A DNA stretch of 64,000 nt from Okamejei kenojei (Eukaryota), in NCBI GenBank assembly GCA_035221665.1, contig CM069147.1:44888001-44952000 (forward strand). The letters are read 5' to 3'. The position numbers were made by a program, and so were the translations under genes. The notes beneath the pieces are model-generated. The model saw only the letters and a program-made list of their open reading frames with translations. It had not been told where the DNA came from and did no database searches. Below are positions 1-64,000 of the stretch, piece after piece. Within the stretch, counting starts at the first letter, position 1; each line of letters opens with the position of its first letter.

Positions 1-1400
1 CATGGCTCATGTAAAGATGTCCCAATGTGTTGAACCCCTGACCTTCTGATTCATAGCCAAGCTGACATGATTGTGTAAATTCTAATAGAATATTCATAAA
101 GAGTACAACATATTACATGATGAACTAGCAAAGCACACCTAGAGCAAAGTGCTTTTGGTGCAATCTCTACTATCTGTAAAGAAACTGTGAATTACTGTCT
201 ACTAATTCAGCATAGCAACAATATGCAACACGCCCAGCAACTGCATTTTAAACCTTGATGTTGTTTCTTCCAGTGTTGTTTACAACACAGCAACAACTGA
301 AAGACCTGAAATATGAATTAGAGTGCACACGTCTCTGTGAGAAATAATTCAGTCATTCAGAGGCTGACTTTAAAGGCTAAAATATTTCCAATTTAAGTAA
401 ACAGAAGGAAATCGGATTGTTTTTTTCAGCTGCGTATAGTTCTTTCACAGTAGAGGCTACTGTCGAGAGAACGGGGACAAGGATTGGCAAGACCAAACTG
501 TGAGTTTCTGTAACGCAAGGAATAGAAATCTAAAAAAACAATTACGGTTTGATTAATTAGTCCCAGAGAATAATAATTGTCATACTTAAAGTTTCATTAT
601 TTTCCCATATGTGTATGTATATGTATATATATATATACATGTGTACATATATAAATATACGAGTTACATAATAATAGAACGTATTTCAATAACGGAAGAA
701 ATGGTTTCTCGTTCGCGATATCAGTTTGGAATTTTGTTTCTAACGCCTTTTGATGTTAGACACTGTGGCTGCAGCGTTTATGTCAGTTAGTAAACCAGTG
801 AGAAACTATTCTCCAACACTTTGACTGTTCCATGAATCGGTTATTAATTCCAATCGAAGGGTCGGCGGTGTAATATATTTCGTTAACTGCCGTGTGGTTA
901 CTATTGATAGTTAATCGCCAACAAAATGTATTCGTAGATGCTTTCAAATTTTTCAAGTGCGATGAACTGGGGCTGGCTGTAATATACAGCAGGTGTCCAG
1001 AACTCCGCTGGTAGCTCTTCCCAAGATCGGAGAAATTAACATGATGGTAGGAAGTCACAATTCCCAGATCGAGACTTGACAATAAAAGTATTATATTGGA
1101 AAAAATACCTTTGCAGAATTGCATGCTTTGAATTGTCCCGAAGTTTATGATATTGTTTTTTTTTTATGAGTTTTGTCCTCAATTTATCCCCACCCGTTAA
1201 ATGTTGAGAATGTCTTCAATATATAAACTGCAGGAGAGTGAAATGTATTGAAATGCCCCGTTCTGTGCTAGCGGACACAAATGCAAGAGTGAATCTCTCA
1301 GGTTATAAAACGAATACTGCAAAGACTTGTATATAAATGACCAGTGGGTAAACTATCATTGCATATAGTGACCATTAACTGAAAGAGAGAGCAAATACAT

Positions 1401-1548
1401 GAATTTGCAGATGGAAGATAGACACAAAAAACTGCAGTTCACAAAAGGAATTCCTTTTCTCCAGAGATGCTGTCTGACCCGCTGAGTTACTCCAGCTTTT
1501 TGTGTCTATCTTCGGTTTAAGCCAGCATCTGAAGTTCCTTCCTGCACA
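1401..1548. mobile_element. Penelope-like element terminal (pLTR-tail) remnant, two arms in inverted orientation
   Basis: 1450-1548 (ttccttttctccagagatgctgtctgacccgctgagttactccagc...tgtgtctatcttcggtttaagccagcatctg) matches the tail following the GIY-YIG ORF at 54000-54062. gaagatagacacaaaa at 1414-1429 is its reverse complement. Confidence 0.8.
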
Positions 1549-1619
1549 TTACCAGATGGAGATTAGATACTTCTGCAAGCGAGCACTTTCCTGGCCAAGC
1601 ATGAGGTTTGCCTTTTTCT

Positions 1620-1818
1620 TTTCCTCTGGGTATTGTAGTCCGTTTTGGGACGAGGTCCGAGCAAGTCCAATGCAACCGAAGCACGTCGTGTGGACTACAA
1701 CGCCCACAACCCTTTGCGAGCAGCACCTTCGACAACCTTTGCAATCGAACGCGTCACCTGTCGGCGGGAGCCGTCGCAATGTTGGTCCTGGGAGATCACG
1801 TGAGGCGCTCAGGTGAGG
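1620..1818 (+). promoter_or_regulatory. Small CpG-rich promoter with two divergent ZNF143/THAP11-type motifs, CCAAT, E-box and a 5' splice donor
   Basis: GGACTACAACGCCCACAACCCTTTGCG at 1692-1718 (+) and GGACTACAATACCCAG at 1626-1641 (-) resemble the ACTACAAnnCCCA ZNF143 site. Also CCAAT 1667-1671, TCACGTGA 1796-1803, CAG|GTGAGG at 1812/1813, and local CpG enrichment. Confidence 0.65.
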
Positions 1819-3152
1819 TGTTGGTTGGCTGGAAGGTCGACACGAAGGGGAATTCCCTGCTCTGAGCCTCTCAGCTGCTGCTGCAATCAAACCACCGATG
1901 CCATAGACCTTTAGGGCAACAGGTCAGCAAACTCCACTCAGTGCTTTTGCAAACTGCAATATGTAAACCGTTGCCAATTATCTGTATTCAATTATTTTGC
2001 AATCAAAACTCAAGTTGCACTCGTTTACTTTTGAAATTATCTTGTAATTCCACATATCGTGTTGCGGGCTGAAAGGAAAAAAACAATTTGATTGCGCTCA
2101 TAATGATTTTAATAAATAAGAATGATATTTAGTATGCAATATCAAGGCTGCTTAATGTAGCTTGGAATTGCAATAAAACGAATATATTATTAGAAAATTT
2201 GCATTTCGTGCATATCATACTTTAAATGTGCAAATATGCATCATATTATTTGATCAATAAATGGCGTGAAAGATATTGTTCACCGTTTAATACTTGATGT
2301 AAGAAAAATAGATTGTAGCACATCAGTTTTTATAAATATCGAACATCGAAAATAAATGTTACTAAAAGTAAACAGGCACTGCCTATAAAATATTGATTAC
2401 TGCGCAATATTAAAATATATGCGTAAATTGTAGGGCATTCATTTTTGTATCTAACATTTTCTTTCAGCTTTCCAAACAGTAATCAAGTAGGTAATCTTCG
2501 AAAATGCTAATTGGAAAAATTGCAAGAGTTCCGAATTAGTTCAATAATATGAAATGGAGAAAAAACGGTGCAATATTTTTAATAATTAATAGATAAAATA
2601 TTAAAAAACTAACAGTACAAATGTGTATATTACCAAAAAAAACTTGCAGTGCAATGTTTTCAAGTCTGAATGAGTTAAGATGTGTCCACATAAAAGTTTT
2701 ACTCTGTATTCTATTGGGAACTTGCAGCTGATGACCTGTTTCCAAAAACATGAACGTAGTATGTAGCGAACTGTTTCAAGGCACTGCTGAAGGAACTCCC
2801 CATGTGTGTTTGCATGCTCACGACAGCAAGACAAATAGGGGGGAACAGGCTGGGTTTTATTTTTGATATTTCAGTAGGTAACATCAGTTTTTTGAATGCA
2901 AGAAGCTACTACTAATAAAGAAATGTTGGGATGTATACTGCTTTCATCATGAACAAATTACGCAGCACATTTTGCATGATTACATCAGTTCGTTAACTTA
3001 TGTACGCGGTATGGACACGCAAATGCTTTAAACAGTATACCGTCTGTACGCGTTTATGTGTATGGAGTTTTATGTTTAAAGATGTTTAAATACGTAAACT
3101 GCATTGACGGGTTTTAGTCTGTGTATCATATGGTTCTATTGAGGTCTCTCAA

Positions 3153-3179
3153 GTGTGTGTGTGTGTGTGTGTGTGTGTG
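3153..3179. repeat. (GT)n microsatellite
   Basis: Uninterrupted gtgtgt run. Confidence 0.95.
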
Positions 3180-6100
3180 CCTGCGCCCGTGTGCACGGCT
3201 CTGTGTGTCATATATAAAGCGTTGCCTGCCTCTGAGTGTAGTCTGGGCCAACTACCTATCCTTTTTATATGTCTAATCCTTATGTCTGAACTGCTTTTTT
3301 TCGACCATCTATTACACTGTTAGTCATTTATTTTAATCCAACATGCGGACGTCCCATCCTTTAAAAAGGCATACTGTGAGTGTGCTGTACTTAAATGCTG
3401 TGTTCTTAAAGGTATCAAGTGAGACTTGAAACTGCGATGTATTTGTATCACTGAGGAAACTCCGGGCAACCTTCGGGACCTGTAGCCAATCAAATCTCCG
3501 TTATTCCTGTCGGAGTCCCCAGTCCACTATTATTTTTTGTTAAAGAAAACGTTATATCGCAGGTCAGCCCCATTGAAATAGTTCAATCGCTGTTATTCAC
3601 GTCAATTAAAATAGGTAAACTAGCAACGAACGTGCGTTTCAGCGCCCGGCAATAAACACATATAATTTTAAACGGAGTGGAATGGTACAATTAGTATTTA
3701 TTCGTATACATTTTTTTTATTTTATTTAGGAATCTGTTACGATTTTTGCTTATTATTAAACCCAGAAAGCGATTTATTTCTTATCCATTATAAAGTACAC
3801 ACTGTCTTGGAATGAAAACATAAAAGTTATATCACGGAATAAAGACCATTCCGGTGCATTAGCTATTGAAGGAAAGTGGATACCGGGTGTTAAAAGTATG
3901 AAATAAATACAGGACTTTGCTATCCTTCAAAGTTTGGTTCACGCGTGGTGCCTTTTTGGTAACAGCCAGTGGACGCATGCTGTGTCCATGGGCCAATTGT
4001 TAAATTTGATTTGCATAAATTATTTTGAGGTAAACGTTTTTTAAGATGTATCCTTTTTCATTTGAGGGATGAAGAGTCGTTTTTGACAGAAATGCTAAAA
4101 TGTGCATCATACATCATGTTGGTAATGGGAATCAGCGCTGTATACTGCCGGGATTTTTTTTTTCCCCATTATTGCCAAAATTGTGCAAAGCCTAAAAAAT
4201 AAAGATAGCGGTTTTGGGAGGGGGGATACTCAGTCGACTTTGGAGAATATCTCGGAAATATTTATTATTGTTCTAAGCCTTCCACGCAAACATACACACG
4301 AAAACATAACGGTTTGGCAACACCGTACAGATACCCTTTAGCTAACACCTGACTCACACACTTCAAGTGTGAAATGCAAACGATAATTTTCAGCGGAAGG
4401 ATTCTATGTCATTAATCTGGAACACCAAAGTCAAATTTCTGAAACTACTGAAGATCATTTAAACCTGAGCCACCCGTCCGATCGCCGGTGCGTGATAAAT
4501 AACGTAATTTTCCCGATTACCCTGAAATATTCGTTTGTTTGTTCAAAACCGTACAAATGCATAACAAACCTTAAGGTTGTGCGAATTAATATAACCAAGA
4601 TTAATTATTAATTAAGGTGTTTTTTTTTCCCCCTCTTAAAACACGCTAGACCTGCAGTGAACAATCTAGATGGAGCGATAATTTATTTAACTCAGCTTAA
4701 AAAGTAGACTATAGTTTTAAAATTGCATCATGAATGTGCCTGAATGGGAATAAATAGCGCTTTTTTCTTTTTAACTAAACGTGTTTTTAGAAAGTTACGA
4801 AAACATTTACAGATCCAAGCATTTCTAGGCATGCAGAGGGTGCAAAGATGTGTATTTTTAATGTTAGAAAGGAGAAACCTATGACTCTGTACATTTAAAA
4901 TATTTTTCAAATAATTTCGACGCAGAAGATTTTATTTTCTATTTTCTTGCGTTTTTTTTTTGTAATCAAACGTGTCTTCACCCCCCCCTCCTATGTTCTA
5001 ATCTAAACCCGTGCAATAGCTCCGGCGTACTTCTGAGAAGATGTTAGATTTGTTGTTGCCTGCATGTACATATTTACAGCTGGGGGTGTGGAGCAGGTTG
5101 GGAAGGAGAGATGAGAATTGCTTAGGGCGGTCAGCGTTGAACATCAGAGGGCGCTGCCATTACACCTGCAAAAACCCCAGCCAGACACAACCACCGTCGG
5201 CCCATCCTTCATTCATTCAAGTCCACTATCATTTCATCCAAAAAAAGAATCAGAAGAGAGAGCCCGGGCCCCGTTAAGCGACCCCCGTACAAGCCCAGCG
5301 GTGTCCTGAAATCCCAGCACTTAATTGCCCTGGGTAACTATCACCACCATGTCGCTTTAAGACCAACTTCCAATCCCACAATATGTGATTTTTTTTTTTT
5401 TGCCCATCCACAACCTCTGTGAGCAATTCATGTTTTATTCATCAAGCCACATTATACATACGTGGAAATGTATTAAACATATAGATTTAAAAAAAAAATA
5501 GGAAGCTTGCGGGAAAAATAACAATTGATCATTTTAACGTATAAAACCCGTTTTCTTGCTTTTCTTGCTCTATGCCGCTTAATTAAGAGAAGCTCGGATA
5601 TAGTACTTAGCGGTTAACAACACATTGTAAATAGGTCAGATTAAAAAAAAAGACAGTACAACTCAACGCGTTATTCCTGTTAAGTGATCGAGAAGAAAAT
5701 GCACATCATTAGATGTTCTGATTTTTAAGCCGGAGCACGCGCCGAGGAAAGACTTAACAGTACTTTGTCAGAGCTGGTATGTTAAAAAAAAAAACAGAAT
5801 AGTAAAAAGTAAAATGCAAAGTATATTCACCAGGGTTTCAGTGACAATAGCTTGCTGTCTCTCTCTATTACTGTATTTAAAGACACGACGCCAGCTGTAT
5901 ATTTAATGCAGAGTTGCCATTGATCCAGCGCTGTATATAATTGCTGAGCAGGGAAAATAATTGTTTCTTGACACTGGTTTTCGCGTGGTATTCGACACTG
6001 TGCTCAAGCCCTTGGCTTTTATTTGTGTGGCTGGTTTATTTTTATTAACTTCCAAACAAGCATGAAAACTGTTCGAAAGATCGCCGATCGATTGCAGCAA

Positions 6101-7289
6101 ATTCCGTTACATCCGCTCAATACAGTGAATAAAAACACCTTCTAATCCAATTCGAGCGAAGTGGCAATAGGAAAACTCTGACTGGAACCTGTACAAACTA
6201 CTGCGTCTTTTCCTAGATTTCCTCGTCACTTCTTTCAGGAAATTTGTCTGATAGATTTAATTCTGAAATGTGTTATGTGCAATGCAATTCACTCTATTAT
6301 TCCCCCCTCAAATCGTCAATTCTCAAGGCAATGCGGAAGGCGGAAAAGTTGGAGGCACATGCCATGCAAAATATTGTATAATTTTAGTTTAAATTGTATT
6401 TAAAACGATTTTATATCGCTATCTTCTTTGCCAGTGTAAACGTTACCTACAACACAGGAAAGGTGAATTAGCAGAAATATCCCTTTTCTCAGGTGATGTG
6501 GATTGCCAGTAATATACATCAGGAGAAAACCCCAATAAAAATAATATTTCAGAAGCAAATAAAGAAACGAGTATTAATTTATTTAGAAAAAGACGAAAGT
6601 ATTGTCTTAAGATCCTATGTAGGTTTTGCGAAATGCATTACAAATTGCGAAAAAGATCTTTAGCGAGCCGAACGCAAGTTTCATAAGTCTGTTTCTCAAT
6701 TTTATCCATTCAAACGTAAACTTCTGGGAATTTTAAGGAAAGAGAGTTCAATAATCAGTCTAGAAGTAATTTGACTTCCTTAAGAAACAGTTAAATCAAC
6801 TTATTCTTGCGAAATTCACTGTCAAAAATAAATTCTTCCCAAAATATTGAATAGTAAGATTTCCTGCGAAAACACCCTAAATATCACCATTCCTCTGTGG
6901 ATTTAAAAAAAAAAGCCCTAAAATTGCAATCTTCCTAGGGTGTTCGCGTGCTGTTAATGTTTTGCGGATAATGCAATTAAAACAATGCATTACAGGAAAG
7001 GGGGATTAGAAATTAAAGATCATCTGCCCACAAAACGATCGCTTAATACTAGCAGGGGTATTAAAAAAAAAAGAAAAAAGAAAAGCCCCCACGATGCCAT
7101 TGGAAGAGATAGCAGGGGCTGCTGTTAATCAGGAGCAGAATTAATGAATCTATGCAGAGGGGCTGGGGTTTTTTTTTTAAGCAGATCGCCTTATTATTAT
7201 ACATATACAGTAGATTCTTTATTCCCTCCCCCCTCTGTCTTGCATTTGTGTACCAGTCAGTATTTTTTTTTTCATTTTATAAATATATA

Positions 7290-7645
7290 TCTCTATATTC
7301 CTGACTTTGTGGCTGACTCCGAAAAGCGTCACTTGAATATTGATCCGAGGTCGCTTAATTAGCCCTTCCCGTCGTGCCTTCGTAATGAAGCACATGCGCA
7401 CTGAATTAATCACAGCCATTTTTGCACGGAAACTAATTAGCAGAATAAAGATCCATCGACTTTTTTCATTGCGAGTTTCGCCCTCTTTTCCACCGCGATC
7501 GCTGAAATTTTTGCTCTAGGAATGTCCTGCCCGTCCTAATGCGAGTGTCGCCGGCCCCGAAGAGTCTTTGTATGGGATCTTTACGAGCTGATCAGGATTA
7601 CACCATTCCCTTTTCGCAGACAGCAGACGGTGGAAAATCGTAAGT
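7290..7645 (+). promoter_or_regulatory. Candidate conserved promoter/first non-coding exon ending at a GTAAGT donor
   Basis: Complex CpG-retaining sequence with TAATTA homeodomain sites (cttaattagc, ctaattagc), an NRF1-like cacatgcgca and a YY1-like cagccatttt. Donor ATC|GTAAGT at 7639/7640. Confidence 0.5.
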
Positions 7646-7659
7646 TTCAACTTTTTTTC

Positions 7660-7870
7660 CTCCCCTCTCTCTCTCTCTCGCTCTCTCTCTCGCCACTTTG
7701 TTTTCCTTCTTTGTGGATGTGTTAATGACAGTAAATCGCCAGCGCCCCTCGCTATCTCCCTCTCTCCCTCCGACAGCCTTTAGCTTCTCTCTCTCTCTCT
7801 CTTCCTCTCTCTCTCTCTCTCCTCTCCCTCTCTCTCCCTCCCCTCTTGCACTTTCTTTTTTTTTTCCCCC
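7660..7870. repeat. CT-rich polypyrimidine low-complexity tract
   Basis: (ct)n and ctccc runs. Confidence 0.9.
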
Positions 7871-8789
7871 AAAAAAAAAATATTCGCAAATGGTCAGTGA
7901 CAAAAATTACAATCGCACCCGAGCAGAACTTTGAACGCTGAAGTTTATTATCATGATTTTTTTTTTGTTACCTGCATGTGTTTACATCCGCACCAACCTG
8001 ATCTCGACCAGCCGTCAACACAGTCCCGACCCCGCTACCAGCATTGTTTTAACGCGATGGGGTTTGTTTGGGGTGGGGGGGGGGGGGGGGGGGGGGGGGT
8101 TGCGAGCGGTCTGTTGAAGTAAATGTGATATCTATCTGCCTGGGGTTTGAGAGGATGAGAGAGCAGGGCTGGCCGGCCGGTGGATCATGCCACGATGCGG
8201 GCGCGGGAGTGAGGGCTGGAGGTGCCTGCCTGCCTGCCGCCAGCTGCTCGGGGTCGTAGCCGGCAGATGAAGCCCGGAGCTCGGCGTCAGGGTCCGTCTT
8301 TCTCCGAGGGAGAGGGTGCGAGGAGGAGGGGGGGGGGGGGGGTGGCTTTCGCTTTGCTGCCGTGGCCGGGCTCGGGCTCTCTTTCTCCGTGCCGTTTGGT
8401 CTCTCTCTCCGCCTCTGGCTCTGTTAGTTGGGATGCGGTAGGCTAAAAGAGGTCGGATTTCCAAGTTTTCTTCATTTTGTTTTCCTCCCTCCTCTTCGAG
8501 TCCCAGAATCGCAAGCCGGCGGGGTTAAGAGTTGTTTTTTTTTTTGTCCTCTTTCTCTATTTTTTTAAAAATCATTCTTTTCTGGATTTTGTTTTCATTC
8601 TTTCTCGGTTCCTGAGATGTTGGGTGGGTGGGGGTGGGAGGGGGGGGGGGGGGCGGTGTAGGAAAGCCTTGATCCCGTGTTGACTTTATTTTCGGATTCT
8701 CAGTCACATGTGATCGATCGGTTTTGGAGAATGTGTTTAAAAAGAGCCGGAGAGTTCGCGTAGCTCCACTCAGATCGGAAGAGAAATCC

Positions 8790-9420
8790 CGGAGGAAGAG
8801 AGAGGGAAGGAGAGAGAGAGAGGGAGGGAGAGAGAGATAGATGGAGAGAATGAAAGAAGAAACAAAACGCACCTCTTGTAGTGAGTGACAGAGATAAGAT
8901 CAGACCGGGCGAAGTGGCGAAATGGGGAGAATGGGTGAAAGATTGTGAGAGTGAGAGATCAGAGGGGGCAAGTGGGGACGCGAGGAGGGAGAGAGAGAGA
9001 GAGAGAACGGCGAGATGAAAGGAAGGGGGGGAAACAAGGGCAAAGGGCGACAGACGAAACGGAGAAGGGAACTGGGGAGAATTAAAGGGGAAAGCGAGCC
9101 AGCGAGGTGCTGTATTGTCGGCGGAGACGGGAGGATGAAGGAGCAGGGAGCACAGGGAGCCCAGATTGGGACGAGATAACGCAGAGAAAATCAAAGGAAC
9201 GCATCGACTCCCATCAGGGAGACTGGGACAGCGGGCAGATTTAATCAGGAGAGGAAAAGGTCGGGGCAACTCAAAGAGGATGCCACAAGGAGATGGGTTC
9301 GAGGAGGAGAAGGGAGGAGGAGGAGGGGGGAAAGCAGAGAGAGAGAGAGAGAGGAATAAGAATAAAACGGGTGGAGGAGTGGAGCAGGAGTGAAGTGGTG
9401 TGGAGATCTGGGGGCGAGGG
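8790..9420. repeat. GA-rich polypurine low-complexity tract
   Basis: (ga)n and ggag runs with strong purine skew over ~630 nt. Confidence 0.9.
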
Positions 9421-9697
9421 GCAGATAATCGAGGCTCAGTGGGGAACGAGGACACATCAGTCATTGAGATCATTTGTGCAGCAAACACCATTTCAGTTCA
9501 TCTGATACTAGATCGAAGACGGTTTTTTATTACTTTTGTAGACAAAAATCAATGGGGAACGCAAAGTTTATTGAATAGTAAGACTTGGCGAGTTTCCCGT
9601 GCAACTTATATATATTTTATATATTGTACCCACACACACACACACACATCAAATTTTCGACGCGATTGTAAAATGTGTGGCAGCTCGGAAGCTCGGA

Positions 9698-9876
9698 NNN
9701 NNNNNNNNNNNNNNNNNNNNNNNNNNNNNNNNNNNNNNNNNNNNNNNNNNNNNNNNNNNNNNNNNNNNNNNNNNNNNNNNNNNNNNNNNNNNNNNNNNNN
9801 NNNNNNNNNNNNNNNNNNNNNNNNNNNNNNNNNNNNNNNNNNNNNNNNNNNNNNNNNNNNNNNNNNNNNNNNNNNN
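9698..9876. other. Assembly gap (179 N)
   Basis: Run of N. Confidence 1.
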
Positions 9877-12800
9877 GCTTGGCGATCTTGGGCTGAGATT
9901 TGACCCCCGCGATACAACCCCGTCCTCCCCTTCCTCCTCCCCGGTCCCGGCCGGGTCAACCCGAGTTCGCTGGCGGGCGAGAGGTGCGCGCAAGGCGGCG
10001 AGAGGGAGGGAGGGGAGGGGAGGGGGGAGCGAGGGAGGATGCGCCGCGCCGGTGGTCAGGAGGAGATCACGCCGGCCTCCTGCCCCCCTCCGGCCGCCGC
10101 CGCCACCGCCAGGTGCCGGGGATGCGCTTTCGCTGCGAGAGCCGCCGGCCACTTCTCCCCAGCTAATGACGGGGAGGGAGATGAGATGAGGGTGGGGGGG
10201 GGGGGGGGGGGGGGGGGTGAGAGGGTCACGGAGGGGAGGTGTCAGGGTAATGATCAGCAATTCTTTATTCACATTTCCCCCCAAACTGTAATGCTGTACT
10301 TTAATTGCGGTACCATTTTTGTGTGTAGCCCCATGTTCACACACGCCCGCAGTTTGGTCCGTTGCAGATACCTAGTCAGACCTATTTTTAAACCAGCAGC
10401 ACCTTGATTGCGAGTGCCTAACCCCGTAATTCTCAAGTGAAGAAGGTCCCATAGTGAAACTCGGCGGCCCAGGCAATACAAGCACGGTAGAATTATTTGT
10501 GATGCCTTTTTAATTGGAGCTACAATATTTAGAAAGTGGACTCAAATGGTTCTTAAGTGCAGTTTGTTCACGAGCAACTCCGAGCCAATGTAAGTGATCC
10601 GTACAATATATCCATTTACATGATAAGGGACGGAATGGAAATGTGTGCAGTTAGTGTTTTTTTTAAATAAACATTGCAAAAGCGCAAATTAAATTACGCA
10701 TTCCCGTCCATAATTCAGCCTTTCTTTCATTTGGGAAAGCAGCTGACATTAAAAATTGAATACGGCAAGTTGCTGTTAATGCTGCTTCATTAGGGGCACG
10801 GTGTGTTGTCGTGGTGTTAAAGACGGATGATATTCATTTTAATGCACCCAAATGATTGACGAATTTTAACGGTGAGGTGTTTATTTGCACCGCCATCCCC
10901 CCACCCCAACCATGCTTGATCGTTTCCATTTGTCATTTAGGTGTCTCGGAAGACTGTGATTTAGTGTTGGGGTATGCGCCGGCCGATTAGATCGCTGGCC
11001 ATTCAGTGTAGGTATTGTTGTATGTTAATTCATCCTCAGATCTCTTTTTACGCATCAAAGCTGGTGCTTTTAAAGGCGTAAACTCGCCCACAGTCGGGCA
11101 ATTCACTTGCTAATGTGTGTGGGGCAACCTCGGTGGATCAGCTACTGGGAAAAGAGTGGACGTGTTTTGGCTTCCCCTTTATTTTTAAAGCATCAATTGA
11201 TTGACTCGCATTGTCGATACCGAGATGTAACCATTTTATCCCGCTAATTTATGCCTGTAGATAATAATTAGAAGCACGCAGAGTGGGGCTTTCATCTGTT
11301 CTCAACATTGAATAAAATGCCAAAGGAGTTTATTGCCTACATTCATTGCGAACAATAGTGTTTACCAATACATTTGTTGGGAATTCTAAATTGGCAAGGG
11401 CTGTGCGTCTGTGTGTGTGAATGCGCGTATGTACGCGTGTCTGGGGAGGGGCTCATGCTATTTGGTATTTGAAAAACACAGTGGTGTCAGAAGCCAGCGC
11501 TATCCCTTAATGCCTTCAGAGGCCGTCTTGTCTTTTGACAGAACCGAGCGAGTCACTGTTTGCTTGATGCTTTTCTCCCACCCCAAAAAAGGGAAGCACC
11601 GAGCGAAAGCAGTCTTAAGTGGATCATTGATGGGACGTTTTGTGAAGTGTGGACCTGTGCGGGCACTGTCAATATTCAATCTTCGTGGAAACAGCTCGTT
11701 TTGTTTTGGCAAAAGCCCTCTGCAGTTCCTAAGCAGGCGCGATTGGAACTCGCATTTGCATCGTTTTTTCCGCAAATGTTCGTTATTGCAATAAAACGAT
11801 TTTAAACGTGGCCCGTAGCATCTGCGAAGCTGCAAGTGTGATGTTTCCACAATTGCAGTTTTAGAAGTACCCATACATTGTCTACATCTTTAATATTTTT
11901 GCCTTTGATTAGAAAATACAGGAAGCTGGAGATTTTAATTTGCTTGGCGGCGACAGATGTGGAACAGTCAGTTCACACTCAATATATTTCATCCTTTTGC
12001 AGTGTTTCGAAAATGTAGTTTACATTTGCTCGGCAAGATGAAATCAATGCAGTATTTTATTCAAACTTTGCAGAAAATGGAAGTAAAATGTTGACTTGCA
12101 TGTACTGAAAATGAACACGGTAGTGAGTGGAAAGAATGCTTCTATTGATCTGAATGGTGATTGTTTGCACTTCCTTGGGCAAATCCCATTCAATCTGGAC
12201 AAGCATCCAAGTAGCAAGCGGCCGGTCGGTCCTCTGTTGGTCGGCTGGCTGATTGATAGACTAGAGAGCAAGACTATACTACTGAAGCCCGGAATAAAGG
12301 GCCATGCACGCTTTCAGGTACCTGTGATGTGAAGAGACTGCTTACTGAATGGGTGTGTGGGAAATGATGCAGCCCTTGACGATGCCAGACAGAACTGTAG
12401 ATGTCAGGCTTTGCACGGCAAGCCGATTTGAGCAGCAAGGCAGAATGATTCAGATTAACCTTCGCTTGAACATTGTTTAACATGGGGCTTTGAATGAAAT
12501 GCACGCTGGCACATTATGTATGTTTGTGTAAATTTGCATAAGCTTCCAAGCCGAGTAGAATAATTGTGTTTGGTATAGTAGCTATGGTCATTGCTCTAGG
12601 GGGCGTGGAATTATGTTCAGTGTTTAGTCTTCCCTTCCATTTAGCAAACCTAATTCCACCACAAAACAATACACTCACACTTGCAAATAGAAAGAAACTA
12701 TTTTGTTTCCTTCTCTGTGAAAGGGGATACCGCCAGGCAATAAATAACTTATGAATATATTGCCAAACCGAATCAATAGAAATAGTTTAACATTATGATA

Positions 12801-15016
12801 GAGAATATGCAGCTGGGAATAAGGTAAGCAGTGTAGTACTAATCCTTAGTTGATGAGTGAAGTCACTCATTGCCTCTTTCCGTGTCAGTTACTAAAGAGC
12901 TAAACAGAATCTAAACAGTGGAAGATAAAGTGCAGAAATTACTAAAGCCTTGTCTGCAACAACCCATTTTGCCTGCAATGTGCTGGGAAAGAATGTGTGG
13001 TGTAGCCAGGAATGGTGGGAACAAACATGGGCTGAAGCGGCCTTTAGTTTGAGCACAGCTTACATCTGCCTGGTGTAGGCTTTCTGCCGAGATAGACAAC
13101 ATTTGAGCAACAGCTAGTATGGGGGACAAAACTATGCTAAACAGGTTTTGAGCTGTGCGTGTATACCAAAAACAAACTTGGTACTGGGACAGAACTCAAG
13201 CCAGTTCAGACAAGGCTCATTTTCAGCTGGATTTGCATTAAAAAATATATAACTGCCATGTAGACATTAAGCAAGCCTCTGACACTTTGGGAATGATGTA
13301 CATTTTGTTTGCATAAAATATAATAAAATATCTTTCAAAATTAATTGTAACTGGTAGAATGTTTTTTTCTGAGAATGAGATTTGCGGGGGGGGGGGGGGG
13401 GGGGAGTTGGGGGAATCAGGTAATCGGTTTCTCCATAAACTCCCTGTGTATCAAATTTTTATCATGGTTTTCAGAATCTCCAAACACGGGTTTCTGTTTA
13501 ACAACCATAAAAATTACTTTAGTATCAGTTTAGCTATAGATACTGTGAAACACTTCAGGGAATGAAACAATCAGCTTTCCCAGGATTCATTTATTTTTCA
13601 GAAAATGCTCAAGTCTGTACTTGCTTTGACATTGGTGCAGAAACGTTCGTCGCAGTCTACATGGGCCTATGTTGTCTCAGACTGGCCTATCGCCACACTC
13701 CTGGACTTCTTTATTCAGCATTTAAAGCGGCTGTCGCATTCACGTGGCCAGTTTGCAGCAGCGGTATAGGCTCCTGTCTTTTCTCTCTTCACTCTGATTA
13801 AGCTTCCTTATTCCTATTCTCACTTCCCTTGTTTCAAACACAGGCTTTGAACTCTGACACAATCATATGTTCGACGTTCTTATATCATCGCTGGCACAGA
13901 CAAGCTTCCCCCTGTTCTTTAATGGGCCAAAATAGCGAATGGCACAGATAAGGGGATTACATGGTACGTTGCTGCTTAAAATGGACCGTAGTCTTAGCAT
14001 ACACCATATTTTTCCACTTGGAGAAATCCCCATCTCCGCTGCTTTTGTGGGGGACACAGGATGGAGGTTCATTTCACAGAGGGAAATGCCAACATTGGTG
14101 GCACCGTTGAGATTTGAGGTGCAGTGGGGATTGCAGAGGTGAAATAGTAATGGAGTAAAAAATGAGCCTTGGGAAACGAGGGAGAAGGAGCAAAAAAGTT
14201 CAATGTACCGCAGTGTAACTCTTAATATTCCATCGCCCCTCCATTCGTGAAATAAATAATAAAATGCTTATGCATAAAATATGATGAGTGCTTGAAGTGG
14301 ATTGGCACATGCCACGGCAATATTCCCAACACTCTTACAAATTAACAGTGACATACTGAGATTTGAAATCCATAGTCACAAACCACTGGTGTTGTTTTAA
14401 GTGACACTTTCAATTTGTATTCTTAATCTCTAGAAGAAATGTGATGGGCTATTAATGCTGAATTTTAGCACATCTCTAACATTCTCTTTGTATTGGCACA
14501 GCTGTAATTGAGATAGCAGGAATCCAGCTAATCTATCCTGTCCTGGTTAGCATGTTTAGAAACAATTATAATGATTTCTGGATCCAGTAAAATCTGCATG
14601 AAAAATAATAAAGATAGGGGTAAAATCACCTGGGTGCAGCTCACAATGTACATCTCTTGGAATGACAAGTAAATATCGAAACAATTTTAATATCCATGTA
14701 CTGTAACAGAATAAAAGAAGTCATCATCAAAGTCTGTCCATCCTAACAATGACCACATGCAAAATTATTTGATCTATTGTCTGGCTTTGAAGCGTTATAA
14801 TCAGGGCGTTATCTTTCATAGCATTGCATCCTCGAACACCTACAAGACTTGAAATGTTGCCTTGGTTTGTATCATCCAGTAAAGTTGTTCTTTCGAAGTT
14901 TTGAAGTGTATGAATGCATTATGAAATGAAGAAGTGATACACTTCGCTCGTGGAATCTTTTTCCTTATTTCTCTTCCTCCCTTTTCCTGTTTCTTTCTTT
15001 CTGTGATCCACCGCAG

Positions 15017-15115
15017 TTAAAGCAAAAAGCTGACCATGGCGTGCGGCTTTACTTTAAGGGCGTGACTTGAAGGAGACACAACTCAACCAGATAGTGGGTT
15101 TCCAGTTTCATATTG
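15017..15115 (+). other. Candidate 99-nt non-coding (5' UTR) exon containing a short uORF
   Basis: Long polypyrimidine tract 14956-15002, then CCGCAG| at 15016, and donor TTG|GTGAGG at 15115/15116. All three frames contain stops. gaccATGG at 15036 opens MACGFTLRA* (stop 15063-15065). Confidence 0.5.
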
Positions 15116-17607
15116 GTGAGGTGGAATTCGTTGGCTCAGCTGAACCTGTTTTATTTTGCTTCCAGTAGAGTTGGTGAAATTCGCACCATTAACCCAGGAA
15201 TGGAACTGTTCTGCCCCTCTCTGGCATTGCCTGCTTATTTCTTATTGCACACGTCTTTTCTTTAGCAATGCAGCTGCTAGGAGCTCGTACCTTTTGCAAT
15301 TATAGTGGAATCTTGTGTGTGAATGTTTTGGTTATTTATATCAGGCTTCCTCAAGCGTGGGGTTTGTTGGCTGGGTGGGAATGGAGTAAATTCATTACCA
15401 GAATGTTACCAGAGCCTAATACAAACCATTGTGTATCATGTGTATACTTAAATTATATCTATGTGGATGAGTTTGTGATTAGTTTTTATTTCTCTACTGG
15501 TATTGTGATGTAGTCTGAAGAAAGGAGGATTGGATGGATATTTTTGGGTTAGATGTCGTTTGTAGACGCTAAATGTGGTAAAACTAAAAAGCGGGAAAGT
15601 GATTTTGTAACTACTTTACCCAAACAGAATCTGGTTAGAATGAAGAGAAACAGATTTTACTAAAGAGGGGAAACACAAAAAAGAAGAAAAATGTACAATT
15701 TGATGCACTTCGCAGAAGGTGGAAATGTCATTGTGTGACATAGTATTCTAACTGTGTACCATTTACTTTCAACCCTACTTCATTTTAAGCCCATGCTAAT
15801 AGAATGAGCCAGTTGTGCATGGCATAGGTAGCTAGCTTGGTCAGAGGCTTTTGTAATTCCTGTTTTGTGATCAGCTGTTAGATCAGATGGCTTGTTCACC
15901 AATTGCATCTGAAGGAGAAAGTAAATTCCCCTTTCTCTGCTTGTCTTACTGATTTTCACACAAGATAGGAAACTGCCTGTTTGGGAAAATTATGGATGCA
16001 AGCGTGCATTTAATTAAAATTGGTGTACTCAACTGCCGCTTTCCCCAGGCCTTTTTCAAGTAACCTCATTGAGAAGAATGTGCTTTGCTAAATTAATTTG
16101 TAGCCCTTAGTTACAATTGTGCATAATCTCTTAATGTAAATTCTAGCTCAATGTTGTGAAGGCCATTTTGTGGCACCTCCCAATGCAAAATAAAGATTAA
16201 TTTCATCTTCCTTTAGGTGAGGAGTGGGCATGAATAAGCTGCCAAAGTGTCGGTCCTTTCAACGTAGTCCATTAGTGTCTGAAAACAATGATTTAAGGTT
16301 TAAAATGAAAACATGGAAGCAGCCTCCTGAGCCCTGCTGTTTGGAAGCTGGGGGTTTAGCTGCTGTTTTAAAAAATAAAATAAAAAAATTAGCAGCAACA
16401 TTTTACTTACAAACAACTATTTGAGCTGGATTGGGCATTTCAGCTTGGCACCTCTTCCTGGTGTTTGCCTGTTTTTATTTCAAGTATGATATTGCTTGAT
16501 TGGAGGGGGGGCGGGGGGGGGGGGGGGGGGGAAGCGTTTTTTCATTCTGTATAAGGGCCAATCATGGCCGGCGCCAGTATCCAGGTAGAACATTAATATT
16601 TGTGTTTCAAGTTCCTGACAGATGGAGCTTTGACCCTGCATGAAGCTGTCGGCTCACTCACTCAAACTGAGTGATGCTGTGACCTACCTACAGGGCTGTG
16701 CCTGGTGCATTTGCGTATGCTAATAGAGTGACTTGCTGTGGCTTGTTTTACAGTGATTTGTGCATGCATTTATATGCAAATGCTAACAACTGCTAGCTGG
16801 TTTAATTACATTAAGCTATTGTTACGCTGCCAAGTTAGTGAGCTGAGCATATTTGTACCTCAGATACGAGAAGGGTTAGTTACTCCCACACCCTGCAACT
16901 ATTCCTGGATGGTGTATGTTCACATTATTTATAATCTTTTGCACTTTGTGACCACAGAATATCATTTTAAGTTGTGTTTTGAGAGACACATTTCTGATTT
17001 TGTTTTTGCTGGTTGCCTTTTTTTAAATGTAGTCATTTCACCTGAAAGGCCACCACGCAAAATATTTTTGGGAATTACACTAAAACATGCATCATTTTCC
17101 CATGTGGGTGTGAGAAAAGGCAGGGAAGGATGGATTCTGGAAATATGCAGAAGCTCTAGATGTTTGGGGAATTTTACCCACAGGAATAAAAAAAAGTGGC
17201 GAGGTCCTGCGATCCCTGTTTAAAAATAAGAATGAGCGGTGTTTTGGTTCTCCTTGCCGAGGGAAGGAGCCTGGAGTGTTCTGTCGGATTTCGACAGGCA
17301 TGCAGGCATAATAGGATCAAGCTGCAAAGTAGCCAGTTGTGCACCAGCAGTGGTCATCTTCCTGGTTGAACAGCGCCGATGCTTCTGCTCGGGGGTTAAG
17401 GTATTTGTAATTCCCTTTTTCCGTTCGGAGAAGTTCGGCTTTAATGTGAAGAGAGGCCAGTTTGTAAACGTGCACTTCTCTGATGTGGACTTGCGTTTTC
17501 TTTTTCTTCTCTCCCAAGTGTGGTCAGCCGGAGGATTCCTCCAGCTCATGTCCGGTTGCTTATAGGTTGTAAAACATAATAGAGACTCGAACAACGAATG
17601 TGCCAAA

Positions 17608-17692
17608 GGTCATGATCTGAAACGTGAACACTCTCTTTCTCTCTGCAGACCTCGCCCGAACCTGCTGAATATTTCCAGCATTTTCTGTTTTC
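17608..17692 (+). mobile_element. Old, diverged PLE tail remnant
   Basis: ctgaaacg...ctctctgcagac...cctgctgaatatttccagcattttctgtttt resembles the PLE tail. Similar old copies at ~33060-33190 and ~39120-39220. Confidence 0.6.
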
Positions 17693-18918
17693 CTATTTTT
17701 TTTTCTTTCTTCCGCTTCTGCACAAGAGAGTTGCTGACCAGTGCAGGGAGAATCAGGTCTGTGTTACTAAGTGCAGTTGCCACTGACTTTGGCCATGTTT
17801 CTGAGAACAAACAAGGACTGTCAGTTTATGCTGAAATTAGATAGTTTACAATTGAACGCTATTAGCCAATATGCATGTATAGTCCATTTATCTGTTACTT
17901 TGTGTGTGTCTGCATTTTTCATTCTACGTACATAATATCATAACTTTTAGATTTCTCGGTTTATATCTCCTCGTGCTTACAATTGTCAAGGTTGATCTGT
18001 TGGATTTATTTGAAGACTGAGGTTATTTTTGTTGGCAGATTTGGAATAAATTAGCATTTGTTTTAATTATACTTCTTCCTCTGGGGCCTGTGCAGAAACC
18101 GAGCAGTATTTATAAATAAAAAAAAAACCTGAACATAACTTGTGAAATCTCTGCTTGACAATGACTTGACTTTACTGAAAGCGTGTGCTGGGATTTGCTA
18201 CTGCGAAGTGTAGTCAGTGGAATACGGTCCATCTTATAAGTTGCATGTTTATAGATTAGACTTTGATCATATCACTGCAAATGCCATGGTTCTTCCCTCC
18301 CAGACTGGGATCTCCCCACCAGTCAGCCGTTGTCATTGATCCCACATCCATCTCTCAACGGTTGGTGTCATTGTTGGCAGGCCTGTAAAGTGGCCATCCA
18401 GCTGAAGTGATCTCAGCTGTCTTACACGTCGGGAAAATAAAGGGGTATAGTCGTATATAAGTTCCTGCAACATAATGGACGAAGAGGCATGAATTCTGCA
18501 GACGTGAATCCCTCTTTCTTTACCTGTAAACGGATGAACCCCTTCACCTAACCTTCATGCACCTAACTTACTTATGTTTGACCATCTATCTGTGAGGAAG
18601 TGGAACAGCTCCTGCCTGGCACAGGCTGACCAAAATAAAGTTGCTTCATGACTTTAGGTTATATATTTCTGGATGGAGTTGAGAATTAGAAGTGAACTAT
18701 TTGCGTGCTTGATTATTCACTCTCCCTCTGTCGTCTACTTGTTGATGGAAGGAGAGAATGGAAAAGTCAACTGAATGCCATTTGCTTTTACTAATAACAT
18801 CATTTGACAAGGCAGGGCTTTGAGAAGATAAGCTGAAGTTCCATCTTCCTTCTGCCCAGAAAACTCTTTGGTTTCAGTTTAATCAAAACTAATTTTGTTG
18901 ACTCTCATTGCACCTTGA

Positions 18919-19220
18919 GGCAGGGTGGTGTTGCAGTAGAGCTACTACCTTACTGTACCAGAGACCTGGGTTTGATCCTGAGTATGGTGTATGTACGTTC
19001 TCCCCGTGACCTGCGTGGGTTTTCTCTGAGATCTTCAGCTTCCTCACACATTCCAAAGACGTACAGGTTTGTAGGTTAATTGGCTTGGTATAAATGTAAA
19101 ATTGTCCCTAGTGCATGTGGGGTAGTGTCAATGTGCAGGGATCGCTGGTCGGTGCCGACTCGGTCGGCCGATGGGTTTGTTTCCGCGCTGTATCTCCAAA
19201 CTAAACTAAACTAAACTAAC
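18919..19220 (+). mobile_element. tRNA-derived V-SINE (HE1-like)
   Basis: Pol III B-box-like gggtttgatcct, V-domain-like gtacgttctccccgtgacctgcgtgggttttctc...ccaaagacg, CR1-like 3' end and (ctaaa)n tail. Confidence 0.85.
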
Positions 19221-19227
19221 TGTGCAA

Positions 19228-19358
19228 TGTAGGAAGGAACTACAGATGCTGGTTTAAACCGAAGATAGACTCAAAACGCTGGAGTAACTCAGCGGGACAG
19301 GCAGCGTCTCTGGAGAGAAAGAATGGGTGACGTTTCGGGTTGAGACCCTTGTTCAAAC
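19228..19358 (-). mobile_element. Short PLE insertion (decayed hammerhead + tail)
   Basis: gaaggaactacagatgctgg...gacgtttcgggttgagacccttgttcaaac; flanked by near-duplicated ctaactgtgca / ctaaatgtgca. Confidence 0.85.
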
Positions 19359-20574
19359 TAAATGTGCAGGCGACAGAAGAATTATTCCGTGTCTGAGGAA
19401 AAGCTTGGTGTTGTGAGGCACGATGCTTGAGCCGTCCCAGCCTGTTGCAGAGCAGCCCTGATGGTTACATTGCATCCCACAGGCCAGTAAAGACTTGTGC
19501 CCCATAATGGACCTGGCTAAACAGCAGAGAATAACCTGAGGAGTACAAAATACTTTATTTTTCCAGTGTATCCCATCTGTGAGGTTTGGGGTATTTTTGG
19601 AGTGTGGGGGGGGGTTGTAAGGTTGATTGAGGAAGTGGATTTAGGTTAGAAGAGTAAGAAAATAACGAGGTTATGTCGTGTTGCTGGATCTTCTCTTTGT
19701 GAATGTTTTGCATACACAGTGCACATGAAATTATTCTAATTCACAACATGATTTGAATGTTAAAATTGATGGCATTTCATCCAATGCAAACATGCTGGGA
19801 CACCACGTGTCCCCACAGGGCAGCCTGTCACTGTGGGTCCCATTTATACATTGCCTTCTGTGTTCAGCATGCACATATCACTCTTCCTTCCTTTCATTCC
19901 ATGTGACTGGCTTCTGCGCTGTCATTTTACACACATGCCACTTTGGTGTGCCCCAACACCATGTGCTGGCCATAGTATCCGGGTGTCCATTTCGCACCGA
20001 TTCAGATCATCCGTGTACATGCATGTCTGCTGCCTCATTCATTCTCAAGAGCCTACTCCTCCCATCCCTGTTACAGAGATATATTTTGCACAGAGGTAAA
20101 CTTGAATGACGTGAGAAATATCCAAGAGCCAGTAGAGTATGACTCGTATATTTGTACAAACTTTTTCTGAGGCGCTTTTTTTCACCTCATGCTTTGCTGT
20201 GTGAAAACTAAGTGGATAGGATGCCTAAATGGTAAGAGCTTGTAGACCTGATTAATAAATTGAAATGCTAGAAAAGAGTTGTGTACTTAAAAGCCTATTC
20301 TTTTTTTTGATTTATGTCCCACAGAAAGGAATTTTTTGCAGTAAAAATTTAGAGCTGCCCATCAATATGTCAGCCGTCCCAAAAGCGAGCCATTCATCTG
20401 TCTGTAATCACGTTTATAGCTAATAGTGCTATCAAATCTAACTAGAATGCAATGTTGTCTCACACAAGCACTGCATTTGACATAAAAGACGTAGATTATT
20501 TTCTGAATATAATAAAATAACTAGCTAAGGCCCACTGAGGATGTACGACCCAGAGACACTCTCATTGCACATGT

Positions 20575-20976
20575 GATAGACACAAAATGCTGGAGTACCT
20601 CAGCGGGCCAGGCAGCATCGCTGGAGACGTTTTGGGTTGAAACCCTTCTTCAGAGTGAGAGTCGGGGGAGGGAACCAAGAGGGTCTTGACTCAAAACGCC
20701 AGCTATTTATAAGTCATAAGGTCATAAGTAATAGGAGCACAATTAGGCCATTTGGCCCATCAAGTCATTCAATCATGATTTATCTACCTCTCCCTCCTAA
20801 CCCCATTCTCCTGCGTTCTCCCCATAACCCCTGACAACCGTACTAATCAAGAATCTGTCTATCTCTGCTTTAAAGGAAAATCCTTTTCTCCAGGGATGCA
20901 GCCTATCACGCTGAGCTATTCCAGCATTTTGTGTATATCGTCGGTGTAAACCAGCTTCTGCAGTTCCTTCCTACAC
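20575..20976. mobile_element. Inverted pair of PLE arms with a nested CR1 3' end (~20712-20873, - strand)
   Basis: Left arm gatagacacaaaatgctggag...cccttcttcag and right arm ctccagggatgcagcc...cagttccttcctac. The middle matches the reverse complement of the CR1 tail at 27430-27595. Confidence 0.8.
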
Positions 20977-23310
20977 TCATTGCAAATGGGGATCTTTTCA
21001 ACTCCTGCAAACAGAAGATGTGAAATTGTTGAAATCATTTCTTTAAATGAGAGGCAATGGCGCTGTTACTATTCGAGCATTGAGGATGAGGAAATTTTCA
21101 ACTTTAACAGTACCTGTTCATTTAAAGAAGGCTGGCATACTCGTATCAGCTTTGACTTCCCTTTTCTTAAATTTTGTTTTGTTACATTATGGGTCATTTC
21201 AATCTTTTATTTTAGATTGATTTATTAATAGACCTTTGTCTGGCAAATATGTAAGGGGGAGCATGTATGGAGGTGGTTTGGCTGCTGTATGCATGGTAAC
21301 CATTTCTGTTTCAGCCAGCTCCTTTGTCCTTAATAAAGCCAACAAGCATAAATTGAGGTGTAGGAGGTCAAGTTGCTGTCAAAAGTTGTCCAAAGCTACT
21401 AAAACAGGACCTACACAGAATGCTAGTTTTGTTAAAGTGTAAAGGTTGAACCTTTTCTGAATTGTCTTGGCCAAAAGAAATTCTATCAGCTCCTAAAACA
21501 TGAGAGCTTCTGCATATTTACAACAAAGCAACAGATCTTGACTTAAAGCAATACTGATAACCGTTTGGATTTGCCTAAGTTATTACTTAAGGTGCCTCTT
21601 AAGGGTTAGATTAGAGGTGTCTAGGTTTATTGATTCAAGGAGTTTAAGAAACTAGAACCTCACACCCACACCTCCCCCCCACCTCTTGCGAACCTGTCCC
21701 TCAGCTGTACAAAGTAAAGACATGTGAGTGCTTCAGTTCCTTTAAGGTTTTCTTTGGGGTTAAATAAAAAGAAAGGCAAAAGAGTTGGCGCCCACAGAAT
21801 TTCAGCATCAAATGTTCCTTCCTTATCTGCTTTAACTTGACCTGCCAGCTATGCTTGCTGTGACATTAGTACTTCTGATGGATCGGAAAAGTATAAAGTT
21901 TTGTATTCATTTTTAATAAGGCAGATTTGTCCAGCGCTGCTATTTGGGAATTTAACTCCATTGAAGAGTATCTGAAACATCTGTTATCAGAAATAGAAGT
22001 TTGATTTAAAGCTATTCAAATGTGGTCTTTAATGTGAAGGCTCTACATTGGGGCATAATTTAAATACTGTTGCATAATTGTTAAGTTCTGCTTCTTTGTT
22101 TTCTAGATATACATAATTTGTACTGTCAGATGGTTAAATTTAACAAATATGTTTTCAATTCTTTTCTCCCTCATTGTCATTTCATGTCCAGGAGGAAAGT
22201 CTTTGTTGCATTTTTGTTCTATTTTTTTCTCTTTAATACTTTTCCAAATCTGTGAAGACAAAAGAAGTCCGAGACTCCAACCTGTCTTGCTGCATTCCTA
22301 AATAATTTGGTTTTGATTAACTAAAAAAGGAGCGGACTCTGTTTCTGTAGCAACAGGAAGGATCAAAGCAACAGGAGTCACTCCTTTTGGTAAAGCCCCA
22401 TGATCCTGAGGTCCTGTTGGCTTTTTAGAAATGTTTTTCCCTTTTAACTTTAGTGCACTGGAAAATTGTTTCCAATAGGCATTTGTTTTGTGAAAGTATA
22501 GCGTCTCAGATTTAGGAATGAAGTAGAAAAAGATAAGCTCTTTCACCAGCAACGCCCACCTCCCCCTCCACCACCACCCCCCCCCCCCCCAAAAAACTTT
22601 TTTTCACCCGCACAGAGTTGGAAAAGGCATTCCACTACTAATCCAGCTTCAACTGGAATGCAAATTGATGTAATTGTTCTACTGAGGATGGGCTGAGAGT
22701 GCTTTAAACATCTGCAGCGGCCCTTTTTTTCTCTCCAGAGGACAGGGTTAGCATCTATTTAACATAATGAAAAGTAGTTTCTCATTGGAGGCCAAAGCAG
22801 ATTTCTGAAAGGGTGAGGGAAAGAGTTCACAAAGTGCAAATGTCAGTCTCACAAGTGTCTGCTGCCTGCTTTTGCCAGATCCTGTAGACTCGAGAGTAAA
22901 ATGGGCCGACATTACGTTCAGTATATTAAGGCAACTGTGGTTTTGAAGAGGAAGGATCCAGATTTTAAAAAAATATAAAGCATATCTAACTTTAGTGACG
23001 TATTAAGTTTGACCTGTGCTTCTTGTATTCTGGGGCTATACGGAACATTATCTGTGCTGCATTTCCATATCTGATTTACCTACTTGGTCAACAATCTTTT
23101 AAATTACCGAAAGCAAATTATCTTGGGAAATGACCAAACTTTTTAAAATAATTTACAATAAAACACATCCGTGGTTTTCGACTATAATTTGATTGTTGTA
23201 CTTCACTAAAATAATAAACGCAAACAGTGACATTTTAATACGGAAGATACTGTTTCTTCTTTCCAGAAAACTGTTTCTTAAAGCTGTGCTTTAGAAATTA
23301 ACTTTGAAGT

Positions 23311-23600
23311 GGCGCACCAGTAGAGTTGCTGCTTCACAGCGCCAGAGATCCAGGTCCGATCCTGACCACTGGTGCTGTCTGCGCCGAGTTTATGCTCTCA
23401 CTGGGACCATGTGGGTTTTCTCCGGGTGTTCTGTTTTCCTCCCACATTCCAAAGACGTACAGTTTTGCAGGTTAATTGGCTACGGTAAAAAAAAAATGTT
23501 AATTGTCCCTAGTGTATAGGATAGGTCTAGTGTATGGGGTGATTGCTGGTCGCCGTGGACTCAGAGGGCCAAAATGCCTGTTTCCGTGCTGTTGTCTGTC
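23311..23600 (+). mobile_element. HE1-like V-SINE
   Basis: Colinear with 18919-19220 (gtagagttgctgc...gtgggttttctccggg...ccaaagacgtacag...gcctgtttccgtgctg). Confidence 0.85.
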
Positions 23601-25318
23601 AAGTCTCAAAATGGTCTGCGCCTTTCTTCAGAATCTTTATTGTGGTGTGAAGGAAATTATTAGGATAAGGTGTTTTTCAGTTGTAAAATGGACAGGCTGA
23701 AATGATGAACAATTGAACCTCTTCTACTGTGTTATATGTTTAGGCAGTTATTTAGAGGGGAAAGTTGTTGGGGTAAGTATCAAATTAAGGGTTACTGCCT
23801 TCTGCCAAGTTTTCGGACATGCACCAACTGAGTAACCTAACACTTTTGAGGACAACTCGAGTAACGGCAGATTCTGTTTCCTCTTTGCTAAAGAGCTGCT
23901 GCTCAGACATTTCACGACACAGAGATGCTAAGAACAAGTCAGATCTGCCCTACAGTGCAATGGATATCAGAGTCAAAGTCCAGGAACTGCTGTAGGGCAC
24001 AAGGTGACAGTGATATGTGTAAAACAGAGTGGAATTGAAATTGGATGGTGTATGAAAACCCAAAAGGAGACAAAGAAAATCGGGGAAATTAGGACAGCAA
24101 ACATTGTTAAAATTAAACATTGGCAATGTGGCATGTTCTTTGGTGAGAAAGAGTTTGTGATTCATCTGGAAGTTTGTCAGAACTTCCATTATGATCCAAC
24201 TACATCTGAATAACCTCCAGAAAACTCACACAAAGGTTTTTATTTCATGTCTGCAAATAATTTCCTTTTCAGAATCATGCAGAAATAACCTTTTGTGTTG
24301 CTATTTTTCCAAGTAAACAGTAACCTTGAAGCATCTTGCTAGCACACACCAAACAGTTTAAGGCCAAGTAATGAGAAGGACATTAACTTGCAGGAGGGAA
24401 AGGAGGTGTCGGCATTGAATATCCATAATGAGAAAAATGCTATTCAAGACACAAAGAGTTATCCTTGCAGTCAATTCACATTCATTTTAGAATATCCGTC
24501 TTCATTTTGAACATACCAGCATACATGCTTCCTCTATTGAACATGACGGACATTATTCTGAATTTTATCCACTTTTGATTATAACAGCTTTTCTGCGCAT
24601 TTATCTTAAGCATTTAACATGCCTTTCACTTAGTTCATATGCTTTGATGTGACCTTCCTTCTTTCATTTAAAATTACACTTTGCAATATCATAATTCATC
24701 CCAGTTAACATGCTATTTATTTTATTTATATATATCGTTTACATTTTTCTTTTGAAAGCAATATTGCTCAAACCACTCTGGTCTCCTCAACTCAACAAGC
24801 AGGATATCTGCATTTGGGTCAAAATCTTATGCATAGTATTCCAACTGGGACCGAACCAATGCATTCTGTTGCGTTGGTGTAAGCTGGAGATTTGTGCTAA
24901 CATTTGTTGGTGATATCAGTCACATTAGATGCAAAAGAATGAAATGCATTTTTCACCTAACTTGCCAATATGGAATATGTTTTCTGGGTGAAATGTGGAC
25001 GAATAATGAATAGCATTGTCCAGTATGGTATCATTGGCGTAAGGAGCAACATGCGTTTGTTAGAGTAGACAGTTTTCTCTGTATGAATATGATACACAGA
25101 CGTGTGGTAGTCATAGGATTACATATTTCTGTCAGCAGACAGCAAGTGAGAGGGTACCCGACGATCACTTCAAACACTTTAGCAGTTGTTGTGGTTATTG
25201 TTTTCTGGGCTGAATTTTTATTGGAGTATAACTGGTCTAGTGTTTGCTGCATGGTGCGTGGCCTCCTGTGGTACTGACATGGCCTGTCTAGCTGGCTTGG
25301 ACCATGTTGCTCTCTGAA

Positions 25319-25559
25319 AGGGCCTGTCCCACTTACTTGATTTTTTTTGGCCACTTGCTGACTCCCGTCATAGTCACAGCAGGTCGCCAGATATGTCGCG
25401 GGGTGACGCCTGTATGGTCGTGAGCAGTCGCCCAAAGAGACGTACCTTTTTCCGGCCGCCGCTGGATTTTCAATATGTTTGAACATTTTCGGCAACCTGC
25501 TGCGACTGTGGCAGGTGCCGGCAGTCGCCGAAAAAAATCGCGTAAGTGGGACAGGCCCT
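25319..25559. mobile_element. MITE, probably PIF/Harbinger-derived
   Basis: Perfect 17-bp TIRs AGGGCCTGTCCCACTTA (25319-25335) and TAAGTGGGACAGGCCCT (25543-25559). Flanks are gaa / taa, a TWA-like TSD with one mismatch. Confidence 0.8.
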
Positions 25560-25629
25560 TAAGGTATTGTCTGATCAGTGGCAGAGCCTCAGGTCATGCA
25601 GTGAGGGAGCTCAGCATCCAATACAACTC

Positions 25630-26185
25630 TTTCTTTCTTTTAAAGTTTTTTTATTAGTTTTTTTCAAAAACAAAAACAAAACAACAGAGAAGTAATGATA
25701 AACAAAATCAAGTAAGTGGGACAGGCCCTTTCAGAGACCAACATGGTCCAAGCCAGCTAGACAGGCCATGTCAGTACCACAGGAGGCCACACATCATGCA
25801 GCAAACACTAGACCAGTTATTGATACATAGGGATCAGGATTACATTAATAGCAGGTATAACCTAAATATGAGTCCAGTGTCAAAATACACATTGAATATA
25901 GACCTCTCGGTCTCTTTGTAAATATAGTTAAGTGTTTAAAAGAGAACTTGTATGTATAAAAACAAAAAGATAAAAAGAAAGAAAAAAAGAGAAAGCCCCC
26001 CCCCCCCCCCTAAATTAATGGAAAAAAAAGAAAGAAAAAATGAAAAACAGAATCTGGGCTGCAAAGTGTTTCAACAATTTAAGTCCCTGTTTGTAATCAA
26101 GTTCGTTCCACCGTATAACGGTAAAGAAAATTATTATAACTGTTGGAGAGGGGACAATTTATGTCGTATGAAAATGTTGAATACA
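25630..26185 (-). mobile_element. Probable LINE 3' end (L1/Tx1-like), interrupted by a 117-bp inverted local duplication
   Basis: T-rich start with tttatt (AATAAA on -) at ~25649 followed by A-rich sequence. The family is from recall; the boundaries are approximate. Confidence 0.5.
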
Positions 26186-27230
26186 ACTCTTAACAACATT
26201 GACAACTGCCCCGCAACCCCACCCCACCCTCAGCGCATCTCTGACGGTAGTGTAAATGATTTTCTGTAGTTCTTGAATGTTTCAAAGACACGTAAAAAGT
26301 GTTAAATTATTAAAAACTTAAAAAGATCAAAAATTAAAATTAGATTAAAATGGACTAAAAACATTTAATTATGTATAAATTATTAAAAATCTTGAACAGA
26401 AACACTTTTAAAGCTAGCAATTTACTATTTCCTTTGCCTTCTAATTTACAGGCCTACAAAACCCCACTAAAATCTCTGGGATCTTGGATCCTGTGCCAGA
26501 ACTGAACCAGTGCACTACTGACAGATTCAGCCCACCAAATCTGTTAGTAGTAAGTCTGGGATCTCCGCAGTTGATAGTGCATGCACAGACCTGCTCACTT
26601 TAAATGTCAAAATGTCAGCAGCTTTGTTCACAGTTGCCAACGAGATCTTCCCATTGATAACCCTCGGCTCACAACTACAAAAAGAATTTGGAACAAAGCT
26701 GGTAAACTAATCTGTAGATCCATAAGTGTTTTTTCTTTTTCTCTAAATCAAGTCTGTCCTGTTGTATGAGTTGGGAAGACATCACCTCCTGAAAGGTTCA
26801 CCACCACAACGCTGCTGCAGGCAGACTGTTTGCCAAACATTGTGCTTGGCCTTACATTGCAATGTGGGTTTATTGAAACTAACGGAGGCAAACTTTAACC
26901 ATCTCGTCCTTCATTGACTGGAAGTCCAGTGGCCTTTGTGTGCTGTGGGACCTGTTGGGAGATGCAGTGGAACTGGGATCTTTGCACTGTGCGTTCTCAT
27001 CCGGTGTACATGTTACCCATTCATCAAGATAGGACTCATTTCATATCCCTTAGAATAGTGAGTGTTTTTAATTGTTCCCCATCTTTTACTACATGGTAAT
27101 GGCAAATGCAATCTTGCTCAAAAATAAACAGTCCGTGCTTATTTATTTTCACATTATAGCACTTGATGTCCTACGCCCATCCCACCTAGCAATCAATAAA
27201 TCAAGTTGTTTTAAGTTGGAACCAGCTACT

Positions 27231-27595
27231 GAAAGGCTTGGATCAAGTGAATGTGGAGAGGATGTTTCCACTAGTGGGAGAGTCTAAGATCAGAGGTCAT
27301 AGCCTCAGAATAAAAGGAGGTTCCATTAGAAGGAGGTGAGGAAGAATTTCTTTAGTCAGAGGGTGGTGAATCTGTGAAATTCATAGCCACAGAAGGCTGT
27401 GGAGGCCAAGTCAATGGATATTTTTTTTTAAGGCAGTGATAGATAGATTCTTGATTAGTATGGGTGTCAGGGGTTATGGGAAGGTATGAGAATGGGGTTG
27501 AGAGGGAAAGATAGATCAGCTATTATTGAATGGCAGAGTTGAGTTGATGGACCGAATGGCCTAATTCTGCTCCTATCACATGAACTTATGAACTT
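27231..27595 (+). mobile_element. CR1-type LINE 3' end
   Basis: gtggagaggatgtttccactagtgggagagtc...agtcagagggtggtgaatctgtg...ggcctaattctgctcctat, with an (atgaactt)n tail. Confidence 0.85.
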
Positions 27596-27979
27596 AGAAA
27601 TCAGAACTGAGTGTTTGATGGGAGGGGTGACTCTAACCATTTGGAATGTTTAAAGAAGCTTTTTATTATTTCAAACAGGAAGTGAGGAGGCTTGAGTTTT
27701 CATTGAAACTGAATCGGTAAAACAGTTGGAAATACCATTTTAAGTATTATGTTTGCCTTGAAATCCTTTGGCAGAACTTAAATGGCTTTGTAACTTTAAC
27801 AGAGAATTGACATTCTAGAGTCTGATGAGAGGTTGGTTGAATGTTGACTTTATTGAAATGAAAGATGGTGAATGGGCACACCTCACTTTTTCTTCAAATG
27901 CGGAGGAGAGCGAATGATGTCACAATGGAAGCAAGCATATAGTTGACAAACTTAAAGTAAGTCCAGAGATCCAGAAGAA

Positions 27980-28150
27980 ATGTGTGGGAAGGAACTGCAG
28001 ATGCTGGTTTAAACCGAAGATAGACACATAATGCTGGAGTAACTCAGCGGGACAGGCAGCATCTCTGGAGAGAAGGAATGGGCGACGTTTCGGGTCGAGC
28101 CTGAAGAAAGGTCTCGACCCGAAAACGTCACACATTCTTCTCTCCAGAAA
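27980..28150. mobile_element. Fold-back PLE fragment with hammerhead-like core
   Basis: Antisense arm 27980-28100 joined to a sense arm starting CTGAAGA (28101) ... GAAAACGTC (28121-28129). Confidence 0.85.
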
Positions 28151-29247
28151 TGTTTTTTTCTGTCACTGGCGCAGATTTGTACCTAAAGAAACTGCTGTGC
28201 CATTTAATGGATGTAAAACAAGTCTGTCTGGGAAAGGTATTGACAACTGCATGGTTAAGTACAGTTCGCTATTATAAATAGGGTAGAAAGCAATGATTTT
28301 CTGGCTACTGCTATTGCAAACCATTTGCAAGCGAGGCAAATGGCTAGTGGTTTATACATATAATAGTCAGATATACTAGTTTGTATTTGTTTTATTGTGT
28401 ATGTGTGTGTATACAAAAGACTGAAGGTGTTGATTAGCCTTATATAATTCCTTCTTTGTTTCCTTCTTTGTGTTATTAATCACAGTGACTAATGTTAGGA
28501 TCCTGAACTTTATATTCTTTAACTTGATATTTTAAGCCAAAACAAAATGTTGTAGCTCTGCCGCCACCACTAAGACAGTAGTTATATTAGTGGTTTCAAC
28601 AAAGAAAATTCCACCTATAGTTGGGAGATGCTATATTTCATTTCTACCTGGAGCAAACATTCGACTTTTATAACTTACATTGCCACTCGACATGAATTTA
28701 AAACAGGGCCTTATATAAGTTCTTGGGATAAGAACTAATTCCTTAATTTGTTCAATTGAATAACTCCCACCGGTTGAGAAATTCTCAGAAAGATTTGTTC
28801 AAAGTGCCAGAAGTACATTCTCGTCTTTTTCACACACACAAAATTATATCCTTTCCCTGCCTACAGGGCTATTTAAAATTACAGGTTCATCGAATCTGTA
28901 CATTTTCATGAGTCAGTCCCCTCCAGTAATAAAACAATTACAGTTCTTAAGGCATTTGGCCAATCATTCCAGGTGATAGTATCTTTTGACTGTTATAAAG
29001 TTGTAATAATGCTATATGTTAGAGTAGTCCAGGTTGTTCATTAGAACAACTCTATAAATTTAATCACAGCGCCATTCTGTAAGATTCCACTAATTAAATT
29101 AGGACGCTGTTGGTATTGAGGAAAAAAACATTGCCTTAGACATTTGATGATTAATCAAGGAGAGCAGAAGGATATGTTTTACTTCTTATGGAGTGGCATA
29201 GGTGTATGGGCGGGGAACTCTAACTCACAGAAACATTTGTTCTGAGA

Positions 29248-30130
29248 TAGTCATACACCACAGAAACAGGCCCCTCAACTCAACTTGTCCATGCTGACCA
29301 AGGTGCTCCACATACACTGGTCCCATCTGCCCGCATTTGGCCGATTCACACTAAACCTTTGCCATCCATGACATGACCAAATGCCTTTTAAACATTATCA
29401 TAATATCTGCCACAATTACTTCCTCTGGCAGCAAGTTCCATATAGCCACCACCATCTGTATGAAAAAAATGTCCCTCAGGTTGCTATTATATCTTTCCCC
29501 ACACACCTTAAACCCATGCCCTCTGCTTCTTAATTCCATTACTCTGGGCAAAAGACTCAGTGTATTCACCATAGGTATTCCCCTCATGATTTTATACACC
29601 TCAATAAGATCACCATTCAGCCTCCTGCGCTCCAAGAAATAAAGTCCTAGTCTGCCCAACCTCTCCCTATAACTCAGGGCCTTGAGTTCTGGCAACATCC
29701 TCGTAAATTTTCTCAGCCCTCTTTCTACCTTAATGACATCCTTCCTATAGCAGGGTTAACAAAACTGAACACAATGCTCCAAATACAGCCTAACCAATGT
29801 GTTGTACAACGGTAACAAACATCCCAACTCCTGTCCTCGGTACCCTGACTGATGAAGGCCAGTGTACTGAAGGCCTTCTTGAACATCCCGATCTACCTGT
29901 GATGCCATTTACAGAGAAAATCTCCTAGATATCTCTGCTCTACAACACTTCCAAGGACCCTACCATTGACTATGAAGGTCTTGCCCTGGTTTAACTTCCC
30001 AAAATATAACACTTCGCACTTATCTGCATTAAACTCCATTAGCCATTCCTCAGCGCACTTGCCCAGCTGATCAAGATCATGCTGGAATTTCTGACAACCA
30101 CCTTCACTATCTTTGATAGCACTCATCTGA
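29248..30130 (-). mobile_element. CR1 LINE fragment (RT C-terminus + 3' UTR), degenerate
   Basis: ORFs 29893..30141 (QHDLDQLGKCAEEWLMEFNADKCEVLYFG) and 29351..29698 (LSYRERLGRLGLYFLERRRLNGDLIEVYKIMRG) are typical CR1 ORF2 C-terminal motifs. Confidence 0.92.
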
Positions 30131-31029
30131 AAACTTATCAACTGTGCCTTGTACTTTCTCAGCTACATTCTAATATCATTCAGTATACTGGAAATACTCT
30201 GCTGGTCAGACAGTTTATGGGAGGAGAGAAACAGAACAAATGTTTAGCTTCATGTTTTTATTTCCCTTGTGTTTCCCTCTCCGAGCATGGAGCCGTCCCG
30301 CTGAATGTTCCAACATTTTCCATCTTTATTGAACATCTCCAGCAACTTTCATTTTTTGGAATATTTTTCTCTGCTTTGGTCAACCATTTCACCAATTAAA
30401 TTAATTAAGATCATAATGCTCAAAGGGCCAAATGGCTTCCTCCTGCACCTATTTTCTATGTTTCTATGTTTCTAATGATCCTATCCAACCCCCACCTTTG
30501 CAGGACTCCCATATCCATCCAGATTGAAATTATCTTTTTATTGTGTTGAAGTTCTGACTTTCATCTACTGGAAATAGACAATGTGCATTTAATGAATTGT
30601 CTCTATGATTGTTGGATTGTGCCCATGCTGGTGGGTTTGAGAACCTGTGCTGGATGGTTGTGAATTCTACACAGAGTTTCTGCGTAACACAAGCCTGGGG
30701 AATACTAAGTGCATTTATTTTTCACTGGTGTGGTCACTGGTTCACGCCATTGTTATCAAAGCAATGCTTAATCATTTCATTTTGTGTAAGTAGGCTGTTG
30801 TCTCTATGGAGATTAAAATGATCCACACTGCTTAAAACGATTAGAATAATTTTGCCATCATGTGCGTCTGCCATACAGTGCTCCAATCTTGGACATGGCA
30901 AGTGATGGTTTTCCTTTGGTGGTACGCCCATTGTTGTTTCTGCGCTGGATTTCATCACATACATTTCCCCCCATCTTTGTACAATAATACATAAGTCTTT
31001 AAGTATTATTTTAAAATAATTATTTACAA

Positions 31030-31150
31030 TTTTAATTTAGTTTATTGTCACGTGTCACAGTGAAAAGCTTTTGTTGCATGCTAACCATTCAGCGGAAAGA
31101 CAATACATGATTACAATCTAGCCATTTACAGTGTATCAATACATAATAAT
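31030..31150 (-). mobile_element. LINE 3' end fragment (Rex-Babar-like)
   Basis: tttagtttattgtcacgtg...gtgaaaagcttttgttgc...atacatgattacaatc; same family as 53185-54240 and 63005-63265. Confidence 0.6.
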
Positions 31151-31228
31151 TTAGGCATCCCATATCAGTAATTTCCAGTATTACCTGGTACGGCCTTTAG
31201 CCCTCCTCAAAGTTCAACTTAACTAACT

Positions 31229-31463
31229 TCAGTCAGAGGATGGTGAGTATGTGGAATTCTTTGCCACAGAGAGCTGTGGAGGACAAATCAATGGATATAT
31301 TTAAGGCAGAGGTAGATAAATTCTTGATTAGTATGGGTGTCAGGGGTTACGGGGAGAAGGCTGGAGAATGGGGTTAGGAGATAGAGATAGACCAGCCATG
31401 GTCTATTGAATGGTGAAGATGATTTGATGACTTAATTCTGCTCCTATCACTTATGACCTTATG
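31229..31463 (+). mobile_element. CR1-type LINE 3' end
   Basis: Colinear with 27350-27595. Confidence 0.85.
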
Positions 31464-32624
31464 AAGTGTGCTGCAAAGTCTAGCAAAAACATCTATTCAC
31501 TACATTGTCAGCATCAATGCATACTCTTACGCTTATATAATGGAAACAACTGAACTATATTTGGGTCGCTAATGGAAATAGTTTATTAGAATATCGAAGA
31601 TGGGATTACATATTCTGGTTATTGTGTAACTGTATGCGATCACCACAGCAATCCCCTCCCCCAACACTAAGGTGACTCTTCAAATGTGTATAACCATTTT
31701 CACATACTAACAGCGATCCATAACGATGCACAGTCCTTTTAATGTTCTTTTTGTAACTATCTTCTGAATGGCTTGCAAAGAAATAAGGGACGTGCTGCTT
31801 GTTTTCACAATCATCAAATGGAACTTTAATGGTCGGAATAATCAAATATCTACAAGAATTTAAAATGTTCTCAACACAGAATCTATTTCATTCCATCCTT
31901 CATGGGGTTACAATGGGTCGGCCTAATTGAAATTTTAGAAACAGTTAATTAGACCGCATATCGGCAAAGCCAGCAGTGCTTTCAAATATGCAATGTGAAT
32001 ATAACGCAGTTTATTTCTTTCGAAAACCCGCAAACGCTGCGTGGCCATAGAATTTCATCAAACCCTCCAGTGATCAGTAACAGACGCAATTTATCTCACT
32101 TTATACCAGTGTTTTGTACTGTGCAGTAGGTCACCCAAAATCTATACTGGACAATTTGCATTGGATTTACCTCTGAGAAAGAGAGAAGGAAATTGCCTCA
32201 GCAAATTCAACCAATGGAGGTTTGCAAATTCTTCCAAACTGCGGTCAAATTCAAAAGAAAAGCACACTCATGGCACACACTCACTCACTCAGAATTATTT
32301 CATCAGTCACAATCTGTCTGCATCAAACACAAATTTTTATGAGAAAGGAACCATTCAGGGCATGCCCTCGAGCAATTCAAAATGTGGAGTTGCCATTTTA
32401 ACAGTCAAGAATCAGCATCGAATTGACTGTGATTATTTTGTACGCAGAGATCTGTGGATTCGGGGAAATTAAAATGCTCAAAATACTCAGCTGATCAGGC
32501 AAAGCATGTGTAGAATAAGATACAGAGTTCTATAAAAGCCCTATTCATCAAACATAGGTGGGGTTCCTGTTCCACATATGTCATCGCTCCATGCTCACGG
32601 ACATAACAAACTTGATGTACCTAA

Positions 32625-32836
32625 GATAGACACAAAATGCTGGAGTAACTCAGCGGGGCAGGCAGCATCTCTGGCGAGAAGGAATGGGTGACGTTTTCGG
32701 GACGAGACCCTTCTTCAGACTCTCGATCCGAAACATCACCCATTCCTTCTCTCCAGAGATGCTGCCTGTCCCTCTGAGTTACTCCAACATTTTGTGTCTA
32801 TCTTCGATTTAAACCAGCTTCTGCAGTTCCTTCCTA
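32625..32836. mobile_element. Fold-back (palindromic) PLE fragment
   Basis: gatagacacaaaatgctggag...cccttcttcagac is followed immediately by its reverse complement, tctcgatccgaaacatcacc...tgtgtctatcttcg. Confidence 0.9.
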
Positions 32837-33540
32837 TAAATCTTCATTCTTGCATTCTTTACACCAGAGCCTGACGTATGTGCTAAGGTTTCATTATGTA
32901 CCTTACACTGGCTGCATATTCTAATCTGTTGTGGTCTACTATAGCAGAATGATGCACTTTGTTGGCTGCTTCTGCCTTATCTGGATTGGTTGTGCCAGTC
33001 AGTCCCAAACCACATTTTGGGCCAGTTACCTTTCATCAATTCTCTGGTCCGTTATCAGTTCTGATGAAACAAATGATTGAGCTGAAACAGGAATGTTTTC
33101 TCTCTTGCTCGCCCTCTCCAAAGGCGTTGTCCAGCCAACTGAGTATATCCAGAATTTCCTGCTTTTAATTAAGATTTCCAGCATCTGCAGTTGATTGGTT
33201 TGCTTATGAAGGCAAAAGAGACTGCAGGTGCTAACACATGGAACAAAACATAAAAGGCTGGTAAAACTTAGTGGGTTGATCTGCATCTGTGAAGGCAGAA
33301 GATGTATGTCAATGTTTCAGGTCAAGAGCCTGCATCATCTCCCTCATTGACCCACTGACGTCTTCCAGCGTTCTGTTTTTTGCTTTATTTTATTTATGTT
33401 TTCATCCAATTGCTATATTTCTATGTTATGCCATTGACTATACAGGCACTTCTTGACCTATGTAATAGGTGACTTACATAAATTCACATAAATTCGCACT
33501 TGCGTAAATGTGGGGAAATCCTTTATGTCCTTTGAAGCCT

Positions 33541-33710
33541 CCGTGTTGGAGCTCCCCTATGATCTCCACGTTGGAGCTCCCACATGGTCTCCGCAGCAGT
33601 GCTCCTCTGTGTTGGAGCTCCCCCGTGGTCTCCACGTTGGAGCCCCTACATGGTCTCCGCATTGGAGCTCCCCCTTGCCCTCTGTGTTGGAGCTTCCCTG
33701 TGGTCTCCTT
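33541..33710. repeat. 25-bp minisatellite (6 cores)
   Basis: ttggagc cores start at 33546, 33571, 33612, 33637, 33662 and 33687 (spacing 25, 41, 25, 25, 25). Confidence 0.9.
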
Positions 33711-34377
33711 GTTGAATAGTACATTTACATGTGCGCAGTAGCATTTCCGTTTCTGACGTATGTAACATCCGACTTGCACAAGGGTCCACTGAACCTAATG
33801 CTTACATATGTCGGGGAGTGTCTGTACATGCAAATCACCCAGTCTTATGGTACTTAACATTGGATGGATACTCTTGATGATTTCCATGTTGTCATGCCTG
33901 TAGGTTTGGACAGCAAGTCCTTTAAGTGCAGATGGGTTTTGTAGCTGCAGTTAATTCAGTGGAACACCAAAGCTTTTCCACCGATGGAATACACGTGTTC
34001 AAATACTATGATCATGGAACCATCAAAGTGAAATTCTGACAGCACGGTATTGATGCCTGAGAATTAAGATGCCAATTTAGAAAATGGGACGGTTGATATG
34101 GAATGTTGTTGTGTCATGAAAATATCCCATTGAATTAAGACACACTGCTCATATCTCCACTTCTGATGGGAGATCTGGGCTCCTTGAGAACTCCAACTTG
34201 GAATTGCATTACCAATATGGAGTAGGACACGCAAGCTTTATTTTCTGAAAGTTTTCATTAACAAGCGTTATTTCAAAGGGGCAGTAAATAAAAATGAAAA
34301 GTGAATAGTTTAATACGTGTTACATTTTGTAGGCAACGCCTTAATTGTTTTCACGTTCACTTGGCTACGATTAAGGT

Positions 34378-34690
34378 GCACCATAGTGTTGTGGTTATGT
34401 TGCAGGATCAGTTGTCCATAGGCCTGGGAGACAAACAGGAAATGAGATGACAAAATGCAGCAAGACAGCTGGGGAGCTTAAGTTCAGTTAATTATCGTAA
34501 TCAACAAAAAATATCAGTCAGGATGACTATGAAGCTACTGGTTGTCATAAATATCCATCTGGTTCTCTCATGCTGTTTAATGGAGAAAGTCTGTTGCCAT
34601 ATTTGGTCTGTCTCTAGTGTGATTCAGGGTACGTAGCATTGTGGTTGACTTGTATCTGTCCTCTGAAATGATTGATTGGAAAAGCACTTG
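34378..34690 (+). mobile_element. Old, diverged tRNA-derived SINE
   Basis: gtggttatgttgcagga...ccatctggttc...tgtggttgact...cctctgaaatg resembles an old chondrichthyan SINE (from recall). Confidence 0.5.
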
Positions 34691-34961
34691 ATTTAAAAAA
34701 AAAGTCTAAAATACATATTACGACAAGAATAGAACCCTTTGGACCACGGGACACGATAAAAACAAATGCGCACGTATGAAGCTAGCCTTGCTAAATAAAC
34801 CCTCTTTACTGACAATTGGGAACCGGTGCCAAAATTTAGAGAGCTGCCACACAGGCTAGTTCAGCAGCAGCCTGATGTTGTCTTATACAAAGAATTATAT
34901 CTCTCACTCATGTCCCAAGTACCACCAGCACCATTCCTGAGTATACCTTTGCCCAAAAGAA

Positions 34962-35322
34962 AAGACACAAAGTGCTGGAGTAACTCCGCAGGTCAGGCAG
35001 CATTTATGGAGGACATGGATAGGTGACGTTTCAGCTCGCAACCCTTCCTTAGAGTCTGAAGAAGGGTCCCGATCTGAAACGTCACCTATCCATGTTCACC
35101 AGAGATGCAGCCTGACCCGCTGAGTTGCTCCAGCATAGGCTCATAAGATCAGAAGTGAAAGGAGCAGAATTAGGCCAATAGGCCCATCAAGTCCACACTG
35201 CCATTCAATAATGGCTGATCTATCTCTCCCTCCTAACCCCATTCTCCTGCCTTCTCCCCAGAACCCCTGATACCCTTGTGTACTTTGTGTAAACCAGCTT
35301 TTGCAGTTCTTTATTTCTACAC
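34962..35322. mobile_element. Fold-back PLE fragment with hammerhead, split by a CR1 tail (~35138-35275, -)
   Basis: CTGAAGA 35056-35062 and GAAACGTC 35076-35083. The PLE tail resumes at ~35276 after the CR1 insert. Confidence 0.85.
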
Positions 35323-35844
35323 CTTTGCCCGTCTGTGTAACAGACTCGCTATGTGTGGTGACACAGTGAAATGCAGTCAGGAAGGATTTTTAAAAATAAT
35401 CAAAGTACACTTTATTCAAGTAAATAAACATATACAATACAGGAACCGTGCAAAAAAATTGTCTGACATTCTCGGAGGCTATACATACACTCAATACTGT
35501 TTACCCAAGTCAGGAAGGATTGGCTTGGACACTCAACACCAGCTCTGGATCTGATTATGTTTTGCGGCAAGAGGCTAAACGTGGAGAGGACCGTTTGCTT
35601 CCTCCTGTCTTCCCTCCTATGCGAGAATCAGCACTTTTTGAATACCACTTGGGAAAACACATTGGGAATATCAAGGTTGGAGAACTGCCTGGCTTCTGAA
35701 AAATATAATTGTCATACAGCAGATGTATCCAAGGTATCCAATACTGGGAAAAACCTATGTGCCATCATTTATCAATAAACCTGTTGTAGATGTATTTGTC
35801 CAAGAGTGCACTGGTAGAATGAGCCATATGTAGTATGAGTGTGC

Positions 35845-36043
35845 AAAAAGGAACTGCAGATGCTGGTTTACACTGAAGATAGACACAAAATGCCAGAGTA
35901 AAACTCAGTGGGACAGGCAGCATATCTGGATAGAAGGAATCGGTGAGTCTAAAGAAGGATCTCAACCCAAAACTTCACCCATTCCTCCTATCCAGAGATG
36001 CTGCCTGTCCCGCTGAGCTACTCCAGCATTTTGTGTCTATCTT
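35845..36043. mobile_element. Fold-back PLE fragment
   Basis: Antisense and sense arms of the PLE tail abut near 35947. Confidence 0.85.
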
Positions 36044-36487
36044 CTTTGTTGTATGAAACTATCAGAAAGAAAAGGAATAAATTTAGCATGGATCTGGCAA
36101 TGCAAAAGGAACAAAAAATACACTGAGGCCAACAGATTGCCAGTAAGAGCAGCAGTAGCAGGAGAGTTGTAATGCAACCTTGTGTCCCCCCGTACCACTC
36201 ACCACCATTGCTGTTTAGTCAGCGGACCAGGGCTATTCATTGAACAGCGAAAAAGATGAAGAGGGTGTGGTTGTCCTTTCTTTTGCCTCTCAGCTCCTCA
36301 GCTCCTCAGCTCATGTCTCAGAAGTGTAGTGTTGTCACTTGATCTCATTCTTAAAACTAAGTGGCCATAATGGAGAAAAATAGACAAACTATAAGTTAAC
36401 CCAATGTGAACTGCACCAGAACAACAAGGAAATGTGCATTACTTATCTTCTTGGTAGATGATGTTTGAACCATATAGTACTTTGGGA

Positions 36488-37320
36488 AAACACAAAGTGT
36501 TGGAGGAACTCAGCAGGTCAGACAGCAATTGGGGAGAGAATGAACAGATGACATTTTGTGGATGGGACCATTCTTTAGACAGACTGATGTAGGGGGGGAG
36601 GGGGGGGGAGCTGGAAAAGAGAGGCGGGGGCAAGACAAAGCCTGGTAAGTGATATGTGGCTACAGGTGAGGGGGTTTCAATGGCAGGTGGGTGGAGTAAG
36701 TGACAAAGACTATGGCTAAAACTGAGACAAAAGTGTGTCAGATAACTAGGGGAGCAGTGAAATATAAAGCCAGAGGGTTGTGTATCGAAGAGGAGAGAGG
36801 GGAGGGGAAAGAGGAGGGGAGGAGTAAATTAAAGTGGGGGAATGAGTGTATACGTGAGGGGAAAGGAGCAGATGACTGGTGAGGTGGGAGAAATGGGAGT
36901 TCACAAGGGTGGAAATGAGAAGCATGGGAAAGTAAGAGAGGGTAGGGGACATATTACTTGAAGTTGCAGAATTCAATATTTATCTTGGGTACACAAAAAG
37001 CTGGAGAAACTCAGCGGGTGCATCAGCATCTAAGGAGCGAAGGGGATAGACGACGTTTCGGGTCGAGACCCTTCTTCAGACTATTTATCTTTTTGGGTTG
37101 TAAGCTACTCAAGAGGAATATAAGTTGCTGTTCCTCCAGTTTGTGTGTTGCCTCACTCGAGCAATGGAAGAGGCCAAGGACAAAAAGATCAGTATGGAAA
37201 TGGGAAGGTGAGTTAAAAATGGTTAGCAACCGAGAGATCCAACGTGCTTTGTCGGATAGAGTGTAAGTGTTTGGCAAAATGGTTGCCTTGTCTATGCTTA
37301 GTCTCACCAATATAAAGGCA
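36488..37320 (-). mobile_element. Degenerate PLE with GIY-YIG remnant, carrying a nested younger PLE insertion (36987-37081)
   Basis: ORF 37023..37340 contains FNSPSHFHTDLFVLGL...HKLEEQQLIF. The nested insert is flanked by a 10-bp duplication, tatttatctt (36977-36986, 37082-37091). Confidence 0.85.
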
Positions 37321-38171
37321 GCAACTTGTTGTTTGCTCACAATTCCAGCAATTGTAGTTTATTGTGCTTCCTTTGTGCTTGGGGAAAGTCAGGAACCAAT
37401 CAGTTATAATTAACCGTTCTTAAAAAAAAAAGCATTAAAGAGGAGTGGCGAATCTTTGCGTGGTACAGCACAAACAGGATTTGTTGTACTTTGTGGGTTT
37501 AAAGCATTACTGGTGCGGTGGTAAATGTGTTGTGCAATTGTACTTAAGGGCAGATGTTCCTCATGTGACTTAATTATTCTGTTTTCCCTTTCAAGCAAAA
37601 AGATCTCTATCTTGTTCCATAACATGGACATATTCTACTGGGCTCGTACTTTTTAAAATTTGCTTGCATTTATGTGGTTAAAGGGCACCTAATAACTTTC
37701 CATCAAAAATAGAAATAGGTACTGATCAACAAAATCAAGTGTTTCGTCATTTCTCCATGGTATATATGATGCTTGGGACGAAGCAAACTGGCCCGTTTGT
37801 CCAGGGTCAGGATTGTAATCAGACGCTACCAGCCTCTGCTTTATTTTCTTTTAACAATCAGGAAAAATCTGTGGCCAAATAGGTATGGAAGCAAAAAAAT
37901 AAGGTCACATTTATCAAGGTGCTTTATTTACACTTTAATCCTTATAATTGCACACATGCTCAATGGCAGAATTCATTTGTTTGAATATTTGCCTACATAG
38001 CAACTTCAAATAATTTATCTATATGAATTGCTTTGAGCTACTGTTTTTATGAGGGACTTGATATATTTGTTTCCACCCTGTTTCTTTTTATATATTCTCC
38101 AAATTATTTTGAAATGACATTTCCACTTGTGACGTTTTCTACGCCTGTCATATTCTGAGTATTCTCTGTTG

Positions 38172-38355
38172 TCAGATTGCGGATACAATTATGATTTTTG
38201 AAAGATATTTGGACAGGTGTATGGATAGGAAGGGTTTATGAGGGATACGGGCTAAATGCAGCCAAATGGGACTAGACCAATATGCCAACTGGGTCAGCAT
38301 GGTCAAGGTGGGCTGAAGGGCCTGTTTTCGTGCTGTACAACTCTGACTCCATGAC
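38172..38355 (+). mobile_element. CR1-type LINE tail
   Basis: tttggacagg...atggataggaagggttt...gggctgaagggcctgtttt. Confidence 0.8.
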
Positions 38356-39951
38356 ATTTCTTATCCTGCCCCCTCTCTCCTATCAAGGCCCCACTTTCAG
38401 TACAAATTGGTGATGTGAGAAACAGGTTCAGACACAATTCTTTACATTGCACACTCTGCCTGCAGCTACAGTATCATTATTTTTTATTATTGTAAATCCT
38501 TCCTACATTGCTTTCATTTGTTTCTGACTCGGGCACATTCATAGTCGAAGATTTCACTTGGATGTGAATCTAAGAAAATGTAATCTCCAAATCAAGACTT
38601 ATATTAAAGTAATCATGTTTAAACGTCCCTATTAGGTAATACACACTTATCCCTTTTTAAAATATGGATCATTGCAAATCATTTAAAATGAGTAGTTGGA
38701 TTTAAAATAAAAGCATGTAATTTTAATTAATGCTGTAGTCATTAAGGCATAACTGGAGCTAAAACTTCAGTACTTAAAACTTAAGTTTGATCTGCTCTTT
38801 TGCAGAAACACATCTGTCCTAGTGTTTGATAAAAAACTTAGTGCAGCTTATATTAAATTATGTTTTGGTAATGACTCAATGCTAGAACTCTCAGCTCTGT
38901 ATCAGAGACTTGGGCAGACTATTCAGGTTGGTGCAGTATTGAAGAAATGGTCCACCATCAGAGATATATATTTTAGATGGCATATGAAACCAATGCATCA
39001 TATGCCAGAGGATGAGGGAGAATGGGCCGATGGGGAAACATTAAAAAAAAAAGGGAATGTCTTTGGTATTGAAGGCAAGAGATACAGAATTGACATTTTA
39101 GATAAAGTAACTCTCATTTGTTCTGATGAAATAACATTGACCTGAAATATGAGCACTGATTTTCTCTGCACAAATGCTGCCTGACCTGCTGAGTATCTCC
39201 AGCATTTTCTGTTTTATTTAAGATCCCATGGGCAACCAGACCATGTTTATCCTCGCTTCATCTCCACCAACCAATGCCTTAAAGAGCTGAACTGATAATT
39301 TTGTGTTAAATTGCAGTGTTGTGTGCCCATTAGTTCTGTGTGAATTATAATGCAAGTTAACACGTTTAATTACTGTGCAATATTTTGAGAAGATTTCAAA
39401 ATTAGGGCAAGTGATTTTTAAAATCTAATTTATAAGATGGTTTTGATTAATTTCTTCCCGTCCCTGAAGACTTCTTTGAAGAAGACGAGTTTTTATCCTT
39501 GAAGTGGCAGTCTTATTTAGAACAGGTAGATATGCACCTGAAGTATTGCACAGAGCACTCGGACTGTGCAAGCTTTCACCAACACTATGCAGTCAGGTGA
39601 TGAAACTCTGCCAGTCAGACATGTTGGGAGGGACAAGAATAACTGGAATATTTGGGCACTTGTTTCAAGATCATAACCGGTCAGGATCGTAAATGCCAAG
39701 GAAAGGCATACACTGGATGGTATCATTCTCTGTGCACAGCAATACTGGCAGATCCGATCCCATTATCCCAATGTCCATTACTCATCATTCCATGAACAAC
39801 CATATTTCCAAACCATACTCCCCAACTTAAACTCCAGGCAATCCCTATCGTACATGCTCCAATAGTACCTTGAGCACCACTGAATGTTGCAGCAACAGGC
39901 CTATTTTTCTTCCATTAGTCACTCAATAATTATTTAGTGCTTCCTTAAGAG

Positions 39952-40290
39952 TATCATGAAGTCATAGAGCATGCAAACAGGCCCAACTCGTGCAAGCTAA
40001 CCAAGATGCCTCATCAAAGCTAGTTCCATTTGCCCGTGTTTGCCGCATATCACTAAGCCTTTCCTTTCCATATACCTGTCCAAGTGTCTTTAAAATGCTG
40101 TCATAGTACCTGCCTCCTCCGGCAGCTCTTTCCATATACCCACCACACTATAATTGATAAAGGTTGTCCTTCAGGTTCCTATTAAACCTTGCACCACACC
40201 TTAAATCAATGTTCTCTGGTTCTTGATTCCCCTATCCTGGGAAAAACACTCTGTGCATTCACCCTATCTATTCCCTTCATGATTTTGTAT
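39952..40290 (-). mobile_element. CR1-type LINE 3' end
   Basis: Colinear with 29250-29600. Confidence 0.8.
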
Positions 40291-40690
40291 GGTGTTGAAT
40301 ACATTTTTTTTTTTTGCATGATATTAGAAAATGTTGGAAGTATGTAACATCAATTGTTACCTGCAACGCCTTGCTTCAGAAATGACTATCGAATGTTCTT
40401 AGCAGTGCAGTCAGAGAGACAAAAAAGAGTAAAAACCAGTGCACAAGAATTGTTTGTGGAAAGAGTCAGTTGCACGAAAGGCAGAAGTACTCTGATATTA
40501 AATAAATGAAAGGCGTGTGAATGCAGAAGGAAGTGGCAGCCTTTAAGTAATGTGTGGCCTCCAGACACAAGAGAGATGGATCACATGGGTACAGATGGGT
40601 ATTTTCAGAATGAGGATATGGCTAAAGACCAAAATTGTTCATGGAGAGGGAGAAAACTTGATTATTTTCTTGAAGTCTGTGAACACTATT

Positions 40691-41232
40691 GGGGGCGGCA
40701 CCGTGATGCAGCGGTAGAGTTGCTGCCTTGCAGCGTGAGAGACCCGGGTTCGATCGTTACTACGGGTGTTGTCTTTACGGAACTTGTACATTCTCACTGT
40801 GACCGTGCGGGTTTTCTCCGGGAGCTTCCATTTCCTCCCACTTTCCAACTACGTAAAAGTTTGTAGGTTAATTGGCTTTGGTAAAAATAAATTGATAAAT
40901 TGTCCTTTGTGTGCAAGATAGTGCTGGCGTACGGTGATCGCTGGTCGGCCCAGACTTGGCGAGCCAAAGTGCCTGATCCTGTGATTTATTTTTTTCGGCG
41001 ACTGCCGGCGTCATTGACTGACGTATCAGGGTCGCCAAAAGATTTTGAACATTTCGAAATCCAGCGGCGACAAAGAAAATGTTGCGACACTTGAGGGGAC
41101 ACCCCGCGTCACGCCGCGACTTTTTCGGTGACCTAATACATCAGTCAATGATGCCGACAGTCGTCGAAAATATTGCCAAGTGGGACAGGCTCTTAAATTA
41201 AACTAAAGTGAACTAAAGTAAACTAAACTAAT
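40691..41232 (+). mobile_element. HE1-like V-SINE with a nested Harbinger-like MITE (~40985-41193)
   Basis: The SINE head has gggttcgatc and a V-domain. The MITE right TIR aagtgggacaggctct ends at 41193 and is followed by taa. The SINE (ctaaa)-like tail resumes after it. Confidence 0.85.
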
Positions 41233-41236
41233 CAAT

Positions 41237-41365
41237 GTTTAAGAAGGAACTGCAGATGCTGGAAAATCGAAGGTAGACAAAAATGCTGGAGAAACTCAGC
41301 GGGTGCAGCAGCATCTATGGAACGAAGGAAATAGGCAACGTTTCGGGCCGAAACCCTTCTTCAGA
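41237..41365 (-). mobile_element. Short PLE insertion with hammerhead core
   Basis: The - strand reads CTGAAGAAGGGTTTCGGCCCGAAACGTT (41364-41337); aatcaat is repeated at both ends. Confidence 0.85.
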
Positions 41366-41474
41366 ATCAATCAATCATTGGGCGAATGACAAGTCAGCAG
41401 TAGCTCATGCTCGTTATTGTTCTGCTGTGAACAACCCCCACCTTCAGTCATTTCCCCATCCAGACAGAGAGAGT

Positions 41475-41785
41475 TGGCAATAACATGTCCACCTTCACAA
41501 TTTGAAACTGTTCAATCTTTTTGTCTCACACTTTCTGTTTTAATGTCTGCCCTCTGTTCCAACTGTCTGCCTATCAACAACCCCATGCCCCCCCCCCCCC
41601 GACTGTGTTCACCCATCACCTGCCACACTTTGTCCTGCCTCACCCCCTTCCCAACTTTCTTTTCCCCCACCCCACCTCACCTCACAATGTCTGAAGAATG
41701 CCCCCGACTCGGAATGTGACGTACCCATGTTCTCCAGAGGTGCTGCCTGACCCGCTGAGTTACTCCAGTACTTTGTGTCTTTTTT
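41475..41785 (+). mobile_element. Diverged PLE 3' region
   Basis: Pyrimidine-rich stretch, then tctgaagaa...gtgctgcctgacccgctgagttactccag. Confidence 0.75.
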
Positions 41786-42822
41786 TTGTGTCTTTTTCTG
41801 CGGATCCTTGTTTCTTCCTCACTTCATTGTTGTTTGATTTACTTAATTTAAAAGGTACTTGAATTCGTTTAAAATGTAGTTGCTATGAAATCCTGTGATG
41901 TTTTCCAGCAAATGAAATGAATAGCTTTCAAAATGTTGTGATGGTTCAGAGCTACAGACAAAGATGACAGCTTGTTTGCATGCAACAAAGTCAACAAACG
42001 CAAATAAATTGGGTAACTTGAAGCCTTATGCTAAAACTATTCCACATGTCTTCGCCTGTATAATTCACGTATTACTACAACATGTATTGTTGAAGTTCTG
42101 TTTGCAAATTTCATTAAATCCAGATGAAGAACAATTGATATAAATTTTAGTGGAATCGGCATTCAATGTTTGCAACTTACGTGGACGGACAATCAATAAA
42201 ACCAATGGGATTGTGAGTTGTTATAAGCAAAACCGTAGAACAGACCTAAGAAGAAATCGCAATCAAAGTATGCCAAGCCAGAACATAGGTAATCCACACT
42301 TAGAGCCCTTTGACCATTCTTGGAGCTGAGGAGAGGCATTCAGGCCTTGGGGGCAGTACATGGAGAGACCATCAGATCTTTCAGGTTGAGGTCAAGTTTA
42401 TGAGCTAAAGCTGGAGTGACTTGGGACTTGAAAGGAGGTGTCTGAGAGGTGTGAGGTGATTTTTGACTGATCAAAATCGGTGTTAACGAGGTGGTGATGG
42501 CCTTAAAATTGGGTTGGTAGATTTACAGCCCCATTAAAGCTTCAGGTTTGTCTGCTGCCATTTTGAAAGGGATTTTCTCTTGGATATCCAGAGCGCCTGC
42601 CTGTTTTCAGGTGTCAATTCCACCTTTTCATCGAATCCATGCCCTTTTAAATAGTTAAAATCCCAATTGCAACTGTAAGGATCACTTATTTCACTTATTA
42701 ATCCTCAGAGCAGTTCAGTATTAGCCCTCCCTGGTTTCCATCAGTGTTATATTCTCATAGATCTTGATGGAGCAAGAACATTCTTCCTGGTTTTTACACA
42801 AATAACAAAGGACGGTAAACGC

Positions 42823-43020
42823 AAGGAACAGCAGGCGCTGATTTACCAAGAAAAACACAAAGTGCTGGAGTAACTCAGCGGGTCAGGCAGCATCTCTGGA
42901 GAACCTGGATAGGTGAAGATATGTCGGGATCCTCTTCGGACTGATTGTGGTGGGGGGAGAAAGCTGGAAGAGTGGCAGTGGTGGGACAAAGGCTGGCTAG
43001 AGACAGGTGGATGCAGATGA
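42823..43020 (-). mobile_element. PLE 3' fragment
   Basis: acacaaagtgctggagtaactcagcgggtcaggcagcatctctggag... Confidence 0.8.
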
Positions 43021-43241
43021 AGGGCTGTTGCCTTTGGCTCTGGCTCCTACTCACTCTAGGTTTGCATATTTTATCAGCATATACTTTAGCCCAGAAAGTG
43101 GCACAGTGCATGTAGCATTGTGTTAAAATCTCCCCCATGATCTCACATATAAATCCAAACAATTTTAATATTGTATCACAAGGGCAATGCAAAAGGCGTG
43201 ATTCATGTCGAAAAGATCAAATTAATATCTGCTATCAGGAA

Positions 43242-43760
43242 GGTGGACATAAATGCTGGAGAAACTCAGCGGGTGAGGCAGCATCTATGGAGCGAAGGAA
43301 ATTGCCAACATTTCGGGCCGAAACCCTTCATCAGACTGATGTGAGGGTGGTTGGGGGGGGGGGTGAGAGAAGAAAGGGAGAGGAGGAGCCAGTGGGCTGA
43401 GGGAGAGCTCAGAAGGGACTGGAGAAAGCAGGGACTACCTGAAATTAGAGGTCAATGTTCATACCACTGGGGTGCAAACTGCACAAGCGAAATATGAGGT
43501 GCTGCTCCTCCAATTTACGGTGGTCCTCACTCTGTCCATGGAGGGGGCCGAGGACAGAAAGGTCGGATTTGGTATGGGAGGGGGAGTTGAAGTGCTGAGC
43601 CACAGGGAGATCAGGTTGGTTATTGCGAACCGAGCGGAGGTGTTCGGCGAAGCGATCGACAAGCCTGTGCTTGGTCTCACCGATGTAGAGCAGCTGACAT
43701 CTAGAGCAGCGGATGCAGTAGATGAGGTTGTAGGAGGTGCAGGTGAACCTCTGCCGCACC
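43242..43760 (-). mobile_element. 5'-truncated Penelope-like element: GIY-YIG endonuclease domain + pLTR with hammerhead
   Basis: ORF 43445..43759 reads NLIYCIRCSRCQLLYIGETKHRLVDRFAEH...VAQHFNSPSH...EEQHLIFRL...GMNID (GIY-YIG with CxxC). Downstream on the - strand is CTGATGAAGGGTTTCGGCCCGAAATGTT. Confidence 0.93.
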
Positions 43761-44467
43761 TATCTGGACCTTGTTTATCACTGATGGTCCTAGATAGAAC
43801 AAAGGGAGGAAGAATCCTAATAGTTTCAAGGCACATTTTGGAGTTCTGATTAGACAAAAAAAATACTCTTTATCTAAGGAAAAGGACATTACTAAGAAGT
43901 GATGCTTGTTAGTTTATGCTGTAGCTGATGATGTTATCATTCCTGGACTAGATGGTGTAGAGAGATGGGAAGTTCAACGAGCTAGACTGTGCTCAGTTCT
44001 ATCACGCTGCAACCACTTGGTAAGAAACTACAGTCTAGAGTTCATCATATTTCTACTGCCTTTCACTATTGACAATTCACTGCTGTTGGAGGTGTGTGTG
44101 AGTGTGCAATGTACACATCTGTATTGAAGTGCTAAGAGGCTGTGAGTAACTTGTGGAACTTTTGGTGTATTGCATATTAATTGTCTGCATTTTTTAATTG
44201 GGCTTCATGATAAGTGTTTATCTGCACTCCCACAATGTGTATATGATTTGTTAGATTGGAAAGTGCTTCTTTTGTCTTATTAAGTTGTCATGAGTTCCGT
44301 TGCATGGTGGTGATGTGACATCTCAGAAGCTGCAAGTAACACGAATCATTTGAAAGGTTGTTTGAATCTTGTGCATCATGTTGAATGTGTATGATTCTGA
44401 TGCTGAAGTCCCAATTTCAGAATGGAAGTGCAGACATTCTTCATTGAACTAGGTAACTGTATTCACT

Positions 44468-44895
44468 AGAGACACAAAAAACTGCAGAAGCTGGAATCTT
44501 GAGCAAAGAACAAGGTGCTGGAGGAACCCAGCGGGTCAGGCAGCATCTGTGGAGAGAAAGTCTAGGCGAAATTTTTAGATCAGGTCCCAGACAGAACAAA
44601 GGTCCTGACCCAAAACGTTGTCTGTTCATTCCCCCCACAGATGCTGTCTGACTATATTCACTAGTGATCTAGGAGATAATTTGTCAGACCTAAAATCTTG
44701 TGTGAGAAGTGAGTTAATTTTTCCAGCGCCCATAGGAACTGTAGTTAGTTGGAGCAAGCTTCGACGCTCCATGTACTGACCTGCTTCCTCAACATGGGAC
44801 TCGACCCTTTCCAGGGTCTCGATCCAAAACATTACCTTTCCATGCTCTCCGGGGATGCTGCCTGACCCGCTGAGTTACTTACCCGCTGAGTAACA
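44468..44895. mobile_element. Two PLE tail remnants (44468-44655 fold-back; 44800-44895)
   Basis: gtgctggaggaacccagcgggtcaggcagcatctg; gatgctgcctgacccgctgagttac. Confidence 0.75.
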
Positions 44896-45398
44896 AAGAT
44901 GGTCAGATCCTCCGTTTCTTCAGTTGGAATGAAAATCTCCCGATGAAAGATGCAAAGGTGAAACTTCAAAAAAACACTCGGCAGCTTTTGTTTATTGCAT
45001 ATCACCGTTCGGCCTGGACTGAATTTCGTAAGAGTAAATATCCTCTTTTTTTTACTTGCTATAACATTCATTAACTTGACTCTTTCATCCTGTGGCACAG
45101 ATGAAATTAATCTGCAGTTGCAAAGCACCGTTTTACTCAGGGCTTACTTTTGAAAGTGTTGAATATATAGATTTTAAAGTGGGCGTTTTTGAAATTAAAG
45201 CTGAACAATTCCGCAAAGCTAAAAAATTCTACCCGAAATACTAAGGTTATTAATATCCACAAACCTAGTCTTATAAGTGTTGTATGTGATTACATTTCAG
45301 TCTAAGATTGTGACCTACAGTAAGCCCCACTTAATTTCCTCCCACCCCTCCCCCTTTTAGTTATATGGTGCACCTGCTAAAACGATGTTTAAGTTCCC

Positions 45399-45474
45399 TT
45401 TTTAGAATTTTTTTAAAATCACTGTTGAAACAGTTTTTAGAATATTTTTTAAATCACTGTTGAAACAGTTTTTT
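45399..45474. repeat. 35-bp tandem duplication
   Basis: agaat...aaatcactgttgaaacagttttt occurs twice, starting at 45404 and 45439. Confidence 0.9.
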
Positions 45475-46032
45475 CCATCAGGGTTTTGAATTGGACACAG
45501 ACTTTTCTAAGTCAGACTTTTAAGAACACCAGGGCTTTGGATACCTTCCAGTTAAAATTATGGCAAACCTAGGCATCTAAATCAGCAGCTGACCTCCACT
45601 TTTCAAGGCAATACCCGTGGGCCTTTTAAATCACGGCTGTGTGGGTGAAAAGAAATCTTGTAAGTATAAGAAATCTTCAAAAGCTACTCTTTCTTGCAAG
45701 ACTTCTGTCATCAAGAGGAATTTGAAAAGCCTCTTGTGGAACAAGCTCAGAACAGAACTAGGACAGCAGGAAGATAGATCACTTGCTTTTAGCTCATTTC
45801 AGATACTCCTGTGGTAGTTTTACAAATGCATATGCGTGCCATCGTCAGTACATTGCAGGGCAAAGTATTGGTGGTAGATTTGCTGATGTCTGTATTGTTA
45901 ACTGTCTTGCTGGGTTCAACACCTGAAGTTACCAGGAAGGTAGTAAATATTGGCCCCAATTTTTATTTTTCTGAACTTTAGGGCAAATCCCTAAAGAACG
46001 TTTTTTGCCTGAGGAAGGGTGCTCGAATTTAG

Positions 46033-46700
46033 GTAGACACAAAATGCTGGAGTAACTCAGCGGGTGAGGCAGCATCTATGGAGAGAAGGAATGGACGACG
46101 TTCCGGATTGAGACCCTTCTTCAGACTGATGTGATTACAAAACTCATCTGGATATGGAATATAGGTCGACAATTGATGATTTAGCCCTAAAATGTGTAGT
46201 GAGACACAAAGTTCTGGAGTAACTCAGCGGGTCAGACAGCTTCTGTGGGGAGAATGGACCCTTCTTCAGACTGATTGTAGAAGTGGGTGGGGGGGAAAGG
46301 GCTTGAAAAGAGCCAACTGCAATCCCCGCTCAGGTGTGGTGAATATGTGAAAATCTTTGCTACCGAAGGCTGTGGAGGCCAAGTCCATGGATATTTTTTA
46401 AGGCCGAGATAGATAAATAGATTTTTGATTAGTGCAGGTGTCAGGGATTATGGGGAGAAGGCAGGAGAATGGGGTTAGGAGGGAGACATTGATCAGGCAT
46501 GATTGAATGACAGAGTAGACTTGATGGGACGGATGGCCGAATTCTACTCCTATTCCTTATGACCTACTACAATCTGAAGAGGGGGCCTGGCCCAAAATAT
46601 TACCCATGCATTCCCTCCACAGATGTTGCCTGACCCGCTGAGTTGCCCATGCATTTGTATTTTATTCATGTTTCCATCATCTGCTGTTTCTTATGTCTCC
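46033..46700. mobile_element. Cluster: PLE fragments (46033-46130, 46202-46290, 46570-46700) and a CR1 tail (~46330-46565, +)
   Basis: PLE tail and CR1 tail motifs as above. Confidence 0.8.
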
Positions 46701-47435
46701 ACTAAAATATGTAAATCCATGTGTGTGGTGTACAGTCCTTTATCTGAGTAATGTGTATGATCACACCTCTGGCTTCGACATGAACGTTTGGGTTTTGTGT
46801 GCCTATGTTGTGTCTGAATCTACTTTGAGTGGAGATCTACATTCCAATTCTGTATTGATTGCTAATTCAATGCAGCTTTCCTCACGTCAGTAGCATTTAG
46901 CAAAGGAAATAACATTTCCCTTGACATGCAAATCTTCCTTAAGATTGGGATGACTGTGAACTTTCCCTGTAGCATGGGATAAGTTGTAAATAACCAATAA
47001 ATATGCATCGCCAACACAAAGACATGACAAGACTTTTTTTAAATATTAGCACATTCATATTTATCTAGTTGGAATTTTTGTCCCAAGGCGCATAGCAGAA
47101 GAATAATTGGATGAAAATTGACTGAGCCAAACAAAATAATGTTAGAAGTAGTGATGTGAAGTTTGATCTGAGGCAATTTAAAAGGGTTATCTTTGAGGAG
47201 AGAGTGATGGAGAAGTTTAGGAAGGAAATACCACTTTGCTGAAGAAATGGTTGCCAATCGACAAGAGGCAAGAGTTGGAACAAAGCAATGTCCTCACAGA
47301 GTTGTAGGGCAGAAGATGTCCAAGGTGGATCAAGTCAATGAATAAACTGAACAGCAAAAATGTAATTTGTCTGAGAGATTGAACATAGGTTAATGGGCAC
47401 AGGTGTGCCAGCTATTATGATGAGGGAAGGGATAA

Positions 47436-48011
47436 AGTGTGTAAAATACATCTTCTATATGCGCTGGGACACATCCTCAGTGATGTGATCTGGGGTCATC
47501 GGGTGTTTTGGGTCTCACAACATCAGACACCCTCGCCCAGGCGACCCATCAGGCCCCGACTTGCGTCCCAGCAGCACCCGCCCACGGATCAGCCATTGTA
47601 ATAATCTGCAGGGGTTGGGAGACTCTAGTGCGTGGAGGGACTGGGCTCTGCCGGGCTCCTCCTGCGTCTCACCAGGTTCAAAGCCTGTGCGCTGCACCTC
47701 TTTCTCCTCCACTAGGCATTTCATTCTCGCCTGATGGATATTTAGGCCACGGTGGTTCATTATGCCTTTCCGTATTGGGTGTCTTTCTCATGAAAGACAC
47801 AGACTGGGCTGCTAACCCGGCCTGTCCCAGGTGCCGTCTCTCCGTGCCGGCAGCTGTCTCTCCAGTAGTCACCAAACTATTCCTGGTTGTTGCCTAGTCT
47901 ATTCCTAGGTGCCACTGGCTGAGCCAGACTTCAGTGTGAAAAACATACATCTTCTAGATGCGCTGGGACGCATCCTCAGTGATGTGACCTGGGGTCATCG
48001 GGTGTTTCGGG
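47436..48011 (-). mobile_element. Internally deleted non-autonomous derivative of an RLE-type (HERO-like) non-LTR retrotransposon, with terminal direct repeats
   Basis: 67-bp direct repeats at 47446-47512 and 47945-48011 (4 mismatches, period 499). The - strand ORF NHRGLNIHQARMKCL...QRTGFEPGETQEEPG resembles the second half of the N-terminal zinc finger region of HERO-like LINEs. It is fused to a 3' end (GSPGRGCLM..DPKHPMTP) that I recall from the same family. Confidence 0.65.
47468..47532 (-). ncRNA. Candidate non-circularly permuted hammerhead ribozyme
   Basis: - strand: GGGUGUC^UGAUGU-UGUGA-GACCC-(A/G)AAACACCC-N14-ACAUCA-CUGAGGA-U-GUGUC. Stems I (6 bp), III (6 bp) and II (4/5 bp) are in correct register with the core. 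GAAAC is intact in the second repeat copy. Confidence 0.5.
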
Positions 48012-48074
48012 ATTAAGAGATTAAAGTTTGTTTTTTTTTTTTTACGGATTATTTTTTGTGATGTGCATTTCATT

Positions 48075-48830
48075 GGCATGGGAGATGTTTATTTCCTGTT
48101 CCTAATTGCCTCCGAGGAGATAATAGTGAATTGTTGTTTTGAATTTCTGCCGTCCTTTGGGTGAGCGTGTCTGCACAATGCTGTCGGGAAGGGTGGTTCC
48201 TGACCTTAGATTCAGCAAGGTGAAGGAACAATTATATATTTATAGGTTTGGATGATGCGTAACGTGGAAGTGAGAGTGTTCCAGCGTGCCTGCTGAATTG
48301 GTGGCAGGTGAGACGAGCTACTGCTGTACATTTTGCAGATGGTATCTTTTGTAAGTCGCAGTATGCCGCAACTTAAAGTGGAGAGTTTGATGCCAATTGA
48401 CTGGGCAGCTTTCTGCAGGATGGTGGTAAACTTTGAATGGTGCACCCATCCAAGGGAGAGGTACCACCACATTCATTTTATGAGGAAGTGGAATTGAGTG
48501 TCATACAATCTCAATTAATGGTTGCACAATCCCCACTTCTTACTTTGTAGTGGAAGGAAAGTCATTGAAGAACCAATGATGATTGTTTTAGGATACAAAC
48601 CCTGAGAAGCTCCTGCAATGGTGCCCGGGGGCTGGAATAACCACAATCACCTTCCTTTGTTTAGGATACAACACCAACCATGGTCGTCCATTGAGCTCAG
48701 TATTGCTCAGGCTTCTTGATACCCTCTCATCAACAATGCTGCCTGATTCTTGGTCAAGAGCTTGTATTCGGAACTTTGGTACAGATGTGGACCTAGACTG
48801 TGATGAGATCTGGAGCTGAATGATCCCGGC
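48075..48830 (-). mobile_element. Old, diverged CR1-like LINE
   Basis: cctaattgcc...gaaggaacaattatatattt...gcacccatccaaggg; a related fragment lies at ~63285-63480. Family from recall. Confidence 0.5.
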
Positions 48831-48869
48831 AAAGTCAGGGGGCTGATGAATGAAAGCATTTATACATAT

Positions 48870-49080
48870 GTGTAGGAAGGAACTGCAGATGCTGGTTTAA
48901 ACCAAAGCTAGACACAAAAAGCTGGAGCAACTCAGCGGGACAAGCAGCATCTCTCAAGAGAAGGAATGGGTGATATTTCGGATCGTGACCCTTCAGACTG
49001 AAGATCCGAAACGTCACACATTCCTTCCCTCCATAGATGCTGCCTGTCCCGCTGAGTTGCTACAGCTTTTTGTGTCTATC
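48870..49080. mobile_element. Fold-back PLE fragment
   Basis: Inverted arms meet at cccttcagactgaag (~48989-49003). Confidence 0.88.
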
Positions 49081-49143
49081 ATCGCATTTGTACATATGTT
49101 TATTACTTTGACAGAATTGCGTGATGTAAAAGTGAGAACTTTT

Positions 49144-49437
49144 TTGATTGAACGATTGATTGATTGAAAGATTCAGCATGGAAACAGACCCTTCGTCCTC
49201 CCGAGACCATCGATCATTTCTTCACCCTGGCTCTGTGATCGCACTTTTGTATCCACTCCTTACACACAGATTTGCAGCGGGCAATTAACCTACCAACCCG
49301 CACATCTTCAGGATGTGGGAGGAAGTCACAGGGAGAACGTGCAAGCTCCACACAGGCAGCGCTCGTGGTCAGGATCGGACACAGGGTGTCTGATGCTGTG
49401 AGATAGCAGTTCTATCAGCTGTAATACTGTGCTGCCC
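49144..49437 (-). mobile_element. HE1-like V-SINE variant
   Basis: caattaacctaccaacc...gtgggaggaa..cacagggagaacgtgcaa is the reverse complement of the V-SINE body; (ttga)n tail. Confidence 0.75.
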
Positions 49438-52124
49438 ATCCCAGCATATTTTGAAAATCATGGTGAAATTCCCTTTTCAAGGAATTATTTATTTTTTCTG
49501 AACTTTGCTACCATACTGAACCATATAGCATTAATATTGACCACAACTGCCTGAAAGCCTCCTGGTGTGATGGCCAATACCACTCCAATGCTTGCTGATC
49601 ACGCTCTATTATTACCTATGCTTTACTCAAGGGATGCCATTTTAGATATCAACAGGAGACAAAGAGAGAAAAATGGTTTAAAAGCTTCCTATAATTTTTC
49701 GTGTCTTAAATGTTTCATTATATTGCAGTGAATTTCAGGTCAAAAATATTGTCCGTAAATACCGATAATCCACCCAGTTTATAATGTTCCAAGGTTACTG
49801 CTGCTGGTTTGTAGAGATAAGATTGCAGTCGTGACGGTACAGATTTGATCAACAGTACTGATGAGTTTGTATTTTGCAGAAAGATGGCATTTGCACCCTT
49901 GCGCCCATTTAAAAGATATAGTTTGTGGCAAACATTTTGTTTCTGTTGGCAAGTTGGGAGGCATTGTATAATTAATGGAACAGGGGTATAGGCTAAACTT
50001 ATTTTCCAGCAAATGTAAGTGTACATTGATTCATTCTGGTGAAAGTGGGAGTAGTAATGTTAATGTGCGGTTTGATCACAAAAGATGGTATCTTTAAATG
50101 CTCACGCTGAAGGTTCAAATGTGCTGCATTTAATAGATTCTTTTGTGGATAAGCCTTTAAAGTCTCGTTTAGGTTTAAAAGTCGGGAGTAAGCTCTCTGT
50201 AATACCCCAGAGCTAAAATCAATGAGCAGGATAATTCTACTGCTTGTAATACACATCCTTTCATGCATTTATACCCCTATCACTACCCGAAAAGGAAAAG
50301 TGCTGTTGTTTACAATGCAGCAAGAATGAGGTTGAACTGTATCTCCCAACTTTGTTATCTTGAAGATTTGTTTTACAAAGCGAATGCACCCACTCATATT
50401 AAATGATCTTATTGACATTCCCCGACTGACTATTACAGAACAACAGGGTTAATGTTGCACAACTATTTTCAAGTTGTGTATTGATCAGCGATTTTCTACT
50501 TTTCTAAATATATTTAAAAAAATGCTGGGATGTTGATCATGGCGAAATAGCTGTGGTTTATTATCTTGTGGGCTACACGTGAGCTAAATCAGTCTCTTAT
50601 ATTTTAGTAGCCAAAGTTAAATGACCATTACACACAAAGATATTTACATCTTGGCAGTATTGTGTTTAAGTAGCATCATAGGAAGAGATGGAAGTCATTT
50701 TGTTTACAGAATAGAGGTACAGACTTCAGTAAAAGTCTTCATTAATGTCAGGAATGCAGAGCAGGCAGTTTGGATACTGAGTCAGAGGTCAACAACCATT
50801 AGTATCTGTCAGGGAGCACAGAGAAGACCCTGTTGCTGACTTCATACAGGGTGTGAATGATAGCAGGCCCTGGAATAACGGGAAAACAAATACATGCATC
50901 TAGTGTGCAAAATCTTGACCGAAATGACCTTTTTGCACATCCACAAAGAGTTTGCAAAGTCAGACCAATGCATTACGATCTTTAGTTGTGTTAATTTATC
51001 ACAGTATTTAAAGAATAAATGTAAGGCCTTCTTCACATTCAGTAGAAAGTGAACATGAGACTCTTAAATAAGATCAAAGTGTTAATCCCACAGTTATTTT
51101 CCCCCTTTTTTTTCTTTGGTGTTCCCTCGGTTAAAATGGAGGACACAATGTGTTCTGTTCCCCAGCTGCAGGCTGACCAAATTTGACATGGGAAGCAGAA
51201 CTCTGTTCAATGCAAAACTCTCAGTGCTTTTAACGGAATTGTGTAAGGGCTGAACTGTAGCTGCTCCTCCGCAAACATAGTTAATCTTTTTGTTACAGTT
51301 ATTATGCTCATGTGTTAGTGACCAGATTCTGCTCACTTGCTAACATGTGAAGAATGTGGTTCTCTTACGTCTTTTAAATAAATTGCAAATTATCAATCTG
51401 TCTGAGCATGTATAATTAAGATATTAAAAGTACTGAATTCTTGGGCTATGTTTTACACTATTGATTTTTAACCAATAAAAATGAAGATAAATTAACAATT
51501 AAAGCTGCCAGTTGACCATGGGAGAGGGGAAATAACCTTCAATCTTTTAACTGTAAATTGTTAAGAGAATAAAATGGCCTACTCAGTAAGAGATGTAAGT
51601 GCTCCTGAAGATAAAGGAGTTAGCATTAGTTGTGTTGGATTACAGCATTATTGCGATGTCAATAATGTTCCATTGAGTAGAAAGAAACGGCTCAAGTAAA
51701 TACTTTGTACATTGTAGATTCTTATTGAGAAGCCAATAGTAATTTGGATTCTCACAGTTTGGATCAAATGAGCATCCACTGATTCCAGCCTATTTGATGC
51801 AAAATATCGCTCATGATATTTGAAGGAGGCCATTTCTCCACACTTCAGACATGCAAGAATTTATAAATGTTGCCTCAATCTTAACTCTATTGCAGTTGCG
51901 TTATTCAACTTGAGCATGCGCGGAAAATGATTGAGATGCGCCACAATTTATCAATATCTGGAAGAAGGAGATGCATTAATCCCTGGTGTCAGTTCTTCAC
52001 TAGAAACTATGATAGGCATTCTTTTTGTTTGCTTTTTATGAAAACCAGAACTGCAGTGCTTTTCCACCACTTCATGTCTTTATTTCTATGTTTATTTCTT
52101 TATTTTTTTTTTAAATTTCTTTGT

Positions 52125-52260
52125 TTGGACGGGAAAGGAATGGAGGGTTATGGTCTGAGTGTAGGTAGTTGGGACTAGGTGCGAGGAAGTGTCCGGCACG
52201 GACTAGAAGGGCCGAGATGGCCTGTTTCCGTGTTGTAATTGTTAGATGGTTATATGGTTA
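52125..52260 (+). mobile_element. CR1-type LINE tail
   Basis: ggaaaggaatggagggttatgg...gggccgagatggcctgtttccgtg with an (atggtt)n tail. Confidence 0.75.
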
Positions 52261-53319
52261 TTTCAAATCCATATTTGAGTGTTTCCATCTATCCCCAGAT
52301 AATTTAACAAAGTTATTTGTTTTAATTCCACAAACAACTTTCTTTCCCCCCCCCCCCCTCTCGATTTCAACCAATTGAGCAATAGGGTGATTTGATCCCA
52401 GGTCTCAGCAGAAGCCATGAGTTAAATGCCGGTGGTTGGGTGCAGGCGACCTGAGCTTGTGCCCTTTTCCTGATTGCATTTCATTTCACTTTCTCTGCTG
52501 CATCTCCCCAGGCCTCTTGGGCTTTACATCCGCGGGGAAAATGCAAGTGACTATTTAATTTGGGTCAAATGGATTTGTGGCTGCTGATTAATTTACTTAC
52601 TTTTTTCAGTGTTTCATGTACCTGTTCTGGGAGATGAAAATCCCACGGAAAGAAAGGAAGCATGCGTAGAATCTGCTCCGCTGGATTATGTGGCAATGTT
52701 GAAAAGGATCAGCAGTTGCAGATTTAGCTAACCCAGTTGCCATTTCTCCTACTCATTACTTGGAAGGAGGCCCCAATAACACCCTTCTCCCCTAGGGAAG
52801 TTGGAATATCACTGGCGATCTTGGAAAGATTAGATAAAAGCCACACAGCCAATAGTCATAACCTCGGAATTAATGAAGTGCTGCTTGTGATGCCAGGGTC
52901 TTTTGTCTACTAAACGCTCATGGAGCCTTTCATTCGGCATTGCCAAATAGTGCCCTTGAAACTAATTTCATATTTAGTGAAAAGATTACATGAAGCTTGG
53001 CAGTCTTTTCCAAGCACTGCACCGGTCTCATTTTTATTCTGATGCTAATGACTGGTGACCTGCGTTTTGCATGAAAATTGAGTGTTTTAATCCGCTGAAG
53101 TTTGAAGGCCTCTGCAGTCTCATAATCTGTCCTGTAGTTTGCTAACTTTTTTCTGCATTGTGATGACTGAGATTCAGAATTGCTTTTAGAGTTTAGTTTA
53201 GTTTACTGACCCCTGTACTGAGGTCCAGTAATTAGCTTTTATGTGACGTGCTATCCAGGCAGTAGAAAGCCCATACATGATTACACAGTCCACAGTGTAC
53301 AGATATTGGATAAAGGGAA

Positions 53320-53931
53320 GGTCCTCCAACGGGATCCCACCACTGGCCACATCTTCCCATCTCCTCCCCTCTCTGCTTTCCGCAGAGTCCTGTTCCCTCC
53401 GTAACTCCCTGGTCAATTCATCCCTTCCCACCCAAACCAGCCCCCTCTCTGGGCACTTTCCCTTGCAAACTGCAGGAAATGCTACACTTGTTGCGTTACC
53501 TCCCCCCTCGACTCCACCCAAACAGTCTTTCCAGGTGAGGCAGAGGTTCACCCTCACCTTCTCTAACCTCATCTACTACATCCACTGTTCCAGGTGTCAA
53601 CTTCTCTACATCGGTGAGATCAAGCGCAGACTTGGCGATCGCTTCGCCCAACACCTCCGCTCAGTTCGCAATAACCAACCTGATCTCCCAGTGGCTCAGC
53701 ACCTCAACTCCCCCTCCCATTCCGAATCCGCCCTTTCTGTCCTGGGCCTCCTCCATGGCCAGAGTGAGTCCCACCGCAAATTGGAGGAGCAGCACCTCAT
53801 ATTTTGCTTGGGTAGTTTCCACCGCTGGTGTGTAAACTACACAATTTCTATCCACAATTTCCGATAGTCCTTGCTTTCTCCTCCCCTTCCCAGCTCTCCC
53901 ACAAGCCTACTGTCTCTGCCTCTTCCTATCT

Positions 53932-53963
<32 letters not shown>

Positions 53964-54064
53964 ACATCAGTCTGAAGAAGGGTCTTGACCCGAAACGTCG
54001 CCTATTCCTTCTCTCCATATGTGCTGCCTCGCCCGCTAAATTTCTCCAGCATTTTGTCTACCTA
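53320..54064 (+). mobile_element. 5'-truncated Penelope-like element (GIY-YIG + pLTR hammerhead) with 12-bp TSD
   Basis: ORF 53277..53867 reads NLIYYIHCSRCQLLYIGEIKRRLGDRFAQH...EEQHLIF. TSD ggataaagggaa at 53308-53319 and 54065-54076. Confidence 0.93.
53970..54002 (+). ncRNA. Minimal PLE-type hammerhead ribozyme motif
   Basis: CUGAAGA (53972-53978), A, stem II GGGUC/GACCC, GAAAC (53992-53996), GUC triplet (53997-53999). Confidence 0.75.
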
Positions 54065-55164
54065 GGATAAAGGGAATACCATTTAGCGCAAGATAAAGTC
54101 CAGTAAAGTTTGATTAAAGATAGTCCATGGATCTCCAATGAAGCAGATGGTAGGATAGGACTGCTCTCTAGTTGGTGATAGGATGGTTCAGTTGGCTGAT
54201 AACAGTTGGAAAGGAACTGTCCCCGAATCTGGAGAGGTTCTCAATTACTTGTTCAGCAAATAGCTTTGGGAATTTGCCTTTGCGTTTTGTGAGCAGCAGT
54301 TAAAATAACATCGTCTGCTTTAAGCTTGGAGAATATCATGGGCTAATTAGTTTATGGAGTTGTCTTCCCAATTTCATACAAACCAAAATATCTTGTGTCC
54401 CATATAACAAGGCACATTTCATTTAGGTCAGATACTGTTTTTAAATCATAGTAAGGCGTCCTCCAGCCTTACTCCTTTTTGTTCTTCTAGTCAAATATGC
54501 TCTTTAACTAAATGTGATGATAATAAAATCTACTCCGATACATACAAGTGGATTTTACCTTCTTCAGCCTCTGTCACGTGATAGGTTTTGTGTTCTTCCT
54601 GATCCACCCAAAGATTATGATTAAATAAAATTGACGACTAACATGATTGGGGTGAAAATCAGCTCTGACCATCCAAGATCCCCAACATTTATTTCATTTG
54701 GACGGTAATATCCTCTCATATGAAGTGCAAACGTCAACATACAGAGTTGCAATATCTTGAAGAGTTCTTCATACTATTCCACCACAGTCACTTTTTAATT
54801 GTTGTTCAAGTTATGGTCAACCCAAGCTCATTCTTATAGTAGTGAAGCCCACAAAGAGTTGTCTTAACACTTCAAGGAGGCCCTTAAGTCTTTCTTATCC
54901 CAGACAGACTCCACACAGCCTTTCTCCTCCAGACCAGCTGCTTGCTGAAAGGCTGTCTTATCACAAGGATGCAGAGGGAGCTAATGTTTGGTTATGAACG
55001 CTGGACATTCATACCTCCCCTGCCAAGTGAATAGAAGTTTTTGGCAAATGTTACACCAGAATGTATTCTATGCATTCAGCATCTCCTAACACATAATCAC
55101 TCGTTCCGTTGGGAAAAGTGTTTTTTTTTTTCTAATCTGCTCGGCAACATTCTGATTATTATAA

Positions 55165-55615
55165 TCTGCTGAGAATACTGAAAGTACTCAGCAGCTCAGG
55201 CAGGAATTGTGAAGAGAGCAACAGTTTCAGATCTGCGACCTTTCATCAGAACTGGGAAAAGTTAGAGACACACGGTGCCAGGTTTTTAAGGCACTGCAAA
55301 AGGATGTGAAAAGGGTTGAAGGTGGGAGAGGTTGAATAACAAAAGGGATTATGTTAAAGCAGAAGATGGTGCAAGGTTGCTCCATCAGTGCGCTGTCATC
55401 CCCTTTGTCATTTAATTTCTCATGTCGTCAGCTTTAATACACACCTTCCCCTTTGTTCCTTCCTCCCTTTCCTTGTCCCTGTATCTTAAAAGCATGCGAC
55501 ATCTCCAACTTTATCCAGTTTTGATGGCAAAATCTCGGTCTGAAACATGAACTCTGTTTCTCCCTCCACAGATGTTGCCTGGACTGCCGAGTATGTCACG
55601 TGTTTTCTGCTCCCA
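55165..55615. mobile_element. Old fold-back PLE remnant
   Basis: tactcagcagctcaggcagg...ctttcatcagaactgg on the left; ccagttttgatgg...ctgaaaca...ccacagatgttgcctg on the right. Confidence 0.65.
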
Positions 55616-55907
55616 TTTTGGTCAAGAAGCATCCTTTTGATTGTTTGAGACAAATGTTATGCAACTGTATTTGAATTCCATTTGAAGGGTAAAAACCCTT
55701 TCTTAAAATATTTTTCAGTTCAGTAATTTGCCCCTGTTCAACATTATATGCATGGTGAGCATACAGGCCTGCTTACCGCATGGCATGTTATGTTGAATTC
55801 ATTTAGATATGGGTGTATTTGGTACAACTTATCTGTTATATTCTGATTGTTCAAATAGCAGTATTTTCTGAACTTTTAATTACTTTGAGGATACAATACT
55901 CGCATGT

Positions 55908-56100
55908 GCAGGTAGGAACTGCAGATGCAATCTGAAAAAGGGTCTTGGCCTGAGACATCATCCATTCCTCTCCAAAGAAGGAACTGCAGATGCTGGATTA
56001 CACCAAAGATAGACACAAAATGCTGGAGTAACTCAGCAAGTCAGGCAGCATCTGTGAGAAAAGGAATTGGTGACCATTTGGGTCGAGACCCTTCTTCAGA
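55908..56100 (-). mobile_element. PLE tail fragments
   Basis: gaaggaactgcagatgctgg...ggtcgagacccttcttcaga. Confidence 0.85.
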
Positions 56101-56206
56101 ATGCCAAGTTTTGTTTTGAATATAAGATTGTATCGAAGTTTTGGATGAGTCTTAGTGTGAGAGCGGTTGGCTTTACATGTCATGAGAAAGCATTTGCCTA
56201 TGATCC

Positions 56207-56296
56207 GTCTGAAGAAGGGTCTCGACCCGAAACATCGCCTATCTCCTTCGCTCCTTAGATGCTGCTGCACCCGTTGAGTTTCTCCAGCCTTTTATG
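56207..56296 (+). mobile_element. 90-bp PLE micro-insertion consisting of a hammerhead plus tail, with 12-bp TSD
   Basis: Starts gtCTGAAGAagggtctcgacccGAAACatc. tgcctatgatcc is duplicated at 56195-56206 and 56297-56308. Confidence 0.9.
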
Positions 56297-57556
56297 TGCC
56301 TATGATCCATGCCAGGTTGAGGAATTCCAACCACTGACAGATTTAAAGGTGATGAATCTTTAGACTTCTGAAACCAATATTCCACTTCGGTGACACCCAC
56401 TGAACGTCAACTAGAGGAGGATCACATTTTGTGTCTAATTGCTTTGAAGCATTTTTGCCCTCAGTTACATCAAAGCCATGGCAAGGTCAACTTTTATTTG
56501 GCATATGGGAATTGCCTTCATCAGAGCTCTAATTTGTATCGTAAAACCTGTTACAAAGATCTTCTCAGGAAGACCACCAAGCTTTGGTCCCAACTGTAAA
56601 AAGATAAGGTGGATCATTTAACAAGGCATCTTCAGCATGCCTGGTTGATTCTCTCGAAAGCAGAATACAGAATTACACTTTCCCGCTTTGAGACAAAGCA
56701 AAGATTTAGGCGATCTCCTTGTGATATTCTAGTTATTTGGTTAATCACAGGTGAAACCAACACAACCTTTCTTCTAAGAGGGAAGTGGCCTTTGGCGTGG
56801 AATATATTGTTAATTCTAGATGGGAGCTTCTCAACAGCTTAGTCGTGAAGAAGGAAGAATTTTGGTTGATTTTTAACTTAAAAAGAAAAATATATGTATA
56901 GTATGTGATTAGCCGTTCAAAGTTGGTGTTCATCTGATTGCAGAAATGCTGGTGCACCAGTGTGCAATGTAGTACTTTGGTGCTTGTAAAATTGGGAGAA
57001 TTTAAACTGAAATATATCTGCATTATTTGCTTTATTTCCAAGTTTCATATTGTATGCATGGGTGGGGAAGCTTCCAAATGACTGGAATGCAGTTGGAAGG
57101 ACAGTATACTCCTTGCACAGGGGGTAATGCTTACCCAGAGTGGAAGAGGTTGGTTGAGGTGAGGAAAGATAATATTTCACGTTGCCTGTGAAATTGACCA
57201 GGTACATGGATCTTAATTTATATGTACAGTTCCAAGTTTGAGTTGCTCAAACAATAACTACTCAGCTAACTTATATTAATTATATTCCATTAGATACCTG
57301 TATGATATCTACCAAAGATCTCCTGAATTTGTTTTCTGACCAGGATCCACCCATTTCCCTTTGCATATCTTCCTGATTTTATCTTTCTCTCTTTAAATAA
57401 AGACGTGGAGATTCATTTGTAAAACACGGAACACAACGTTTTTATCAAAATCACGGCAGCTTTCTTGTGAACTGGTACATTTCCAGGACTGCATTTGGTT
57501 TGTGGCAAAGAGCACTACAGCAGAGCAAGAAAAGAAAGAAGGAAGGAAGAGGATAC

Positions 57557-57740
57557 GTGTAGGAAGAAACTGCAGATGCTGGTTTAAACCGGAGATGGAC
57601 ATAAAATGCAGGTGTAACTCAGCGGGACAGGCAGGCAGCATCTCTGGAGAGAAGGAATGGGTGACATTTCGGTTCGAGGCCCTTTTTCAGTCTTCCTTCT
57701 CTCCAGAAATGCTGCTTGTTACTCCAGCATTCTGTGTTTT
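57557..57740. mobile_element. Fold-back PLE fragment
   Basis: Antisense arm to ~57692, then a sense arm ccttctctccagaaatgctgc. Confidence 0.8.
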
Positions 57741-58264
57741 TCGTAAGGAAGTGGAACTGGACTCGCAGCAAAATTGCCCACGGTGGTCTACCGATGGCCG
57801 TATGGTCAACCCTGTGAAAAACTTTCACTTCAGGCTCATTCAACCCGACGGAGCCTGGAAATTCTCCTTTTCATTCACCGTATGAGATTTAACATTCTAT
57901 GAACCAGAAGTGCAAGGAAGTTGGCCGGTTTCCCTCATATGATTTCCCTTAACCAACCGCTGTATTTACACAGGAAACTCGTTTTTCAGTGGAATAAGAT
58001 CTATTTTTAACCTGTGAAAGACCATTCATTCTCCACTCTTGTAACTTGAGCAAATAGGTGAAAGTCCATCTAATGAAGCAGAAATTATATAACGCGTTAT
58101 TATTGCAGTGTAAACCTTTGTCATTGCCACAGTATTGAAGAGCAGAGATATATCATTTCTACCATTTTTGCACTGGCCACTGAGTTGAGGTTGACAAGTA
58201 AAATAGTCATTTACAGTGCAGTTGCGTATTTTGGATCCCAAATTGTATGAATTTGTGTGGCTTA

Positions 58265-58442
58265 TTGTCAGCTCTGCCTTCTCATTTTCACACCTTGTCT
58301 CGTTTTCACACCTTACCCTTCCTTATCCATCTCCTGGCTCTCAGTCTGAAGAAGGGTCTCGACCCGTAACATCACCCATTCCTTCTAATCCAGAGATGCT
58401 GCCTGTCCCACTGAGTTACTCCAGCATTTTGTGTCAATCTTC
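58265..58442 (+). mobile_element. PLE 3' fragment with mutated hammerhead (GAAAC changed to GTAAC)
   Basis: cagtctgaagaagggtctcgacccgtaacatcacccattcc. Confidence 0.85.
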
Positions 58443-60199
58443 TGCCTTTTATGACTTTCTTAATCTCTGGGCTCAGTGCTGCAACAAGGTTGCCTAAACA
58501 AATATTCTTTTGAATCAAACATGATTTAGTTACTTCATGGAGAGAGAGTGGGTCTCGGTCTGCCCTGCTTTAATGTTGCACACAACTCTATCTCTGTCAC
58601 TATTGCCCCAGGTAGTGTTACTCATTCATTGGCATGAAAGTGCTTCAGAATATATTCCTTTCTTGGTTTTAAATCTCTGTGTCCAATGTAAAGTAAGCTA
58701 TATATCTTATTAAATGGTACAATTACAATGCCTGTATATTTTGCAATGTAAGTTGGAGGAGTTGTGTCAGCTGCCGAGGGGGGTAGAGTTTACACTCCAG
58801 CCTGTCACAAAAAGTCCAGGTCTCAGCGCCACTCAAAATGCTTTTACACACATTGAACACACTTTCAAAACATCCAAAAGGGTTTCTAAACATTCCTCAG
58901 AGTTATTTCTGTACAAAGGTACAGGAAACGACTTCCTGAGTCATGTGCTGCACTGAAGTAGGCCCCGTGCCAAATCCTATTTTAGTTTGTGGTACAGGTT
59001 ACAAGTACTCAGGTGCAACAAACATTGGCAAAGCGAATTGGGCCTAGGGCAGACAAAGGATAGGCAGTGAGCCACTTGCATTCAGTTAACTGCTCAGCTC
59101 TCAATAGTAAATGTAATAAGCCTGGGGCTCATCTTATCTGACAGCTTGACATGAAAACCAGTCCATAACCTGCAAATAAATGGAATATGCAAATTAAACT
59201 TTAACATGTCGACGTGCTCAGTGTCAGCGCCGGGTTATCTGTGTGTCTCTCTGTGTGTCAATGTCTGTCTGCCTGTCTATTTATCAATTTATCATTGATC
59301 TATCTATTTACCTGTTTATTTATTTAACTTTCTTTTCTTGTTCTGATGTTTCTATGCTAGTCCAGAATTTGGACCTATTTGTGCCAATTTCTACGTATAT
59401 AAATAATGGGCGAGAATTGTTTTGTGTACGGTCAGAAATATTAAAGTCTCTTTCCTGTTGATCTCCCATCCTGTGAGAAATTGGACTTGGCACGTCCGCT
59501 CACAATTCACCTCAGCTGAGGCATGATTTATCCATCGTATTTTGCACACTAGGACATTGATTTTACATTCCTTAACCCCCATGTATTCATTTTCAGGCGC
59601 TGCCCTTAAGCATGGAGCAGCAATGCATCATTCTGCGGTGAACTTCAGTGCGAGTTGCTTCAATACATGGCCTTGCCAGTCAGCACATTGAACGTCTGTG
59701 CGACTCTGTAGCCTGGGGCGAAGGGTCTTACCGGGAGTCCAGTGTGTCATTCTGCATTCCCCTCTCTCCAGTTCCCCCCCTTGCCCTGAATTCCCCCCTC
59801 TCCTGTTCCCTCACCTCCTCCCACTTTTGCCCCTTCCCCTCCTTGTATCCAACCTCCCCTTGGCAGCAGCGTTGATGCTGTGAACACTAACTGAGTTAAA
59901 CCACACCTCAGCAGGCAGCTTGCAAATGACATGCGGGCAACAATCTCCACAGACTGCTGCAGCCTTCGTACGCGCAGGTCACCTTTCAACACCTCCGGGC
60001 TGGGGAAAACCACAAAAGTGGTTTAAATTAAAGCAAGAACCCCCCCCCCCCCCCCAATTTTGCCTGTTTATTTTTGCAACTCCTAATATGGTTGCAGGTT
60101 AAAACACAGCACCCATTGAATGTACTGATCGAAGTTGTAAACAATTTCTGGGTAGCGAACCCACTGGCAGTTCTTGATTGTAATGCGAATCAAAAGTCT

Positions 60200-60555
60200 T
60201 AGGTAGAGTGGATGTGGAGAGGATTTCCACAAGTGGGAGAGTCTAGGGCTAGAGGTCATAGCCACAAAATTATAGGATGTCCCTTTAGGAAGGAGTTGAG
60301 GAGGAGTTGATATTTAGTCAGACGGTAGTGAATCTATGGAATACTTTGCCACAAAAGGCTGTGGAGGCCAAGTCAATGGATATTTTTAAGGCAGAGATAG
60401 ATGGACTCTTGATTAGAACAGGTGTCAGAGGTTATGGAGAGAAGGCAGAAGAATGGGGTTAGGAGGAAGCGATAGATCAGCCATGATTGAATGGTGGAGG
60501 AGACTTGATGGGCCAAATGGCCTAATTCTGCACCTATGACATATGACCTTAAGAC
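60200..60555 (+). mobile_element. CR1-type LINE 3' end
   Basis: Colinear with 27231-27595. Confidence 0.87.
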
Positions 60556-60734
60556 CTAATCCTGAGGAATTAATGCAGTGTCCGCAGGAATGTATGGGAG
60601 TTCCTTTCCAGTGTGGGATAACTGTAATTCATTAATATTCATTTATCATTAAAATGTATGCTGCACTGCCTAAACAGCAAATATGTCCTTCCTCTAATTG
60701 GTCTCCTAATTTGAGGAAGGACATCCTTGCTATT

Positions 60735-61203
60735 GAGGCAGTGCAGCATAGGATATGAGGAAGGATTTGAAAGACTGGGCTTGTGTTCACTAGAATTTAG
60801 AAGGATGAGAGGGGATCTTATGGAAAAGTATAACATTATAAAAGGACTGGAAAAGCTAGATGCAGGAAAAATGTTCCCAATGTTGGGGGAATCAGGGGCC
60901 ACAGTCTAAGAATAAAGGGGAGGCCATTTAAAACTGAGACGAGAAGAAACGTTTTCACCCCAGAGAGTCGTGAATTTGTGGAATTCTCTGCCACAGAAGG
61001 CAGTGGAGGCCAATTCACTGGATGAATTTTAAAGAGAGTTAGATAGAGTTCTCGGGGCTTGCGGAATCAAGGGATATGGAGAGAAGGCAGGTACAGATTA
61101 CTGATTGTGGATGATCAGCCACGATCACAATGAATGGCGATGCTGGCTCGAAGGGCCAAATGGCCTCCTCCTGCACCTATTTTCTATTTCTATGTTTCTA
61201 TGT
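60735..61203 (+). mobile_element. CR1 LINE 3' fragment
   Basis: ORF YEEGFERLGLCSLEFRRMRGDLMEKYNIIKGLEKLDAGKMFP and a (tttctatg)n tail. Confidence 0.9.
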
Positions 61204-61399
61204 AAGCACAATGACAATTTACAATCTGACCACATTTATTAAAGTAAATTGAACAAGTATGTTGGCTTAATGAATCCCATATGCAGTAGAAACGACATAG
61301 TTATCAGTTGATTATTTTGTGAATTGTTGAGAACTTCTGAAATAATAAAGTTCATTTTCATAAACGGTTGGTTAAAATTTAGCAGCAAATCAGAGGCAA

Positions 61400-61645
61400 T
61401 TCCAGCGATATGAACATTGACCTCTCCAATTTCAGGTAGTCCTTGCTTTCTCCCTCGTTCCCTTCCCCTTCCCAGGTCTCCCACAGACTACGGTCTCTGC
61501 CTCTTCCTTTCTTTCTCCCCCCGACATCAGTCTGAAGAAGGGTCTCGACCCGAAACGTCGACTATTTCTTCGCTTCATAGATGCTACCTCACCTGCTCCA
61601 GTTTTTTTTTTAAGAAAGAACTGCAGATGCTGGAAAAATCGAAGG
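61400..61645 (+). mobile_element. PLE 3' end (GIY-YIG C-terminus, hammerhead 61532-61559, short inverted tail)
   Basis: atgaacattgacctctccaatttcaggtag (MNIDLSNFR*), then CTGAAGAAGGGTCTCGACCCGAAACGTC. Confidence 0.88.
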
Positions 61646-62179
61646 TGATACTTTTGCTTTTTACTGCCTTAGTACAAAGGAAAAGTCAGTTTCTGAAGAT
61701 TTTTTAAATTAGTAAACGTACTATCATATACATGTAATTTTATGTTGGTGGCCTTGGCCAGTCAGTTGCACGCATTCAAGTGAAGCATTATTTGGTTTGT
61801 TTCGGCAGCCATCTTTATTCTATTTTTTCCTGAGCATCACGCTGTCATTTCCAGCACTTACACAAAGGTGCGAATGCAAGTAATTTTTTCTTCTAACGAG
61901 TTTAATTTACCTGCAGAGCTAATTGGTGTCAGAGGAGGTATTTCCCCAGCTGATGGCATGGAACCATTGTTAACCTTGCATTGGGTACAGAAAGAAATTC
62001 AGAGATAATGTTGTCTTGGATTTTTTTTTTCCATGAGTTTATCGCATTCAGTGTTCAGTTTGTGCAAAGTGTACATAAAGGCTTTAACATTTACAAAGTT
62101 GAGCAAGAAATACCATTGATTTTTCAGCTTTCATCCTTTAAGTTAGTTGTCCTTTTTCAAAAGTAATGTTTTTTATATA

Positions 62180-62835
62180 AGGTTATAAGTGATAGAAGCA
62201 GCATTAGGCCATTCGGCCCATTAAGTCTACTCTGCCATTCAATCATGGCTAATCAATTCAACCATATGTTACACAATGAACAGGAGAGTATCTGAAGATA
62301 GACACAGTACAATGGAGTAACTCAGCGAGACAGGCAGCATCTCTGGAAAGCAGGAATGGGTGGCGTTTCGGGTCGAGACACTTCTTCAGACTGAGAATCG
62401 GTGGAGGGCGAGACTAATGACGATGACAGACATTTCTGCCTCAAGAAATTGACTACAGAGTCTTCTGGGCAGAACTCATACAAGCAAGGGACTGTTGTAA
62501 TTCAGTCTGCACACCCACAACCTTTGTTGTTTATGTGTAGGAAGGAACTGCAGATGCTGGTTTAAACCAAAGTTAGACACAAAATGCTGGAGTAACTCAA
62601 CAGGACAGGCAACATCTCTGGAGAGAAGGAATGGGTGACGTTTTGGGTCGAGATCCTTCTTCAGTCACAAGAACCAAAGGAGAGTGAAGACAATTTGTAG
62701 GTCTCATCATTTCCATCAGCTCATAAAGTCAAAGAAGCAGAAGTAGGCCCATTGGGTCCACACCATTCAATCAAGGCTGATCTATCTTTCCCTCTCAACC
62801 CCATTCTCCTGCCTTCTCCCCATAACCTCTGACAC
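62180..62835 (-). mobile_element. Cluster of CR1 tails (62180-62250, 62720-62835) and PLE fragments (62292-62395, 62535-62664)
   Basis: Same motifs as the other copies. Confidence 0.8.
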
Positions 62836-63004
62836 CCGGTCCCCTCTCCTCTCCACTCTTTTTTCCCTGATTACCATGGAAACCTATGTGGCTTCATGGA
62901 GAGTTCACCATCAATATAGGCGGCACCTTGGCACAGCCGGTTGAGTTGCTGCCTCAGCACCAGGGAGCCAATGCTTCCAGCATTTTCCGTTTAAAATTTC
63001 AGGT

Positions 63005-63265
63005 AATCAGGCAACTGAATGGTGTGTAGATCAGCTAGAGTGTTGTCCTGACTTCCCATCTACCTCATTGGAGCCCTTAGAACTATCTTTAATTGGACTT
63101 TATCAAACTTTATATTGCACTGAATGTTGTACTCTGTATCCTTTATCTGTACACTGTTAATAGCTTGATTGTAATTTGTCTGACTAGATAGCATGCACAC
63201 AAAAGCTTTTCACTGTACCTCGGTACACGTGGCAATAATTATAATAAGCTAAAATGAACTAAAGA
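63005..63265 (+). mobile_element. LINE 3' end (Rex-Babar-like)
   Basis: caaaagcttttcactgtacctcggtacacgtggcaataa; reverse complement of 31030-31150 and 53185-54240. Confidence 0.65.
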
Positions 63266-63919
63266 GTGGTTATTGCAGTAAAGATATTCCCACAGTACTA
63301 TTTGAAAAGCCTTTCAGGATTCTGATATTGAAACCCAGCAACAATGGCAGCGAGGGAATATATTTCTATGTTAGGAAGGGGAACTTGTAGATGGCGGTGT
63401 TCCCATGCATCTGCTGTCCTTGGCCTTGTGATAGTTGGGGGTAGGGGGTGAGAAGGTTCAGAGAAGAAACTGTGAAAGATAGCTAGCACACATTGCGATA
63501 AATGAGAGATTAATGTTTTGTATAATAACCAGCACAGTGCTGGCTGATTAGGGTATCTTAGTCATTATTAATGTCTCTCCATAAAGAATTAATGTCTATC
63601 CATTGCAATAAATTGGGAAATTTGAAGGAAAGTACAACAAAACAATTTCTATTAACTGATCAATATTAAAGCTCATTGAGTATTACATTAAATCATCTCT
63701 GCCTGATTACACCTACTTTTTTCTCATCCTTCATTGGTATCCTTCATTGGCATCCCTTCCTGCGTCTTTTTTTTAAATCAAGAAACCTATCTGGATCCCT
63801 GCAGAACACATCTGGTTGCAGACCTCCAGTTAGAAAAACACCCCTCCTCAACTACCCTCTGAGTTCTATGTCCAATTTTGTATGCTATCTATCGGGTTGC
63901 CATGAACCCCATCTAATTT

Positions 63920-64000
63920 AGCCATGGTAGCCTGATCCAAAAGGTTGAATTGCATGGGATCCATGAAGGGTTGATAGATTGCATTCAACATCGGACAAGG
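63920..64000 (+). mobile_element. CR1 RT fragment running off the window
   Basis: Translates HGSLIQKVELHGIHEGLIDCIQH, resembling the CR1 RT motif PHxxLxxKxxxHGIxGxxxxWI. Confidence 0.6.

Follow-up and report, generated by a model that had tools for sequence, protein, structure and literature searches.

We lean, by a modest balance of the evidence, towards the view that LINEs of the HERO clade transpose via ribozyme-made RNA circles of up to 4 kb that are primed internally and copied by rolling-circle reverse transcription; a 535-nt unit would then be the first LINE-born retrozyme-like parasite, and multi-turn insertions would be fossils of single RNA molecules, edits included. The starting point is a 576-nt element on the minus strand (48011 to 47436) of a 64-kb window, by which we mean the whole stretch of DNA that was analysed. 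Its sequence marks it as a dead member of a HERO/Zebulon LINE family that is internally deleted and dispersed. The finding is real, recurrent and mechanistically informative; its architecture is partly known already, its mechanism apparently not.

A decayed, internally deleted HERO element

The element comprises the following parts (window positions).

47436..48011, minus strand: whole insertion of a HERO LINE that is non-autonomous and internally deleted; decayed, with 499 nt and ~77 nt of redundancy against a family unit of 535 nt
47933..48011, minus strand: partial repeat, on the upstream side, of the element's 3′-terminal sequence (from +14 to about +92, counted from the predicted cut), with the GAAA and CUGAGGA blocks present and the cleavage block absent
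47917..47942, minus strand: tail-to-head junction, where the 3′ end runs precisely into the 5′ UTR (genome position C17:44935917-44935942)
47759..47934, minus strand: piece of the HERO 5′ UTR ending at the first deletion, approximate bounds
47603..47758, minus strand: N-terminal ORF remnant with the second half of the zinc finger and the next residues, approximate bounds
47549..47602, minus strand: C-terminal ORF remnant up to the stop codon, attached via the main deletion
47468..47532, minus strand: predicted SGC-order (non-circularly permuted) hammerhead, with GGGUGUC^UGAUG, a GAAA block with stem III, and CAUCA-CUGAGGA-U; predicted cut at 47526/47525
47436..47455, minus strand: the family's fixed 3′ end (GAUGUAU, U-run, CACA), the putative internal priming site at ~+90 from the cut, with no poly(A)

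The direct repeat with a period of 499 nt that an initial annotation of this DNA had claimed proved real: positions 47443-47512 and 47942-48011 match over 70 nt at 93% identity with a spacing of 499 nt, and BLASTN extends the repeat to 79 nt at 91%. Its account of the sequence between the repeats was likewise borne out: HERO 5′ UTR sequence is followed by what is left of a zinc finger (NHRGLNIHQARMKC) and then by the final ~17 codons and the 3′ UTR, with no RT or endonuclease. The proposed unit length of 499 nt did not hold for the family, whose unit is 535 nt; the shorter period is private decay, because four deletions of 6, 15, 4 and 11 nt (36 nt in total), found in none of the other 147 unique copies, shorten the unit in the window copy. 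This copy lies 5.0% from the family majority.

The cleavage block GGGUGUC^UGAUG is readable on the minus strand at 47532-47521, with the predicted cut between 47526 and 47525 (GUC^UGAUG) and the equivalent upstream position at 48025/48024; the upstream repeat copy lacks the first 13 nt after that position. The window copy has no intact ribozyme: the downstream one carries CAAAA for CGAAA (G12>A, 47509), with which it is predicted to be inactive, and the upstream one lacks the cleavage block. An Rfam search over 44-52 kb of the window returned no ribozyme or hammerhead match and three weak matches below the gathering score.

The element and its surroundings are free of N, and the only N run in the window (179 N at 9698-9876) is distant from it. 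A 21-nt match to the ribozyme start, with one mismatch, lies on the opposite strand at 49383-49403; its flanks have no further HERO match, and it is probably due to chance. The window also holds a short repeat family with 76-nt inverted arms that are 88% complementary (48909-49078, 46031-46119, 46198-46286 and 46579-46656). Two HERO derivatives elsewhere, L020 and L133, sit in repeats similar to this family with little or no duplication.

A dispersed family and its autonomous relatives

The genome search proposed in the initial annotation revealed a family and not a one-off. Searching the organism's own genome (2.76 Gb) gave 1627 first-look candidates, and of 40 that were scored most covered nearly the whole element, at dispersed sites; many dispersed copies carry the same internal deletion. 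With at most one mismatch, the main internal deletion junction had 443 matches genome-wide and the tail-to-head junction 161, with 0 matches for the controls in both cases, and the family period is 535 nt. Two deletions gave the derivative. One, of ~130 nt, takes out the ORF start and the first two zinc-finger cysteines; the other, of ~3 kb, removed the RT, CCHC knuckle and endonuclease, is in frame and has no obvious microhomology. In the unit, a new ATG opens a 75-aa frame (L014:1758-1985 and family) that joins the N-terminus of HERO to its C-terminus; this frame has no Pfam match and is broken in the window copy.

The idea that the element is a non-autonomous derivative of a HERO-like LINE was upheld, as a partner is present in the same genome and the 535-nt unit matches both ends of such LINEs, mostly at 90-98% identity. 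Against fish RT proteins, the remnant frame scores 62-81%. A fish homologue from Astyanax, P0003, in which Pfam recognizes RVT_1 and a weak zf-RVT, finds long ORF copies in the own genome that match its residues 1-1084. The partner HERO has a single ORF in which motifs of an N-terminal zinc finger, an RT, a CCHC knuckle and a restriction-like endonuclease are visible. With the Tetraodon polyprotein AAN12398, which we take to be Zebulon, P0003 shares 64% identity; AAN12398 clusters with BAC82599, presumably HEROTn. Zebulon, HEROTn and HEROFr are reference elements of the HERO clade. Partner ORFs of families A and A-old are 55-67% identical to AAN12398 and those of B and C 42-44%; pairwise comparison with the Tetraodon and Takifugu reference elements gives 55-67% protein identity for A and A-old and 41-50% for B and C. 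Two family A ORFs (L071 and L078) reach 78-81% protein identity to P0003 of Astyanax. If the host is not a teleost, this similarity suggests horizontal transfer.

The layout is not special to the parasite, and autonomous HEROs have the same design. In five family A copies (L069, L081, L083, L084 and L087), part of the copy's own 3′ end recurs upstream, as it does in the older L088. Family B is young, with ~42% protein identity and a unit of 3980 nt; most of its 3′ ends lie at +228 to +242, and its insertions reach 2.7 units and 10.9 kb. Family C supplies most of a set of 387 matches and has a fixed end; among the first 100 listed of these matches are five two-ribozyme pairs 3.5-3.9 kb apart. 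The predicted ribozyme, fixed 3′ ends and terminal redundancy are shared by three autonomous HERO families (A, B and C), which settles in the affirmative whether autonomous partners have the redundancy. Family B matches (L091-L095, L244-L279) are 98-100% identical, some without stops over ~1000 codons, and the family was possibly active recently.

Fixed 3′ ends and scattered 5′ ends

Ends were mapped in the first 100 listed of the 443 junction matches (98 loci); removing 5 duplicates, 9 copies whose 3′ ends were damaged and 3 that had large insertions or were mis-extended left 81 copies. Their 3′ ends fell at +79 to +97 after the predicted cut, with 33 of 81 at +90, and their 5′ ends were scattered from -122 to -889. 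Copying of the template past one full unit, as first proposed, was evident in the 27 of 81 insertions that exceed one unit. Eight of the 81 copies have 5′ ends that pass the upstream cut, and this cut is read through in 17 of the 30 best full-length matches. The 13-nt gap between the cut and the upstream repeat is true of the window copy and not typical of the family; the distance is a coincidence, because a single copy of the 81 starts within 15 nt downstream of the cut while 8 read through it, and the suggested clustering of 5′ ends at the predicted cut was not found. With scattered 5′ ends and this read-through, the 5′ end was rejected as a marker of the cut. To the eye, 5′ ends seemed to accumulate at one full turn, but this excess was not significant (13 versus 8 and 8, P=0.13).

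None of 148 copies had poly(A). By contrast with the scatter of true 3′ ends (+85 to +97), internal junctions are precise. Sequence beyond the priming site was also represented: among 107 3′ ends, 24 extend into the head sequence YTG, compared with a background of 4% (P=7e-12), and the template therefore continues past the priming site. Target-site duplications of at least 5 nt were absent from 116 of 148 copies, and the longest measured 8 nt, in a count made without a control.

A predicted hammerhead in the 3′ UTR

The conserved blocks follow the order S-G-C (cleavage block, GAAA block, CUGAnGA block) in families A, A-old, B and C, all with an SGC core of UH, CGAAA and CUGAnGA(U), and this core is retained across families 40-45% apart in protein. 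Stem I reads UGAUG/CAUCA in A, UAGUG/CACUA in B and UUGUG/CACAA in C. Two of its five pairs are changed on both sides (GC/UA/AU and AU/GC), a covariation that represents three family-level events among related sequences, and pairing holds in 97% of cells versus 26-55% for slid controls. Stem III shows no covariation because all six of its pairs (6/6) are invariant. Stem II is weak: none of 13 ribozymes fits the published SGC descriptor in its strict form (uninterrupted stem II of at least 2 bp by G10.1-C11.1), and 8 of the 13 fit only with a relaxed descriptor in which N7 is free and a mismatch or bulge beside G10.1-C11.1 is allowed, which gave 0 matches in 1.92 Mb of shuffled sequence. Far-side pairing between stems I and II, judged by eye, is plausible in B, takes a different form in A and is not clear in C. 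We predict that the HERO motif is a self-cutting variant of the SGC-order hammerhead.

By descriptor, 80 of 148 derivative copies have an intact motif (0 matches in 2.56 Mb of shuffled sequence) and 4 of 148 have two. A pattern scan of metagenomes found three contigs with a family-A-type motif, which added little covariation. In family B, 13 of 48 selected matches have an extra T right before the cut-site A (L224, L225, L233, L234, L238, L241 and L243 among them), and two further matches have an extra A at the cut site. A single-copy variant near family C, L294 (C8:89781710-89781765), has a different 3′ strand of stem I.

Variants shared between turns of one insertion

Turns were compared in 180 mapped loci, of which 148 were unique and unrearranged and 49 had an overlap of at least 25 nt. 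Rare non-CpG variants of the upstream turn were repeated in the downstream turn of the same copy in 17 of 144 cases, with 1.6 expected. Family B gave 25 of 75 shared rare variants versus 0.55 expected, a divergence of 0.36% within an insertion and 0.69% between insertions, and concordance at 100 of 103 polymorphic sites (3 discordant); one of its insertions, L273, carries three private variants in all three long turns. Across the 535-nt family, overall divergence is barely lower within a copy (4.9%) than between copies (5.3%). The private variants common to successive turns speak for repeated copying of one monomer, although gene conversion between turns could be the source of some. Rolling-circle sequencing separates template errors from RT errors by the same logic (PMC11331410).

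The main deletion junction is ungapped in both turns in 13 of the 14 insertions long enough to tell, the fourteenth having a small local gap, and none of the 14 switches to the undeleted ORF at this point. With the deletion in both turns, the step from monomer to multimer therefore came after the deletion. No excess of gaps marks the crossing of the cut site (143 of 148, compared with 135-145 of 140-148 elsewhere), and 114 of 137 regex matches to the cut-site junction in the 535-nt family equal the exact majority sequence, almost all the rest differing by single substitutions.

In L103, an insertion of 1.75 units, the two turns have eight A>G changes in common; within the overlap no A>G change is confined to one turn, and there is no T>C. 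Ordinary unshared mutations are interspersed among the A>G sites. Its edited motif occurs twice in the whole genome, 535 nt apart, both times in L103 itself. These changes suggest RNA editing. ADAR is not established as the agent, because the predicted fold of the circle pairs only 2 of the 9 A>G sites in L103, and for the same reason the idea that ADAR sites lie in helices of that circle found no support. A DNA-level tandem duplication was also rejected as the origin of L103, given a sub-unit copy without the intervening 5′ UTR. The monomer of another copy, L005, folds at -190.5 kcal/mol, versus -172.6 +/- 6.9 kcal/mol for 30 doublet shuffles. L023 has an A>G excess too (7 versus 0 T>C), and the family as a whole shows no general excess (229 A>G versus 158 T>C, on 139 A and 93 T).

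Some copies have turns that differ. L013 is a mosaic whose turns disagree at four subfamily sites, and L026 and L106 have the same difference, G upstream and C downstream. The +63 subfamily site is discordant (T/G) between turns in 3 of 45 copies, and in the others the turns agree if CpG decay is allowed for.

A proposed route through RNA circles

We consider it fairly probable, from the sequence patterns above, that ribozyme-released RNA is rejoined into circles, primed internally and reverse-transcribed by a rolling-circle mode. The 535-nt family of the window copy likely moves, as do its autonomous parents, via an RNA circle cut by the predicted hammerhead and likely reverse-transcribed by the parent HERO protein. 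A source locus with two intact ribozymes would be transcribed, and both predicted ribozymes would cut to release a cut-to-cut monomer, whose ends, held by stem III, could be rejoined by the reverse reaction or by an RtcB-type ligase. The HERO RT/endonuclease would bind the UGUAUUU end signal and prime internally from nicked target DNA via a few bases of microhomology. The RT would then copy backwards through the junction and halt at random points, in many cases beyond one turn. Copies running past the upstream cut would regenerate source loci with two ribozymes, which would explain how the redundancy is renewed. The window copy would have stopped 13 nt short of the upstream cut and later lost G12. 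LINE RTs (R2 and L1) do perform rolling-circle reverse transcription on RNA circles in vitro (PMC11331410).

Three other explanations bear on the same observations. That the window structure is a one-off, produced by two independent insertions or a local duplication, is exceedingly improbable: the period of 499 nt is found in the window copy alone, yet the same layout occurs at many dispersed loci and in autonomous relatives. A nicked circle, in which the ribozyme cuts, the monomer is held by base pairing and not covalently closed, and the RT jumps the nick onto the same or another RNA, strikes us as quite unlikely. It accounts equally for the fixed 3′ end, the precise period and the variants shared between turns; the R2 RT does perform template jumping, jumps between RNAs would explain mosaics such as L013, and the extra T (13 of 48 selected matches) or extra A (two matches) at the cut could be jump scars. 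However, the 535-nt family shows no surplus of gaps where the junction is crossed, and the extra T looks like one inherited sublineage among matches that had been selected for anomalies.

It is unlikely, though deserving of more weight than either of these, that the elements follow a route like that of Penelope and HeT-A, in which uncleaved linear transcripts would start in the upstream partial copy of a tandem locus and be copied from the last unit; tandems would arise by insertion, unequal exchange or DNA circles, gene conversion would keep the turns alike, and the ribozyme would only trim 5′ ends or be mostly suppressed. The position-specific difference in L026 and L106 is what a linear two-unit source predicts, and an Inr-like TCACACT at the tail-to-head junction also favours this route. 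In Penelope elements with partial tandems, transcription begins in the upstream copy (PMC2377424). Yet linear copying can only shrink the redundancy, while both turns carry the derivative's deletion; internal junctions are precise where true 3′ ends scatter, poly(A) is lacking, 5′ ends form no significant cluster at any start site, and the assembly holds no parent copy of the L103 edited motif. An active ribozyme would, moreover, sever the priming signal from the body. Rolling-circle copying of a closed circle is our preferred reading, and more than one route may operate.

Discussion

Among LINEs with a restriction-like endonuclease, R2 has a 5′ HDV-like ribozyme and deletion derivatives that keep both ends; its ribozyme cuts at the 5′ end, freeing a linear template, and 5′ ends cluster there. 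HERO resembles R2 in endonuclease type, in a self-cleaving RNA (predicted for HERO) and in derivatives that keep both ends, but its cut lies within the 3′ UTR and copies read across it. The partner LINEs resemble the Zebulon and HERO LINEs of fishes in their ORF and in a partial tandem with a variable upstream copy; Bouneau and colleagues reportedly described partial tandems for Zebulon of fishes in 2003. What is added here is the 535-nt non-autonomous derivative, a predicted hammerhead after the stop codon and copy-level evidence of repeated monomer copying.

The initial description of the architecture as retrozyme-like stands for the small non-autonomous unit and fails for the type I hammerhead, tandem arrays and Penelope origin. 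Retrozymes, as described by Cervera and de la Pena 2020 (PMC7229834) and in the 2026 bioRxiv preprint of Li et al. (10.64898/2026.07.22.740005), need two ribozymes for monomer release, and their proposed circular RNA would be copied by the RT of another element. Non-LTR retrozymes are likewise small and non-autonomous with one hammerhead per unit, and the 535-nt unit has no RT or endonuclease. Retrozymes differ in having type I hammerheads, tandem arrays and an origin from Penelope pLTRs (same sources), whereas the 535-nt family is a dispersed deletion derivative of a HERO LINE, matches HERO ends and not Penelope, has the order S-G-C and not C-G-S, and has a fixed internal priming site. Tandem units with complete ribozymes are lacking in the window copy, which has none, and rare in the family, with two in 4 of 148 copies; no tandem array was seen among these 148, the longest insertion reaching ~1.8 units. 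By its sequence features, the family resembles a retrozyme in its working but fails the published family definition. The name "Hero" occurs nowhere in the available portions of the non-LTR retrozyme literature compared (PMC7229834; 10.64898/2026.07.22.740005).

Type-SGC hammerheads have been validated by cleavage assays and, in Eckert et al. 2023 (PMC10085705), are known from metatranscriptomes and not from genomes of known organisms. The HERO motif agrees with the type as given there in its S-G-C order, UH cut, CGAAA, extra U after CUGAnGA and linker lengths inside the descriptor (5-6 and 14-15 nt), and departs from it in the stem II mismatch or bulge, in N7 (G, U or A) and in its vertebrate LINE host (PMC10085705). 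Penelope-like elements and HeT-A also form partial tandems with a variably truncated upstream copy, and PMC2377424 says that how the repeat might be regenerated is not obvious; Penelope-like elements have another RT clade and endonuclease and a repeat tied to the promoter, and no fixed priming site past a ribozyme is described in the passages compared (PMC2377424). In the literature that we searched, which took in few subscription papers, nothing connected HERO with a ribozyme or with circular RNA.

The usual assumption for LINEs is a linear RNA template with priming at its 3′ end, and we know of no LINE for which a circle-copying route is established. If our reading is true, priming by a LINE clade within a self-processed circle would represent a new transposition route, the partial tandems of Zebulon and HERO would be explained and a means of renewing Penelope-type repeats suggested, and the SGC hammerhead would gain its first host in a known genome. 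The family also shows how two deletions can turn an autonomous element into a retrozyme-like parasite, the parent being present alongside its derivative. An RT that lacks site specificity and copies circles over 11 kb would be of interest for RNA-templated gene insertion.
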